Source: Alphaproteobacteria bacterium
GTDB lineage: Bacteria > Pseudomonadota > Alphaproteobacteria > Bin95
Assembly: GCA_030833925.1 (NCBI GenBank)
Contig: JAURGE010000005.1
Span: 4,654-68,653 of the forward strand
Direction: 5' to 3'
Length of the DNA stretch: 64,000 nt
In this document: piece by piece, positions 1 through 64,000 of the stretch
How the letters are laid out: each line of letters begins with the position of its first letter
How positions within the stretch are numbered: the first letter of the stretch is position 1
The notes under the pieces: generated by a model
Told to the model about the DNA's origin: nothing
What the model saw: only the letters and a program-made list of their open reading frames with translations
The model's database searches: none
Program-made: the position numbers and the translations under genes

Positions 1-74
1 CCAGACAAAGCACACACATGCGCGATGCCAGTGCCCATTTGCCCCGCGCCAATGACGCCGATGCGCTTTATCAT
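1..74 (-). CDS. hbd: 3-hydroxybutyryl-CoA dehydrogenase, N-terminus only (runs off window start; not in ORF track)
   Basis: Reverse strand from ATG at 74 reads MIKRIGVIGAGQMGTGIAHVCALS, a Rossmann GxGxxG typical of this family. Follows etfA, as in the common etfB-etfA-hbd order. Confidence 0.85.
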   Translation of the reverse strand, partial: MIKRIGVIGAGQMGTGIAHVCALS

Positions 75-100
75 TTTGGATACCTTAAGGGTGCCAGCTT

Positions 101-1051
101 TTAGCGAGCCGACTTTCGGGTTTCTATTTCGGACGTCAGTTCTGGAACAGCTTTAAATAAATCACCTACAAGTCCGTAATCAGCCACAGCAAAAATAGGA
201 GCTTCTTCATCTTTGTTAATGGCTACGATTACCTTGGAGTCTTTCATTCCAGCTAAGTGCTGTATCGCTCCCGAAATTCCAACAGCAATATAAAGTTCGG
301 GTGCTACCACCTTACCGGTCTGGCCAACTTGGTAGTCGTTAGGCACAAAACCTGCATCTACAGCTGCTCGGCTAGCTCCGACAGCGGCTCCCAGCTTGTC
401 GGCGAGTTCTTCGAGAATGGCAAAATTTTCGCCGGAACCCATGCCTCGTCCGCCAGATACAATAATTCCAGCTTGAGTAAGTTCAGGTCTTTCGGTCTTA
501 GTCAGTTCGCGACCGTTGAATGAGGACAAACCTGTTTCTCCAGCAGAAGCCAAGTCTTCAATCTGGGCAGAACCGCCTTCCGCTGCAGCTGGGTCAAATG
601 CAGTGGCGCGGACAGTGATGATTTTTACCGCGTCAGAGGATTTCACGGTTGCTAAAGCGTTGCCTGCGTAAATAGGGCGGACAAATGTTTCGGCGTCTAC
701 TACGTCCGTTATTTCAGAAATTTGTTGGACATCTAGCAGAGCTGCAGCCCGAGGCATGACGTTCTTTCCAAAGCTCGTAGCCCCTACCAATACGTGGGAG
801 TAGCTCGTTGCTACACTTTTGATGAGTTCAGCAACGTTTTCAGCAAGACCGTTCGCATAGGCAGCATCATCAGCCTTAAGGACCTTTGAAACACCGGCTA
901 TTTTTGCAGCGGCACCCGCTTGTCCGGCACAGTCGGACCCTGCAACCAGTATGTGAACATCATTATTGATTGCTAAGGCGGCGGTTACGGCATTCCTTGT
1001 CTGTGGAACTACGCCGTTTGCATCAATTTCTGCAAGAACTAGAACGCTCAT
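101..1051 (-). CDS. etfA: Electron transfer flavoprotein alpha subunit
   Basis: Motifs [39 protein letters not shown]; start overlaps the etfB stop (TAATG). Confidence 0.98.
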
Positions 1052-1800
1052 TAGATCACCTTCGCTTCATTCATCAGCTTGTCGACGAGTTGTGCTACGT
1101 CTTCTACCTTTGCTCCACCCTCGCGCTTTGGTGGTTCGGCAACAGTTAGCACAGCAAGCCTTGGGGTTTCATCTACGCCAAGATCGGCTGGCGACGTTTC
1201 GTCAATGGGTTTCTTCTTCGCCTTCATTATGTTCGGAAGAGAGGCATAACGCGGCTCATTTAGTCGGAGATCCGAGGTTACCACTGCTGGGAGTTTGACC
1301 GTTATGGTTTCAAGGCCACCATCGACTTCTCGTGTAACCTGAGCGCTTCCATCTTCTATTTTCACAACAGATGCGAAGGTAGCCTGAGCCCAGCCCAAAA
1401 GTGCAGCTGTCATCTGGCCAGTCTGGTTGCTGTCGTCGTCGATAGCCTGCTTGCCCACGATGATCATCTCAGGCTGTTCTTTGTCAGCCAGTGCCTTTAA
1501 GCATTTTGCGACTGCAAGGGGCTCTAGATTAGCATCTGTTTTGACTAAAATACCTCGATCAGCCCCCATGGCCAGAGCAGTTCGAATGGTCTCTTGGGCC
1601 TGCTGTGGGCCTATTGAAACAGCGATCACCTCTTCGGCTACACCTGCTTCCTTCATCCGAACTGCTTCTTCGATCGAAATTTCGTCGAACGGATTCATCG
1701 ACATCTTTACGTTTTGCGTCTCAACGCCACTGCCATCCGGCTTAACTCGGATTTTGACGTTGTAATCAATAACGCGCTTAACGGGCACCAGCACTTTCAT
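1051..1800 (-). CDS. etfB: Electron transfer flavoprotein beta subunit
   Basis: [49 protein letters not shown]. Confidence 0.98.
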
Positions 1801-2119
1801 GGGGGCGGTCGCCTTTCGGTAACTCTAGGAAAAAGAAATGTACCTCACACATGTATGCGTGGCACACAATAATCAACGGTTTAAGAACGCCCTGCGCTCA
1901 AGTCAAGTTGTTGCATCTCCCGCAGCGTGTCTCCCGTTGTCGCTATGCCAATATGCCGCTTATGTAGCGGACAAATGTTAAGATTTATGAAACTGCTTTC
2001 ATAGAGAGATTAGCGGTTCTCATTAAGACTCAAGATTTCTCTTTCGTGTGGAGATAATCCTAGTTTTCTTGTATTGAACCATCTTTTATTTTGACCGTTT
2101 TGAGTTCTTGGAGGCGTAA

Positions 2120-2980
2120 ATGCCGTCAGCGGCAGTTGATATAGTAAGAACTGTTCACGATTTGCGAGAGAAGGTCGGCTCATGGCGCGCGGGCGGATTG
2201 ACGGTTGGTTTGATACCAACAATGGGGGCACTCCATGCCGGCCACCTCAGTCTGGTTCGGGCAGCTTTAGATCGTTATGACAGGGCAGTTGCTACTCTTT
2301 TTGTTAATCCTCGGCAGTTTGATCGTCTAGAAGATCTCGCTAAGTACCCGCGCACTGAGGATGATGATGCAGCTAAATTGGCTGAAGCTAAGGCACACCT
2401 GCTTTATGCGCCGAATGTTGGTGAAATTTATCCAGAGGGTTACTCCACCAACATTTCAGTTTCGGGTGTTAGTGCCGGCCTTTGCGGAGGCGATAGGCCG
2501 GGGCATTTTGATGGTGTTGCGACGGTATGTACGAAATTGTTTCTCCAATCGGGAGCGGATGGAGCATTCTTTGGTGAAAAGGACTTTCAACAACTAAGGG
2601 TGGTTCAACGGTTTGTGCGAGATTTAAACATTCCTATCGTCATTCACCCCTGCCCAACGGTGCGGGAAGAGGATGGACTTGCGCTTTCTTCAAGAAATAA
2701 AAACTTGACCGCTGAGATGAGAACTAGGGCGCCAGCAATTTATAATTCCTTAAGGGATGCCGCGAAGAGACTTTTGGACGGTAATGCCGTAGAGGCCGTT
2801 ATGGCTGAAGGTACAGATAAAATCCGATCAGCAGGATTTGAAAAAGTGGACTACTTTGAACTCAGGGATGCGGACAACCTGCAGCCATTAGATAGTCTCT
2901 ATCCTAATTCTCGACTATTTGCAGCCGCATGGTTAGGACCGGTTAGACTGATAGATAATATAGCTGTTACTAATTCTTGA
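2120..2980 (+). CDS. panC: Pantoate--beta-alanine ligase
   Basis: PTMGALHAGH (HxGH), FVNPRQF, RPGHFDGV, FGEKDFQQ, REEDGLALSSRN, VRLIDN; GGAGG RBS upstream. Confidence 0.97.
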   Translation: MPSAAVDIVRTVHDLREKVGSWRAGGLTVGLIPTMGALHAGHLSLVRAALDRYDRAVATLFVNPRQFDRLEDLAKYPRTEDDDAAKLAEAKAHLLYAPNVGEIYPEGYSTNISVSGVSAGLCGGDRPGHFDGVATVCTKLFLQSGADGAFFGEKDFQQLRVVQRFVRDLNIPIVIHPCPTVREEDGLALSSRNKNLTAEMRTRAPAIYNSLRDAAKRLLDGNAVEAVMAEGTDKIRSAGFEKVDYFELRDADNLQPLDSLYPNSRLFAAAWLGPVRLIDNIAVTNS

Positions 2981-3019
2981 TGTTACCTTCCACGATCGCT
3001 GAAGGAGTTTAATTGAGCA

Positions 3020-4225
3020 ATGAGCATCGCGTTGACCCAAGACCGTATTTTGCTGCGAGACCAGGCCCGTGAATTGGCGCAGGGACAAATTAGCGCCCGT
3101 GCAGCCGAAGTGGATAGAACAGAAGAATATCCTTGGGATCACGTTGAGGCGATGAAGAATTCTGGTTTTCTCGGCATGACCATCCCGCAAGCATATGGCG
3201 GCAAGGGCAAGGATTGGTTGGATGCCGTTCTTGTGATCGAGGAAATGGCAAAAGCTTGTTCAATCGCTGGGCGCATCGCTGTCGAAACCAATATGGGGGC
3301 TGTCTCTGCGATAATGGCTTACGGCTCTGAAGAGCAAAAAAAGCTTGCGGCCGATATGGTGCTTTCCGGGGACAAACCAGCAATTTGCATCACGGAGCCA
3401 GATGCTGGGTCAGATGCTAGTGGTATGACAACAAGGGCTGATAAGCGCGGCAACCAATATGTCCTAAACGGCAAGAAACATTGGATAACTGGAGGTGGAG
3501 TTTCGCGTCTTCACCTCATATTTGCCAAGGTTTTTGATGAGCAGGGAAATTTCGAGGGCGTTGGTGGATTTCTTGCCATTAGGGACGAAACTGAAGGCCT
3601 CGAGATAGTAAAGCGTGAACCAACGATGGGCCTTCGCGGCATTCCAGAAGCGGAGGTTGCCTTCAACGATATGGAGTTGCCGCCTTCATCACTCATCGTG
3701 CCGCCCAGGGGTCTGAAAAAAGGTTTTGCAGACCTTATGACAGCCTACAATAGTCAGCGTGTTGGGGCAGGGACAGTAGCACTGGGGATAATGGAGGGTG
3801 CTTATGAGCTGGCACTTGATTGGACTGAAAAACGTGAGCAGTTTGGCCGCCCAATAAACGAATTTCAGGGTGTTCAATGGCGTCTCGCTGACATGTCTAT
3901 CCGGATTGCTGCTGCGCAGGCGTTAATCTACAAAGCAGCTGAAAGCGGTAAAGGTGGCTTCCCAGATAAAATTATGGCCGCTCAAGCAAAAATCTATACC
4001 TCCGAGAATGCTATCCAGGTGGTCAATGAGGCTCTGCAGCTTTTTGGAGCCCGCGGATATTCGCGAAACCTCCCTTTGGAAAGAATGGCGCGCGACGTCC
4101 GCATGTTTACCATTGGCGGTGGTACTGCAGAGGTTCTACGAAACGTTGTAGCGTCAGGTCTTCTTGGTAAAAAGTTACCTCAGACAAGAGATGGATATCT
4201 GCCTAAATCTCAAGCTGCTGAGTAA
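3020..4225 (+). CDS. Acyl-CoA dehydrogenase-superfamily protein, most like 3-sulfinopropanoyl-CoA desulfinase (Acd)
   Basis: ACAD motifs (ITEPDAGSD, NGKKHWIT, REQFGRPI). No catalytic Glu (RMFTIGGGT; YNSQR with Gln246). Arg85 in GRIAVETN and C-terminal KLPQTRDGYL match my recollection of characterised desulfinases. Confidence 0.75.
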   Translation: MSIALTQDRILLRDQARELAQGQISARAAEVDRTEEYPWDHVEAMKNSGFLGMTIPQAYGGKGKDWLDAVLVIEEMAKACSIAGRIAVETNMGAVSAIMAYGSEEQKKLAADMVLSGDKPAICITEPDAGSDASGMTTRADKRGNQYVLNGKKHWITGGGVSRLHLIFAKVFDEQGNFEGVGGFLAIRDETEGLEIVKREPTMGLRGIPEAEVAFNDMELPPSSLIVPPRGLKKGFADLMTAYNSQRVGAGTVALGIMEGAYELALDWTEKREQFGRPINEFQGVQWRLADMSIRIAAAQALIYKAAESGKGGFPDKIMAAQAKIYTSENAIQVVNEALQLFGARGYSRNLPLERMARDVRMFTIGGGTAEVLRNVVASGLLGKKLPQTRDGYLPKSQAAE

Positions 4226-4385
4226 TGACTTATTAGGGAATTCCACTGCCTTCGATGTCATTCTTGGTTCAATAAGTGCGTTAAGCAACCGAAGAACATT
4301 GTTAAGCCAACTAATGTGAGTGAACGCCAATCGTAATATAGGTGGAAACTTTCTACAGACGCATTTACCACCCTTAAAACAGAAG

Positions 4386-5207
4386 CTACTTTCCGGCGTC
4401 TCGTTCCATCTGCTCCCAATCGAACATTGCTGGTTCTTTGGCCGCAAAACGTCGAATTGCATCTTTATGAAATTCGGTTGGGTAAAGCTGCGCTTGGCCA
4501 AACGCTTCATATTCCAGCATTGTTCTGTGATCGCTCTCAAAGGTTTTTTGCAGTAGCACCTTTGCCGTTGCGATAGCAGGTGTTGATGCTTTGCAGAAAC
4601 GCCTAGCAAAATTAGACGCGGCATCGACAAGCTCTTCATCTTTTTCCACTACCGTGTGTACGAACCCGAGAGCCTTGGCTTCCTCTGGTTTAACGCGTCT
4701 GCCTGAAAAGATAATATCTTTTGCTTTTTGCATCCCAATGGCGCGAGGAAGAGTGTAGAGCAGACCCCAGTCAGGAATAAGGCCAATCCGTGCAAACGAA
4801 CACGTAAAGCGGGTTGAAGGGCTGGCAAAGATGAAGTCGGCCATTAGAGCCAATCCAAATCCCGCTCCGGCCGCATGCCCATTCACAGCCGCAATAACTG
4901 GTAACTCCAAATGCAGAATTTCAAAAAGTCGGGTTTGCGAGCGACGCATTCGGGCACGACCAGCCACCACGTCATTACGTTTTGGGTCGTTCATTGCTTT
5001 GACATCACCGCCAGCGCAGAACGAGTTCCCCGCACCTGTAATTAATACAACTTTTACCTCTTCACCCGCCTTGGCTTTTAGGTCTTGAATAATAAAATCA
5101 AGGTCTGTTCGCATCTCTTCTGATAGAGCGTTGCGCGCTTCTGGGCGATTAAGTGTAATTTTGGCTAATCCATCCTCAATTGAATAGAGGGCATGTTGCA
5201 GCTGCAT
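4386..5207 (-). CDS. Enoyl-CoA hydratase/isomerase (crotonase) family protein
   Basis: ITLNRPEARNAL, FCAGGDVK, AAVNGHAAGAG, IGLIPDWG. Start placed at ATG 5207 (GGAG upstream); the track gives 5222. Confidence 0.9.
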   Translation of the reverse strand: MQLQHALYSIEDGLAKITLNRPEARNALSEEMRTDLDFIIQDLKAKAGEEVKVVLITGAGNSFCAGGDVKAMNDPKRNDVVAGRARMRRSQTRLFEILHLELPVIAAVNGHAAGAGFGLALMADFIFASPSTRFTCSFARIGLIPDWGLLYTLPRAIGMQKAKDIIFSGRRVKPEEAKALGFVHTVVEKDEELVDAASNFARRFCKASTPAIATAKVLLQKTFESDHRTMLEYEAFGQAQLYPTEFHKDAIRRFAAKEPAMFDWEQMERDAGK

Positions 5208-5250
5208 TGTCCAGAACTCCAAAAAATCAACGCGGAATTGCCCTATAAGG

Positions 5251-5802
5251 TCAAATCCGCTCTGAAAGCCAGATTGCCAGCTTGGAACCGCGTTTAATGA
5301 AGAAGCTCATTACCTCAAAGCCGGGAGCTTCTTCAGCTTGGTTCTCAAGGCCGATATCCCGATGTTCCAACTCTTCTGCCCTGAATTCAGTAATTGCTTG
5401 TTTTAGAGGTTCTTCTTTTTCTGGCAGGACGTCGAGTTGGTTGCGGTAATGCTCGTCAATTGCTTCTTCTACGGCAACTGTACAGGCCATAGCCGCCTTT
5501 GGTCCCATCAGAGCCGTTGCAGCTCCAAGGGCAAACCCAGCAGCGTGCCATAAAGGCAAAAGAGCTGTTGGTCTCACGTGGCGATCGCTAATAGCTTGTG
5601 AGAAGTAATCGAGATGCTTCTCCTCCTGGTCAGCCATATGTTTTATGGTAGAGGCATATTCGCTCTTCCCTAGAACGGCGAGTTGGCCAGCATATATCCG
5701 TTTTGCACCGAATTCCCCGGCATGATCAACACGGATAATACGTTCTATTATTTCTGTTTCTGTTGGGTCGCCTGCTAGACGGTGTCGTGTTTTGTTTCGC
5801 AT
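5251..5802 (-). CDS. coq7: Demethoxyubiquinone hydroxylase (Coq7 di-iron)
   Basis: RIIRVDHAGEFGA, EEKH, CTVAVEEAIDEHY, EELEH di-iron motifs. Confidence 0.95.
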   Translation of the reverse strand: MRNKTRHRLAGDPTETEIIERIIRVDHAGEFGAKRIYAGQLAVLGKSEYASTIKHMADQEEKHLDYFSQAISDRHVRPTALLPLWHAAGFALGAATALMGPKAAMACTVAVEEAIDEHYRNQLDVLPEKEEPLKQAITEFRAEELEHRDIGLENQAEEAPGFEVMSFFIKRGSKLAIWLSERI

Positions 5803-6323
5803 TAACGCCAGATCCGTAAAACATCTCTAACCACGACATAGAGCGCTCCGGTGCCCGAGGCGAGGGCGATGAGGCCATTCCATCCCGCCATAGAGATACC
5901 TAGTAACGACCATGCTATTTCATCGCAGCGCACAACTGGGCGGCTAAGTAGCTGATCTCGTATTGCAGCGATATTACCATTTCCAAAGCCTTTAAATCCA
6001 GCTCCGCATTCGGCTGTTCCCGACCACCAATCTTGTTCCACACCAACGTGAAAGGCAGCTATACCTGCTCCCACGAGAGCGGCTGTAGCAGCTATTGCTA
6101 GCATAAGCAGACTTACAGCAATGCGACCCTTGCCTTCCGTAAGTAAGGCAAGGAATGCAAAAACAATGGCAATGCCCCACGCCTTTCGTTGGTCGATGCA
6201 CAAAGCGCAGGGCGCAAGATCCCCAAAATGCTGAAACGCCAGAGCGCTAGCAAGCATTATTAACCCAATTGCTGCCAGAAGACCTGCTGTATTCAACCGG
6301 TTAATTGATAGTAAGAACCGCAT
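5802..6323 (-). CDS. dsbB: Disulfide bond formation protein B family
   Basis: Four hydrophobic helices, PCALCIDQR (CxxC), AAFHVGVE, second Cys pair (EC...RCD), ISMAGWN. Confidence 0.9.
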   Translation of the reverse strand: MRFLLSINRLNTAGLLAAIGLIMLASALAFQHFGDLAPCALCIDQRKAWGIAIVFAFLALLTEGKGRIAVSLLMLAIAATAALVGAGIAAFHVGVEQDWWSGTAECGAGFKGFGNGNIAAIRDQLLSRPVVRCDEIAWSLLGISMAGWNGLIALASGTGALYVVVRDVLRIWR

Positions 6324-6350
6324 CTCAGAAGAGTATCATGCGCTCACGCT

Positions 6351-7469
6351 TCATTGCGAGCGGGGTGTTAGATTAACTCCCCGATCATTGGTTTGTTTCG
6401 CTTCCCCGGCGATGGCGCTCCAGCTATCACGAATTCTTGTTAGAGCTTGACGCTCTCGTTTTGTATCGATCTCGGCTTTTACTGACATGCCTGCGCGCAG
6501 TGAGCTCAATCCAGGACCTGGTTTTAAACGGAGCTTAACTGGCAGTCTTTGAACAACTTTAACCCAGTTTCCAGTAGCATTCTGTGGCGGTAGAATTGCA
6601 AATTCAGCACCTGTCGCCGGACTGATACTTTCAACTTCAGCGTCAATTATTAAATCTGGATAAGCATCAGGAGAAATTACCGCAGATTGGCCGACCTCTA
6701 TGTTAGTCAATTCTGTCTCTTTAAGGTTTGCAATTACCCAGGGTGTTTGTTCGACGATCAAACTAAACGCCGCGTCACCGGCGTCCAAATGCTCACCAAC
6801 TTGCAGGTGCATATTCGAGATAATCCCCGCCGTAGGAGCGACAACGATAGTGCGGCGTAAATCGAGTTTTTTAGCTTCAAGTTCGGCCAATCGACTAAGA
6901 TACAATGCACGTTGTTCAAGGGGGCGATCGGGGTCGCCAGAGAGTGCAGCTTTCACCCTCTCAACCTTGGCCCTTACTGTGCGCAAACGATCGCGAGCAA
7001 CAGACAATTGAAGCTCAGCTTCATCGGCTCGAGATCGAGTGGTAACCCCTCGAGTTAGTAGACTGCGCTGTCGCTCGGCGTCCTTGGAATAGTAAGCGAT
7101 ACGGCTTTGCCATTCGCCTTCTTCAGTGACAGCTTCCCGCAATTCTGCTTGTAAGCTTGAGATTGCGGCACCAACCTTGGCCAGCTCTGCTTCCGCATGT
7201 GCAACGGCAATTTTGAATGGTTCTGGATCAACCCGAAAGAGAACATCACCGGCTTGAACTCTATCATGATCTCTTACAAGCACGTCGATGACGCGCCCGT
7301 CTAGATCAGTAGAAATTTGAACGATATCAGACTTTACGTAGGCATTTTCAGTGGAGATATATCGGCCACCAGTAAGATAAAAATATCCTGCTGCTGCAAT
7401 AGCTGCAGCGGGAAGACAGATAAGTAATACAAAGCGAATAAAGCCGCGGGAAAGTCTGCGGAATGCCAT
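6351..7469 (-). CDS. HlyD/EmrA-family membrane fusion protein
   Basis: N-terminal TM, STENAYV, PATGAEFAILPPQNATGNWVKVVQRLPVK (EmrA-type). Confidence 0.93.
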   Translation of the reverse strand: MAFRRLSRGFIRFVLLICLPAAAIAAAGYFYLTGGRYISTENAYVKSDIVQISTDLDGRVIDVLVRDHDRVQAGDVLFRVDPEPFKIAVAHAEAELAKVGAAISSLQAELREAVTEEGEWQSRIAYYSKDAERQRSLLTRGVTTRSRADEAELQLSVARDRLRTVRAKVERVKAALSGDPDRPLEQRALYLSRLAELEAKKLDLRRTIVVAPTAGIISNMHLQVGEHLDAGDAAFSLIVEQTPWVIANLKETELTNIEVGQSAVISPDAYPDLIIDAEVESISPATGAEFAILPPQNATGNWVKVVQRLPVKLRLKPGPGLSSLRAGMSVKAEIDTKRERQALTRIRDSWSAIAGEAKQTNDRGVNLTPRSQ

Positions 7470-7474
7470 AGGTT

Positions 7475-7954
7475 TTACTCCGCCGCTCTGCTTTGTGCGG
7501 CTGTTGCGGGAATTGATGAGCTAGATTGAACTACTTCGGAAAGTCGTCCGCGGACCATAGTCATTAGGTCCATCAAGGTTTCGCGTTGGTCTTCACTTAA
7601 ATCAATTGTTGCATCAGCTACTATCGTATCTGCAACGGCCCGTATTTTGGCCTGTGCAGCAGCAGCAGCCTTTGTAGGAAAAACGCGTCGTATGCGCCGA
7701 TCAATCGGGTCTGGCTCACGACGCACTAAACCATTTTCTTCCAAACGATCGAGTAACCGTCCTGCAGTGGCTCGTTCTACTTCCATCATTTCCGCAAGCT
7801 CTGTTTGGGAACAGCCAGGCCTGCGGTTTAGACGAGCAAGCACCATCCATTGGGCACGAGTGACCCCGAGAGCGCCGACTTGGCGATCAAACTCTGTCCT
7901 CATTAACCGCGATATATCCGCAGCGAGGAACCCTACGTGCCGGTCATCTTTCAA
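7475..7954 (-). CDS. MarR-family transcriptional regulator
   Basis: LGVTRAQW, SQTELAE, LDRLEENGLVRR..DRR winged-helix pattern. Confidence 0.93.
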   Translation of the reverse strand: MKDDRHVGFLAADISRLMRTEFDRQVGALGVTRAQWMVLARLNRRPGCSQTELAEMMEVERATAGRLLDRLEENGLVRREPDPIDRRIRRVFPTKAAAAAQAKIRAVADTIVADATIDLSEDQRETLMDLMTMVRGRLSEVVQSSSSIPATAAQSRAAE

Positions 7955-8036
7955 CAGAGACTCACTTGAGGAGGAATGGACTTGATATTGATCTATAACT
8001 TAGAGAAAATTGTTGGCAAGACAATTGTTGCGTAAG

Positions 8037-9272
8037 TTACTTTTTTGTCACAGCATCTTTGAAATAGGCCATCGTCACAACGATGCATACACCGGTCATA
8101 GCAATAAAACCAACTTGGTATGACCCTGTTCCTGAAACGATAATCGACAGGGTCTGGGGAAAGATGGTAGAACCAAAAAAGGTTAGAGCAAGAACTCCGG
8201 AGGTAGCCAGCCCAACCTGTCCTGGAGGTGCTCTTCGCGCTGTTTCGTAGAGCATAACGCCGTTCCAGGCTAATACACTGAGCCCAAGAACTACTCCCAG
8301 GCCACCTAACAAGAAAACATCCCAATTGGCATCTGCTGCCAATAAAACGCAGAGAGCTCCAGCCATTAAGACGGGAAGCACAGTTAATAATCTGGCTGTA
8401 GATGTAGTGTCGGCTAGCCAGCCCCAGGCAATGCGTCCGAAAATTGCTGTTATGCCTGCTACGGCTAATGGTAACGCCGCGAGTTGTTTTGAGAGCCCTA
8501 TACTGTCTTCTAGGTAAACAACAAGAAAACTAGTGACTGCGACCTGCACTCCCGCAAAAGCGAGGCTAGCCAATGCGATTTTTCGAAGATAAGGATTTTG
8601 TTTTAAAAGCCCTAGTGACAGCCGTGCTGACGTAAAACCACTTCCGATACTTGGCCCTGGCTCATCTAAAAGCCTACCTGCTTGGCGCATCGCCAAAAGA
8701 GCGATGAAGCACACGCCAGCTAGACATAAAAGCGAAGCTTGCCATCCTATCGTCGACTGCAAAGCTGGCATGGTTAGACTTGCTAAAAAATAGCCTATGG
8801 GTACGCCAGTTTGTTTGATTGACATTATAAGGCCCAGTCTGTTTTCTGGAGACCAGCGCGATAGGATAACAGAGCTCGCTGGTGTCATTGGCCCATAGCC
8901 CAGTCCAATAGCTAATGCAGATGCAACAAGTGCAACTGGATGGCCGACCGCTGCTAGAACACATCCGAAGCAGGATATTCCAACGCCGATTCTTACCGCT
9001 GTAATGCCACCATACCGTCCAACTAAACCACCACCGCCAAGCGCCGAAATTGCCGCTGCAAAAAATACGAGCCCTGTGTAAACACCGACCAATGAAGGTG
9101 AAAGGTCAGCTTCTGCCGCTATCTGAACCGCGAGAATCGCCGGAGAGAGTTGTGCAGCAGCACCTAGGCCTTGACCACCCATGGTGGCCGCAATTGCGAT
9201 CGTTGTGCGGCCGCTCCATCGTTGTTCAGACTGGTTCAATTTCAGTTCATTCTGATAGGTGGTGAGTGCCAA
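8037..9272 (-). CDS. MFS transporter (start uncertain)
   Basis: About 12 hydrophobic segments, GGLVGRYG loop, RLGLIMSIKQTGVPIG, GRIAWGWLAD. Confidence 0.88.
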   Translation of the reverse strand: MALTTYQNELKLNQSEQRWSGRTTIAIAATMGGQGLGAAAQLSPAILAVQIAAEADLSPSLVGVYTGLVFFAAAISALGGGGLVGRYGGITAVRIGVGISCFGCVLAAVGHPVALVASALAIGLGYGPMTPASSVILSRWSPENRLGLIMSIKQTGVPIGYFLASLTMPALQSTIGWQASLLCLAGVCFIALLAMRQAGRLLDEPGPSIGSGFTSARLSLGLLKQNPYLRKIALASLAFAGVQVAVTSFLVVYLEDSIGLSKQLAALPLAVAGITAIFGRIAWGWLADTTSTARLLTVLPVLMAGALCVLLAADANWDVFLLGGLGVVLGLSVLAWNGVMLYETARRAPPGQVGLATSGVLALTFFGSTIFPQTLSIIVSGTGSYQVGFIAMTGVCIVVTMAYFKDAVTKK

Positions 9273-9717
9273 CTGAGTCAGCCCGCAATGTTTCAGCTGC
9301 TTTAGCTAATATCCTTGCCAGACGCTCAGGGGCGAATTGTGTTTGAGTTAAAGCAATACCAATGTCAAAGACCTCGTCGTACCTTTGAATCAGGCCTTCT
9401 CTGAGTTGAAAGCGAGACATTCCTTTAAACAGTATACGCTTTCCTTTTGCGCTATCGAGTTTGGAGGCATAAGAGAACAGCCAATTAGCGTAACCTAAAT
9501 CGGAAGTTGCTACGGGCTCATTCATATCCCAGCGAAAGGCTTCCGCATCACGCCAAAAATGGTTTTCAAGCATGTTTTTAATGGCGGCCGGTCCTTGGAA
9601 TTCCCCGTAGAACGTGTCGTGATAGATACCATTCAAGGTGAATAGTTCGCCGAGCGCTGTTCCGTCCCCAGTCTCAACAGCTTCAGTGAAACGCGAAAGA
9701 AGGTCAGAGAAAATCAT
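9247..9717 (-). CDS. NTF2/SnoaL-like family protein
   Basis: LLSRFTEAVETGDG..LFTLNGIYHDTFYGEFQG pattern typical of NTF2-like folds. Confidence 0.75.
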   Translation of the reverse strand: MIFSDLLSRFTEAVETGDGTALGELFTLNGIYHDTFYGEFQGPAAIKNMLENHFWRDAEAFRWDMNEPVATSDLGYANWLFSYASKLDSAKGKRILFKGMSRFQLREGLIQRYDEVFDIGIALTQTQFAPERLARILAKAAETLRADSVGTHHLSE

Positions 9718-10292
9718 GCTCTAGGGCTCCAAAATCTGGTGATTACTGGCAATAGCGATTCAAGGCCTACAAAGGCGGCGGGAATGGATGCAGAGATAAA
9801 TATCGTTTCATAAGAAATACTAAAATCTCAATTTTCGCCAGAAAAGGAAAAGATAGCAGCTTTTAGATATGCCATGGCTTTAAGTCCAAGTCCTTCTGCG
9901 CGATTGAGAAAGCCATCGTCGAGAGGTTTGGGGAGGGGTACCATTGCAAAACGTTAGGTGTGTCTTAGACCTGCATGGTTTTCTTATCACTCGAGTATCA
10001 TTGGGCCTACATCTGCGCAAAAAAAGAAGTAACGGAAAAGGAATTGGCGGAATAGAAAGATATTAGGTTGGTTAGTGTCTGGTGTTAGTCAATTCAGGTG
10101 GATGCGAACGAAAAGGGATAAATAGCAATATCGCCTGTTTTGGCATTTACTGATATCGGGCGTAGGAATTTTTGAGGCTCAAGCGGGTACTTTCTCCGCT
10201 TTTGGTTTGCCTGGCCTAGTGACTTGTGCTGAAAATCTATGAAGAAACGACGCTATAAGGGATCGTCACGTTAGTTAAGGAGTTCATTTCAG

Positions 10293-11834
10293 ATGATGGC
10301 GGGAAATGAAAATGCTGCATTGTACTTCATCGATCGACATGCTGAAGGAGCCCTAAAGGATAAAATAGCTTTCGTTGAGAGCGATGCGGGCGGTGAAACA
10401 ATCACTTATAAAGATCTAAAGGATCAAACTAATCGCATGGTTGGTCTTCTGAGGCGTTACGGGTTACGCCAGGAAGACCGTCTCGCACTATTGGCACTAG
10501 ATGAAATCGCCTGGCCAGTTGCCTTCTGGGGAGCGTTAAAGGCTGGTGTTGTTCCAGTTGCACTTAATACCTTGCTCTCCGCTGAAGTATACGGCGTCAT
10601 ACTCAAAGACTGTAGGCCGCGAGCGATGGTTGTTTCGGCTGTTCTTTATCCGACAGTTGCGCCCATCTTAAAGGATATTCCATCTCTTCAAACAGTATTC
10701 GTTATTGGAGGTCAAACTCCAGAAAACACTTCCAATTTTCTCGAAGAATTATCACAAAGCTCAGCGGAACCAGCAATTAACGTATCTGGAGACGAGTGTG
10801 CTTTTTGGCTTTATTCCTCCGGTTCTACTGGCCAACCAAAAGGCGTTCGTCATGTACACAGCAGCCTAAAGGCAACAGCAGATACCTATGGAAGGCAAGT
10901 GCTTGGCATTGAGGAAACAGACGTTGTTTATTCTGTTGCGAAACTCTTTTTTGCCTATGGATTAGGGAATGCAATGACATTCCCGATGTCTGTTGGAGCA
11001 ACAACGGTTCTTTTCTCAGGACGGCCCACACCTGCCTCCGCCTCTGAAATTTTGACAAATCACCGTCCCTCCATTTTCTGCGGAGTTCCAACTTTATACG
11101 CGGCCATGGTTGCTTATCTACAAGGACTTGAGAAATTGCCTGCAGCCCCACTTAGACGCTGTATCTCAGCGGGTGAGGCATTACCAGAAGATGTTGGGAA
11201 ACGCTGGGCTGGTATGTGGAATTGTGACATCCTTGATGGTGTAGGCTCAACTGAGATGCTTCATATTTTCCTGTCTAATTCGCCAGCTGATGTGGTTTAC
11301 GGCACATCAGGCAATGCAGTCCCAGGTTATGATCTGCGGCTAGTGGATGAAATTGGACTTGAAGTGACGGGTGACGCAATTGGTGAACTGTTAGTTAGAG
11401 GTGCCTCTGCTGCTGATGGTTACTGGAACCAACGCGATCGGAGCCGTCTCACCTTTGAGGGAGAGTGGACCCACACTGGCGATAAATACTACCGCGATAA
11501 ATCTGGGCGTTACGTCTATTGTGGGCGTACTGATGACATGTTTAAGGTTAGTGGCATTTGGCTCTCACCTTTTGAGGTTGAACAAGCACTGATCAGTCAC
11601 GACGCGGTTTTAGAAGCTGCTGTTGTAGCCCACCGCGATGAGGATGGCTTGGAAAAACCTCTCGCACATGTGGTTCTTAAATCCGGTTTGGGGGATGCTG
11701 CAACTGCCGATATCCTTAAAGATCATGTGAAACAGAAAATAGGGCTTTGGAAATATCCGCGTTGGATCAAATTCGTAGATGAGCTGCCAAAGACAGCAAC
11801 AGGAAAAATTCAACGTTTCAAGCTAAGGGATTGA
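10293..11834 (+). CDS. Benzoate-CoA ligase family protein
   Basis: FWLYSSGSTGQPKG, AKLFFAYGLGN, SAGEALP, DGVGSTEMLHIF, WTHTGDKY, terminal TGKIQRFKLR; AAGGAG RBS. Confidence 0.92.
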   Translation: MMAGNENAALYFIDRHAEGALKDKIAFVESDAGGETITYKDLKDQTNRMVGLLRRYGLRQEDRLALLALDEIAWPVAFWGALKAGVVPVALNTLLSAEVYGVILKDCRPRAMVVSAVLYPTVAPILKDIPSLQTVFVIGGQTPENTSNFLEELSQSSAEPAINVSGDECAFWLYSSGSTGQPKGVRHVHSSLKATADTYGRQVLGIEETDVVYSVAKLFFAYGLGNAMTFPMSVGATTVLFSGRPTPASASEILTNHRPSIFCGVPTLYAAMVAYLQGLEKLPAAPLRRCISAGEALPEDVGKRWAGMWNCDILDGVGSTEMLHIFLSNSPADVVYGTSGNAVPGYDLRLVDEIGLEVTGDAIGELLVRGASAADGYWNQRDRSRLTFEGEWTHTGDKYYRDKSGRYVYCGRTDDMFKVSGIWLSPFEVEQALISHDAVLEAAVVAHRDEDGLEKPLAHVVLKSGLGDAATADILKDHVKQKIGLWKYPRWIKFVDELPKTATGKIQRFKLRD

Positions 11835-12641
11835 TTGAGGTTAATGGTGGCGTTCGATTGGCGGCCAAAAGAACGTCAAACTCTGACTGTTCAAGGCACG
11901 GTCTTGGAAGCGGAGGCGTTCGGTCCATCTCCTGGTGTTGCGCCGACAATTTTATTGCTGCACGAAGGCCTTGGTTGCGTTGATCTTTGGAGAGAATTTC
12001 CATCCAAACTCTCCGATAGTACAGGGTGGGGTGTGTTTGCGTGGTCTCGAGTTGGCTATGGCCGCTCACCCGTTCGGCCGCCACCTTGGCCTCTTAACTA
12101 CATGGAGCAGGAGGCGCTTCATTGGTTGCCAGAAGTTTTAGATAGTATCTCCACCCAGAATTACGTGCTCTTTGGACATAGCGATGGAGCTTCAATAGCT
12201 GCTTTTTATGGCGGCGCGATCAAGGACGAGCGGCTAAAAGGCATCATTCTGATGGCGCCACATTTTTTTACAGAACCAGGCGGGCAGGCTTCTATCGCTG
12301 CCACTCACGAGGCCTTCAGTGGTATGCTGCGTGATCGGCTTAGGCGCTATCACGAAGACGTGGATGCGACGTTTGATGGGTGGTCTGGAGCTTGGCTAGA
12401 TCCAGAATTTTTAGCATGGAATATAACTTCCAAACTAAATGGTATTTCAGTTCCAGTCCTCGCTATTCAGGGCGCTGAAGATGAGTACGGAACACTGGCC
12501 CACATTCACGAACTTGAGAAAAGGGCCAAAGCAGAGGTTCGGCTCGCTATTTTGCAAAATTGCCGTCATTCACCTCATTTAGACCAGCCTAATTTGACTC
12601 TTGATGCAGTGACTAAATTTCTTGCTGAATTGAAGGTTTGA
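11835..12641 (+). CDS. Alpha/beta hydrolase (start TTG 11835 or ATG 11844)
   Basis: LLHEGLG, GHSDGASIA nucleophile elbow, QGAEDEYGT, HSPH. Confidence 0.9.
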   Translation: MRLMVAFDWRPKERQTLTVQGTVLEAEAFGPSPGVAPTILLLHEGLGCVDLWREFPSKLSDSTGWGVFAWSRVGYGRSPVRPPPWPLNYMEQEALHWLPEVLDSISTQNYVLFGHSDGASIAAFYGGAIKDERLKGIILMAPHFFTEPGGQASIAATHEAFSGMLRDRLRRYHEDVDATFDGWSGAWLDPEFLAWNITSKLNGISVPVLAIQGAEDEYGTLAHIHELEKRAKAEVRLAILQNCRHSPHLDQPNLTLDAVTKFLAELKV

Positions 12642-12642
12642 G

Positions 12643-13053
12643 ATGGAGTGTCCTTGGCCCTCATATGCATATATTCCCGGGCAAACGCCTCGTCATGACC
12701 CGATGCTATTCGATGAATTGAAAAAACAAGCAGGAGCATGGGATTTTGGGCTCCAATTGTTGAAAGCGGGATTTTACTGGGAGTGTCATGAGGTTGTTGA
12801 GGCAGTATGGTTGCGGGCGTCCCCGAATTCCAAAGAGCAACGTGTGGCACAAGGAGTCATCCAGCTAGCTAATGCTGCTTTGAAGTGGAGGATGGGGAGA
12901 GGGAAGGCTGCACAGAGGATAGCTGCTATCGCTGCGGACCTATTTGCCTCAGTGGGATCAGAAAAAGTGCTGGGGATCAGCCCGCTTGTAGCCTCTAATA
13001 TCGCTAAAGAATTAGGAAATGGTCCTGTGCAGGTTATATCTCTCCAGGACTAA
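12643..13053 (+). CDS. DUF309 domain protein
   Basis: YAYIPGQTPRH, GFYWECHEVVEAVW, QGVIQLANA pattern. Confidence 0.8.
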   Translation: MECPWPSYAYIPGQTPRHDPMLFDELKKQAGAWDFGLQLLKAGFYWECHEVVEAVWLRASPNSKEQRVAQGVIQLANAALKWRMGRGKAAQRIAAIAADLFASVGSEKVLGISPLVASNIAKELGNGPVQVISLQD

Positions 13054-13091
13054 TTAATTTATGCACGACCTCAACTCCTCAATTGGCTTTC

Positions 13092-13976
13092 TTACATTTT
13101 TGATTGAGCCGTAAAGATGGAGCCATATCCTTGCCGGGCCCAATCAGGAGGGACGGGACAAGGCCGAGGGTCCATATGAACCATTTTTGCAGAATGACCT
13201 CGAACGATTTCGCCTGTTTTAGAGGTTGGCGTGGGTGCTGCTGTCCACGGGAAAGCATCTGCAGACGAGTAAACAAATAGTAGCAATGGTCTAGTTTTAT
13301 TTGTCTGGTTTCCTGAAGATCCATGCACAGTTCGACAGTTGATCGCAATAATTGACCCAGCAGGTCCAGTCAGTTCCACAGCGCTTTCAACGCCAGCTTC
13401 TTTTTCGTCGGTTAATCTAATTGCACCTGTCCAATTTTCGTTACTGTCATAATGCGAAAAAATTTTCCCATTGTGGCTGCATGGTACGCAGGCAAGTGGG
13501 CCCACCTCGGGTGTTACATCGTCTAAATAGATCCCTATTGTTACAGGGCTATAGTTTGTGTGAGGCCAAGCGGGAATGTCCTGGTGCCATTTTACGACCT
13601 CACCACCTCCTGGCCATTTGTAATTGAGTTTAGCGCTGTGAAATTTGACGTCGGGGCCGACCAAGTCTGCTGCGATACCCGTAATAAAATCTGAAGTTGC
13701 AACTTCCCAAAAGAATGGATGTGCATCTACTGGACGCCTAAGGCGGCGAACATGAGGCGTTTTGGAAGAATGGTTGGGCCCCAGGTCAAAAAATTCGTTT
13801 GACGTTGTGAGGTCTCGGCTTTCCTCAAGAAAATATGATGACATCTCCCTAATTTGTCTCAACAACTCAGGGGGGGTAAGCTTTGGGGCAGATGTGAACC
13901 CCTCATTAAAGTACTGGTTCCGCTGGGCGTCAGTAAGAATGTTTGAGGGATGACTAAGAATGTCTTCTGGTGTCAT
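13092..13976 (-). CDS. Phytanoyl-CoA dioxygenase (PhyH)-family Fe(II)/2OG oxygenase
   Basis: KLNYKWPGGG..WHQD (HxD), VHGS (distal His), RPLL (2OG-binding Arg). Confidence 0.88.
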   Translation of the reverse strand: MTPEDILSHPSNILTDAQRNQYFNEGFTSAPKLTPPELLRQIREMSSYFLEESRDLTTSNEFFDLGPNHSSKTPHVRRLRRPVDAHPFFWEVATSDFITGIAADLVGPDVKFHSAKLNYKWPGGGEVVKWHQDIPAWPHTNYSPVTIGIYLDDVTPEVGPLACVPCSHNGKIFSHYDSNENWTGAIRLTDEKEAGVESAVELTGPAGSIIAINCRTVHGSSGNQTNKTRPLLLFVYSSADAFPWTAAPTPTSKTGEIVRGHSAKMVHMDPRPCPVPPDWARQGYGSIFTAQSKM

Positions 13977-14066
13977 GTTTTTTCAACCATCTAAATAAAT
14001 AAAGCGGGCAAGATCACCTCAGCGTGTAGTTTTGCTCACACTTATTCGTGTTTGAAGACTACTTCT

Positions 14067-16565
14067 TCAAATATTTGTTGGGGGTAATGCTACCACTGGA
14101 TCATTTTGAATGAGAATTTTAATTTTAGGGTCTCTTTTCTGAAGTTTTTCGAAGTCCCGTCGGCTAAGAACTAAAAGTTGGCAATAGCCCAAAGATACAA
14201 CGTTCTCTTTCGTTCTTGAGAAAGATTGTTGAACTGCCGATTCACCAAAAAAGTCACCAGTTGCAAGCTGGCTTTTGTGACCGTCCTCATCTACTCCAAA
14301 AGCACCAGAGGCAATGAAAAACATTTTATTTGACCGTTTCCCAGCTTCAACAACCAATTCGCCTGGCGTGGTAAACCGGCTCTTGAGTTTTCTTGCAAGC
14401 ATACGTCTTTGTTGTCGATCCAGCGCGCGAAACATCGGCAGACCATCGAGAATTTGTCGCGCTGTGAGTGTTAAGTCGAGACGCGGTGGTGTTGCGGCCT
14501 GTCGTTCACGTTGGTCTAAATTTCGAATGAGGCTATCGTGTAGCTCCTCACCAATGACCCCATCATTAAATAATCGAAGATATTGTTGCCTTTCCCGACG
14601 GATGGCCGCACGAGCAATAAGCACCTTTTCGACTTCCAAAGCGTATACTGGATATTGGGCAGAGACGGCGTCGATCTCTTTTTCTACCGAACGATGTCGT
14701 TCCTTAAGAACGGTCACCAATTCGATAGAAGCGTAATTTCCGATCATGGGTTCGATTGTGCGACTGGTGAACTTAATCAATTCCCTAACAATACGTTCTA
14801 ATTCCAAAATAGTTATGAAGTGCTGCTCAATGCAGTGACGTAGAAGCCAGTCCATCCGAAGAAAACGTTGGGTTAACACCGCTATTCGATAGGTAAATTT
14901 GGGCCTCAGAGCAGCCTCTGATGCTTTTTTATAACCTCCGGTGCTTAAAACTCTTGCAGCGTCAGCAATTTTCTCAGACTCAAAACTCAGCGCTCTAGCT
15001 GTGGCTGCACTTATGGCTCCTTCCTCAAATGCGCGCCGAATTAGTCGTGCCTCTTGGCCTGCGGCAATTGCAAGGCCTGCCCGAAGTTGCTCATCTAAAG
15101 GGATTAGCTCCCCTCCAGCTTGTTTTTCTGCGAGAGCCTCTACCTCTTCTTTTCGCGCTCCTAGCGCCAGTTCTACAGTAGTTATAGCTTCAGGTTCCAA
15201 GTGGCGGGCACGGGCTATATCGCCAATTGCCCTTCGAACCCGTTCTAATGCGCCAGCGGCAATTTTTTCTCTTAGGGCTAAGTCAGTTCTTGAGAGTTGG
15301 TTGAGACCTAAGCGGTTGGTTAGCCAAGCTAATGTTGACGCGTTAAGAAAAATTGTAAGGAGTGTATAACACGCTGCAGACGCCGCGAGTATTAACGCGT
15401 CGGGCCCTAGGGCATTAATATCTGCAATAGCTAAAGCTAAAACTAATGTTACCGCCCCTCGAACACCTCCCCAAGTCACCAAATATGCCTGAGATTTAGT
15501 GAGCGAGGTCGTAAGGCCAATTTTTGCCATTGCGGGGATTAGCCCGAGAACGATTATTGACCTCGCGATTATCGCGCCAAGATAAGCTATTATAGTGATT
15601 GGAATTACACGCCACCCTGCTTGAAGGATCAAAGTAGGTACGAGGCTTGCGGCAATGATAGTAATTAACGCATTTGCCCAAAATCCAATTTGGGACCAGA
15701 CAATTCGAACTGTGTTCCAATTTCCAGGTCCCATGCGCGAGAACGCCAAGTGCCCGGTTGTGAGCCCAGCAAAAACGACTGAAACAACGCCGGACGCGCC
15801 AACAAATAATTCCGCGCTGATGAATGCTACATATGCGACTGCCACGGTAACAGAGGTCTCGGCTGCACTAGAACGAGCGAGATAGGGATAAACTAAAATC
15901 GCTAGAGTTGCTGTCAGGATCCCAATGCCAGCACCAGCACCGAAGCTTTTCAAAAAATCAAGAGTAAGCCCTAAGGCGGTGGTCTCTACATTTTTGGATA
16001 AGAACCCAAGTAAAAGTCCAAAAATAGCAATAGCCGCAGCATCATTTAGTAGGCTTTCACCTTCCAGGATTGAAAGTAGACGTTTTGGAGCACCAATCTC
16101 GCGGAACGTTGAAATAACTGCTCCCGGATCAGTAGTAGCGACTGCAGCACCAAGAAGTAGGCATCCAGCAGCTTGAATGGGAGTTAGAGCCCAAGTTGCT
16201 GCCCCTATCGCCGCTGTCGTCATTACTACCGCTAAAATAGCCATTACGAGTACCGCTACAGCATCGCCAATTAGCCTTCGGAGATTTACGACCAGAGCCA
16301 TTTCAAAGAGCAGCGGAGGTAAAAACACGTGAAGTAGGGCGCTCGTATCAAGAGCTAGTTGTTCGACAAACCAACGCTGATAGTTATCTAGTGCTCCTTG
16401 ATATACTTCTAACCCTGAAATCGCCGTCCCCAGTCCTATGGACAGCCCCAGAGCGGCAAACAAAACTGGTTGTGGTAAATTAAGATGACGCGCGAGCGGG
16501 GCCGCCGTTGCTGCAATTAGCAAAAGGAGGCTCAAAATACTTAATGCAAATATGACGATTGTCAT
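14067..16565 (-). CDS. CPA1 (NhaP-type) cation/H+ antiporter with C-terminal cyclic-nucleotide-binding domain
   Basis: FLPPLLFE, ATTDPGAV, EGESLLNDAAAI, WGGVRGAVTLVLAL; long helical cytosolic region; CNBD with GDFFGE. Confidence 0.9.
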   Translation of the reverse strand: MTIVIFALSILSLLLLIAATAAPLARHLNLPQPVLFAALGLSIGLGTAISGLEVYQGALDNYQRWFVEQLALDTSALLHVFLPPLLFEMALVVNLRRLIGDAVAVLVMAILAVVMTTAAIGAATWALTPIQAAGCLLLGAAVATTDPGAVISTFREIGAPKRLLSILEGESLLNDAAAIAIFGLLLGFLSKNVETTALGLTLDFLKSFGAGAGIGILTATLAILVYPYLARSSAAETSVTVAVAYVAFISAELFVGASGVVSVVFAGLTTGHLAFSRMGPGNWNTVRIVWSQIGFWANALITIIAASLVPTLILQAGWRVIPITIIAYLGAIIARSIIVLGLIPAMAKIGLTTSLTKSQAYLVTWGGVRGAVTLVLALAIADINALGPDALILAASAACYTLLTIFLNASTLAWLTNRLGLNQLSRTDLALREKIAAGALERVRRAIGDIARARHLEPEAITTVELALGARKEEVEALAEKQAGGELIPLDEQLRAGLAIAAGQEARLIRRAFEEGAISAATARALSFESEKIADAARVLSTGGYKKASEAALRPKFTYRIAVLTQRFLRMDWLLRHCIEQHFITILELERIVRELIKFTSRTIEPMIGNYASIELVTVLKERHRSVEKEIDAVSAQYPVYALEVEKVLIARAAIRRERQQYLRLFNDGVIGEELHDSLIRNLDQRERQAATPPRLDLTLTARQILDGLPMFRALDRQQRRMLARKLKSRFTTPGELVVEAGKRSNKMFFIASGAFGVDEDGHKSQLATGDFFGESAVQQSFSRTKENVVSLGYCQLLVLSRRDFEKLQKRDPKIKILIQNDPVVALPPTNI

Positions 16566-16639
16566 AACCGGGCTTGGGTGATTTCTTTTTGTTGTGTGGT
16601 TGCAGTAAGGATGTAGCAGAAGAGCAGCGTGCGGTGATC

Positions 16640-18595
16640 TTAAACTTTTAGCTCTTCTCGATCTCTAAATTGCTCCAAAGCTTCTGGGTTGTCCAAGGCT
16701 TCTTTATTTTTGATCGGACGGTTATGAACGACGTCTCGAACGGCTAGCTCTACAATTTTCCCGGAGCGGGTGCGCGGGATGTCGTGAACCTGCAAAACCT
16801 TTGAAGGGACATGTCGAGGTGATGCGCCTTGGCGGATCCGATGCTTTATGCGTTGTATCAGATCAGCATCTAGCGTCTGGCCCTCTCGGAGTTTGACGAA
16901 TAAAACTACTCGCACATCACCATCAAAATCTTGGCCAATAACGATGCTCTCTAGAACTTCCTGAAGCTGCTCGACTTGTCGATAAATTTCAGCAGTTCCT
17001 ATTCGAACACCGCCCGGATTCAAAGTTGCATCTGATCGTCCATAGATGATCATTCCCCCATGGTCCGTAAAAGCTGCAAAGTCACCGTGTCGCCAGACGT
17101 TCTCGTAGGTCGAATAATAAGCATCAAAATATCGGCTGCCATCTTGGTCATTCCAGAAACCAATTGGCATGGAAGGAAAAGGTCCCATGCAGCAGAGTTC
17201 GCCTTTCTCACCAACCGGCGCTCGGCTGCCGTCTTCAAGAAGGGTTGCGACATCCATCGCGAGTGCTGGTGCCTGGATTTCTCCGCGCCACACCGGTTGG
17301 GTTGGCACGCCTCCTACAAAACAACCGCAGAGGTCTGTTCCGCCTGAGATAGAAGCAAGACATACGTCCGCCTTCACTCTCTCGTAAACATAATCAAAGC
17401 CTTCTGGTACTAAGACTGAACCAGTTGAAAGTATTGTTTTTAGGCTCCCAAGATCATGTGTTTTTATTGGTTCTATGCCGCCTTTGAGGCAGCCTTCTAA
17501 ATACTTTGCCGAGGTGCCAAAAACATCGAATTTTTCCTCGGCGGCGTAATCCCAAAGGACATTGCCGTCTGGATGAAATGGAGATCCGTCATACAACATT
17601 AAGGTAGCGCCGGCGGCTAACCCACTGGTTTGCCAATTCCACATCATCCAACCAAGGGTAGTGAAATAGAAATGCCTCATTCCTGGCTTGATATCGGTAT
17701 GAAGAATATATTCCTTGAGGTGCTGAAGAAGTACTCCGCCAGCCTTATGGACAATGCATTTTGGTGCGCCCGTCGTGCCTGAGGAGTAGAGTATGTAGAG
17801 CGGGTGGTCGAATGGAAGCTGCACATAGTCTGGGGCAGCATCAGAATGACCATGAAGCCAATCATTCAGCGTTAAAGCCTTTGGAAGGTTTCTTAAGTCT
17901 GGCGCATTTTCTAAAAACGGAATGACAATTAACTGTTCAAGGCTATCAAGGGCTTGGGCGACATCTTTAACCTTATCCCGTATATCAATGTGTTTTCCCG
18001 CATAAACATAACCGTCAACGGTGGCCAATACTTTAGGGCGGACCTGGCCAAACCGATCCAAAACGCCTTGGACTCCAAAATCTGGAGAGCAAGAAGTCCA
18101 TGTTGCACCAATAGCAGCTGCTCCTGCCATGATTGCGATAGCTTCTGGAATATTTGGAAGGAACCCTGCTACGCGATCTCCTGGCTTAATGCCCATTGCC
18201 AGCAGGGCTCGCGATACTTTTCCGGCAAGTGCCACCAGGGCATAGCCAGACACTTCTCTTTGCAAACCGTCTTCTCGTCTGAAGATGATTGCAGCGTTTT
18301 CACTACAATAGCGCAAAAGATTTTCTGAAAAATTTAAGCGTGCATCGGGGAAGTATGCAGCTCCAGGCATCTTGTCAGGATCTACAAGAATACGGTCACC
18401 TTTTTCTTGTGAAATTACGCCTGCCCAATCCCAAAAATCTGACCAAAATGAATTTTGGTCGTTGACTGACCAGGTGTGAAGGTTTTCATAATCCGTGAAA
18501 ATTCTGCCGCGTTCTTCTCGCTGCCAGTCCATAAACGCGACAAGATTGGAGGCAGCAGATCGCTCTACTGAAGGCTTCCACAACGGATCTGTCAT
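16640..18595 (-). CDS. acsA: Acetoacetate--CoA ligase
   Basis: YILYSSGTTGAPKCIVH, SISGGTDLCGCF, GRSDATLNPGGVRIG, RTRSGKIVELAVR. Start placed at ATG 18595. Confidence 0.93.
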   Translation of the reverse strand: MTDPLWKPSVERSAASNLVAFMDWQREERGRIFTDYENLHTWSVNDQNSFWSDFWDWAGVISQEKGDRILVDPDKMPGAAYFPDARLNFSENLLRYCSENAAIIFRREDGLQREVSGYALVALAGKVSRALLAMGIKPGDRVAGFLPNIPEAIAIMAGAAAIGATWTSCSPDFGVQGVLDRFGQVRPKVLATVDGYVYAGKHIDIRDKVKDVAQALDSLEQLIVIPFLENAPDLRNLPKALTLNDWLHGHSDAAPDYVQLPFDHPLYILYSSGTTGAPKCIVHKAGGVLLQHLKEYILHTDIKPGMRHFYFTTLGWMMWNWQTSGLAAGATLMLYDGSPFHPDGNVLWDYAAEEKFDVFGTSAKYLEGCLKGGIEPIKTHDLGSLKTILSTGSVLVPEGFDYVYERVKADVCLASISGGTDLCGCFVGGVPTQPVWRGEIQAPALAMDVATLLEDGSRAPVGEKGELCCMGPFPSMPIGFWNDQDGSRYFDAYYSTYENVWRHGDFAAFTDHGGMIIYGRSDATLNPGGVRIGTAEIYRQVEQLQEVLESIVIGQDFDGDVRVVLFVKLREGQTLDADLIQRIKHRIRQGASPRHVPSKVLQVHDIPRTRSGKIVELAVRDVVHNRPIKNKEALDNPEALEQFRDREELKV

Positions 18596-18742
18596 CAGGG
18601 TAAGATCTCCAAAAATCCTCAATTCGAAAGGTATAGCCTACTTTTAACAAGCAATCAGCTTGGAATGCTTATCGTGCATAGCCGATCAGCTCTTTTAGCA
18701 CTCGTGTGAATTTAATAATTAACTATGTTCTCATACTGAAAT

Positions 18743-19693
18743 ATGAGTCATGCATCTCCCCCAGCCCGCGAAATTCGCCCGATTGCTGCTTCCCTATTTA
18801 TGCTAGGTGCTTGCTCGTTTTTTGCGTTTAATTCAATTTTTGTGAAGCTTGCTGCGGATACAGGGCTTCACCCTTTTCAAATTGCATTTTTTCGAAATTT
18901 CTTTGCCCTTCTCGTCATTCTACCAATTGTCCTTACCACGTCCGGCTATTCAATTCTTATACCCAAAAGACCAGCTATGTTGGCGCTGCGCGGTGGCCTC
19001 AATGGCGCCTCAATGATGGCATGGTTCTATGCTGTGCCTTTGATGGCTATCACTGACCTAACAGCCATTGGGTTCACTGCTCCAATTTGGGCAACACTTT
19101 TGGCGGCGATGTTTCTTGGCGAAAAAATGCGCCTGAGACGCTGGAGTGCAATTATTATTGGAATAATCGGCGCTTTACTTGTTGTTCGTCCAGGGTTTCA
19201 GGAGCTTAACTCGGCAGTATTTCTGGTTCTCTTTTCTTCTGCGACTTGGGGGGCAACTCTTATTGTAATCAGGCGCCTTACATCCTTGGAACAAATTAAT
19301 ACAATTCTTGTCTACCAAGCGCTTATGATGGCGATGATTGCCTTCGTTCCGATGTTATTTGTATGGAAAACGCCAAATTTGATGGGTTGGTTTTGGATGC
19401 TTGTACTTGGTGTCCTAGCCATGGGGGCTCACTCTCTGCATGTTCGAGCTTTTTCAATGCAGGAGGTTTCTGCCCTTCAACCCATAGACTTCGCTCGCTT
19501 TCCAATCGCAGCGACTGGGGCATTTCTTATTCTTGGTGAAGTATTAAGTCCGTGGACTGCGGTCGGTGCGCTAATTGTTTTTGCGGCTGGAGCATACATC
19601 TCCCATAGAGAAGCCATGTTAGAGAAGAGGAAGCTTACAGAAATTTCAGGGGTATCCACCCAGAGTGTTTCTGGACCAAAACATGATGATTAG
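18743..19693 (+). CDS. DMT (EamA-like) transporter
   Basis: Ten TM pattern; QIAFFRNFF, FLGEKMRLRRW, GALLVVRPG. Confidence 0.92.
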   Translation: MSHASPPAREIRPIAASLFMLGACSFFAFNSIFVKLAADTGLHPFQIAFFRNFFALLVILPIVLTTSGYSILIPKRPAMLALRGGLNGASMMAWFYAVPLMAITDLTAIGFTAPIWATLLAAMFLGEKMRLRRWSAIIIGIIGALLVVRPGFQELNSAVFLVLFSSATWGATLIVIRRLTSLEQINTILVYQALMMAMIAFVPMLFVWKTPNLMGWFWMLVLGVLAMGAHSLHVRAFSMQEVSALQPIDFARFPIAATGAFLILGEVLSPWTAVGALIVFAAGAYISHREAMLEKRKLTEISGVSTQSVSGPKHDD

Positions 19694-20609
19694 TCCAACT
19701 ACTTATGTTGATCGGCTATCGCCAATCGTGAGGGCTACTGTTTACGCTTTACTTGCCGCGCTTTTTTTCTCTTTTATGGCAATTTGCATCAGAGCTGCAA
19801 GTCATGAATTGCATCCAACAGTTATAGTTTTTTTTAGAAACATTCTTGCGTTTTTATGGATGGTCCCTTGGCTTTGCCGGGCTGGAATCAGTGCAATGCG
19901 CACAGACCGATTTCCTTTGTTCTGTATACGCAGTTTGCTGGGGCTGGTTGGAATGTCGAGCGGGTTTTGGGCGGTGACGTTAATACCCATTTCACAAGCA
20001 ACCGCTCTTTCATTCTCATCGCCTATTTTTGCAACCATTGGCGCTGCACTTTTCCTTGGTGAGGTTGTCCGAATTCGGCGTTGGAGCGCGGTAATAATTG
20101 GGTTCTTGGGAGCTATGATCGTCGTTATTGGAAATAGTGACGGAATTGCACACATTGGAGCGCTAGAACTTGGAGTAATGCTAGCACTCTTGAATGCTGT
20201 CATAATGGCATTGAATAAACTTGTTCTTAAGTCTTTAACGAGAACAGAGAAACCTGAAGCTATCGTGACCTATATGGTTTTGCTTCTCACTCCGCTTTCA
20301 TTTGTTCCGGCACTATTCTTTTGGTCTTGGCCCAGCCTAACTTGTTTTTTATGGCTCATAAGCTTGGCCCTTGTAGGGACAGTTGGGCATCTATGTATGA
20401 CACGGGCTTTTAAGTCTGCGGAGGTTACAGTAGTGCTGCCCTTTGACTTCGCCCGGTTACCTATTTCAGCTCTTTTAGCTTTTCTTATATTTGCAGAAAT
20501 CCCAACATTTTGGACTGTTTTAGGTGGTGCAGTTATTTTTGCGGCAACATTCTATATTGCGAGGCGAGAGGCAGTCTTAGCGCGAAGAGGAAACATAGTG
20601 CGTGATTAG
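19683..20609 (+). CDS. DMT (EamA-like) transporter, tandem paralog
   Basis: VIVFFRNILA, FLGEVVRIRRW, VLPFDFARLP. ATG 19683 overlaps the upstream stop. Confidence 0.92.
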   Translation: MMISPTTYVDRLSPIVRATVYALLAALFFSFMAICIRAASHELHPTVIVFFRNILAFLWMVPWLCRAGISAMRTDRFPLFCIRSLLGLVGMSSGFWAVTLIPISQATALSFSSPIFATIGAALFLGEVVRIRRWSAVIIGFLGAMIVVIGNSDGIAHIGALELGVMLALLNAVIMALNKLVLKSLTRTEKPEAIVTYMVLLLTPLSFVPALFFWSWPSLTCFLWLISLALVGTVGHLCMTRAFKSAEVTVVLPFDFARLPISALLAFLIFAEIPTFWTVLGGAVIFAATFYIARREAVLARRGNIVRD

Positions 20610-20685
20610 GGGGGGCCTCTTTTCAGGCAGGGCTGTTCGTGTCCTAATTGCCCGGCTGAAAGATTTATAAAGCCGGGGAAACAAT

Positions 20686-21954
20686 ATGACGCTCTCATCG
20701 GTCACCGAATTTGATGCTGACTCGCCAAAATTTTTGCGCGGCAAGTATGCGATATGTGGGATTGGCGAAACAACTTACCGCCGTGGTTCGGAGGAATCGA
20801 CCCGCAATCTAGCAACTTGGGCTATAAAGAATGCCATGGATGATGCTGGGATTGGTTCCTCCGACATTGACGGCATGCTCTCCTATTCTGGGAATGACTC
20901 TGTACATGCACCTTGGGTGGCTGGTGATCTTGGTATTCGATTAAACTTCTATATGGATGTTCATGGTGGTGGTTCATCTACTGAGGCACTGATTGGGATT
21001 GCCATCGGCGTTATTGAGGCCGGTATGTGTAAGACTGTTGCTATCTACAGGGCTATGAATGGCTACAGTCAAGTCCGTATTGGTGGAACCGGGGCGCGTT
21101 CTGCGGTTCCGATAGTTGGTGACCAAATTCATAACCGTGCTTATGGTTGGCAGTCAGCTGGGCAGATGTTTGCGCCTACATTCCTCCGCCATATGTACGA
21201 TTTTGGAACAACCCCTGAACAGGTTGCAGCGGTCAAGGTTGCACACTCGAAACATGCCTCCAACAACCCGAAAGCGTATTATAAAAATCGCGTAACGGTA
21301 GAGGACGTGGTCAACTCACGTATTATCTGTAAGCCGCTGCATTTACTTGACTGCTGCGTCGAAACCGATAACGCCACCTGTATAATTGTGACGAGGATTG
21401 ATCGGGCCAGAGATTGCAAGAATCCGCCTGCAGTCATTCAGTCAGTTGTGGGGCGGTGCTGTAAGCCTCGGATAGATATGCATTACCAGCATGGTCCTAT
21501 CTCAACTGTGGCAGGACATTACGCAAAGAATATTCTTTGGCCAAATGCAGGACTTGGCCCGGAGGATGTGGATGTGACGGGTTCTTATGATGCGTTCACA
21601 TTTACCACGATGCTGCAGCTTGAGGATTATGGGTTCTGTAAAAAAGGTGAAGGTGGCGACTATGTATCCTCAGGAGCCATTGAGCTGGGTGGAAAGCGTC
21701 CCAACAATACGTCTGGCGGACATCTCTGTGAGGGCTACACCCATGGGATGAACATGGTAATTGAGAATACTCGCCAACTTCGGGGTGAAGTCGACGACAG
21801 CTGTCCAATAGGACCAGACGGTAAGCGCCAGCACACACACGATTATAGTGAGGGCGGATGCCGTCAGGTCAAAAATGTAGAGGTCACTGCCAATCTTGGA
21901 TGGGCTATGCCAGGGACTGGATCTGCAATGGTCATGGCAAAAGACGTGCGCTGA
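20686..21954 (+). CDS. Thiolase-superfamily (SCP2/Ltp2-like) protein lacking the N-terminal catalytic Cys
   Basis: YAICGIGET, VHGGGSS at the usual Cys position, HASNNPKA, CCVETDNA, YDAFT, NTSGGHLCEGYTHG. Confidence 0.85.
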   Translation: MTLSSVTEFDADSPKFLRGKYAICGIGETTYRRGSEESTRNLATWAIKNAMDDAGIGSSDIDGMLSYSGNDSVHAPWVAGDLGIRLNFYMDVHGGGSSTEALIGIAIGVIEAGMCKTVAIYRAMNGYSQVRIGGTGARSAVPIVGDQIHNRAYGWQSAGQMFAPTFLRHMYDFGTTPEQVAAVKVAHSKHASNNPKAYYKNRVTVEDVVNSRIICKPLHLLDCCVETDNATCIIVTRIDRARDCKNPPAVIQSVVGRCCKPRIDMHYQHGPISTVAGHYAKNILWPNAGLGPEDVDVTGSYDAFTFTTMLQLEDYGFCKKGEGGDYVSSGAIELGGKRPNNTSGGHLCEGYTHGMNMVIENTRQLRGEVDDSCPIGPDGKRQHTHDYSEGGCRQVKNVEVTANLGWAMPGTGSAMVMAKDVR

Positions 21955-21969
21955 GCGGAGGATAAAGAT

Positions 21970-22491
21970 ATGGCAATCGTTGGCGAATATATGGGTATGG
22001 CCCTCACGATCGATGATCAAGACAAGGAGAACCGTGAATTCTTTAACTGGTGCGCCAAGGGAGAATTCAGGCTACAAAAAGGGAAGAAGTCAGGCCTGTT
22101 GCGGTATCCCCCAACTACTGCATGTCCTTGGACAACCGATCGAGATTACGATTGGGTTGAAGTTGAAGGAAAGGGGACGGTGCATTCCTACGTCGAAGTG
22201 CATCACCCCATCCAGCCGGCTTTTCGCGATAAAGTTCCATACATGATTTTATTGGTTGATTTGGATACCCAAAAAGGTGAGCCATCCGAACATGAAGCTA
22301 TTCGTGTTGCTGGAAACCTAGTGACACCGGATGGCGAATTTGCGGAGCCAGAAACAATCAAGTCTGTTGGAATAGGTACTCGGGTTCGAATGGTATTTAA
22401 ACAGGTAACTGAGGGCTTTTCTTTACCGCACTGGACAATAGATCAGGATGCGGAACAGCCCATCAGTCCCTGGCGCTATCCGCAGGAGTAG
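21970..22491 (+). CDS. DUF35/ChsH2-type OB-fold acyl-CoA-binding partner
   Basis: RYPP..ACP, WVEVEGKGTVHSY, PAFRDKVPYMILLVDLD, RVAGNLV; directly after the thiolase-like gene. Confidence 0.85.
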   Translation: MAIVGEYMGMALTIDDQDKENREFFNWCAKGEFRLQKGKKSGLLRYPPTTACPWTTDRDYDWVEVEGKGTVHSYVEVHHPIQPAFRDKVPYMILLVDLDTQKGEPSEHEAIRVAGNLVTPDGEFAEPETIKSVGIGTRVRMVFKQVTEGFSLPHWTIDQDAEQPISPWRYPQE

Positions 22492-22494
22492 GTT

Positions 22495-23130
22495 GTGGTA
22501 GGTGATTCCGTTTACGAACGCCAAAACTTCGGCAATTCAGTTGGCTTTGGATCCAGACCTGCGTTGCTAATAGTTGATTTCCAGGTTGGTTTTATCGACC
22601 CAGCTGTTTTTGGCGGCGGAAATATAAAAGAGGCAGTTTCTAACACTGCGTTTTTATTGGCGGGAATGAGGGAGATTGGCGCGCCTGTTGCATATACGCG
22701 GGCCGTTTTTGATGAGGAAGCAGTGGATGGAGGCACTTTTGCTTTAAAAGTACCGGGACTTTACCGATTAAAAGAAAGCGCCGCTATAAGCCAAATTACG
22801 CCAGATTTGGCACCTCGTTCCGGTGAATTAGTGCTTAATAAGATTGGTCCATCCGCTTTCTTTTCTACCCCGTTAATTAGTTGGCTTTCCAAGCAATCTG
22901 TAGATACCTTGATAATAACTGGCGCAACCACATCAGGCTGTGTCCGTGCCAGTGTTGTAGACAGCTGCTCGTATTCATTTCGAACCATAGTTGCCACAGA
23001 TTGCTGCGGCGACAGGGCAATTGAGCCACATGAAGCCAACTTGTTTGATATCGGCCAAAAATATGCTGATCTAATGACAGGCGAAGAGGCCCTTGCCAAA
23101 GCGCGGGCGGCAGTCGGTAGGAATGAATAA
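22495..23130 (+). CDS. Isochorismatase-family cysteine hydrolase (NicF maleamate amidohydrolase/N-carbamoylsarcosine amidase-like)
   Basis: Triad D (LIVDFQ), K (VLNKIGPSAF), C (TTSGCVRAS); HEANLFDI..KYAD tail. Confidence 0.88.
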   Translation: MVGDSVYERQNFGNSVGFGSRPALLIVDFQVGFIDPAVFGGGNIKEAVSNTAFLLAGMREIGAPVAYTRAVFDEEAVDGGTFALKVPGLYRLKESAAISQITPDLAPRSGELVLNKIGPSAFFSTPLISWLSKQSVDTLIITGATTSGCVRASVVDSCSYSFRTIVATDCCGDRAIEPHEANLFDIGQKYADLMTGEEALAKARAAVGRNE

Positions 23131-23132
23131 AA

Positions 23133-24206
23133 CTACTCTTCCTTATAGGCGTTCAGGCCGAGTTCTTCACGGAAATTGGAACTGATTTCTGCTTTAGGGT
23201 CTTCAAGTGGAATGCCAGTTGCATCTGCAATCTTTACGACAGCTTGAAAGATCCCTATTACGGCCGCCGCGTCTATCATGGCATTTTCACCTAATTCATT
23301 CATCACGGCTTGTCTTTGTTCAGCTAGGTCCGGTGCGTTAGCCACAGCTGCCTCTGCAAAAGCTAACAGTAGACCACCCCAAGGAACACCACTTTCTGCT
23401 CCTCGGTCAACTACTGCTGCATCTGAAAATGTTGCTCCAGCATGAAGTCCACTCCCACGGAGCAGCACGATATGGCTGGTTGTTCAATACAAACATCGAT
23501 TAAGTGCAGAAACGCGGGCAGCTAAAAGTTCGATCTGAGAATGAGAAATTGCTCTAGGTTCTATATCAAAGCGACGAAGCATTGCGTCAGGGAGATACAT
23601 AGCGTCGTCAAGGTCGAAGAAGCCAGAAACACATGCTGGAACCAGGCTAAGTGCTCTATGGATGTTGGCGCCGCCACGTCCTTCATACATTGCGTAAGCG
23701 GCAGCAGGGTCAGCGTCGCTGAGATCATCTGGGTTTACCATTGGAACCCACGCGCCAGCTTCCCTTGCGGATGCCACGGACTCTCGCGATGGCTCGCCAG
23801 GTTTTGGTATAGGCAAATTTCTTAGCGGCAGGCCTAATGCGACGTGAAAACGATCGACGGCTATGGTTTCCGCAATAATACCGATGGTTTCGACATATTT
23901 TTCGGTAGAAAGAACTTCTGGAACAACACGGTCAAACCATCTCTTGGTTAGACGATTAGCATCAGTAGTGATGCGATGAATAACATCGACCCAGTCCGGG
24001 TGAAGATCTGATGCTGAATTATGAACTCCAACGTTAGCTTCAGGCGTTAGGGCTTCCTTACGATTAGCGCAAGCAATGCAAGCAAGCGCCGACCGGGTTT
24101 CTTCTGCAATAGATACCTTCTCGGCAGAATTTAGCCATGTACCAGCGCGTCCCAGGCGATCCCAAGCGCGATCATGGGCCTCAGTTAAATCCTTCCGAAT
24201 AGCCAT
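23133..24206 (-). CDS. Probable AhpD/CMD-like selenoprotein (about 357 aa, Sec at TGA 23484-23486); split in the track into 23484..24230 and 23133..23468
   Basis: Both ORFs share one frame: TAT TGA ACA ACC AGC CAT ATC GTG. Read-through gives E-x11-C-x2-U-x3-H, the AhpD spacing. AGGAG RBS before ATG 24206; no RBS before the downstream GTG. Confidence 0.85.
23433..23479 (-). promoter_or_regulatory. Candidate bacterial SECIS hairpin
   Basis: After UGA: TGCTCC-GT-G-GGAG-[TGGA]-CTTC-AT-GCT-GGAGCA. The apical loop starts 33 nt after UGA and has G at its second position. An alternative lower stem CCAGC/GCTGG is also possible. Folded by eye. Confidence 0.55.
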
Positions 24207-24295
24207 TGCCACTCCTAGTCCCCTCCGCATAAACGGTAGATTAATAGATTAATGTTTCATTGTTCAATTGTACCTATAGGTGTGTCAGATTTTCT

Positions 24296-25216
24296 ATGAT
24301 TGAAAATTCTTCAACCAGGCGAATAGAGGGCAGAACAGTCGCTGGCATTAGTCTGATGCTATTAGCGATAGTTCTGTTTTCTTGTTTAAATGGTTCAGTT
24401 AAATGGCTGACCCAGGATTATGACCCGTTGATGGTTGTTTGGGCTCGGAATATGGGCGCTTTTGCATTCATGCTGGCTGCATTTCTGCCAAAATATGGGT
24501 TTGCTTTGTTTCGGACAGAGCGACCGCTCGGTCAGGTGGTTCGAGCCATATTCCTACTCGGTTCATCTATGCTCTACTTTTTTGGGCTCTCTTATATGGA
24601 CATGGCGACTGGCGCCGCAATTCAACTTACGGGACCTTTGATGGTGACTGCGTTGTCAGTGCCGTTGCTAAAAGAGCAAGTAGGGTGGCGGCGTTGGCTA
24701 GCAGTAATTGTAGGGTTCATAGGGGCATTAATCATAATTCGCCCTGGGTTTGATATGCGTTGGGCTGCTCTGCTTTTTCTAGCAAGCGCTTTTTGCTCCA
24801 CTTTTTATGCAATTTTTACGCGACATCTCTCCAACTACGATAATCCTGCCACGGCTGCGACAGTAGCCGCTGCCGTTGGCGTTATTGCCATAACCCCGGC
24901 GGTACCATTTTTCTGGGAAACACCGCAGGGCATACTCTCAATTTTTCTTTTCTTCTTAGTTGGGATTTTAGCTGGAGCAGGACATTTTCTGCTGACTAGC
25001 GCATATAGATACGCTGAAGCTTCTACATTAGCTCCTTTCAGCTATGTTCATCTTTTGGGTGCGGCTGTAATTGGTTTTTTTATTTTTGATCATTTTCCTG
25101 ATCTCTGGACGTGTGTAGGGGCATCCATAATTGTAACTGCGGGGCTATATGTGGCGCATAGAGAACGCCTAAAAATTCGTTCAGAAACCATTTCGCGTAA
25201 AAATAAATCTGATTAG
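24296..25216 (+). CDS. DMT (EamA-like) transporter
   Basis: VVWARNMG, LLKEQVGWRRW, ALIIIRPG, STLAPFSY; divergent from the selenoprotein gene. Confidence 0.92.
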   Translation: MIENSSTRRIEGRTVAGISLMLLAIVLFSCLNGSVKWLTQDYDPLMVVWARNMGAFAFMLAAFLPKYGFALFRTERPLGQVVRAIFLLGSSMLYFFGLSYMDMATGAAIQLTGPLMVTALSVPLLKEQVGWRRWLAVIVGFIGALIIIRPGFDMRWAALLFLASAFCSTFYAIFTRHLSNYDNPATAATVAAAVGVIAITPAVPFFWETPQGILSIFLFFLVGILAGAGHFLLTSAYRYAEASTLAPFSYVHLLGAAVIGFFIFDHFPDLWTCVGASIIVTAGLYVAHRERLKIRSETISRKNKSD

Positions 25217-26121
25217 TGTTTGGAATTATGAATTCTATCGCCCGCCAACACGAACGCTCTGACGCTACACGTGTATTTATTGATGTAGATCAGCCATTTT
25301 CCCTTACTGAACCGGTTGAGCAGACAGTGCCAATTGTTGTCGCGTCACCTCACTCTGGATCTCGTTATCCCTCCGATTTGCTTGCAGCAACCAAACTAGA
25401 CCCATTATCGCTTCGCCAATCGGAGGATGCGTATGTTGATGCTTTGTTTGGAGGCGCAACTAAGTTAGGAGCGCCGATGTTGGCGGCTGAGTTTCCACGA
25501 GCATACGTAGATGTTAACCGCGAGCCATATGAGCTAGATCCACTTATGTTCGATGCTCCGCTCCCCCCCTACGCAATCACACGCTCACCAAGGGTCGCAG
25601 CAGGACTTGGCTCAATTCCTAGAATCGTTGCTGCTGGAATTGAAATCTACGGTCGCCGATTAAGCTTTGCCGAAGCAGCAGCACGTCTCGATGCATGCTA
25701 TAAGCCTTATCATAGAGAGTTGCGCAGATTAGTTCGTACAACGCACGCTAAGTTTGATCGGTGTATTCTTATTGATGCACATTCAATGCCCTCAACGGGT
25801 CTCTCGCCAAAGAATGATCCTGGGGGGCCTATCGATATCGTTATTGGCGATAATCATGGCCGTGCCGCAGACCTGAAATACAGTGTCGCTGCTCAAGCAT
25901 ATTTTGGCGACCTTGGTTATGCAGTGACCGTTAATGATCCATACTCAGGGGGATTTGTTACCCGAGCCTATGGTGATCCCGCACAGGATATTCACGTGTT
26001 GCAAGTGGAGATTAACCGCGCACTTTATATGGACGAGCGGACGTATGAAATAAGTTCATATTTTCCAACTCTAACAAGGGATGTAACAGCGTTCATCGCT
26101 CACATCGGAACTGTTTTTTGA
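25216..26121 (+). CDS. N-formylglutamate amidohydrolase
   Basis: ASPHSG, RAYVDVNREP, YKPYH, LIDAHSMPS, NDPYSGG, QVEINRALYMDE. Confidence 0.93.
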   Translation: MFGIMNSIARQHERSDATRVFIDVDQPFSLTEPVEQTVPIVVASPHSGSRYPSDLLAATKLDPLSLRQSEDAYVDALFGGATKLGAPMLAAEFPRAYVDVNREPYELDPLMFDAPLPPYAITRSPRVAAGLGSIPRIVAAGIEIYGRRLSFAEAAARLDACYKPYHRELRRLVRTTHAKFDRCILIDAHSMPSTGLSPKNDPGGPIDIVIGDNHGRAADLKYSVAAQAYFGDLGYAVTVNDPYSGGFVTRAYGDPAQDIHVLQVEINRALYMDERTYEISSYFPTLTRDVTAFIAHIGTVF

Positions 26122-26152
26122 TTAATAACATTTTGAATCTTTGAGATTAAAT

Positions 26153-26182
26153 AAAGAAAAGGCCGCACCGAAGTGCGGCCTT
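26153..26182 (-). terminator. Intrinsic terminator of the sRNA
   Basis: Perfect 10-bp stem with TTCG loop followed by TTCTTT on the minus strand. Confidence 0.85.
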
Positions 26183-26239
26183 AAAGTATAGGGAGGAAAC
26201 GCCCAAGAAGGGCATTAGATCGCCGAAGCGATCTCATAC
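26153..26239 (-). ncRNA. mmgR: alpha-r8 / MmgR (Rfam suhB-like) small RNA
   Basis: Minus strand: hairpin AGATCGC-TTCG-GCGATCT, hairpin ATGCCC-TTCTT-GGGCGT, decamer TTTCCTCCCT (26199-26190), terminator AAGGCCGCAC-TTCG-GTGCGGCCTT plus a U-rich tail. Adjacent to the N-formylglutamate amidohydrolase gene. Confidence 0.8.
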
Positions 26240-26244
26240 TTTTT

Positions 26245-26286
26245 ATATAAAATGATGCGTCGCACAAAACAAGTGCTGCAGCGCAA
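26245..26286 (-). promoter_or_regulatory. Sigma70-type promoter of the sRNA with two TGCRNYGCA (PhaR-like) boxes
   Basis: CTTGTT-N17-TTATAT (26273-26245). TGCGACGCA lies in the spacer and TGCGCTGCAGCA immediately upstream of the -35. Confidence 0.6.
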
Positions 26287-26322
26287 TATTTTTAAAAATA
26301 ATGCTAAATTCGGGTTTCCGCA

Positions 26323-27489
26323 TTATTCCGCCGCAGTTGGGAGGTTAAGCTCCGCTAAAATACGGGCTCTATCTTGATCTACATCCGGAGCTGTGGGCCT
26401 CTCTATCGGGTCATCATACCCAGATAGTTTAACGGGATTTCCTGCAACCTTAAGCTTACCCACCTTGGGATCATTTACTTCAATAACCATTTTTCTGGGG
26501 CCAACTTGTGGGTGGGCCATGACGGCCTCTACATTATTGATGCCACTTGCTGGAATGCCCGCTGGGTCAAGTTCTGAAAGCCAATCTGCAGTGGCTCTAG
26601 TTGCAAGAATTCCCTCAACTTCCAACTCAAGCGCTGATTGATGTTCGGTTCTGGACCGATTGCTCTCGTAACGAGGATCGTCTTTTAAGTCTGGTCGTCC
26701 TACTATGTCACAAAAGCGATGAAACATGGCGTTATTGCCCGCTGCAATAATCATATGCCCATCCAATGTTTTGAATACCTGGAAGGGGGTGATGGAGGGA
26801 TGACGCCCTCCAAGCGGGCCTGGAATTTCTCCCGTGGCACCGTAGCGGGCGATCGCATTTTCACAAAATGCTATCTGGCAATCGAGCATTCCTATATCGA
26901 GCTTTCGTCCTTCACCGGTGCGCTCGCGATCGTACAATGCTGTGACCATTCCTATAGTTGTGTACAGCCCCGCACCAATGTCACCGATTGACATGCCCAC
27001 GCGTGTAGGTTCGCCTCCTGGTTGACCGGTTATAGACATTATCCCGCCCATCGCTTGAACGACCATGTCGTAGGCGGGGCGTTTAGAGTGCGGGCCAGTG
27101 TGACCAAAGCCCGAACAGGCGGCATAGATTAATCTTGGATATTTGACATGCAGATCTTCCCAGCCATAACCGAGCTTTTCCATTGTGCCTGGACGATAGT
27201 TCTCTACAATTATATCAGCGGTATCTAACAGTTTTTCAAAAATAGTTCGGTCGCTATCGTCTTTTAAATTTAGGGCGATAGATTCTTTCCCTCTATTAAC
27301 TGATACAAAATAGGCGGACTTACCGTTCACGAAAGGACCGTACTCTCGCGCATCGTCACCTGTTCCAGGCGTTTCTACTTTGATTACGCGGGCACCAAGA
27401 TCGGATAAAATCATGGTCGAGAATGGACCTGCAAGGACACGGGTAAGATCAATAACTGTTACGCCACTAAATGGGCCGGGGACAGGCAT
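26323..27489 (-). CDS. Class III (CaiB/BaiF) CoA-transferase
   Basis: VIDLTRVLAGP, LGARVIKVE, NRGKESI, ENYRPG, RPAYDMVVQAMGG (catalytic Asp). Confidence 0.95.
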   Translation of the reverse strand: MPVPGPFSGVTVIDLTRVLAGPFSTMILSDLGARVIKVETPGTGDDAREYGPFVNGKSAYFVSVNRGKESIALNLKDDSDRTIFEKLLDTADIIVENYRPGTMEKLGYGWEDLHVKYPRLIYAACSGFGHTGPHSKRPAYDMVVQAMGGIMSITGQPGGEPTRVGMSIGDIGAGLYTTIGMVTALYDRERTGEGRKLDIGMLDCQIAFCENAIARYGATGEIPGPLGGRHPSITPFQVFKTLDGHMIIAAGNNAMFHRFCDIVGRPDLKDDPRYESNRSRTEHQSALELEVEGILATRATADWLSELDPAGIPASGINNVEAVMAHPQVGPRKMVIEVNDPKVGKLKVAGNPVKLSGYDDPIERPTAPDVDQDRARILAELNLPTAAE

Positions 27490-27551
27490 AGAACTGACTC
27501 CTCTGGGAGGTTAGTCTGGTTGAAATTATTTAAGAGATGTGAAGGTAAGCG

Positions 27552-28415
27552 ATGCACCCGAGGTCATGCAATCTTTCCTGTTTAGGTCCTGAAGGTTTTC
27601 ACCGCATCAGGTATTGGGAGTGGGGGCCTGAGAACGCCCTGCAAACTGTAATTTGTGTTCATGGTTTGACGCGAAATGGCCGAGATTTCGATGATTTAGC
27701 AAAGGCACTTGCAGAGCGAGGATGGCGGGTCGTTTGTCCCGATATAGTAGGACGCGGTGAAAGTGATTGGCTGAGCTTTCATACTGGATATGACTTCAAC
27801 ACATACATCAGCGATATGAGTCAATTGATTGCCCGTTTAGGAGGCGGTTCGCTTTATTGGGTTGGTACATCAATGGGCGGAATAATCGGTCAGATGGTTG
27901 CTGCGGCTTCCCATGCGCCTATTAAGCGTATGGTCCTAAACGATATCGGCCCTTTTCTGGATGTAGCCGGGCTAGCCAGAATTAAAGGCTACGTTGGCAC
28001 AGATCCATCATTTCCAAGTTTTGAGCTCGCCGAAAGGGCAATCAATGTTGTCACCGACAAGTTTGGTCCCATGGATCAAGCACAGCGGAAACGCTTTGTA
28101 GAAGTTTCAATCCGCAAAAGAAGTAATGGAGCTTTTACAATGAATTATGATCCGCAGATTGCTTGGGCATTTAAGGAGAACGAACCTCAAAGTGTTGATA
28201 TGTGGCACATATGGCCCCTTATAAAATGCCCAGTTCTTGTTCTGCGTGGCGCAGACAGTGATCTGCTGTCTGCTTCTACGTCCCAACGCATGCAGGCGGA
28301 GGGACCTAAGGCAAAAGAGCTTGTGATTGATGGCGTGGGCCACGCTCCAGCTCTGATGTCCAATGAGGAAATTAGTCGAATAATTGAGTTTTTGGAGGCT
28401 GAAGATAACCAATGA
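27552..28415 (+). CDS. Alpha/beta hydrolase, PhaZc-like (3-hydroxybutyrate-oligomer hydrolase-like)
   Basis: HRIRYWEWG, CVHGLTRNGRDFD, GRGESDWL, GTSMGG, LNDIGP, GVGHAP. Confidence 0.8.
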   Translation: MHPRSCNLSCLGPEGFHRIRYWEWGPENALQTVICVHGLTRNGRDFDDLAKALAERGWRVVCPDIVGRGESDWLSFHTGYDFNTYISDMSQLIARLGGGSLYWVGTSMGGIIGQMVAAASHAPIKRMVLNDIGPFLDVAGLARIKGYVGTDPSFPSFELAERAINVVTDKFGPMDQAQRKRFVEVSIRKRSNGAFTMNYDPQIAWAFKENEPQSVDMWHIWPLIKCPVLVLRGADSDLLSASTSQRMQAEGPKAKELVIDGVGHAPALMSNEEISRIIEFLEAEDNQ

Positions 28416-29251
28416 ACAGCTTTTCTGAAAAAAGCTTTAAAGTATTTGCTGGGTCTCAATTCATTAAAATAGCTTATCGAGATTGGGGCCCAGAAAACGC
28501 TTCTAAGGTCGCAATTTGTATTCATGGACTTTCTCGTAATATGAGAGATTTCGATGAATTTTCTAATGCAATATCTGATAATTGGCGTGTGCTTGCCGTT
28601 GATATGCCTGGGCGGGGAAGTAGTGATTGGTTAGACAATAAATCAGCATACAATTACGAGCTTTACGAAGCAGTTTGTGCCCATGCGATCGCTCTCTCAA
28701 GGACGGAGAAAGTGGTTTGGATTGGTACGTCAATGGGTGGCATACTAGGGATGCGACTTGCGGCCAAAGGGGCGCCTTTTTCCAAATTGGTTCTCAATGA
28801 TATTGGTCCGTTTATACCGGCCGAAGGTCGGCGACATAATCAAGCTAATTTTGGGAAAGACCCACGATTCAAAACTGAAGAAGAAGGCATCACTTATATC
28901 AAAGATACACGGCGTACCTTTGGTCCTTTTACAGAGGCCGGTTGGAAAAAATTTGGTACGGATAGTTTGCGCCAATTAGACGACGGCAACTGGACACTTC
29001 ATTACGATCCTGGCCTCGCTTCAGATGCGCCAATTTCAGACACTAATATGTGGGAGCTTTGGCCAAAAATTCAGGTTCCTGTATTAACTGTTTGGGGAGA
29101 AGAATCACTTCTATTAACTGCTTCTACAGTTGATCGAATGGCCTATTCTGGTCCGAAAACAGAAGTTTTTAGTGTTGCGGGTGTTGGCCATTGCCCTGGT
29201 TTAACAACACCTTCTGAAATATCGGCAATAGCTGAATTTATTGATAGGTAG
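28412..29251 (+). CDS. Alpha/beta hydrolase, tandem paralog of the preceding gene
   Basis: IAYRDWG, CIHGLSRNMRDFD, GRGSSDWL, GTSMGG, LNDIGP, GVGHCP. Confidence 0.8.
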   Translation: MNSFSEKSFKVFAGSQFIKIAYRDWGPENASKVAICIHGLSRNMRDFDEFSNAISDNWRVLAVDMPGRGSSDWLDNKSAYNYELYEAVCAHAIALSRTEKVVWIGTSMGGILGMRLAAKGAPFSKLVLNDIGPFIPAEGRRHNQANFGKDPRFKTEEEGITYIKDTRRTFGPFTEAGWKKFGTDSLRQLDDGNWTLHYDPGLASDAPISDTNMWELWPKIQVPVLTVWGEESLLLTASTVDRMAYSGPKTEVFSVAGVGHCPGLTTPSEISAIAEFIDR

Positions 29252-29261
29252 TGGTGAACCG

Positions 29262-30206
29262 ATGACTAAAGTCAAACTCGGATATCTCCTCCCTACAAGG
29301 GAGAAGATTATGAGTGGCGTTCAAGCCACCAAGCCAATCATCGATTTAGCGCGTCGGGCAGAAACTTTGGGTTATGACTCAATTTGGATAGGAGACTCAG
29401 TAACGGCAAAACCTCGCCATGATGCTTTTGTAATATTGGCAGGGATTGCTGTCGCCACAGAGCGTGTTGAATTAGGAACAGCAGTTCTCCTTCCAATGTT
29501 GCGCAATCCAGTTTTGCTTGCACATCAGGCTGCAACTTTAGATCAATTAAGTGAGGGACGACTGATACTGGGCGTTGGTACGGCTCGCGATGTTCCTGCA
29601 ATTCGAAAAGAATTCGAGGCTGTCGGAGTCCCCTTCGAAAAGCGGATAGGACGGATGTTGGAGGGCCTCGACCTGGCTAAAGCTCTTTGGGCAGGAGGAC
29701 CTGTTACCTGGGAGGGGCGATGGACAACAAACGCAGTTGAGATAGGCCCGCTACCTTTTAGGTCAGGAGGCCCACCCATTTGGGGTGGCGGGGCGGCCGA
29801 GGGGGCATTAAAGCGAGCAGGAAGATATTTTGACGGTTGGTTTCCATCTGGCCCATCGGATCCCACCGTTTTTGCAGAAAGTCTTAAACGTGTGCGCGAT
29901 TATGCTGATGCGGTAGGAAGAAATCCTGACCATGTCACCCCTGCAATGTACGTTACGGTTAGTATTAATTCTGATGTACAAAAGGCGGAAGCGGATTTGA
30001 ATTCGTATCTAGAAGCATACTACCTTCAGCCTGCGTCGAAGCTCAGACAACAGCAAGCGGCATTTTCAGGCTCAGAAGTGCAGGTTGGAGAATGGTTAGC
30101 TCGCTTTATTGAAGCCGGATGCAGCCATATTTGCATCCGCCCGGTGGGGGAAACTGAAGAACAGATGGAACGCATCATTGGTCTTTGGTCTTCGATCGGC
30201 GGCTAA
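29262..30206 (+). CDS. LLM-class flavin-dependent oxidoreductase
   Basis: AETLGYDSIWIGDS, ELGTAVLL, ATLDQLSEGRLILGVG, PPIWGGG. Confidence 0.9.
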   Translation: MTKVKLGYLLPTREKIMSGVQATKPIIDLARRAETLGYDSIWIGDSVTAKPRHDAFVILAGIAVATERVELGTAVLLPMLRNPVLLAHQAATLDQLSEGRLILGVGTARDVPAIRKEFEAVGVPFEKRIGRMLEGLDLAKALWAGGPVTWEGRWTTNAVEIGPLPFRSGGPPIWGGGAAEGALKRAGRYFDGWFPSGPSDPTVFAESLKRVRDYADAVGRNPDHVTPAMYVTVSINSDVQKAEADLNSYLEAYYLQPASKLRQQQAAFSGSEVQVGEWLARFIEAGCSHICIRPVGETEEQMERIIGLWSSIGG

Positions 30207-31036
30207 TCCACGATTTTAAGCCATTCTTCAAAAATTTCACAGCAAGGTTCAGGATTAGATAAAAACAATCGGTGTTTAGCCTCAGGGAAGGGGGCCTCAA
30301 GGTAATTAGGCAGTCTTTCTTTAAGAATTCGTGCTTGCTCTAGGTCCACGAACGGTGATTTTTGAGCGACAAAATTCAAAACAGGCATTGTGAGTTGATC
30401 AAGCCTAGGACCTAAATCAGCTTGTCTGAGCGTAGTTACTAAGGCGGCTGCAGCCTCTGGCATTACGTCAAGTTGGCAGGTTTCCGCCCAATCAATTATT
30501 TTTTTATCGTCTTTTTCGTAATCAAAGCTTCCAGAAAGGATCATATCTGACCAGGTTTTAAGGCCTCCTTTTTGGGTGATAACTGATGGCCAATCGGAGA
30601 TATTATTTACTAAATCACCGCGCCATCCTGTGGATGCAACTGCGATACCTTTAATGAGTTGAGGTCTTGTTACAGCTAAATAAAGTCCGACTGTTCCGCC
30701 AAAACTTTCACCGACAAATATGCAGTTTAGGATACCCAGACTTTGTAAAACGTCGTCGATGTCCTGGGCATAGTCTTCTAAATCAAGGCTAGGTGCCTTC
30801 CAAATAGGCTTTGAGGCGCCGTGACCGCGCATATCAATTGCTATACAGGCCCTATCGGCAGATACTCGACGGATCCAGGGAAGCCAAGCGCGGCTATCCA
30901 GGCCAAGTCCATGCTGGAAAACTAAAGGCACTCGTGCAGGGTTCCATGGATTAGTCAAATCAATCAGTCTAAAGCCAACACCTTTTGGGCTGTATCTGAT
31001 TGTATTTAATTTGACCGTATCCATCCTGATTATCAC
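30203..31036 (-). CDS. Alpha/beta hydrolase (enol-lactonase-like)
   Basis: FQHGLG, IDMRGHG, GESFGG, terminal His (AKHRLF). Confidence 0.82.
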   Translation of the reverse strand: MIIRMDTVKLNTIRYSPKGVGFRLIDLTNPWNPARVPLVFQHGLGLDSRAWLPWIRRVSADRACIAIDMRGHGASKPIWKAPSLDLEDYAQDIDDVLQSLGILNCIFVGESFGGTVGLYLAVTRPQLIKGIAVASTGWRGDLVNNISDWPSVITQKGGLKTWSDMILSGSFDYEKDDKKIIDWAETCQLDVMPEAAAALVTTLRQADLGPRLDQLTMPVLNFVAQKSPFVDLEQARILKERLPNYLEAPFPEAKHRLFLSNPEPCCEIFEEWLKIVD

Positions 31037-32679
31037 CCAGCTGTAACTGTTGGTAGGACATAATCTTTAAAGCGCTCACGAAGCTGTAACTTAGAGAGTT
31101 TGCCCGTGGCTGTATGGGGCAATTCGTCGACAAAAACCACGTCGTCGGGCGTCCACCACTTTGCAATCTTCCCCTCTAAAAAGTCTAACATTTGTTGCTT
31201 GTCCAGATCTTGGCCGCTCTGGGTTTTAACAACAACAAGTAACGGGCGTTCATCCCATTTAGGGTGTGGCATCCCGATCGCGGCGGCTTCGGCCACTTTT
31301 GGATGACCAACAGCTACGTTCTCCAGGTCAATGGAGCTAATCCATTCGCCACCTGACTTGATAACATCTTTAAGACGGTCCGTTATCCAAATATATCCGT
31401 CAGGATCGATAGCGCACACGTCGCCCGTGCTAAACCAACCATCTTCGGCATGCGCTTCTGCTCTTTCAGCCAAGTTAAAATAGTCACTAATTATCCAAGG
31501 CCCAGTTACTTTAAGTTCGCCCGTAGCCTTACCGTCATTTGGGAGAGTGTTGCCATCTTCATCAACAATTTTCATGTCGACACCATACAAAACGCGGCCT
31601 GCACTTTGCTGCAGGTCCATCCGCTCAACTTCACCAAGCCCGTTATGCTTCATTTTCGGTGTGTTAACGGTGCCTAAAGGCGACATTTCTGTCATTCCCC
31701 AGGCATGAAGTACTTGTACACCGTACTTGTTTTGGAAGGTCTCCATCATAGCTCGAGGGCAAGCGGAGCCACCAATTACGACCCGCTCCAGGTCATTTAA
31801 ATTGCCATCTATTTCCTGCATGTGAGCAAGAAGCATCATCCAAATCGTCGGTACGGCTGCAGTAAAACTAACTTTTTCACTTGTTAGGAGATCATAGATA
31901 CTTCTGCCGTCTAGATGCCTACCAGGCAGAACGAGCTTGCAGCCTGTAGCTGCCGCCGCATAAGGCGTACCCCAAGCATTGACGTGAAACATGGGGACTA
32001 CTGGCATAACGGTATCTCTGCTCGACAAACCCATACAGTCAGGTGCTATCTGAGCTAATGCATGGATGATTGTCGATTTATGAGCGTAGAGCGCTCCTTT
32101 AGGGTTGCCTGTGGTTCCACTAGTGTAGCAAAGCGCAGCAGCTGAATTATCGTCGAATTGTGGCCACGCAAATTCATCACTTTCTGAAGCGATCAAGTCT
32201 TCGTAGCAGATTGGATTTCGGAGCTTTGACACGTCCGGCATGTTTGCTTTATTGGCTAAGACTATCACGCCCTTAACGTTAGGAGCCTTCGGCAAAAGAG
32301 CCTCTACAAGTCCCACAAAGGTTGTATCGATGACTAGAAATTGGTCATCAGCATGGTTTACGACATACTCTAGTTGTTCAGGGAATAGGCGGGGATTTAT
32401 CGTATGGGTTACCGCCCCTATCCCGGAAATACCGTAATACGCTTCCAAATGGCGATAAGTATTCCAAGCAATTGTACCTATTCGGTCACCTTGTTTGATT
32501 CCCTTTTTTAACAGGGCTTGAGCAAACTTTTTGGCGCGTTTTTCTGCGTCAGACCAGGTATATCGATGTATCGGGCCTTCTACCGTTTTGGTCACTATTT
32601 CTTGGTCGCTGTGCCATTTTCCAGCGTGGGCGATCAGGCTCGAGATCAATAACGGTCGATCCATCATCTTTGCGAGCAT
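31033..32679 (-). CDS. Medium-chain acyl-CoA ligase, 3-(methylthio)propionyl-CoA ligase (DmdB)/AlkK-like
   Basis: [65 protein letters not shown]. Confidence 0.85.
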
Positions 32680-32766
32680 TTTAACATTCCTTGGGGATGA
32701 ACATTCATAATAGTCTTGAAGCTTAATTAATGCCGATATGACATAATATCAGCAAAGGGCTGAGCA

Positions 32767-33963
32767 TTGAAATTATTCCAAACTTTTAACGAAGAGGAGT
32801 TTAGCAAAAATTGGCGGGTGATCGTTGCTGGTTTCGTGATGGCCTTTTTTGCTTGGGGGATGATTTTCTATGCCCATGGTGTTTTTAAAGCGGTCTTGGA
32901 GGCCAAATACGGCTGGTCGCCTGTCCTCATGTCTTTTGCACAAACATGGTTTTGGTTTGTGGGGGCAATTGCCGCTTTTCTGGCTGGGGCTGTAATTGAT
33001 CGATTGGGTCCACGCACTGTTGCCTACTACGGAGCAGCAGCAACCGCGTTTGGTCTTGTTGCTATTACTTTTGTTAACGATCCTTGGCAGCTCTTTTTAG
33101 CCTACGCGATACTAGCAACAGCTTATCCACCTATAGGAAATCTTGGGATTTCTGCGGCGCTGGCTCCGATTTTTGAGAAGCATTATGCGACTGCCTTGTC
33201 GTTAGCTTTGACGGGAGCAAGTTTAGGTGGCGCGATAGTGACGCCGCTATACATCTTCCTTACGTCAGTACTTGGGTTTGAGATGGCCTCTTGGATTCTA
33301 GCTGCCATTACTTTGATCAGCCTTACTGCTATTTTGCGTTGGACGCCTACTCCAACTTTGACCTCAAAGTCAGTACCTAATGAGAGTGGAGTTGAGGCCT
33401 TTCGTAGTGCGATAAAGTCGCCCATATTTTGGGTAATTTGGCTAACTGGGCTGTTTTCATTCACTGGTCAGGTAGGCTTCCTCTTCCAGGAAATATCAAT
33501 CTTTTTGCCCCGTATGGGGCTAGAAAATGCCGGGTATGCAGTTAGCCTAACAGTTATTGCTGCAGCTTTTGGACGTTTCATTTTGGGTTGGGCGGCGACT
33601 ATCTGGAGATTAGGTGTGGTCGCATCCGGAGTTTACGCTGTTCAAGCAACTGGCTTGTTCATTGCATTGATAGACGAAGGGGTTGTTACTTCTTTTATTG
33701 CTGCTTTTATCATTGGGCTGGCAGTAGGGCCTGTGGTGATGCTACCTGCGATGTTGATCCGGGCGGCTTTCGGACCAAAAGGATTTGGCAAAATATTTGG
33801 TCTGTCTAGCGTCGGTATGTTTGGCGGAATGATGATCGGCCCTGGAATTACAGGTTTAATTTCGTCTTATATAGGTAATCAGGAAGCGTTAAGTGGCCTA
33901 GTTGCGTGCCAACTTGTATCAGCAGTTTTAATCTTTTTTTGGTTTAAGAGTCGCGTTGGTTAG
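32767..33963 (+). CDS. MFS transporter
   Basis: About 12 TM segments, AGAVIDRLGPR motif A, GRFILGW, FGPKGFGKIFG. Confidence 0.9.
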   Translation: MKLFQTFNEEEFSKNWRVIVAGFVMAFFAWGMIFYAHGVFKAVLEAKYGWSPVLMSFAQTWFWFVGAIAAFLAGAVIDRLGPRTVAYYGAAATAFGLVAITFVNDPWQLFLAYAILATAYPPIGNLGISAALAPIFEKHYATALSLALTGASLGGAIVTPLYIFLTSVLGFEMASWILAAITLISLTAILRWTPTPTLTSKSVPNESGVEAFRSAIKSPIFWVIWLTGLFSFTGQVGFLFQEISIFLPRMGLENAGYAVSLTVIAAAFGRFILGWAATIWRLGVVASGVYAVQATGLFIALIDEGVVTSFIAAFIIGLAVGPVVMLPAMLIRAAFGPKGFGKIFGLSSVGMFGGMMIGPGITGLISSYIGNQEALSGLVACQLVSAVLIFFWFKSRVG

Positions 33964-35188
33964 CTTTAATGAAAGCTGCAACGCGGGGCTGAATTTCCTC
34001 ACGCCAACGCTTACCGTTAAAAACACCATAATGACCGATCCCTGGTTGGACCCAGACATTCTTCATTTTAGAAGGAATATTCACGCAAAGGTTGTGAGCT
34101 GCTTGGGTCTGCCCAACACCAGATATATCGTCTTTCTCGCCCTCAACGGTCATAAGAGCTGTGTGTGTGATCGCGGCAGGTTCAACCAATTCACCACGCC
34201 AAATAAATTTACCGTCAGGCAGATAATGTTCTTGGAAAATGCGCTGAATGGTGTCCAAGTAAAACTCTGCTGTCATATCCATTACGGATAAGTATTCATC
34301 ATAAAATCTGTGGTGTTGTTCAACGCTATCGCCATCACCATCCACAAGATTTTCATAAAGTTTTACATGAGCATTCACATGCCGGTCCATGTTCATAGTC
34401 ATGAAGCCCGTCAGCTGTAAAAAGCCAGGATAAACACGCCTCATTGCGCCAGGATAATACATGGGGACGTTATAGATGACGTTTTGCTCAAACCACTCTA
34501 GGTCGCGGGAAGTTGCCAGTTTATTAGGAACTGTAGGACTTTTACGGGTATCGATAGGGCTACCCATTAGAGTAAGTGATGCGGGTACATTTGGGTCATT
34601 GGCAGCTGACATGATTGCGGTGGCTGCAAGGGCTGCCGGTCCTGGCTGGCACACAGCTAACACGTGCAAGTTTGGACCAAGTTTTTGGCAATAGCTAATT
34701 AAATAACTAATATAGTCATCTAGATTAAAGAAACCCGCTGATAGTGGAATTTCTCGCGCATCAATCCAGTCAGTAATGAACACATCGTGGTCTTGGAGCA
34801 TCGCTCGTACCGTTCCACGAAGAAGTGTTGCATAATGTCCGGACATTGGAGCAACCAAAAGTACCTTTGGAGCCTTCTTCTGACTGTCTGGTAAAGCTGC
34901 TTCATCGCGTTCGAAATGCAATAGACGTCCAAAATGCTGTTCCATAACGATTTTTTCGCGGACAGGAACAAGGTTTTGCCCGATCATAACCTCGTCAATA
35001 TCAAAAGACGGTTTGCCGTAACGCTTGGTTAAGCTTTCAAATACTTCACAAGCCGCTGCTAGTGCACGGCTGGAAGGCCACCCGGCGTAGGGGTTTTGAG
35101 GGGATTGCAGAAATCCTCGTGTTGCCGTTGCCATATTCCTATAGGGGCGGAGCGCAGCATGAGAGAACTCGTAAGCGGTGTATAGCAT
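33944..35188 (-). CDS. phaZ: Intracellular polyhydroxyalkanoate depolymerase (PhaZ1 type)
   Basis: VAPMSGHYATLLRGTV, AVCQPG (Cys lipase-box), PGFLQL, TVEGEKDDISG, GHYGVFNG. Confidence 0.96.
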   Translation of the reverse strand: MLYTAYEFSHAALRPYRNMATATRGFLQSPQNPYAGWPSSRALAAACEVFESLTKRYGKPSFDIDEVMIGQNLVPVREKIVMEQHFGRLLHFERDEAALPDSQKKAPKVLLVAPMSGHYATLLRGTVRAMLQDHDVFITDWIDAREIPLSAGFFNLDDYISYLISYCQKLGPNLHVLAVCQPGPAALAATAIMSAANDPNVPASLTLMGSPIDTRKSPTVPNKLATSRDLEWFEQNVIYNVPMYYPGAMRRVYPGFLQLTGFMTMNMDRHVNAHVKLYENLVDGDGDSVEQHHRFYDEYLSVMDMTAEFYLDTIQRIFQEHYLPDGKFIWRGELVEPAAITHTALMTVEGEKDDISGVGQTQAAHNLCVNIPSKMKNVWVQPGIGHYGVFNGKRWREEIQPRVAAFIKANQRDS

Positions 35189-35230
35189 TCGACGCCTCTA
35201 TCCAAAAACCTTCGCAATGTAGCAGTGGAT

Positions 35231-35246
35231 TTGTGCGATGCAACAA
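35231..35246. promoter_or_regulatory. PhaR-like box upstream of phaZ
   Basis: TTGTGCGATGCAACAA, a near-palindrome 43-58 nt upstream of the phaZ start; 11/12 identical to TTGTGCGACGCA in the sRNA promoter. Confidence 0.6.
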
Positions 35247-35289
35247 AATTCTTTTTAAAGCATTCAAATAAATCAAAATTTGGTTGTCT

Positions 35290-36819
35290 TTAGCCGAAGA
35301 ATATTTCCGTCCAGCCCGCAATAGCTAAAAGTACAAAGAACCAGAATACCAGGCGCCCTTGCCTCTGTTCTGTTTTTTTTATCGATGTCGCTTCTAGTAG
35401 ATCATTCTCTTCTATCATTCGCTCTATTCGAGATAGGGTTCGCGGAAGTCGAAGGGCGGCATCGGCGCCGTCAGCCAGTAGGTCTGCTATTCTCGCTTCA
35501 GGCCCACGTTGATTTCGCATCCATTCTTCGATTAGGGGTTGTGCGAGTTGCCACATATTCACAGTGGGATCGAGCCTTCTTCCCATGCCCTCCGCCATAA
35601 GAAGAGTTTTTTGTAAAAGTAATAATTGAGGCTGAGTTTCCATTTGGAAAGTTTCTGTAATCTGAAAAAGTTGTTGCAGCAGGCGACCCAGCGAAATCTC
35701 ATGAAGCGGTTTTCCGAGGATCGGTTCCGCGATAGACCTGCAAGCTTGAGCAAAGGCAGCTCGAGATTGGCTCGCGGGAACGTATCCAGCTCTAAAATGC
35801 ACGTCAGCTACTAGCTGATAGTCACGCGTTAGCATGCCAAATAGCATGTCTGCTAAATAATCACGCGTTGGACGGTCCAAGCGCCCCATGATGCCAAAAT
35901 CAATGACGGTGAGGCCCCCATCCGGATTTACAAAAACATTTCCTGGATGCATGTCAGCATGGAAAAAGCCGTGCTCAAAAACCTGTCGAAAGAACGCCTG
36001 AGACGCTATTCGCATAATCTCATGACGGTCATGGCCGAGTTCATCAAGTTTTTGTATATCGTCGACGCGGAAGCCTGTTACTCGCTCAAGCGTTAAGACT
36101 CGGCGGGCTGTTCGGGTCCAGTCTATCACCGGCGTTTTAAAATAAGGTTCACCAGCAAAATTATCACGGAGCTCACTAGCTGCCGCCGCCTCCATTCGGA
36201 GATCCATTTCTGCATTAACAGTCTCGGCAAAAGCTTCCACTACTTCAATGGGGCGTAACCGGCGCCCACTTGGAACTAACCTCCAGGCCCAAGCTGCAAG
36301 CCAACGAAACATAGCAATATCGTTATCAAAAGCTTGTTCTATTCCAGGTCTTAAAACCTTAACCGCAACCTCTTCGCCTTCTTTCGTTACGGCGAGATGA
36401 ACCTGAGCAATAGAAGCTGCTGCTACGGGTGCATTTTCAATAGACTGAAACAGTTCTTCAACTGGTTTCCCTAGCTGTTCCTCAATTGTTTCAAAAGCAA
36501 CCTTTGCAGGAAAGGGCGTCAACCTGTCTTGCAGCATCGCAAGATCATCTGCCACTCCCGCGCCGAAAATGTCGCTGCGGGTAGAGAGTGTTTGACCTAA
36601 CTTTATAAATGTTGGCCCAAGCTTTGTTAAAGCTGCGGCAAGTCTTACTCCAGGCCTATCCGGGAGATCTGCCTTCCGAGCTAGTTTCGAAAGTATGCGT
36701 GCAAGCCATTGCAATGGCTTAGGCGATGGATATTCCTGGAATGGGAATAATGCGTCATGTCGCGCTAACACGTATATGATACGGACTAATCGACAAGAAT
36801 GTTGCAAAGCTGAAATCAT
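35290..36819 (-). CDS. ubiB: Ubiquinone biosynthesis kinase-like protein UbiB
   Basis: LGPTFIKLGQ, AAASIAQVH, VAVKVLRPG, FFHADMHPGN, IDFGIMGRL. Confidence 0.95.
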   Translation of the reverse strand: MISALQHSCRLVRIIYVLARHDALFPFQEYPSPKPLQWLARILSKLARKADLPDRPGVRLAAALTKLGPTFIKLGQTLSTRSDIFGAGVADDLAMLQDRLTPFPAKVAFETIEEQLGKPVEELFQSIENAPVAAASIAQVHLAVTKEGEEVAVKVLRPGIEQAFDNDIAMFRWLAAWAWRLVPSGRRLRPIEVVEAFAETVNAEMDLRMEAAAASELRDNFAGEPYFKTPVIDWTRTARRVLTLERVTGFRVDDIQKLDELGHDRHEIMRIASQAFFRQVFEHGFFHADMHPGNVFVNPDGGLTVIDFGIMGRLDRPTRDYLADMLFGMLTRDYQLVADVHFRAGYVPASQSRAAFAQACRSIAEPILGKPLHEISLGRLLQQLFQITETFQMETQPQLLLLQKTLLMAEGMGRRLDPTVNMWQLAQPLIEEWMRNQRGPEARIADLLADGADAALRLPRTLSRIERMIEENDLLEATSIKKTEQRQGRLVFWFFVLLAIAGWTEIFFG

Positions 36820-36931
36820 ATCGGCTCAGATATTTCTTTGGGGCATAAGTTGCCTGTTACCCTTCTAGCCTCAAAGTTGGCTGCATGCTACTTGCGATAT
36901 TCATAACCACGGTGCCCAGGAGATCAACTGA

Positions 36932-38296
36932 ATGAGCAAATTTGATTATGACCTTTTCGTAATCGGTGCTGGCTCTGGAGGTGTGCGAGGTGCTCGAATG
37001 GCTGCTGCAACCGGGATAAGAGTTGGAATTGCTGAAGGTAGAAGAGTTGGAGGCACCTGTGTTCTTAGAGGTTGCGTACCTAAAAAGCTTTTAGTGTACG
37101 CAGCTCATTTTGCCCATGACTTTGAGGATGCCGCAGCATACGGATGGCGGTTGCGACCCCCAACCCACGAATGGGCTCATCTTATTGCGGCGAAAAATCA
37201 GGAAACTGATCGTTTGAACGGGATTTATGTCAATCTCTTGAAAAATGCAGGGGTTGAAATTCATGAGGGCTACGCAAGCTTCATAGACTCTCACACACTT
37301 AACGTTGGCGGAAAGAAAATTACTTCGGAACGCATTCTGATAGCTTCTGGAGCTAGACCGTTTGTGCCTGAAATTCCAGGAAGGGAATATTCAATCACGT
37401 CTGATGAGGCCCTAGATCTCATGTCGAGACCTGAACGAATTGTTATTGTGGGAGCTGGCTACATCGCAGTTGAGTTTGCTGGAATTTTTGCGGAACTTGG
37501 TTCAGAGGTAACGCTGTTAGTTAGATCCCAACTGCTTCGAGGCTTCGACCGTGACATTGCGGGTGAACTTGAGGCTGCCTTGGAAAGGTCTGGAGTAAAA
37601 CTCGTCTTTGGTGGTGAAGTAAGCGGTATCTACAAGGACGACAAGGAATACACCGTCGAAACGTCTGAGGGGCGAGCGATCAAGACGGATCTTGTCATGT
37701 TCGCAGCTGGCCGAGATCCAAATATCGAGGGAATGGGGCTTGAAAATATTGGCGTTGAATTGAAATCTGGACGCGCAATTGAGGTCGACGAATTTTCTCA
37801 AACATCAGTCGAAAATGTTTATGCTATAGGCGATGTAACGGACCGCATGGCTTTGACGCCGGTCGCAATACATGAGGCCATGTGCTTCGTCGACACAGTC
37901 TATAAAGATCGGCGACGCTCACCAAATTATGAATTTGTGCCTACGGCGGTCTTCAGCCAACCACCGATTGGAACGGTTGGTTTAGATGAAGAAGCAGCGA
38001 TTAAGAAATTTGGTAAGGTTGATGTGTACACATCACGATTTCGTCCAATGAAACATACTCTGACCAAACGTGACCACTTCAGTTTCATGAAACTAATCGT
38101 TCACCCGGAGTCAGATAAGGTCATAGGCTGTCACATGATTGGCGATGATGCGGCCGAGATTGCTCAAGGTATGGGGATTGCCTTGAAAATCGGGGCCACA
38201 AAGGCGGATTTTGACGCAACGATTGGAATACATCCAACTGCAGCAGAAGAATTTGTTACGATGCGCGAGAAACGCGTGCCAAAAGAAGAAAGTTAA
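36932..38296 (+). CDS. gor: Glutathione-disulfide reductase
   Basis: GAGSGG, GGTCVLRGCVPKK, GAGYIAVE, IGIHPTAAEEFVTM. Confidence 0.97.
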   Translation: MSKFDYDLFVIGAGSGGVRGARMAAATGIRVGIAEGRRVGGTCVLRGCVPKKLLVYAAHFAHDFEDAAAYGWRLRPPTHEWAHLIAAKNQETDRLNGIYVNLLKNAGVEIHEGYASFIDSHTLNVGGKKITSERILIASGARPFVPEIPGREYSITSDEALDLMSRPERIVIVGAGYIAVEFAGIFAELGSEVTLLVRSQLLRGFDRDIAGELEAALERSGVKLVFGGEVSGIYKDDKEYTVETSEGRAIKTDLVMFAAGRDPNIEGMGLENIGVELKSGRAIEVDEFSQTSVENVYAIGDVTDRMALTPVAIHEAMCFVDTVYKDRRRSPNYEFVPTAVFSQPPIGTVGLDEEAAIKKFGKVDVYTSRFRPMKHTLTKRDHFSFMKLIVHPESDKVIGCHMIGDDAAEIAQGMGIALKIGATKADFDATIGIHPTAAEEFVTMREKRVPKEES

Positions 38297-38392
38297 GTTA
38301 CCAACTAGTGGTTGTCGTTAACGTAACTGTTTCGTATACCCCATAAACAGGTTGTGGATAACCCGTCTCAGTGGCGGGTAGATGAGGTTTTA

Positions 38393-39763
38393 ATGCAAGA
38401 AAATTGGAGCCCGCAGAGCTGGCGGACTAAGCAAATTCGTCAGGTGCCAGTCTATGAAGATGAGTCTGCATTAGATGCTGCGCTATCCCAAATAAAGGCC
38501 TACCCACCGCTAGTATTTGCCGGGGAAGCAAGGCGGCTGAAAGATCGTTTAGCGCTTGTAGCAGAAGGAAAGGCTTTTTTGCTTCAAGGCGGTGATTGCG
38601 CTGAGAGCTTTGCAGAGTTCAGTGCTAACAACATTCGTGACACCTTCAGGGTCCTCCTCCAGATGGCAGTTGTTTTGACCTATGGAGGTGGTCTACCTGT
38701 AGTTAAAGTTGGTCGGATTGCCGGACAATTTGCTAAGCCGCGTTCTTCGGACACAGAAGTTATCGATGGCGTTGAGTTACCAAGTTATCGCGGTGACATC
38801 ATTAATGGGTCTGATTTTACGGAAAACGATCGGAAGCCAGACCCGCAGCGCATGGTAACAGCCTATACTCAAGCCTCCGCAACACTCAATTTGCTCCGCG
38901 CTTTTGCGCAGGGTGGTTATGCCGACCTGCATGAAGTCCATCGTTGGAACTTAGATTTCGTTAAGTCTAGTCCTCAAAGTGAACGTTACGGGGCGCTTGC
39001 AGATCGCCTAAGCGAGACCCTTGAGTTTATGGCGGCTTGTGGTTTGACGTCGGAGACAACACCGCAAATTCGTGAAACAGAATTTTTTACCTCTCACGAG
39101 GCGTTGTTACTTAATTTCGAAGAAGCTTTGACGCGCGTCGATAGTACAACTGGCGATTGGTATGACGTTTCTGCCCATCTATTATGGATTGGAGATCGTA
39201 CGCGAGACCTTGAAGAAGCGCATGTAGAGTTTATGAGAGGGATCAAGAATCCTCTGGGTCTAAAATGTGGACCGTCTTTAGACCCCGATAATTTGGTATC
39301 CTTGGTGGAAAGGTTAAATCCTGCAAATGAGGCTGGGCGAATTACCTTGATATGCCGCATGGGAGCAGAGCAAGCAGCGATTAAATTGCCACCATTGATG
39401 CGTAAAGTGCAGGCAGCCGGACAGAAGGTTGTTTGGTCGTCGGATCCTATGCACGGTAATACCGTAAAGTCATCAACAGGATTCAAGACCCGTCCATTCG
39501 AATTGATTCGACAAGAGGTTCAAACGTTCTTCGATGTTGCAAAGGCAGAGGGGGCACATCCGGGCGGACTCCATCTGGAAATGACAGGGAAGGACGTCAC
39601 TGAATGCACTGGGGGTTCACAGGCGATTACTGACGAAAAATTAGCAGATAGATACCATACCTATTGTGACCCCAGGTTGAATGCCTCCCAGGCAATTGAA
39701 TTAGCATTTATGGTCGCAGAGGCGCTTAAGGCAGAGCGTGAGGGCAGGCGAGGTGCTAAATAA
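38393..39763 (+). CDS. Class II DAHP synthase
   Basis: [44 protein letters not shown]. Start placed at ATG 38393. Confidence 0.97.
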
Positions 39764-39805
39764 CTTCTGTTACATTCCTCTTGTCTTAAATAAACGAGGA
39801 AACTG

Positions 39806-40948
39806 ATGCGGCCCGAGGTCAATGACATTCCGCGCTATACGGACGCCTATTTTCAGAAAACAAAGGCGGCTGTTGGAAAATTTGGTGATGTCCAAGCGAC
39901 CTATGCAATTTTTATGCGTCGACCAGTGCTTTATACTGGCAAGTTGGCAACTCAGTGGCTGAAGGAGGTGGCTGAGGCTCGTTCAGTGACTTTTGAAATC
40001 GACGCCCCCCATAATGAAGGTGACTGGGTTGGTGCAGGAGAGCCGTTGCTCTACATCTCCGGATCATTATTCCATTTGGTCGATCTCGAAACTCTCTATC
40101 TTCAAAAACTTGGTGCAGCCTGTGTCGCTGCAATTAACGCCTTTATGATGGCAAAAGCACTTCCTCGGACAGCCTTTCTCGCTATGGACGCCCGTCACTG
40201 TGCTGGTGCGGATATGGCTGAGCTTATGGCCTATGCTGCCAGCGTAGGATCTGAGGCGGCAAAAGCGTTAGGTGCGGTTGGTTTCATTGGTAATGCTACA
40301 GATGCCACGTCTCATTTCTTTGGCATCAATCGTGGGCTCGGTACAATGCCTCATGCGTTGATTGGATATGCTGGGTCCACTTTACGTGCTGCAGAGATGC
40401 TTCATGAGACTTACCCTGACGAAGACATGACAGTGCTTGTGGATTACTACGGTCGCGAAATTTCCGATTCTCTTGAAGTTGCTAGGCATTTCTCAGATAT
40501 GGCAAATGCTGGAAAATTAGCTTTTCGGCTCGACACGCACGGCGGGCGTTATTTGGAGGACATGGATCTTCAGTCTTCATACGCCGTATTGGATCGTTGT
40601 GCGCCTAATGCTATTCGGAGTTACAGGACTGAAGCAGAGTTACGTCATCTTGTTGGAACTGGGGTTACTGCAGCGTCCATTTGGCGGCTTAGAGAGGCTT
40701 TAAATGAAGCCGGTTTTCCAAATACAAAAATTGTGGCGAGTTCTGGCTTTAACGTAGAGAAATGCCAGACAATGGCTATTGCTGAAGCTCCAGTTGATGT
40801 GGTCGGAACAGGTTCGTATTTGCCAGATCGATGGAGTGAAACTTATGCGACGGCCGACATAATTGAATACAACGGGAAGGCCAGCGTTAAAGTTGGCCGT
40901 GAGTTTTTACTTGCTAAAAGTCGCGCCGGACGCGCTGGCAAAAAGTAA
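39806..40948 (+). CDS. pncB: Nicotinate phosphoribosyltransferase (QAPRTase-like fold type)
   Basis: YTDAYF, MDARH, GTMPHALIG (phospho-His motif), RLDTHG, ASSGF; immediately upstream of nadE. Confidence 0.8.
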   Translation: MRPEVNDIPRYTDAYFQKTKAAVGKFGDVQATYAIFMRRPVLYTGKLATQWLKEVAEARSVTFEIDAPHNEGDWVGAGEPLLYISGSLFHLVDLETLYLQKLGAACVAAINAFMMAKALPRTAFLAMDARHCAGADMAELMAYAASVGSEAAKALGAVGFIGNATDATSHFFGINRGLGTMPHALIGYAGSTLRAAEMLHETYPDEDMTVLVDYYGREISDSLEVARHFSDMANAGKLAFRLDTHGGRYLEDMDLQSSYAVLDRCAPNAIRSYRTEAELRHLVGTGVTAASIWRLREALNEAGFPNTKIVASSGFNVEKCQTMAIAEAPVDVVGTGSYLPDRWSETYATADIIEYNGKASVKVGREFLLAKSRAGRAGKK

Positions 40949-40967
40949 GAAAGGGCGGCTTTAGCCA

Positions 40968-42623
40968 ATGACGGACCAATTGGTAATTGGGATTGCCCAG
41001 ATTAATCCCGTCGTCGGTGATATTCTGGGTAATGTCAAAAAAGTGCGTGCTGCTTGGGAGAGGCTGGGGGAAGCAGACTTAATCATCTACCCAGAATTAG
41101 TGATCTCAGGATATCCAGCTGAAGATTTGGTCATGAAGCCAGCTTTTGCTGAGGAATGCAGAGCGGCCGTAGAACGACTGGCTGTTGATACTGTAAATGG
41201 GCCAGCAATGTTAGTTGGATTGCCCTGGCTTGAAAATTCTCAACTATATAATGCAGTGGCGCTTCTAGACGCTGGTCAGATCAGTGCTGTTCGCTACAAA
41301 GTTGATCTACCAAATTACGACGTTTTTGACGAAAAGCGTGTCTTTGCTGCTGGTCCTATGCCCGGACCCATCAATTTCAGAGATGTTAGGATTGGCGTGC
41401 CGATATGCGAAGACATTTGGTCGCCAGACGTGGTCGAATGCTTGGAGGAAAGCGGAGCAGAGCTACTGCTAGTCCCCAATAGTTCGCCTTTTGAGTTGGG
41501 TAAAGCAGAAGTGCGCCTAAATCATGTTGTGGCTAGGGTGACCGAAAGCAATTTGCCATTAGTTTATGTAAATCAGGTGGGAGGTCAGGACGAACTTGTA
41601 TTTGACGGCGCATCGTTTGTCATAGATGGCCACCGGAAACTCCGTGCTCAACTTTCTGGTTGGGAAGAAGATTTTGCTCTTACGCGATGGCAAAGGGATC
41701 AAAACGGCTCTTGGTCTTGCGCTCAAGGGACAGTGGCTAAAGTGCCAGAGGGGCTTGCTTCGATCTATCAGGCAGCAATGCTTGGGCTTCGGGACTATGT
41801 AAACAAGAATGGTTTTCCGGGTGTTATTCTTGGACTTTCTGGAGGAATTGACTCTGCATTATCAGCCGCTCTCGCTGTTGATGCCCTGGGCGCAGATCGG
41901 GTGCGGTGTGTTATGATGCCGTCCCCCTATACATCTCAAGAAAGTCTCGAAGATGCCGCAGCCTGCGCTGCAATGCTTGGGATCGAATATGAAAGCATCT
42001 CGATTGGTCCTGCAATGCAGGCATTTGATGCAATGCTCAAGGATGCGTTCCTGGGAACAGAAGTTGGTGTCACTGAGGAAAATATTCAATCTCGATCTCG
42101 CGGACTCACTCTAATGGCACTATCGAATAAGTTTGGTGATATGGTGCTTTCAACAGGCAACAAGTCAGAGATGGCAGTGGGCTATGCCACACTTTATGGA
42201 GATATGTGCGGTGGCTACAATGCAATAAAAGATATCTACAAGACAACGGTATTTCAGCTTAGCGACTGGCGAAATCAATATGTCCCTCTTGGTGGAAAAG
42301 GCTCACCGGGAGCTGTTATGCCAGAGCGTATTATTTCTAAACCACCATCGGCGGAGCTCAGGCCAGATCAGAAGGATGAAGATTCACTTCCTCCTTACGA
42401 TGAATTAGATGGAATTTTGCAAGCATTAGTTGAAGACGAACGATCAGTCGCTGACGTTGTGGCAGCGGGTTACAATGAGGAAACAGTTCGTCGTGTGTGG
42501 AGACTGCTAGATTTATCTGAGTATAAGCGTCGCCAAGCACCACCAGGTCCAAAAATCACCCGTAAGAATTTTGGCAAAGACCGTCGATATCCCATCACTA
42601 ACGGCTTTAGGCGACAAATTTGA
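40968..42623 (+). CDS. nadE: Glutamine-dependent NAD+ synthetase
   Basis: Nitrilase domain (YPEL, FDEKR, ICEDIW) plus SGGIDS, STGNKSE, PPSAELRPDQKD, EYKRRQ. Confidence 0.97.
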   Translation: MTDQLVIGIAQINPVVGDILGNVKKVRAAWERLGEADLIIYPELVISGYPAEDLVMKPAFAEECRAAVERLAVDTVNGPAMLVGLPWLENSQLYNAVALLDAGQISAVRYKVDLPNYDVFDEKRVFAAGPMPGPINFRDVRIGVPICEDIWSPDVVECLEESGAELLLVPNSSPFELGKAEVRLNHVVARVTESNLPLVYVNQVGGQDELVFDGASFVIDGHRKLRAQLSGWEEDFALTRWQRDQNGSWSCAQGTVAKVPEGLASIYQAAMLGLRDYVNKNGFPGVILGLSGGIDSALSAALAVDALGADRVRCVMMPSPYTSQESLEDAAACAAMLGIEYESISIGPAMQAFDAMLKDAFLGTEVGVTEENIQSRSRGLTLMALSNKFGDMVLSTGNKSEMAVGYATLYGDMCGGYNAIKDIYKTTVFQLSDWRNQYVPLGGKGSPGAVMPERIISKPPSAELRPDQKDEDSLPPYDELDGILQALVEDERSVADVVAAGYNEETVRRVWRLLDLSEYKRRQAPPGPKITRKNFGKDRRYPITNGFRRQI

Positions 42624-42767
42624 ATATTTGATTTTAGTATTTTTTCAAAATTCGATCCTACTTTATGTTAATTTCATGACATGCAGGTCAAACGTTTTAG
42701 AAATGACCTTAGCGCCCATTTTATTCGAGTAACTCTAATTTTTATCGGATTTGATTAAGGAGATTTC

Positions 42768-43610
42768 ATGTCTGGTTTTGGGAAGCGTGTGGCGCTGATC
42801 ACTGGTTGCGGCAAAGAGAATGGGATTGGCGCGGCAACTGCCAGGCGTCTTGCCAATGAGGGTGTTATTGTTGCGGTATCAGATGCTGCATCAGCCGGAG
42901 TTGAAAATGATAATGCTGTGGCTCGTTTAGGCTCTGGTTGGCAGGGATTAGATACGCTTGTCCATCAAATTGAGGATGCTGGTGGTGAAGCAATGAGCGT
43001 TGTTGGTGATGTCACCACTGAGCAAGGCTCCAGTGACTTAGTTTCAAGCGTTGTGGAGCGGTATGGCCGACTTGATATTCTGGTTAACAACGCTGGCGCA
43101 CCGCACGGGAAAGATAGAGGACAGATCGAGACCATTCCGCTAGAGGGTTGGGAAGCAGTAATGGCGGTAAATGCCCGCGGGGTTTTTCTTATGATCAGAG
43201 CTGCCGTTCCGCATATGAAGTCTGCTGGCTATGGTCGGATAGTATCTATGGCTTCGGTTGCTGGATTATATGCATTGCCGGAGCGAGCTGCGTATTCAGC
43301 TTCTAAAGCAGCCGTAATTGGAATGACCCGTTCTATCGCATATGATCTTTCTGGGTTTGGAATCACAGTAAACTGCGTGTGCCCTGGATCCATTCGGACG
43401 GACCGAGCAATTAGTTCTACTCTGCGTGCTGGGTGGGCTAATGTCGAAGATGGACTGAAAGAGCGGGCAAAGGAAATTCCAGTGGGCCGGCATGGTTTTC
43501 CCGACGAAGTTGCCGAAATGATAGCTTACCTTTCATCTGAGAAAGCAGGATTTACTACTGGGCAAGCTTTTGTCATTGATGGTGGTGGTCTCCCGCCCAG
43601 TGCGTTTTAA
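42768..43610 (+). CDS. SDR-family oxidoreductase
   Basis: TGCGKENGIG, LVNNAG, YSASK (YxxxK), VNCVCPG, IDGG. Confidence 0.93.
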   Translation: MSGFGKRVALITGCGKENGIGAATARRLANEGVIVAVSDAASAGVENDNAVARLGSGWQGLDTLVHQIEDAGGEAMSVVGDVTTEQGSSDLVSSVVERYGRLDILVNNAGAPHGKDRGQIETIPLEGWEAVMAVNARGVFLMIRAAVPHMKSAGYGRIVSMASVAGLYALPERAAYSASKAAVIGMTRSIAYDLSGFGITVNCVCPGSIRTDRAISSTLRAGWANVEDGLKERAKEIPVGRHGFPDEVAEMIAYLSSEKAGFTTGQAFVIDGGGLPPSAF

Positions 43611-44380
43611 GATTTTAGCTGCCGCCTTAGTGCAGCCAAACGAGCAACGACCCCGCGTAGAGTTTTTGCTTCCTGTTCAGTCAAGCGCGCTCTTGCAAAA
43701 ATATTATGAAGATTTTGTTGCATAGTGGGCCGTTGCTCTGGTGATCGGTAGAATGAAGCAGCATCCAATTCTTCGTTCAAATGATTTATTAGTCCTTGAA
43801 CATCGGATTGTGGTGCTAGTTCACCATCGCCTATAAACGCGTCGATTTCAGGTGTTGTGTCTGCAGTCTTCAAAAACTCCCAGGCAATAAGCAAAACTGA
43901 TTGCCCTAAATTCAAGGAGCTATAAGCTGGATTGAGTGGTGCAGTTATAATTCCTTGGGTCTGCATAACATCGTGATTGGTTAGTCCGGATCGCTCACGA
44001 CCAAAGAGAATGCCAACTTTGCGATTGAGGGCTATTTCTTTGCGTATCTCACTTGCTGCACCAGATGGCGTATACACCGGCTTTACCATATCTCGTGATC
44101 GAGCCGTTGTCGCATATACCAGATGCAAATCAGAAATAGCTTCTCGCGTATTACGGAAGACCTGCGCATTATCCACCACCCAGTCGGCGCCAGCCGAAGC
44201 GGAGACAGCTTTTGGGTTTGGCCAACCATCCCTTGGTCTGACAAGGCGAAGCTCCGTTAGACCACAGTTTAGCATGGCACGTGCTGCTGCACCGATATTC
44301 TCGCCTAACTGAGGTTCTACGAGAATAATGGCAGGACCTGTGACAGGTTTATCAGGTTTTGTTGCAACAGCGCCAGTCAT
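43607..44380 (-). CDS. trmJ: TrmJ/LasT-family RNA methyltransferase
   Basis: ILVEPQLGENIGAAARAM, FGRERSGL, SSLNLGQSV. Confidence 0.9.
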   Translation of the reverse strand: MTGAVATKPDKPVTGPAIILVEPQLGENIGAAARAMLNCGLTELRLVRPRDGWPNPKAVSASAGADWVVDNAQVFRNTREAISDLHLVYATTARSRDMVKPVYTPSGAASEIRKEIALNRKVGILFGRERSGLTNHDVMQTQGIITAPLNPAYSSLNLGQSVLLIAWEFLKTADTTPEIDAFIGDGELAPQSDVQGLINHLNEELDAASFYRSPEQRPTMQQNLHNIFARARLTEQEAKTLRGVVARLAALRRQLKS

Positions 44381-44384
44381 GGTT

Positions 44385-45983
44385 TTAGGTCGGTGGCAAT
44401 GCACCGGAGCTCATAAGTTTATAGATAATGCCGTCTGTTAACGCTTCATAGCTTGCAGAAATTATATCTCCCGAAAGACCAACTGTAGTCCAACGCTGTC
44501 CAGACGCATCTGAACTCTCCAGCATCACTCTTGTTACCGCGGCAGTGCCATCGCCAGAATTAAGGATACGGACGCGATAATCTGTTAGTCGGACCTCATT
44601 AACTACAGGATAAAACGGCGCTAGTGCCTTACGGAGCGCATGGTCCAAGGCATTTACTGGGCCATTACCTTCAGCCACTTCAAGTGAACGAGCAGAGCCT
44701 ACAGAAACCTTTACAGTTGCTTCGGAAAGGGCAGGTTTCTGGCTTCCTATTTCAAATCTATGCTCATCCAAAACCCTGAAAGTCTCAATTGAAAAATAAT
44801 TAGGTAGACCATCTGTTAACCGCCGAGCCAAGAGTTCAAAGCTGGCTTCTGCACCATCATAAGAATATCCCTGATATTCTCGCTCTTTTACTGCTTCTAC
44901 GATACTTAAAACTCGGTGATCTTTCGCATCAATATCTATCCCAAGATCACGAAAACGCGATATGACGTTTGCTCGGCCAGCCTGGTCAGAAACAAGAATT
45001 AGCCTCGAGTTGCCCACAATATCAGGGTTTATGTGCTCATAGAGGCTTGGGTCTTTTTCTACCGCCGATACGTGCAGGCCTGCTTTATGGGCAAAGGCTG
45101 ATGCGCCGACATAGGCAGCATGTCGATTTGGAGCACGATTCAGACGCTCATCCAAAATGCGGCTGACTTCAGGTAATTTTTTTAGAGCTTCGTTCGATAT
45201 CCCAACATCATAGCCGAGCTTCAGCATCAAAGATGGAATAAGGGAGATCAAATTCGCGTTTCCACATCGCTCGCCTAGACCATTGAGAGTTCCTTGTACT
45301 TGCCTAGCACCCGCTTGAACGGCAGCTAAAGAATTTGCGACAGCGTTTTCAGTATCGTTATGGGTATGAATTCCAATTTTTTCGCCGGGAAATTTCGCGC
45401 ATACAACACTTACAATTTCAAAAATTTCATTCGGAAGCGTTCCTCCGTTGGTATCACATAGCACGACCCAGCGTGCACCAGCATTCAGAGCTGTTTCGAT
45501 AGCTTCCAGTGCATAACTAGAATTAGCCTTATAGCCATCAAAAAAATGTTCAGCGTCAAATATGGTTTCACGTCCGCGGCCCACGCATTCTGAGACACTC
45601 TCCGAAATCATCCGGAGATTCTCTTCAAGGTCCACGCCCAAAGCTGTAAGAGCGTGGGCATCATGCGTTTTTCCCACTAAGCAGACGGCAGGCGTGTTCG
45701 CGGAAAGAACAGCGGTTAGGCTTGGATCATTTGCAGCACTTCGACCAGAGCGGCGCGTCATTCCAAAAGCGGTTAAAGTTGATCTATTTAGATTGTGCTC
45801 TTGCTGGAAAAAAGCATCATCGCGAGGATTTGCTCCTGGCCATCCACCTTCGATGTAATCAATCCCAATACTATCTAGTACATCGGCTATTGCTGCTTTA
45901 TCAGCAGCACTGAAATCGACGCCATGTGTTTGGGCCCCATCTCGGAGAGTGGTGTCGTAGAGATAAACTCTTTCACCTGACAT
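44385..45983 (-). CDS. cimA: Citramalate synthase
   Basis: YDTTLRDGAQ, GGWPGANP, DAEHFFDG, HTHND, GERCGNANL, AFAHKAGLH. Confidence 0.93.
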   Translation of the reverse strand: MSGERVYLYDTTLRDGAQTHGVDFSAADKAAIADVLDSIGIDYIEGGWPGANPRDDAFFQQEHNLNRSTLTAFGMTRRSGRSAANDPSLTAVLSANTPAVCLVGKTHDAHALTALGVDLEENLRMISESVSECVGRGRETIFDAEHFFDGYKANSSYALEAIETALNAGARWVVLCDTNGGTLPNEIFEIVSVVCAKFPGEKIGIHTHNDTENAVANSLAAVQAGARQVQGTLNGLGERCGNANLISLIPSLMLKLGYDVGISNEALKKLPEVSRILDERLNRAPNRHAAYVGASAFAHKAGLHVSAVEKDPSLYEHINPDIVGNSRLILVSDQAGRANVISRFRDLGIDIDAKDHRVLSIVEAVKEREYQGYSYDGAEASFELLARRLTDGLPNYFSIETFRVLDEHRFEIGSQKPALSEATVKVSVGSARSLEVAEGNGPVNALDHALRKALAPFYPVVNEVRLTDYRVRILNSGDGTAAVTRVMLESSDASGQRWTTVGLSGDIISASYEALTDGIIYKLMSSGALPPT

Positions 45984-46074
45984 AGTCTCACATTCCTGCA
46001 AATGCGAAGCGGGGACGATTTTGTATCGCCCCCGCATATCTTCTAATCCAGAAAGCCTGAACTAAAACAGTTTT

Positions 46075-47379
46075 TCAGCGTTGTCCGATGTTTACATAGT
46101 CACGAGCAGCAGATCCTGTGTAGAGCTGACGCGGACGATTAATTTTTTGTTCTGGGTCTCCAATTAACTCATTCCACTGTGAAACCCAGCCAACTGTGCG
46201 TCCAATTGCAAAAAGTGCAGTGAACATAGAAACAGGGAAACCCATCGCCTTTAATATAAAGCCCGAGTAGAAATCGACATTTGGATAAAGACGCCGTTTG
46301 ATGAAGTACTCATCTTCTAGGGCAATCCTCTCTAGTTCGACAGCTACCTCTAGGAGGGGATCGTGTATTCCAAGAGTGTTAAGTACATCGTGAGCAGCTT
46401 TGCTGATCACTGTCGCTCGAGGGTCGAAGTTTTTATAGACCCTATGTCCAAAGCCAAACAGGCGGAACGGATCATCTGGATCTTTAGCTTTCTGCACCAT
46501 AGACGCGACTTTGTCTTTGGTTCCAATCTCTTCCAGCATGTTGAGGACTTGCTCATTAGCCCCACCATGACTTGGTCCCCAGAGAGCAGCAATACCCGCT
46601 GAAATGCAAGCGTAGGGGTTAGCACCAGTTGATCCAGCCAGTCGCACGGTTGATGCAGATGCGTTTTGTTCGTGGTCTGCATGCAATGTAAAGATTGTAT
46701 CTAATGCTTTTGAAATAACGGGGTCTACTTTGTATTCCTCACACGGTGTTGAAAAACACATGTGAAGGAAATTTTCTGCGTAACCCATGTGGTTCCGGGG
46801 ATACACGAACGGTTGACCTATTGTGTACTTGTACGCCATAGCCGCGATTGTGGGCATTTTTGCAACCAAACGGTACTGTGCAACCATTCGGTGCCGCGGA
46901 TCGTTGATATCCAAGCTGTCATGATAGAATGCAGCTAAACCACCAACTACACCGCACATCACGGCCATTGGATGGGCATCTCGCCGGAAGCCTCGGAAAA
47001 AATTGTTTATTTGGTCATGTACCATGTTGTGATGCGAAATGTCGTACACAAACTTATCATATTGAGCCTTAGTCGGAAGCTCGCCGAACATTAAAAGGTA
47101 ACAAACCTCCATGTAATCGCTTTTTTCGGCAAGTTGTTCGATGGGGTAGCCACGGTAAAGCAGTATGCCTTCATCGCCGTCAATAAATGTCACCTCTGAT
47201 TTACAGCTTCCTGTGGCGGTATAACCAGGATCGTAAGTGAATACGCCCATCTCTTTGTAAAGGCTGCGGATATCCATGACAGGTACCCCGGCCGTGCCGT
47301 TCATGATAGGGAAACTTGCAGTCTTTCCAGACTCATCATCCTTCATGGTTATTGTGCGGTTTGAGCCTTTATCGGTCAT
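46075..47379 (-). CDS. gltA: Citrate synthase (type II)
   Basis: [45 protein letters not shown]. Confidence 0.98.
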
Positions 47380-47481
47380 TCTGTATCGCCCCCCATTAGG
47401 CGTAGCGGCGTTAGCCGCGTTTCGTTCAATTTCGTGTTTAGAATGTACTCTTCGATGCTTCTCTGTGCAATCAAAACGGCA

Positions 47482-48891
47482 TTAGGCCAAAACAGCGTCA
47501 ATGCGCAATAAGGTCTCTTCTTTACCTAGAATGGTCGCAACCTCGAATAAGCTAGGTGAAGCGTCAGAGCCGGTTAGAGCAGCGCGCAACGGTTGAGCCA
47601 AATTTCCCAGCTTTACTTCTTCGCTATCAGCCGTGTCCCGAAGCAAAATCTCAATATTTGTTTCTGTCCAGTCCGAATCCTCAACATTTCCCAAATCTGC
47701 TCGCACCCGAGTCAGCAAAGTAATTGATACTTCTGAAGCGAGAATTTTTCCAGCTTTTTCAGTAAGTGCTTTTGGGGCGCCTGAAATATAAATCTTTGAG
47801 ATTTCGACTAGGTCGATAAGTGTTTTTGCCCGGGGTTTTAGGCTTGGAAGGCCTCTTTCAATGCGAACTTTTTCTATGTCGCTCAGACTATTTTGAATCT
47901 GTTTTTCTAGATTTTTTATTACAACTGCGGCTAAAGACTCTGTGTCACTTTCTCTCAAATAGTGGGCATTAACGCTTTCGAGCTTAACTAAGTCAAAGCG
48001 TGCAGGGGCACGATTGACAGCCTCCAGGTCAAACAGAGCAGTTGCTTCCTCTGTCGAAAAAATTTCTTGGTCCCCGTAGCTCCAACCCAAACGTAACAAA
48101 TAATTTCGAACTGCTTCTGGTAATAATCCCATATCCCGATAGGCATCGACACCAAGAGCACCATGCCTTTTTGAAAGTTTTGATCCATCTGGGCCATGAA
48201 TTAATGGGATGTGGGCGAATTCAGGAAGGTCCCATCCCATTGCCATGAACACCTGGGCCTGACGGAATGCATTATTAAGATGATCATCGCCTCTGATTAC
48301 GTGTGTCACCCCCATGTCATGATCATCGACGACCACAGCTAACATATAGGTTGGAGTGCCATCGGCACGTAAGAGGACCATATCGTCAAGCTCTTTGTTA
48401 GCTACGCGTACCTCTCCTTGAACCCGGTCGACTATAACCGTATCCCCTGTTTCCGGGGCTTTTAAGCGGATTGCTGGAGCAATTCCTTTAGGGGCATCTG
48501 AGGGGTCTCGATCACGCCATCTCCCATCATAACGAAAGCGCTTTCCTTCAGCGGAGGCGGCTTCCCGCATAGCCTGGAGTTCTTCTGGCGTTGCATAACA
48601 TTTGTAAGCATGACCTGAAGCTAGCATCATCTCTGCGACCTCACGATGACGCTCACTTTGTGAATATTGGTAGATGGGATCTCCATCCCATTTCAGCCCA
48701 AGCCAATCAAGGCCATCTAGGATTGCCGCTATTGCAGGCTCGGTAGACCTTTTGCGATCAGTATCTTCAATTCTGAGTTTGAACGCACCGCTATGCCGGC
48801 GAGCAAAGAGCCAGTTAAATAGAGCCGTTCGTGCCCCTCCGATATGCAGAAAGCCTGTCGGTGAGGGGGCAAAACGGGTAACTATTTTCAT
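47482..48891 (-). CDS. gltX: Glutamate--tRNA ligase
   Basis: [15 protein letters not shown] (HIGH), KLSKRHG (KMSKS-like). Start placed at ATG 48891 (MKIVTRF). Confidence 0.97.
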
Positions 48892-49111
48892 AGCGCAGTT
48901 GTTCCACGTTAAATCAAGCGGGTTTAGTAAGTGAGGATATACCGTGCAACGGCCTGCTGAGGTCAATACCTCTTTTTGCATTTTGCAGTTTTGATGCCGG
49001 ACAAACTAATCTTTTGCGCCTGGCTATCAATTTATAGGCAGATTTTATCCGTATGCGATCACTTTTGAGTCACAAAGAGTAAGTCATGTAATTTTTGCGG
49101 CTAAAATGAAT

Positions 49112-49801
49112 TCAATAACGTCTCACCAGGCCGACTAATTTACCTTGCACGCTGACATCCTGGGGGGCGTATTCTTGAGGAGGAAAATCTAAATTTGAGG
49201 CGCGCAAAATAATTCGATTATGATGTTTCTCTATTCGCTTGAGTGTGGCTTCTTCGTTGCGAACAAGCGCCACTACAATATCATTATTTTCGAAGCTTGA
49301 TCCCTCTTCAATGATCACTATGTCCCCGTCAATTATTCCATCTCCTTCCATCGAGGCACCAGCAACGGAGAGAGCATAGTGTTGTCCGCGGCCTATCATA
49401 TCCGAGGGCACATCTACAAAGCTATTTGGATCACGCAAGGCCTCAATAGGCGTTCCGGCGGCAATGTGGCCATGGAGAGGTAGTTGCACCGCGCGCGCGT
49501 TATCGTTGTGTGCAGTTGCTGTTGGTAAAGGTTTAGAGCGTTGCGCTGGGAGCTTTTGAATGGTGCTCTGCCCGGAAAGTGCAGCGGTTTCCGGAAGCCT
49601 CATGACCTCTAAAGCTCGCGCTTTATGGGCGAGGCGGCGAATAAATCCTCGCTCTTCTAACCCTGAAATCAAACGGTGGACACCTGACTTCGATCGAAGA
49701 TCAAGAGCATCTCTCATCTCGTCAAAAGAGGGAGATATGCCAGTTTCAGCGATGCGCTTGTTAATGAAAATTAGGAGTTCGTGCTGCTTCCGAGTGAGCA
49801 T
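49112..49801 (-). CDS. lexA: SOS repressor LexA
   Basis: MLTRKQ..PSFDEM..SKSGVHRL, IAAGTP (Ala-Gly cleavage site), GASM (Ser), ATLK (Lys). Confidence 0.97.
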   Translation of the reverse strand: MLTRKQHELLIFINKRIAETGISPSFDEMRDALDLRSKSGVHRLISGLEERGFIRRLAHKARALEVMRLPETAALSGQSTIQKLPAQRSKPLPTATAHNDNARAVQLPLHGHIAAGTPIEALRDPNSFVDVPSDMIGRGQHYALSVAGASMEGDGIIDGDIVIIEEGSSFENNDIVVALVRNEEATLKRIEKHHNRIILRASNLDFPPQEYAPQDVSVQGKLVGLVRRY

Positions 49802-49850
49802 ATCCAAACCTCCATAAGTGGATGCATAGAGTTAATCTACAACAAACAAT

Positions 49851-49865
49851 GTTCTATTTTAGTTC
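49851..49865. promoter_or_regulatory. Alphaproteobacterial LexA (SOS) box
   Basis: GTTC-TATTTTA-GTTC, an exact GTTC-N7-GTTC about 50 nt upstream of lexA. Confidence 0.85.
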
Positions 49866-49941
49866 TTTTTCTGTGTCAAATACATGCTGAAGTTTATATG
49901 TTGTTCGCCTTTTATGAGTTCTGAGCGGATAGGAAAAAGAA

Positions 49942-51144
49942 CTAAAATTGGATATCTAAGGGCAACACATCGACAACTGATCCAGCAGGTACGGCTTCCA
50001 TGTGAGGAGGTCTAACAATTAGGCAGTTTGATTTAGCAAATATGCTCATCATGGAGCTGTCTTGAATTGCAAAGGCCTCAACTTCAAAACCATTTCCTTC
50101 AAGCGTTAGATTTGCGCGAATATAATCTTCCCTTCGATCATTAGGAGCGATTGGTGTTTTTAATCGGGCAGGCAGTATGCGGGGATTGGTTTCAGCCTGA
50201 CCTAGCATCCGCTTTATTAGAGGTCCGAGGAATAATATAGCACAAACCATTGTAGAAACTGGGTTGCCGGGAAGTCCTAAGACTATTTGTTCCCCTAGAT
50301 TACCGAACATCAAAGGTTTTCCTGGCCGCATGGCAATCTTCCAGAACCCAACGTTGAGTCCTTCTTTGGTTAGTGCTTGCTGAACAAGATCGTGGTCCCC
50401 AACTGAAGCACCTCCCAGGGTTACCAAAATATCAGCACCGACGGCCTGACGGGCAGCGGACGTAAGCTGGTGTTCTGTGTCCCCCGCGATATCCAGTAAA
50501 ATTGCCTCACCGCCTACCTGATCAACGTATGATGCAACACCAACCCCACTAGATCCAATGATTTGCCCTGGCCCAATATCATCACCAGGTAGGCGAATTT
50601 CATCGCCAGTCGCTAGAATTGCTACCCTAGGTTTGCGTGATACTCTCGCCCACAGAATGTTCATGCTTGCGGCCAGTGCAAGATGTCGGGGAGTTAGCAC
50701 CATGCCCGATGGAATGATTGTGTCACCCACCTGAAAATCTAAACCGGCTTTACGAATATGTCGTCCGGCTACAGGGAGTTCGGAAAATATTGCAGTGGCG
50801 CCATCGCGCGCAGTGTCTTCCTGCAAAATCACCGTGTCTGCGCCAAGTGGTAATTCACCGCCTGTAAAAATGCGCACCGTTTCTCCAGGGCCCACTGTTC
50901 CATTGAACGGTGACCCAGCTGGAGCCTCACCTATGACAGATAGTCTCGTGGGTGCTTTTAGGAAATCTTCACTGCGGACTGCGTACCCATCCATTGCGGA
51001 CACATCAGCGGGTGGTTGGGTGCGACGAGCAGTAAGAGGTGATGAGAGCGTACGGCCTCCTGCCTCTTTAAGCATTACAATCTCGGTTCTAGGGTATGGG
51101 GCAGCAGCCAGCACTCTAGAGCGAGCTTCAGAAACGCTTATCAT
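49942..51144 (-). CDS. moeA: Molybdopterin molybdotransferase
   Basis: SAMDGYA, RIFTGG, LATGDE, GGASVGDHD, MRPGKP, LPGNPVS. Confidence 0.97.
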   Translation of the reverse strand: MISVSEARSRVLAAAPYPRTEIVMLKEAGGRTLSSPLTARRTQPPADVSAMDGYAVRSEDFLKAPTRLSVIGEAPAGSPFNGTVGPGETVRIFTGGELPLGADTVILQEDTARDGATAIFSELPVAGRHIRKAGLDFQVGDTIIPSGMVLTPRHLALAASMNILWARVSRKPRVAILATGDEIRLPGDDIGPGQIIGSSGVGVASYVDQVGGEAILLDIAGDTEHQLTSAARQAVGADILVTLGGASVGDHDLVQQALTKEGLNVGFWKIAMRPGKPLMFGNLGEQIVLGLPGNPVSTMVCAILFLGPLIKRMLGQAETNPRILPARLKTPIAPNDRREDYIRANLTLEGNGFEVEAFAIQDSSMMSIFAKSNCLIVRPPHMEAVPAGSVVDVLPLDIQF

Positions 51145-51623
51145 CTTCTTGCCTCGAAGGTTCCTGATTTTCCGCCAGATTTGTGCAACAGCCTAATCCC
51201 CTCGATGCTCATTTCGCGATCGATAGCTTTTGCCATATCATAGATCGTTAACGCTGCGACGGTGACAGCTGTTAGGGCTTCCATCTCAACCCCGGTTTTG
51301 CCACTAGTTTTACATTCAGCCTCAATTTCCACTGATTGAAAATCAGAGGAAATTTTAAGATCAATATTGATAGCATTTAGCGGCAGTGGATGGCATAGCG
51401 GTATTAAATCAGACGTCTTTTTCGCAGCCATTATCCCAGCAAGCCTAGCCACCTGAAGAACGTCACCCTTTCCAATTTGACCAGCTAATATTCTTTCACC
51501 GGTCTCGCGGCGCATATTTATGCGACCAGTTGCAATAGCTCGGCGAGCGGTGTCTTGCTTCTCACCGACATCTACCATCTGCGCTCTTCCATCACGGTCA
51601 AAATGAGTTAGGTCTTCCGACAT
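51141..51623 (-). CDS. moaC: Cyclic pyranopterin monophosphate synthase
   Basis: LTHFD..G.AQMVDV, LIPLCHP, GVEMEALT, KSGGKSG. Start placed at ATG 51623. Confidence 0.97.
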   Translation of the reverse strand: MSEDLTHFDRDGRAQMVDVGEKQDTARRAIATGRINMRRETGERILAGQIGKGDVLQVARLAGIMAAKKTSDLIPLCHPLPLNAINIDLKISSDFQSVEIEAECKTSGKTGVEMEALTAVTVAALTIYDMAKAIDREMSIEGIRLLHKSGGKSGTFEARR

Positions 51624-51624
51624 T

Positions 51625-52422
51625 TTATCGCCCCGCACCAATGAGTTCCGCGGCAGCTTTCTGAACGTCTTGCTCACGCATCAGTCGCTCTCCAACCAGA
51701 AAACCTCGAGCGCCTCCAGCCCAAAGACGTTTGAGATCTTCATTCGACCCGATACCGCTTTCTGATATCAATATTCGGCCATCTGGTGCATTTTTTGCAA
51801 GCTCAAGTGTTGTATTAATATCAACGTGTAATGTCTTAAGGTTGCGATTATTAATACCAATAATCTCTGATTTTAACTTCAAAGCGCGCTCAAATTCAGC
51901 GGCATCATGTGTTTCAACCAGAACATCCATCCCAAGACTAAAAGCTGCATCCTCTAATTCGGCTGCTAGCGTATCGTCTACGGCAGCTAATATAATTAAA
52001 ATGCAATCGGCACCTAAGGCCCGAGCCTCCGCAACCTGGTAGATATCTATCATGAAATCCTTGCGAAGGATGGGGAGGCTGCAACTCTCATGGGCCTTAG
52101 AGATATCTGTGTCGCTGCCATGGAAGTAAGGAGTATCTGTAAGCACTGAGAGGCAGGCGGCGCCGGCTTCATAGTACGCAACGGCGAGGGCTTTGGGGTC
52201 GAAATCTGGTCTGATAATGCCCGCGCTCGGAGATGCCTTTTTAATTTCAGTTATAACAGGAAATTTACCGGCTGCTTCTTTGGCTTTTAATGCTTGAGCA
52301 AAACCCCTTGGCGCAGGCATTTTTCGAGCTTTGGCGTCAATGTCACTCAATGAATGTATAGATTTACGGGTAGCAACGTGGGAGCGCTTACGTTCGCAAA
52401 TCTCAGCTAGGACATCACGCAT
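51625..52422 (-). CDS. trpC: Indole-3-glycerol phosphate synthase
   Basis: EIKKASPSAG, LSVLTD, LRKDF, GINNRNL, SESGI. Confidence 0.97.
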   Translation of the reverse strand: MRDVLAEICERKRSHVATRKSIHSLSDIDAKARKMPAPRGFAQALKAKEAAGKFPVITEIKKASPSAGIIRPDFDPKALAVAYYEAGAACLSVLTDTPYFHGSDTDISKAHESCSLPILRKDFMIDIYQVAEARALGADCILIILAAVDDTLAAELEDAAFSLGMDVLVETHDAAEFERALKLKSEIIGINNRNLKTLHVDINTTLELAKNAPDGRILISESGIGSNEDLKRLWAGGARGFLVGERLMREQDVQKAAAELIGAGR

Positions 52423-52436
52423 CAGGTATTTTCCAA

Positions 52437-53453
52437 TCAGGGCGCTTCGTTCGTGATGGCAACAAGCTTCGAAAGCGCATCCGTTGCAGCTCCGTGGTCG
52501 ATACTTTCTGCTGCCCGAGCAACACCGGCTTGAAGATTTTCCACTTTGTCCGCAATCATTAGCGCGGCGGCAGTGTTAAACAAAACGATGTCACGGTATG
52601 ACCCTTGTGCACCTTCTAGAAGGGCCCTGAGGGCTCTAGCATTCTCTTCAGGCGAGCCTCCAGCCAAATCACTCGGTTTCGCGCGAGGAATTCCGGCTTC
52701 CTCGGGGGCCAGCTCAAAAAGGCGAACCTCGCCATTTTTAAGTTCAGCAACGGCAGATGGGCCGGTTGTAGTTAGTTCATCCATGCCATCAGAGCCATGG
52801 ACCACCCAAGCTCGCTCGCTTCCAAGTGCATGCAAAACTCGCGCTTGCCGCTCTACATAATCTGCCGCGAAGATGCCCATGAGCTGACGGGGTGCTCCCG
52901 CTGGATTTGATAAAGGTCCAAGCAGGTTGAAAATCGTCCTAGTCGCTAGCTCAGTCCTCACTCCGGCAACATGGCGGGTCGCTCCGTGGTGACGTGGAGC
53001 CATCAGAAAGGCAATGTTTGCTTCCCAAAGACAACGCTCAACTAGCTTCATATCGGCATCAATGTTAACGCCTAATGCGGAAAGCACATCAGAGGACCCC
53101 GATCGAGAAGATGCTGCTCGATTGCCATGCTTAGCAACGGGAACGCCGCAGCCGGCTAGGACTAAAGCGACAGCGGTTGATATGTTTAAGGTTCCTTTTG
53201 CATCTCCTCCAGTACCACAGGTGTCAATAGAACCCGGTGGAGCCGCTATGCGAACAGCGCGCGATCGCATAGCTCGGGCTGCTCCGATTAATTCTTCAGT
53301 TGTTTCACCACGAACTCGCATGCCCATCAAAAGTGCACCCATCTGGGCTTGGGTCGCTTCGCCGGACATCATTACTGCAAATGCTGCTTCAGCTTCTTCT
53401 TCGCTTAGAGTTTGGCCAATGGAGACTTTAGCAAGAAAAGGCTTTAAATCCAT
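52437..53453 (-). CDS. trpD: Anthranilate phosphoribosyltransferase
   Basis: DTCGTGGD, NIST, KHGNR, GSSDVL, NLLGPL, DGMDE. Start placed at ATG 53453. Confidence 0.97.
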   Translation of the reverse strand: MDLKPFLAKVSIGQTLSEEEAEAAFAVMMSGEATQAQMGALLMGMRVRGETTEELIGAARAMRSRAVRIAAPPGSIDTCGTGGDAKGTLNISTAVALVLAGCGVPVAKHGNRAASSRSGSSDVLSALGVNIDADMKLVERCLWEANIAFLMAPRHHGATRHVAGVRTELATRTIFNLLGPLSNPAGAPRQLMGIFAADYVERQARVLHALGSERAWVVHGSDGMDELTTTGPSAVAELKNGEVRLFELAPEEAGIPRAKPSDLAGGSPEENARALRALLEGAQGSYRDIVLFNTAAALMIADKVENLQAGVARAAESIDHGAATDALSKLVAITNEAP

Positions 53454-53457
53454 TGCA

Positions 53458-54096
53458 TCAGACCCCCTCTCGAGCAAACATTCGCCTTTTAGGCAGTGGT
53501 TTTGGATCTTGGTTTGGTAAAGCACCTTCGGTGGCTATTTTCAAAAAATTACCCAGCAAACGGTGACCATGCTCTGATGCTATACTTTCCGGATGGAATT
53601 GTACGCCATGGATAGGTCGGTCCGCATGGCGTATGCCCATGATGCATCCGTCCATGGAGTGGGCATTCGCAATCAGGCAGTCCGGAAGGGTGGGCGGGTC
53701 TATAACAAGGCTATGGTAGCGGGTCGCTTCGAAATGCTTTGGAAGCCCTTGAAATAGTCCTGTATTGTCGGCTGCTAGGCGGCTTAACTTTCCATGTAGA
53801 GGTTCAGGAGCGCGTACAATGCTCCCACCAAATGCTTGACCGATAGCTTGGTGGCCAAGGCACACCCCCAAAATTGGCAATGTAGCAGGAGCGTGACGTA
53901 TCAGGTCCAAACAAATTCCAGCATCATCTGGCGCGCAGGGGCCAGGAGATAAGATGACGCCCTCCAAGTCCGCAGATACAACCTCATTAACTGAAATTGC
54001 ATCGTTGCGCACAACTTCAACTTTTGCCCCAAGTTCACCTAAGAAGTGGTTGAGATTATAAACAAAGCTATCATAATTATCGATCATTAGGAACAT
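53458..54096 (-). CDS. trpG: Anthranilate synthase component II
   Basis: IDNYDSF, SPGP, GVCLGHQ, RYHSL, QFHPES. Confidence 0.97.
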   Translation of the reverse strand: MFLMIDNYDSFVYNLNHFLGELGAKVEVVRNDAISVNEVVSADLEGVILSPGPCAPDDAGICLDLIRHAPATLPILGVCLGHQAIGQAFGGSIVRAPEPLHGKLSRLAADNTGLFQGLPKHFEATRYHSLVIDPPTLPDCLIANAHSMDGCIMGIRHADRPIHGVQFHPESIASEHGHRLLGNFLKIATEGALPNQDPKPLPKRRMFAREGV

Positions 54097-54125
54097 GATT
54101 GCTTTTCCTATTTTGGAACGTAGCC

Positions 54126-55616
54126 TCAGAGATTATGCGCAGTTTCCGCAGCTCTCATGAGGGCCTGAGCTTTGTCAATGCTTTCTTGGAATTCAGCCTC
54201 AGGGTCGCTGTCAGCAACGACGCCAACGCCTGCCTGAACGTACAAAATCCCATCTTTTACCACCCCGGTTCGAAGCGCAATGCAAGTATCCATAGTTCCA
54301 TTAGACGCAAAGTAACCAATACAGCCAGCGTAGATGCCACGCTTTGTTGGCTCTAATTCATCAATAATTTCCATAGCGCGAACTTTTGGCGCTCCAGATA
54401 CCGTCCCAGCCGGAAACCCTGCAATTAATGCTCCAATTTCGTCATAGTCATCAGCAATTTGACCAACCACTGTAGAGCTTAAGTGCATGACATGACTGTA
54501 ACGTTCAATTTCGAATTGAGCCTTTACCTCTACGCTTCCTATTTTTGATACTCGACCTACGTCGTTTCGCGCTAGATCGAGTAGCATTAGGTGCTCGGCT
54601 AGTTCTTTGGGATCACTCATTAGGTTTTCTGCGAGTGCATTATCTTCTTCTGCGTTCTTCCCACGTCTCCGAGTGCCTGCCAGAGGTCTAATAGTGACCT
54701 CACCATCGCGAACTCGCACTAGAATTTCTGGGCTAGATCCAACGACGGAGAATCCCCCAAAGTCGAGATAGAATAGGAAAGGTGAGGGATTTAGTCGTCG
54801 CAGTGCCCTGTACAAATCGAATGGTGGGCGTTGGAAAGGTGTTTCAAAACGCTGTGCTGGAACAATTTGAAAAGCATCGCCTGCTCGGATGTACTCCTTA
54901 GCCCGTTCAACCGCAGCTAAAAAACCCGCCTTTGTGAAGTTTGAACGTCTCTCTGAGTTGGGTTCTTGATTGATGCTTATTGTGCGAGCTGGAAGAGGTC
55001 CGTTAAGTCTGTCGATTGCACCATTAATACGTGCAATTGCCGCTTCAAAAGCTTTTTCTCCGGAGGTTCTGTCACAGGGGCGCACAGGTGTTACGATAGA
55101 AATAGTATCATCGACACTGTCGAAAACCGCCATGATTGTCGGTCTAACAAACATCCCATCGGGCAAGCCGAGAGTATCAGTTGGAGTGTTTGGCAGCTGC
55201 TCCATAAGGCGGACCATGTCGTAGCCCATATAACCGACAAGGCTTGAGGCCATAGGCGGAAGGCCTGTCGGCATATCGTCTATTTGAGATTCTTTGATGA
55301 GAGCGCGCAAAGAATCTAGCGCTTCCCCATCTTCTACTCGAAAGGCACCACCTTTCAGCGCATCCCGATTAATTTCTGCCTGGTTTCCTCGGCAGCGCCA
55401 TACTAAGTCTGGTTGAATGCCAATAAATGAATAACGACCCCTAATGGCCCCACCCTCAACACTTTCAAGGATGAAGCAGACCTGCCGGCCAGAGGATAAT
55501 TTAAGGTATGCAGAGACGGTGGTCTCTAAGTCAGCAGAAATCTTGGACCAGAGCACCTGTGGACGTCCTGCATCATAGATTTCTAGAAAGGTGGCCTTGT
55601 CAGTGGAGGATAGCAT
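54126..55616 (-). CDS. trpE: Anthranilate synthase component I
   Basis: LESVEGG, NPSPF, SSPEILV, PLAGT, EHLMLLDLARND, GTVSGAPK. Confidence 0.97.
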   Translation of the reverse strand: MLSSTDKATFLEIYDAGRPQVLWSKISADLETTVSAYLKLSSGRQVCFILESVEGGAIRGRYSFIGIQPDLVWRCRGNQAEINRDALKGGAFRVEDGEALDSLRALIKESQIDDMPTGLPPMASSLVGYMGYDMVRLMEQLPNTPTDTLGLPDGMFVRPTIMAVFDSVDDTISIVTPVRPCDRTSGEKAFEAAIARINGAIDRLNGPLPARTISINQEPNSERRSNFTKAGFLAAVERAKEYIRAGDAFQIVPAQRFETPFQRPPFDLYRALRRLNPSPFLFYLDFGGFSVVGSSPEILVRVRDGEVTIRPLAGTRRRGKNAEEDNALAENLMSDPKELAEHLMLLDLARNDVGRVSKIGSVEVKAQFEIERYSHVMHLSSTVVGQIADDYDEIGALIAGFPAGTVSGAPKVRAMEIIDELEPTKRGIYAGCIGYFASNGTMDTCIALRTGVVKDGILYVQAGVGVVADSDPEAEFQESIDKAQALMRAAETAHNL

Positions 55617-55624
55617 TGAGGTGC

Positions 55625-57505
55625 TCAGTTGCCTTTTTTAGGTTCGTCTGATCGATTATCAGCTACTATTTCTGGGAGATGTACTGTTCGGGCAAGCGTT
55701 GCAAGTGCTTCAGCTCGTTCCCGTGCGTAAACATCTGTCATCGCGGCAATGAATTCCTTCTCCGCGTCCCCTGTTAGATCAAATATGGGGCGCTGTATGT
55801 CGTCAACGAATGCGGCAATCAGGGTTTTCTTGATATTTGTTGAAACGGTTGAATTCTCGCGAGCATTAAAGATTTTTTCTATGAAATCAGAAGGAAATTT
55901 ATTTGAGGCTGCAACCTCATCTCGCATTGATGAATTGATCGAAGCGACGTTCAACTTTGCGGCTTTGGCTGCTTCCTTAAATATAGAAAGACTGCTTGCC
56001 TCTGTTAGAGATTTCAGACGGGCCCTGCCAAGCTCAAGTCTCTTTTGGTCCTTCCACTCAGAAAGTGCCTGTTCACGAATTATTTCAAATGGTTTTGGGG
56101 CGCTGTCATAAATTTTGTCTACAACTAGCGCGATAAAAACTCCATCTCGGAGCTCAATTAGACCGCTTTGCTCACCAACATTTCTTTCAAAAATTGAAGC
56201 GAGATAGGCTGGGTCATCGGGCATTTTTAAAGACACAGAACCTTCGCGATTTACACCCCGCCGATCTATTCCATTAAGCGTGACAATCGGTAGGCCTGCC
56301 GCACTGGCCGCTGAAGCTAAGTCGCCACCTGCTGCGAGAGCGTCCTCTGCAGCATTAGCTACGTCTGAGATTTTGGAGATCGCTTGTTCCTGCTGCATTT
56401 CCAATTTTAGGTCAGCAGCAACTGTAGCCAAAGGTTTTGTGCTCTCAGGAATCACTTTTTCCACGAGAAGCACATGCCAGCCTAGTGATGTCGATACCGG
56501 TACCGAGGATGGGCCTTCTGACGAGGAAAAAGCAGAGTCTGCGAGAGGGCTAGGAAAAATTTGATCACGGGTTAATTCACCGAGGTCAATTACTGACCCT
56601 CCAGCACTCTCTGCATCTTTCATAAAATTAGTTTTATTAGTTTTTGCTTTACTAGCGAATTCACGCGCATCTGATTCATTTTGGAACAGAGCTTGCACTA
56701 GTCTTCGTCTTTCTGGGGTCCTGTATCTTTCTTTCGTATCCTCATAGTGATTTGCAATCTCTGTTTCTGGAATTTCTATTGTCTCTGAAATCGAAGAGGT
56801 GGAAATAACAATTACCCGAGCATCTCGACGAGCGGGTTCGGCAAACTTTGCGGCATTGGCCTTCACGTACTCCTGAAGGTCATTTTCACTTGGCTCTGGG
56901 GATTTGATGACTGCGGAATCTAACTCGACGTAGGAAACTCTGCGTTTCTGTCTCTCAAGCAAAAAGATCGCCTCAAGCATTGGGAGAGGGGGAGATATAT
57001 TTGCGCGAACGGTTTCTACGAGCTGCTTCCTCTTAAGCTCGATTCTCATATTTTGCGCGTAGGCTTCTTCGCTTATTCCTGCTGATGACAACGAGCGCCG
57101 AAAGCGGTTCGTGTCGAATTTACCATTCTGCTGAAAACTGGGATCAACCCGGATGGCGTCACCAACGCCCTGGTCGCTAATACCGATTTGAAGTGCCTTG
57201 GCCTCCATATCCAGGGCAGCTTGGCCAACAAGTTGCTCCACCGCAGCCCGTCGAAGAGCCCCATCGGGCAAATCGGCTGGATTAAATTGGTTTCCAAGAA
57301 TACGGCGCATTTGCTCCGTCTGCCTTCTTTCAGCCTGGTCGACTTCAATGCGGCGAATTTCAATTTCCCCAACTTTTGCCACAACAGGATTTGCATCAGG
57401 CGTGAGATAGTCGCCAATGCCCCAGACGGCAAAGCTTAATATAAGCAGTCCGAATAAAATTTTGGCTACCCATCCGGCAGCACCTTTGCGCATGGCGATC
57501 AGCAT
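55625..57505 (-). CDS. ppiD: PpiD-like periplasmic chaperone (SurA N-terminal + parvulin-like)
   Basis: KILFGLLILSFAVWGI signal anchor, F..NGKFD, GWHVL; usual position next to trpE/tpiA. Confidence 0.88.
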   Translation of the reverse strand: MLIAMRKGAAGWVAKILFGLLILSFAVWGIGDYLTPDANPVVAKVGEIEIRRIEVDQAERRQTEQMRRILGNQFNPADLPDGALRRAAVEQLVGQAALDMEAKALQIGISDQGVGDAIRVDPSFQQNGKFDTNRFRRSLSSAGISEEAYAQNMRIELKRKQLVETVRANISPPLPMLEAIFLLERQKRRVSYVELDSAVIKSPEPSENDLQEYVKANAAKFAEPARRDARVIVISTSSISETIEIPETEIANHYEDTKERYRTPERRRLVQALFQNESDAREFASKAKTNKTNFMKDAESAGGSVIDLGELTRDQIFPSPLADSAFSSSEGPSSVPVSTSLGWHVLLVEKVIPESTKPLATVAADLKLEMQQEQAISKISDVANAAEDALAAGGDLASAASAAGLPIVTLNGIDRRGVNREGSVSLKMPDDPAYLASIFERNVGEQSGLIELRDGVFIALVVDKIYDSAPKPFEIIREQALSEWKDQKRLELGRARLKSLTEASSLSIFKEAAKAAKLNVASINSSMRDEVAASNKFPSDFIEKIFNARENSTVSTNIKKTLIAAFVDDIQRPIFDLTGDAEKEFIAAMTDVYARERAEALATLARTVHLPEIVADNRSDEPKKGN

Positions 57506-57644
57506 CGAAAATTCCGTCGTTTGCTCTGCAAGAATTTAAGCGGCGGACTATAGGTGTGGACGCCTCTCGTCGCAATCGTTTGGGTTTCGTCTATTTAGCT
57601 CTAATGATAATAATCACACCTGTGAAGAGAAGTGGGGGTAGGCT

Positions 57645-58403
57645 TTGGCTAGTCGTGGATATCTGATTGCAGGCAATTGGAAGATGAATGGTGACCTTGA
57701 AAGCGCAACTGCTCTTTCGGCAGAGATTGCGTCAGGGGCAGCCTCTGTTTCAGAGGCAGTCGAGCTCTTGATTTGCCCACCTGCAATTCATCTGCAAGCG
57801 ACAGCTGCAGCGATCGCAGGAACGAAGATCAAGCTAGGTGGCCAAGATTGTCATGAAGCTGTAGCTGGTGCATTCACAGGCGATGTGTCGGCAGAAATGT
57901 TGGCAGATGTGAAATGTTCGTATGTTATTTTAGGGCACTCTGAACGTCGTGATGCGCACCATGAGGGTGATGCATTGGTTTGGAGAAAAGCGAACGCAGC
58001 ACTTCGTGCGGGTCTTGCACCTATTATTTGTGTAGGTGAGACGGAACAAGAACGGCTTGCAGGGCATGCTGAAAATGTTGTCGCTAAGCAGTTAACGGCT
58101 TCAGTTCCTGATGGTGTAGATGGGTCAAGGCTCTCGGTCGCGTATGAGCCTGTATGGGCAATAGGTAGTGGCCGCACACCGACTATTGATGAAATTATGT
58201 CGGTTCATTCGGCAATGCGTCGAGCTCTCAAAAATCTTTTAGGCGACGAAGCGGGGGAATCAGTTCGGTTGCTCTATGGGGGGTCGGTAAAACCTGGAAA
58301 TGCTGCCGAAATACTTAATCTTCCAGAGGTAGATGGTGCCTTGGTCGGCGGGGCAAGCCTCAACGCCAATGATTTTCTGTCGATCGCATTGGCAATTAGT
58401 TAG
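57645..58403 (+). CDS. tpiA: Triosephosphate isomerase
   Basis: AGNWKM, GHSERR, AYEPVWAIG, LYGGSV, LVGGASL. Confidence 0.98.
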   Translation: MASRGYLIAGNWKMNGDLESATALSAEIASGAASVSEAVELLICPPAIHLQATAAAIAGTKIKLGGQDCHEAVAGAFTGDVSAEMLADVKCSYVILGHSERRDAHHEGDALVWRKANAALRAGLAPIICVGETEQERLAGHAENVVAKQLTASVPDGVDGSRLSVAYEPVWAIGSGRTPTIDEIMSVHSAMRRALKNLLGDEAGESVRLLYGGSVKPGNAAEILNLPEVDGALVGGASLNANDFLSIALAIS

Positions 58404-58497
58404 ATCCCACTGGCATTTCTCGTCTTCATGTTCTAGACAGTCACATAGTTTTGATTGGCACGTAATTGGTGCCGCATTTTGTGCAAAGATTGGTACA

Positions 58498-58803
58498 ATG
58501 ATTCAGATCGTTCTAACCATTCACATTCTTATTGCCGCGGCTTTGGTGGTCGTTGTTCTAATGCAGCGATCTGAAGGTGGTGGTCTTGGAATCGGCGGTG
58601 GCGGTGGTGGCGGTGGTCTTATGACCGGTCGCAGTGCGGCTAACTTTTTGACCCGCACTACAGCGATGCTAGCTACTTTGTTTTTTATCACCAGCCTCGG
58701 GCTTGCGATTTTAGCAAGTGGTTCATCTGAACCTAAATCAATTATTGAATCCACTGCTCCCGCGACTAGCAGTCAGGAGCCAAGCGCACCACTCGCCCGT
58801 TAG
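58498..58803 (+). CDS. secG: Preprotein translocase subunit SecG
   Basis: From ATG 58498: [29 protein letters not shown]; between tpiA and pyrG. Confidence 0.93.
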
Positions 58804-58841
58804 CCAGAAACGAAGCTGCCATAGGAGGGCATGAGCGCCAC

Positions 58842-60473
58842 GTGACGACCAGGTTCATCTTTATAACCGGCGGAGTGGCTTCGTCGCTTGGAAAGGGTGT
58901 TGCAGCCGCAGCCCTGGGCGCGCTGTTGCAGGCGCGCGGATTTTCCGTACGGATGCGGAAATTCGACCCTTATTTAAACATCGATCCAGGTACTATGAGC
59001 CCATATCAGCATGGCGAGGTTTTTGTTACTGACGATGGTGCAGAGACTGATTTAGACCTGGGTCATTATGAGAGATACACCAATCGTGCAGCTTCCAAGA
59101 GTGATAGCGTTACGACAGGGCGAATTTATGAAACTGTTTTGCAGCGCGAACGAAAAGGACTTTATCTCGGAGCAACTGTCCAGGTAATTCCGCATGTTAC
59201 CGACATGATAAAAGAATTCATTCAAGCCGATCTTGGTGATGAGGATTTCGTATTGTGTGAAATTGGTGGAACCGTCGGTGATATAGAAAGCCTGCCCTTT
59301 ATTGAAGCTATTAGACAGGTTCGCCAAGATTTAGGGGTTGAACGTACCTTGTTCGTCCACCTTACTTTGGTGCCGTATATTCCTTCTGCTGCAGAATTGA
59401 AAACCAAACCGACCCAGCATTCCGTCAAAGAATTATTGGCTGCTGGCATACAACCGGATTTGCTCCTTTGTAGGTCCGATCGGGAAATACCAAAGGATGC
59501 ACGCCGTAAAATTGGTCTTTTCTGCAATATTCGCCAAGAGAGAGTTATTCAGGCGATTGATGTTGATACTGTTTATGCAACCCCACTCACATACCATGAA
59601 GAGGGGTTTGACGTTGAAGTTCTAAAACATTTTGAACTTCCAACCTCTGACCTCCCAGATTTATCGGTTTGGGAAGACGTGGTTAATCGGGTTAGAAACC
59701 CCGAAAGTACAGTGCGCATCGGTGTTGTGGGTAAATATACCGAGTTAAAAGATGCCTACAAATCTCTGATTGAAGCCCTCCATCATGGCGGAATTGCTAA
59801 TAATGCGAAGGTTGAACTTGAGTGGGTAGAGGCCGAGGCTTTCGAAAAAGAAGACACAACCTCGCGTCTTGATTTTGTTCATGGAATCCTGGTCCCGGGT
59901 GGTTTTGGTGAACGGGGGTCAGAAGGTAAAATTCGGGCTGCCCGCTTTGCCCGCGAACATAAGCTTCCGTATTTTGGAATTTGCTTTGGGATGCAGATGG
60001 CAGTCATTGAAGCCGCCCGGTCCCTCGTTGGCTGGACCGATGCAAGCTCGACTGAGTTTGGGCCTAGCGAGCGTCCGGTGGTTGGTCTGCTAACGGAATG
60101 GGCAAGGGGCGAAGAGATTGAGCGCCGCTCTTCAAGCGACGATCTGGGCGGGACAATGCGGTTGGGCGCATATCCTGCTAAGCTAGCAGCTGGCAGTAAA
60201 GTTGCTGAAATTTATGGTGATGAAATTGTGTATGAGAGGCACCGTCATCGATACGAAATTAATATTGGATATAGAGAAAAAATTGAGGCTGCAGGACTGC
60301 GTTTTTCGGGTTTGTCACCAGATGGCGAATTGCCCGAAATTGTCGAACTTGAAGGGCATCCTTGGTACATAGGGGTTCAATTTCATCCGGAGTTGAAGTC
60401 TCGACCAATGGCACCTCATCCGCTTTTTAGCTCTTTCATTGCTGCAGCAATAAAACATTCAAGGCTGGTCTAA
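58842..60473 (+). CDS. pyrG: CTP synthase
   Basis: [44 protein letters not shown]. Confidence 0.98.
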
Positions 60474-60476
60474 ACT

Positions 60477-62590
<2,114 letters not shown>

Positions 62591-62667
62591 AGATTAGTCG
62601 TCATTTGATGAGTTAACTTAGAAAAATTTCTATTGACGAAGAACTCGTCGCGTGATTCATCTAAAAT

Positions 62668-62979
62668 ATGGATGTGGCACAAGACTTAAAGAAACGTTTA
62701 AGAGCGGTTGTTTGGCCGCTTTGTTTTGCGTTTATCGCTATTTATTTCGGTTTTCATCTTGTGCGAAATGATAACGGGCTACTTGCTCTTAGAGCGTATG
62801 ATCAACGCTTAGATGAGGCAAAAATTGTTTTGGCGCAACTAACTGCTGAACGGGCTTCTCTCGAAAAAGAAACACAAGCCCTTCGTCCTTCTAATATTCA
62901 ATTAGATGCGTTGGCAGAACAAGCGCGGGTCCGCTTAAACATGGGTTGGCCTTCTGAGGTCCTAATTCTAGGGCGCTAG
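62668..62979 (+). CDS. ftsB: Septum formation initiator (FtsB/DivIC)
   Basis: N-terminal TM, YFGFH...GL, coiled coil, EQAR..L; between eno and pdhA. Confidence 0.85.
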   Translation: MDVAQDLKKRLRAVVWPLCFAFIAIYFGFHLVRNDNGLLALRAYDQRLDEAKIVLAQLTAERASLEKETQALRPSNIQLDALAEQARVRLNMGWPSEVLILGR

Positions 62980-63113
62980 TATCCAAACTCTCTTCTCTAT
63001 TCTTAAATCAGTTCACATTGTATTGTAGAGCGTTGATCTGAGCCTTCGGGGCATCTATTTTCTTTGGATGTGTGCCCTTTTTTTTGGGGCATTGGAAATC
63101 GCGGAGAGATCTA

Positions 63114-64000
63114 ATGGCGCGAGCTGTGTCTAAACGTTCTTCAGTGGGTACTACGAAAGCACCTGCAGGGAAAACGCGTGAATCTAAAACTGCGTTGGGG
63201 ACGAAATTGGATCCGAAAATGCTTCAGCATTTCTATCGTGAGATGCTGCTTATCCGGCGCTTTGAAGAACGGGCAGGGCAAATGTATGGCATGGGCCTTA
63301 TTGGGGGCTTTTGTCATTTGTACATAGGTCAGGAAGCAGTGGTAGTCGGTATGCAGTCCGCATTAGACGAGCGAGATAGCGTCATAACTGGTTACCGTGA
63401 TCATGGTCATATGCTTGCCTGTGGCATGGAATCACGCGGTGTCATGGCCGAGCTAACAGGACGGCGTGGAGGATATTCCCGCGGTAAAGGCGGCTCCATG
63501 CATATGTTTAGCAGAGAAAAAAGATTTTTCGGCGGTCATGGAATTGTAGGGGGGCAGGTCTCTCTAGGTGGGGGGTTAGCCTTCGCTTCTAAATACCGTG
63601 GGGATGGTGGAGTAGCTCTAGCTTATTTTGGGGATGGTGCCTCCAACCAGGGTCAAGTTGCGGAGACCATGAACATGGCAGCGCTTTGGAAGTTGCCCCT
63701 TATTTTTGTCATTGAGAACAATAAATACGGCATGGGAACAGCGGTTAACCGTTCCTCTGCTGGCGAAGGTCTGTTTAAGCGGGGTGAGGCTTACGGAATA
63801 CCTGGCGAAAAAGTGGATGGCATGAACGTGTTAACCGTGGCTGAAAAAGCAAAGGAGATAGTGGCTTACGCCCGCGAAAAGGGACCCTATGTCCTCGAGA
63901 TGGAAACCTACCGTTACCGCGGTCATTCTATGTCAGACCCAGCAAAATATCGGTCACGTGATGAAGTTAGTAAGATGCGAGAAGAGCGAGATCCTATTGA
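63114..64000 (+). CDS. pdhA: Pyruvate dehydrogenase E1 alpha, partial (runs off window end; not in ORF track)
   Basis: From ATG 63114: RRFEERAGQMYGMGLIGGFCHLYIGQEAV, GKGGSMH, GDGASNQGQ, YRYRGHSMSDP. Confidence 0.97.
   Translation, partial: MARAVSKRSSVGTTKAPAGKTRESKTALGTKLDPKMLQHFYREMLLIRRFEERAGQMYGMGLIGGFCHLYIGQEAVVVGMQSALDERDSVITGYRDHGHMLACGMESRGVMAELTGRRGGYSRGKGGSMHMFSREKRFFGGHGIVGGQVSLGGGLAFASKYRGDGGVALAYFGDGASNQGQVAETMNMAALWKLPLIFVIENNKYGMGTAVNRSSAGEGLFKRGEAYGIPGEKVDGMNVLTVAEKAKEIVAYAREKGPYVLEMETYRYRGHSMSDPAKYRSRDEVSKMREERDPI

Follow-up and report, generated by a model that had tools for sequence, protein, structure and literature searches.

A Probable Bacterial SECIS with a Conserved GU-Loop Hairpin in an AhpD-Related Selenoprotein Gene of an Alphaproteobacterium

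Introduction

The SelB-dependent mechanism of selenocysteine (Sec) insertion is established in E. coli and Moorella, and in E. coli fdhF the GU of the SECIS loop is G23/U24 (+23/+24). The bSECIS model of Zhang and Gladyshev, as quoted in the Fig. 2 legend of PMC13188914, describes a loop of 3–9 nt on an upper stem of 4–16 bp, a G as the first or second loop nucleotide (most often within N1-G-[G/U]-N-N2), a spacing of 16–37 nt, and an MFE no higher than −7.5 kcal/mol. AhpD-like selenoproteins with a CxxU motif and a predicted bacterial SECIS have been described from Sargasso Sea and GOS metagenomes (PMC1088965, PMC2398784), and NCBIfam holds a curated family, NF041238 (AhpD_rel_CFYUT), named "alkylhydroperoxidase-related (seleno)protein".

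The gene described here lies on the minus strand of the window, by which we mean the whole 64,000 nt stretch of DNA that was analyzed. It resembles the AhpD-like genes of PMC1088965 and PMC2398784 in having CxxU followed by xxxH with a predicted SECIS downstream, and its family occurs in marine and uncultured Alphaproteobacteria, though the "AhpD-like 1/2" groups of those papers may not be the same subfamily as NF041238. An initial annotation had proposed a SECIS-like stem-loop at 23433–23479, immediately 3′ of an in-frame UGA. Conservation among homologues supports a SECIS-type element within that interval, and the sequence comparisons reported below make it very likely that the stem-loop at 23437–23479 (−) is the bacterial SECIS of an AhpD-related CxxU selenoprotein mRNA.

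Results and Discussion

Selenoprotein Gene and Sec Codon

The gene and its recoded codon are located as follows:

23133–24230, minus strand: AhpD-related selenoprotein gene, 365 aa with TGA read as Sec (U249)
23484–23486, minus strand: predicted Sec codon UGA; TGA in 30 of 30 aligned homologues and in 6 of 6 close relatives

Standard ORF calling splits this gene into a 248-aa ORF (23484–24230) and a 111-aa ORF (23133–23468), and the reading frame past the TGA (23486–23484) is open for 116 more codons, as far as 23133. The 111-aa ORF, which would start with a GTG at 23468 (−), was considered as a separate gene and rejected as spurious; it is the C-terminal part of the selenoprotein. When the TGA is translated as Sec, residues 246–253 read C-L-Y-U-T-T-S-H, which places the UGA where a C-x-x-U...H motif has its second redox residue. 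The full translation scores 429.9 bits against NF041238 (cut-off 175), with residues 11–363 matching profile positions 1–356 of 357. It belongs to the family by a score above the curated cut-off and also carries the C-x-Y-U/C-T motif at the AhpD-type redox site, although its own motif is CLYUT rather than the CFYUT that gave the family its name. The Pfam CMD match to this AhpD-related protein is weak.

Scanning 401 genomes from this bacterial class for NF041238 gave 34 matches in 21 genomes. All 34 have exactly one in-frame TGA, in the same alignment column class-wide, and the 116 aa downstream are conserved in frame among homologues. The full-length Cys forms have TGC or TGT in this column. 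A phylum-wide scan of 400 genomes for NF041238 found none besides the window's own gene. The word-indexed protein search returned only short forms among the matches listed (120 listed of 198, all 231–264 aa, with 60–68% query coverage), a length consistent with truncation at the TGA, and the Cys control used below was taken from an exhaustive search of representatives. The UGA at 23486–23484 is predicted to code for selenocysteine.

Stem-Loop Fold Downstream of UGA

The stem-loop consists of two tiers, with positions counted from the U of UGA as +1:

23475–23479, minus strand: 5′ arm of the lower stem, CCAGC, at +8 to +12 (MFE fold)
23437–23441, minus strand: 3′ arm of the lower stem, GCUGG, pairing with CCAGC in the MFE fold and kept in close relatives
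23447–23468, minus strand: upper SECIS hairpin, GU(G)CUGCUCC-GUG-GGAGUGGAC (RNAalifold consensus and MFE fold)
23456–23458, minus strand: apical loop GUG, with GU at +29/+30, the presumed SelB contact

Folding of 23490–23420 (−) with RNAfold, a check that the initial annotation had suggested, did find a structure, with an MFE of −16.3 kcal/mol and CCAGC/GCUGG and CUGCUCC-GUG-GGAGUGG as its two tiers, but the fold originally drawn is suboptimal and the MFE of the 71 nt is no lower than that of dinucleotide shuffles (z = −0.02), so that the stability of the single sequence is no greater than chance. The lower stem starts 4 nt after UGA. The upper hairpin spans +19 to +40 and is made of 7 contiguous bp (23465–23449) plus 2 bp past a bulged G (23466); alone it folds at −8.9 kcal/mol, and the MFE helices have a mean pair probability of about 0.8. 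Its loop starts 26 nt past UGA; the spacing compared with the bSECIS model is 25 nt in the window, and 24 nt in homologues with a 5-nt loop.

Set against the four constraints quoted for the bSECIS model, the conserved hairpin agrees with all of them. The loop is 3 nt (GUG; 5 nt, CGUGN, in most homologues) on a stem of 7 contiguous bp plus 2; G comes first in the loop, within a C-G-U-G-G pattern whose outer C and G are paired; there is a 25-nt spacing; and the hairpin alone comes to −8.9 kcal/mol, the entire structure to −16.3 kcal/mol. It also follows directly on an in-frame UGA, a codon that lines up with Cys in homologues. Hairpins with 7 bp or more and GU within a 3–7 nt loop at +20 to +31 follow 1.2% of 785 true TGA stops in the same genome, and 1.25% of 4011 random coding positions. 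No Rfam SECIS family matched 23350–23550 at E ≤ 10, and the hits that Rfam gave at this permissive threshold were chance ones. The bacterial SECIS models in Rfam are lineage-specific, and this miss is therefore no argument against function. Judged on sequence, the above-chance signal of the stem-loop comes from the comparison of homologues and not from single-sequence folding.

Conservation of the Hairpin among Homologues

Thirty TGA-containing loci were aligned without gaps and six closer relatives were added, and every one of these 36 TGA homologues has the upper hairpin and its G-U loop. For the 30 loci, RNAalifold returns one helix, columns 28–33 with 39–44, around the loop CGUGN. The conserved hairpin can be written as (C)UGCUC-CGUGN-GAGCGG, of which CUGCUCC-GUG-GGAGUGG is the version in the window; most homologues have the CGUGN loop with the closing position unpaired. 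In the apical loop (columns 35–37), column 35 shows no variation, and G.T.G is conserved to 90% or more across the 30 homologues.

Across the same 30 homologues, 82.8% of cells in the upper hairpin are paired compared with 33–53% when the pairing is slid, and four pairs show compensatory changes on both sides. These changes are few and belong to outer pairs; the four pairs of the core are invariant, and covariation is thus uninformative for them. The lower stem is paired in 57% of cells class-wide (24–42% slid), with double changes at 7 of 7 pairs; the shuffle control for these pair counts ignores phylogeny. Among the 330 windows of 27 nt along the 30 genes, those over the hairpin rank first and second in stability, with a mean of −9.4 kcal/mol against −5.6 ± 1.4 kcal/mol gene-wide.

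The six closer relatives, which are Rhodospirillales and Alphaproteobacteria MAGs at 62–73% protein identity, have the same two-tier fold. All six keep the GUG triloop and the CCAGC/GCUGG stem, and C-to-U changes in its 5′ arm keep the pairing. At the other end of the range, two Sec forms with a protein identity of 29–31% (L027 and L028) retain CUC-CGUGA-GAG.

Synonymous Codon Constraint

To describe codon choice we used the fraction of sequence pairs with the same amino acid that also share the codon, calculated from the 30-gene codon alignment. This fraction is 0.445 overall and rises to 0.85–0.88 in the best 6-codon windows, which start at codons +5 to +8 after Sec. No other part of the gene is under as much synonymous constraint as codons +7 to +12, which bears out the expectation, raised from the sequence alone, that the element limits codon choice in the segment after Sec. 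At these codons, Leu is CTC in 29 of 29 sequences, Arg is CGT in 28 of 29, and Ala is GCG in 16 of 16; Ser is AGC or AGT in all 30, with TCN never used. Upstream of the UGA, these 30 genes are mixed in the codons they use for Arg, Ser, and Leu.

These counts bear on one rival reading, namely that the hairpin is a by-product of the conserved peptide L-L-R-x-S-G and has no function as RNA. The stem nucleotides do code for conserved residues, and the invariance of the four core pairs leaves covariation silent on the matter, yet a demand for the peptide would not account for six-fold Leu, Arg, and Ser being kept to single codons or codon families in 28–30 of the roughly 30 Sec forms, which span different genera, when other Arg, Ser, and Leu columns of these genes are mixed. 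Two further observations point the same way: the distant Sec forms L027 and L028 keep the core sequence despite their low identity, and where L-R is retained in Cys forms it is encoded by four other codon pairs, with no such hairpin. We therefore consider a by-product very improbable.

Full-length forms made up about 29 of the best 150 matches in the exhaustive representative search, and the DNA of six Cys forms and one Gly form (L057) was compared. Where Leu-Arg is kept in the Cys forms it is coded by TTG CGT, CTA AGG, CTG CGG, or CTG CGA. The GCUC-CGUGN-GAGC hairpin is absent from all six, whose 27-nt windows at +15 have energies of −0.9, −1.0, −10.7 (in a GC-rich genome), 0.0, −3.2, and −3.8 kcal/mol, although this control is confounded with divergence since the Cys forms are also more distant (31–41% identity). 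The comparison of Sec-type and Cys-type homologues, which had been proposed as a covariation check, shows the hairpin present in TGA forms and absent in Cys forms, with invariant core pairs and few compensatory changes. Taken together, the codon freeze, the stability rank, and the absence from Cys forms indicate at the sequence level that the hairpin is conserved beyond the demand of the protein sequence.

Two of the forms without Sec deserve separate mention. The Gly form (L057:301–1509, a GCA_044231025.1 contig) carries GGT, coding for Gly, where Sec would be, with Ser replacing the first Cys, and keeps CUGCUC-CGCGC-GAGCGG at the SECIS position with the loop GU gone; its 27-nt window at +15 folds at −11.6 kcal/mol, and the hairpin looks like a fossil SECIS minus the loop GU. 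L051, a Cys form (TGT) on a Logan SRR22387948 contig, has a weak 5-bp A/U-rich stem with a CGUG loop at the SECIS position and may be a recent Sec-to-Cys conversion.

Alternative Apical Fold

The initial annotation had drawn a different hairpin, GGAG-[UGGA]-CUUC on a UGCUCC/GGAGCA stem or on an alternative CCAGC/GCUGG stem, with the loop 33 nt after UGA. All of its strings are found on the minus strand where they had been placed: UGA at 23486–23484, CCAGC at 23479–23475, UGCUCC at 23464–23459, GGAG at 23455–23452, UGGA at 23451–23448, CUUC at 23447–23444, GCUGG at 23441–23437, and GGAGCA at 23438–23433. The UGGA loop does start 33 nt after UGA and does have G at position 2. The fold can form, at −11.5 kcal/mol on UGCUCC/GGAGCA or −6.9 kcal/mol on CCAGC/GCUGG, and with a 4-nt loop and a spacing of 32–33 nt it formally fits the loose bSECIS constraints. 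The agreement claimed with the model is therefore correct but is shared by the conserved hairpin, and the model alone cannot choose between the folds, whereas comparative data can.

The comparative data leave the functional SECIS very unlikely to be the fold first drawn. Its upper helix is paired in 19% of cells in the 30 TGA homologues, with slid controls no worse, and the fold as a whole in 41%, inside the slid range of 32–45%. In the window sequence its helices have a mean pair probability of 0.16–0.17, far below that of the MFE helices, and it competes with the conserved hairpin for the UGCUCC and GGAG nucleotides. CUUC (columns 46–49) is CUCC in one close relative (L044) and CCAA or CGAA in the other five, and is also replaced in other homologues. 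With regard to the two stems, CCAGC/GCUGG stands as the lower stem of the MFE fold and is kept in all six close relatives. The loop of the conserved hairpin starts at 26 nt rather than at 33. We conclude from the comparisons above that the element is very probably a true SECIS, of a kind already known, which had been placed correctly and given the wrong apical fold.

Sec Machinery and Other Selenoprotein Candidates

The genome has selA (515 bits) adjoining selB (434 bits; C117:19867–21750) on contig C117, and ARAGORN finds a tRNA-Sec(tca) on C156. No selD above the cut-off was found in the 91%-complete assembly. The one selD-like hit, a weak one on C96, falls short of the cut-off; it is an AIR-synthase-family protein and was rejected. 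Seven of seven relatives examined have selD, several as fusion ORFs of 700–1000 aa, and at C166:4320–5178 (+) an Ndh-like ORF that runs off the contig end shares 43% identity over 280 aa with the N-terminal half of the 718-aa Ndh-SelD fusion ORF present in a relative. This ORF is probably the 5′ half of an Ndh-SelD fusion, and selD is thus probably missing from the assembly owing to the contig break at the end of C166. In two relatives a CFYUT-family selenoprotein gene lies 0.2–1.4 kb from selD (G073:C1:389234–391363 and G303:C1:4446051–4449475), and the selD genes of G303 and G320 have an in-frame TGA inside.

The least credible reading, that the UGA is a real stop or a pseudogene lesion which leaves two ORFs or a dead gene and a hairpin irrelevant to recoding, can draw on the split ORF calls (248 aa and 111 aa, the latter from the GTG at 23468) and on selD not being seen, and has next to no chance against a single TGA whose column is shared by 34 of 34 matches across the class and by six close relatives, a conserved 116 aa downstream, a family HMM that covers both halves, the presence of selA, selB, and tRNA-Sec, and selD in 7 of 7 relatives together with what is probably the 5′ half of an Ndh-SelD gene, broken off where C166 ends.

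We also scanned the genome for in-frame TGA with coding-like flanks and redox motifs, together with NCBIfam. This gave five more candidates in selenoprotein families, most of which score below the curated family cut-offs, and each of which has an in-frame TGA and a GU-loop hairpin:

C92:30154–30765, plus strand: AhpD-like CFYU candidate
C118:18410–18904, minus strand: PrxQ TxxU candidate
C115:100366–102090, plus strand: UGSC-family candidate
C54:1362–1886, minus strand: UGSC-family candidate
C64:46493–47020, plus strand: UGSC-family candidate

Their hairpins have 6–9 bp, loops of GGUC, CGUGAUA, CGUGUU, GUU, and GUU, and the loop GU at +22 to +27; 1–3% of control sites have such hairpins. The window gene is like these candidates in its apical stem of 6–9 bp and in having GU in a 3–7 nt loop, with two of them also having CGUG, and differs in that its GU at +29/+30 is the furthest from UGA. 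Two other in-frame-TGA candidates were rejected, one on C96 that is ribBA followed by ribH in frame, and one on C86, an acyl-CoA dehydrogenase whose start is downstream.

Genomic Surroundings and Significance

The neighbours of the gene in 20686–27489 of the window are a thiolase-like gene, a ChsH2-type OB-fold gene, an isochorismatase-family gene (convergent with the selenoprotein gene), an EamA transporter, an N-formylglutamate amidohydrolase, and a family III CoA-transferase. No obvious redox partner lies beside the selenoprotein gene in this interval. A match to Rfam RF00519 (suhB/mmgR sRNA) at 26145–26220 (−), with 69.5 bits against a gathering score of 41, fits an alphaproteobacterial origin.

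The main value of these results is in annotation, as standard callers split the gene in two. The corrected fold with its CUC-CGUGN-GAG core gives a simple signature for the Sec forms of this family, and the six SECIS hairpins in one genome give a small picture of what its SelB must recognise.

Comparison with Known Systems

By analogy with the established systems, SelB loaded with GTP and Sec-tRNA(Sec) would bind the apical loop and upper stem through its C-terminal winged-helix domain. The approaching ribosome would melt the lower stem, 4 nt past UGA, and the upper hairpin (+19 to +40) would then remain at the mRNA entrance, where the tethered SelB would bring Sec-tRNA(Sec) to the UGA in the A site in competition with RF2. 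A more speculative proposal, which we consider unlikely, is that one alphaproteobacterial SelB serves loop GU from +22 to +30 within a single genome, that the window family has kept its SECIS far out (+29/+30) with a near-invariant CUC-CGUGN-GAG class-wide, and that the mutually exclusive UGCUCC/GGAGCA pairing in this lineage could modulate SECIS availability. If true, this would make for a family-specific SECIS subtype and a spacing tolerance of SelB wider than the E. coli paradigm.

The SECIS proposed here is like those of E. coli fdhF and fdnG in being a stem-loop that falls within coding sequence right after the Sec UGA, and it shares with them and with the bSECIS model a small loop with G then U, an upper stem of 7 bp, and a lower stem that can be melted. 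It differs from fdhF in its loop, which is GUG or CGUGN in the window family and GGUC in fdhF, and in its 5′-side bulge, which is G here and U in fdhF. Its loop GU at +29/+30 is six nt further from UGA than that of fdhF, yet still within the 16–37 nt of the model. Current understanding of bacterial Sec insertion is unchanged by these findings; the family is an already known AhpD-related selenoprotein, and the arrangement is ordinary among Sec-using bacteria.

Follow-up and report, generated by a model that had tools for sequence, protein, structure and literature searches.

The 64,000-nt stretch of alphaproteobacterial DNA analysed here (the window) very probably carries, at approximately positions 26237-26150 of the minus strand, an mmgR/suhB gene of the alpha-r8 family, whose product would be a trans-acting small RNA (sRNA) with the same general mode of action as its relatives. 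Both the identity and the general mode of action follow from homology and from the anatomy of the RNA. Searching the entire window with the models of Rfam 15 gave a match to RF00519 (suhB, "Makes More Granules Regulator RNA (mmgR)") at 26220-26145 on the minus strand, with a score of 69.5 bits (E = 2.8e-12) and a gathering score of 41 bits. The match is not truncated and covers positions 1-77 of the 77 in the model, and it was the sole above-threshold Rfam match in the window. An earlier note on this DNA had proposed an alpha-r8/MmgR-type sRNA at this place and named an Infernal search against Rfam as the check; the suhB/alpha-r8 covariance model matched at full length and above its gathering score, in agreement with that proposal. 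The locus is an ordinary copy from a family that has long been known, through which many Alphaproteobacteria adjust their carbon storage, and a default Rfam scan detects it; it shows the family-level features, namely a weak hairpin, a single-stranded decamer, an intrinsic terminator, a convergent N-formylglutamate amidohydrolase (FGase) gene and a promoter with a TGC-N3-GCA box. Its value is one of annotation, in that one ncRNA gene can be placed, with its boundaries, promoter and likely regulator, in an uncultured Rhodospirillales-type genome.

A search of the whole genome, which is a 2.78-Mb assembly of 181 contigs (~91% complete, 49% G+C), repeated the window result and gave a single RF00519 copy. 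Of 41 related genomes, 30 have the family, among them every one of the ten in the same genus. Within the genus (G002-G009), most genomes have two or three RF00519-type matches each, the extra ones mostly below the cut-off, and this ~91%-complete MAG has one. The host is an uncultured Rhodospirillales-type MAG; for the gene next to the RNA, the most similar public sequences come from MAGs labelled Rhodospirillales or Alphaproteobacteria bacterium. Elsewhere in the window, the frame at 31033-32679 on the minus strand matches 3-(methylthio)propionyl-CoA ligase (NF005426, 866.8 bits with a cut-off of 822). This is an enzyme of DmdB type, which takes part in DMSP demethylation, and it hints at a marine lifestyle.

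The minus-strand sequence from 26239 to 26145 is GUAUGAGAUCGCUUCGGCGAUCUAAUGCCCUUCUUGGGCGUUUCCUCCCUAUACUUUAAGGCCGCACUUCGGUGCGGCCUUUUCUUUAUUUAAUC. Its MFE fold consists of exactly three hairpins (SL1, SL2 and SL3) and leaves UUUCCUCCCU unpaired, with an energy of -40.9 kcal/mol as opposed to -19.6 +/- 2.7 kcal/mol in dinucleotide shuffles (z = -7.9; 0 of 200 shuffles folded as well). SL1 (26217-26234, minus strand) is seen in the fold and lies outside the Rfam model; it is a 7-bp hairpin, AGAUCGC-UUCG-GCGAUCU, with a C(UUCG)G loop. SL2 (26201-26213, minus strand), given by the Rfam alignment, is the weak hairpin GCCC-UUCUU-GGGC with a UUCUU loop. Directly after SL2 lies the anti-Shine-Dalgarno decamer (26190-26199, minus strand), the predicted seed, which is unpaired in both the MFE and centroid folds. 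Searched for as TTTCCTCCCT, the decamer has one occurrence in the 64-kb window, at 26190-26199 on the minus strand, where 0.2 would be expected. SL3 and its U-rich tail (26150-26182, minus strand, with the hairpin at 26182-26159) were called by the terminator scan as an intrinsic terminator, which is also the likely Hfq-binding 3' end. The stem of SL3 has 10 bp, is G+C-rich with seven G-C pairs, and is closed by a 4-nt C(UUCG)G loop; the tail reads TTCTTTATTT, and the run UUUUCUUUAUUU comes after the hairpin. The earlier note's description of three consecutive hairpins, two of them with UUCG loops, a single-stranded decamer and a Rho-independent terminator on the minus strand thus holds in every part. 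Starting at 26237, the RNA is predicted to be about 85-88 nt long.

To compare this anatomy with that of nearer relatives, covariation and leader sequences were assessed in an alignment of 25 homologues. The segment GCGUUUCCUCCCU is almost invariant in the alignment, and the decamer is essentially invariant. Variants of the decamer are rare: one locus of the same genus (L023, genome G005) lacks one C and reads UUUCCUCCU, and two other loci (L017 and L024) read UUGCCUCCCU and UUUUCUCCCU, respectively. The helices of SL2 and SL3 covary, with 91% of cells paired and compensatory changes on both sides in 11 of 14 pairs (two of four in SL2 and nine of ten in SL3); none of 500 shuffles reached the observed values, and pairing was 25-57% with the partners slid. 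SL1 is missing from the Rfam model because the model begins only 7 nt before SL2. When the leaders of the 25 relatives were folded, nearly all nonetheless gave a predicted hairpin immediately before SL2, built from unrelated sequences (for example GCAGGA-guua-UCCUGC, AUAGGA-ucua-UCCUAU and GGCG-uugg-CGCGCC). SL1 is therefore normal for the family and not a peculiarity of this locus, and the Rfam model leaves out a hairpin predicted in nearly all relatives examined. A review likewise describes MmgR as having three stem-loops. We restrict the claim about SL1 to the 25 nearer relatives because a fixed-offset test for the 5' hairpin in a wider set of FGase loci was noisy in Devosiaceae.

Upstream of the RNA, all on the minus strand, we found a series of putative promoter elements. 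The core of a distal PhaR/AniA-type box, TGCGCTGCA (26277-26285), was read from the sequence as a predicted site that fits the motif YGCRNYGCR and abuts the -35 hexamer. The latter, TTGTTT (26267-26272), lies inside a conserved cTTG element that can be aligned across relatives. A proximal PhaR/AniA-type box with the core TGCGACGCA (26256-26264), a predicted site of the form TGC-N3-GCA, sits inside the spacer, and the -10 hexamer TATATA (26244-26249) follows 17 nt after the -35 hexamer. The predicted transcription start lies at 26235-26239, with 26237 as the best guess, 7 nt past the -10 hexamer and 13 nt past the 21-nt PhaR site. A strict sigma-70 consensus scan found no promoter upstream of the sRNA, since the -35 hexamer agrees with TTGACA at only three of six positions, and the promoter call rests for this reason on the alignment with relatives. 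Their upstream regions share cTTGa, TGC-N3-GCA and an A+T-rich -10 element in this order; the -10 elements are of ATAT type and in the same register, and some 20 of the 25 have the box immediately after the -35 element. L016 and L023, which are the closest relatives, also carry a box at the place of the distal one. The sRNA's own sigma70-like promoter, as the earlier note had it, is therefore upheld by elements conserved in relatives, but not by the strict consensus scan.

Published work on S. meliloti gives the PhaR (AniA) motif as YGCRNYGCR with A+T-rich arms, and reports that the mmgR promoter has a PhaR site 13 nt before the start and that purified His6-PhaR shifts this fragment efficiently in EMSA. 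Applied here, the 13-nt spacing from box to start gives 26237, within the start at 26237-26239 that had been predicted from the sequence. A review table lists RpoN for S. meliloti mmgR; by eye, no sigma-54 element of the form GG-N10-GC is present upstream of the start in this genome. We also built a PhaR matrix from seven EMSA-tested S. meliloti sites and ran it over the whole genome, in which the proximal 21-mer of mmgR (26250-26270) scored 13.1 bits and ranked 38th of 2.78 million positions. By score, the sRNA promoter would be a moderate member of the PhaR regulon, and the conserved position of the box argues for membership more than the score does.

The same matrix indicates that a compact predicted PhaR regulon clearly exists in this genome. 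Profile searches of the genome found one phasin (PF09361, 73 bits), PhaR (96.7 bits, a 220-aa frame on contig C99), Hfq (110 bits) and PhaC (258.6 bits). The top matrix sites lie before genes of polyhydroxybutyrate (PHB) metabolism, from which we conclude that a PhaR regulon of the known type is present: the phasin gene has sites of 26.3 and 21.9 bits, phaZ 19.4 bits (window position 35228), phaR 18.1 bits and phaC 16.4 bits, and further sites precede a thiolase-like gene of 391 aa (23.7 bits, probable phaA) and a short-chain reductase-like gene of 240 aa (23.2 bits, probable phbB). Strong PhaR-type palindromes of the form TTGTGCA-N-TGCACAA were observed at C106:16453-16532, C99:4045, C99:13343, C99:14677, C159:19517 and window 35228-35248; they precede the phasin gene (two boxes), probable phbB, phaR, probable phaA, phaC and phaZ, and one of the phasin-gene boxes has a 15-nt core identical to that of an S. 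meliloti phaP1 site. The rhizobial MmgR-PhaR-PHB module is thus recognisable in a free-living relative of moderate G+C content (49%). Within the window, the earlier note had seen several PHB-mobilisation genes near the sRNA, of which phaZ alone was confirmed (33944-35188, minus strand; TIGR01849, 597 bits), 7.7 kb from the sRNA. An alpha/beta hydrolase at 30203-31036 scored 51 bits with the intracellular PHA depolymerase model, for which the cut-off is 300 bits, and two further alpha/beta hydrolases at 27552-29251 had only generic hydrolase Pfam matches.

On the genomic side, the sRNA gene converges with an FGase gene at 25216-26121 on the plus strand (PF05013, 234.6 bits), as had been read from the sequence. 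Convergent FGase microsynteny is characteristic of the alpha-r8 family without defining it. Of 25 related loci, 16 have a convergent FGase gene as the immediate 3' neighbour of the RNA. Seen from the FGase side, 80 loci were taken from a broad range of alphaproteobacterial genera (Kaistia, Devosia, Maritalea, Pelagibacterium, Roseiarcus, Rhodobium and others), and in 56 of them the decamer lies no more than 600 nt downstream of the FGase gene and on the other strand, so the synteny that the earlier note had named for MmgR is real and wide. Upstream of the RNA and on the same strand lies a family III CoA-transferase gene (26323-27489, minus strand), which ends about 85 nt before the sRNA and occupies this place in only 4 of 25 loci. 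Between the two, an A+T-rich hairpin at 26294-26329 (minus strand; about 10 bp, 15-nt loop, -8.7 kcal/mol) is followed by a T-run, extends over the CoA-transferase stop codon and represents a weak candidate terminator before the sRNA promoter. We also considered a recombination boundary at the RNA gene, as suggested by the amino acid identities to the closest relatives (95% for the CoA-transferase and 74% for the FGase), and ruled it out, as the whole 3-kb locus aligns in a single alignment with a uniform nucleotide identity of ~73%.

This arrangement bears on whether the RNA has a promoter at all, since it might instead be a 3'-UTR fragment processed from the mRNA of the CoA-transferase. The short distance to the end of this gene on the same strand would allow it, and read-through is plausible given that the sole intervening hairpin is weak and A+T-rich. 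However, the promoter elements and the PhaR box are kept in relatives that have other genes upstream, and the S. meliloti homologue is reported to have a mapped start of its own, which makes such an origin improbable. Still less credible is a role in cis, as a leader or riboswitch-like element acting on a same-strand gene downstream. This was the original reading of the "suhB" motif, and the Rfam family's name and history speak for it, as does the first annotation of S. meliloti sm8, which was as SuhB. There is, however, no gene to control: the 3' end is a strong terminator, the next gene (FGase) is on the opposite strand, no minus-strand coding region is seen in the sequence past 26150, and characterised members of the family act in trans. 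That the hairpins are mere terminators of two convergent genes, with no function as RNA, is just as hard to credit, for although SL3 is a minus-strand terminator and the complement of SL1 with CATACTTTTT scores as a plus-strand one, this would leave unexplained why the decamer is invariant, why SL2 covaries, why a promoter with a PhaR box is conserved and why the match to a family whose RNAs have been detected by experiment reaches 69.5 bits.

We therefore continue with the reading of an independently transcribed, trans-acting MmgR-type sRNA. In the mechanism that we propose from its relatives, the RNA would be transcribed on its own from approximately 26237 to 26150 on the minus strand and bound by Hfq, as are characterised relatives, and the decamer would pair with the purine-rich Shine-Dalgarno regions of several mRNAs, ideally AGGGAGGAAA, and block their translation. 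The PHB-sensing repressor PhaR/AniA may in turn repress transcription of the sRNA through one or both of the TGC-N3-GCA boxes around the -35 element, which would tie the level of the sRNA to carbon/nitrogen status and polyhydroxybutyrate metabolism.

Candidate targets were ranked with our own crude duplex-energy script over 2,461 start regions, a ranking that has no accessibility term and uses heuristic gene starts. In this ranking, the PHB genes (phasin, phaZ, phbB, phaA and phaC) were unremarkable among the 2,461 heuristic start regions: phaZ reached -13.5 kcal/mol (15th percentile), phbB -12.9 kcal/mol (18th percentile) and phaC -10.9 kcal/mol (36th percentile), and the phasin start region, at -6.7 kcal/mol, fell in the 82nd percentile, which is worse than the median. 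Pairing alone, then, gives no prediction of a direct link to PHB. According to published work on S. meliloti, MmgR holds down the levels of PHB and phasins, and MmgR lacking the decamer leads to over-accumulation of both; the same literature names no direct target. A direct phasin route, as in the earlier note's "via phasins", would go beyond what is demonstrated even in S. meliloti, and the single phasin mRNA here pairs poorly. That the pairing predictions do not single out the phasin mRNA fits the literature's lack of known direct MmgR targets.

In a genome-wide scan with the seed that used no gene calls, the top matches were the gene's own antisense strand and sites that lack a clear gene start. 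The longest perfect complements of the decamer at the Shine-Dalgarno position span 8-11 nt, or 9-11 nt of UAGGGAGGAAA, and lie in the start regions at C100:1966, C95:11807, C102:20732, C126:16487, C107:7930, C126:61024 and C150:4135. Judged by eye, most of the products begin with a signal-peptide-like sequence and resemble periplasmic solute-binding proteins (Bug/TctC-like, two LivJ-like and TRAP-type), with the best matches in this class at C100:1966, C95:11807 and C102:20732, and the others resemble the large subunit of a molybdopterin dehydrogenase, an amidohydrolase and a GlpX-like phosphatase. Because strong Shine-Dalgarno sites are common in genes of these kinds, we regard these complements as a lead and not as a finding. 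It is conceivable, if doubtful, that the main targets in this free-living lineage are mRNAs of solute-binding proteins rather than of phasins.

A further question is whether the tight and widely kept convergence with the FGase gene is itself functional. The terminator scan found no canonical plus-strand terminator between the FGase stop codon (26121) and the site formed by the complement of SL1 (26217-26244, plus strand). With this as the first plus-strand terminator, FGase transcripts may carry a 3' UTR that is fully antisense to MmgR. It is conceivable, if doubtful, that this antisense 3' UTR serves as a built-in sponge or that the two genes interfere in transcription; if so, the FGase 3' UTR would couple the use of a histidine-derived nitrogen source to a regulator of carbon storage.

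Among known systems, the AbcR1 and AbcR2 RNAs of Rhizobiales have mRNAs of periplasmic solute-binding proteins as their target class. The sRNA described here would work like them, through a single-stranded, pyrimidine-rich anti-Shine-Dalgarno motif, and the overlap in targets is one of crude prediction only. AbcR1/AbcR2 are nonetheless a different RNA family, and the window has no Rfam match to AbcR.

Closer comparisons can be made within the family, the hallmark of which is given in the literature on alpha-R8 RNAs (PMC12559287) as an internal single-stranded 10-mer, 5'-UUUCCUCCCU-3', downstream of a weak hairpin. The alpha-R8 siblings SisA-D of Caulobacter crescentus, which have been described as Hfq-associated, linked to carbon availability and sponged by the RNA CrfA, share the decamer, weak hairpin and terminator with the RNA found here. 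In Caulobacter there are thus four copies, regulated in different ways, together with a sponge; here a single copy was found. In Sphingopyxis granuli TFA, SuhB, which is described as homologous to MmgR, pairs with the aid of Hfq at the Shine-Dalgarno regions of thnR, phbB and a TonB-dependent receptor and represses them, and its deletion results in more PHB granules. Its validated targets and its LysR-type activator are species-specific; here, in contrast, the promoter has PhaR-type boxes, and phbB, a target in Sphingopyxis, pairs only moderately (-12.9 kcal/mol).

The most informative comparison is with the founding member of alpha-r8, MmgR (sm8/SmelC689) of Sinorhizobium meliloti. The RNA in this genome differs from it in its predicted length (about 85-88 nt compared with 77 nt), in a linker after the decamer that is 2 nt longer (UAUACUUUAA), in a second PhaR-type box just upstream of the -35 element, and in a host that is uncultured, non-symbiotic and of Rhodospirillales type. 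In common with MmgR, it is single-copy, has three stem-loops and carries the decamer between a weak hairpin and the terminator, its predicted promoter is of sigma-70 type and has a PhaR/AniA site (TGC-N3-GCA) some 13 nt ahead of the start, and its host genome, like that of S. meliloti, encodes Hfq and a full set of PHB genes.
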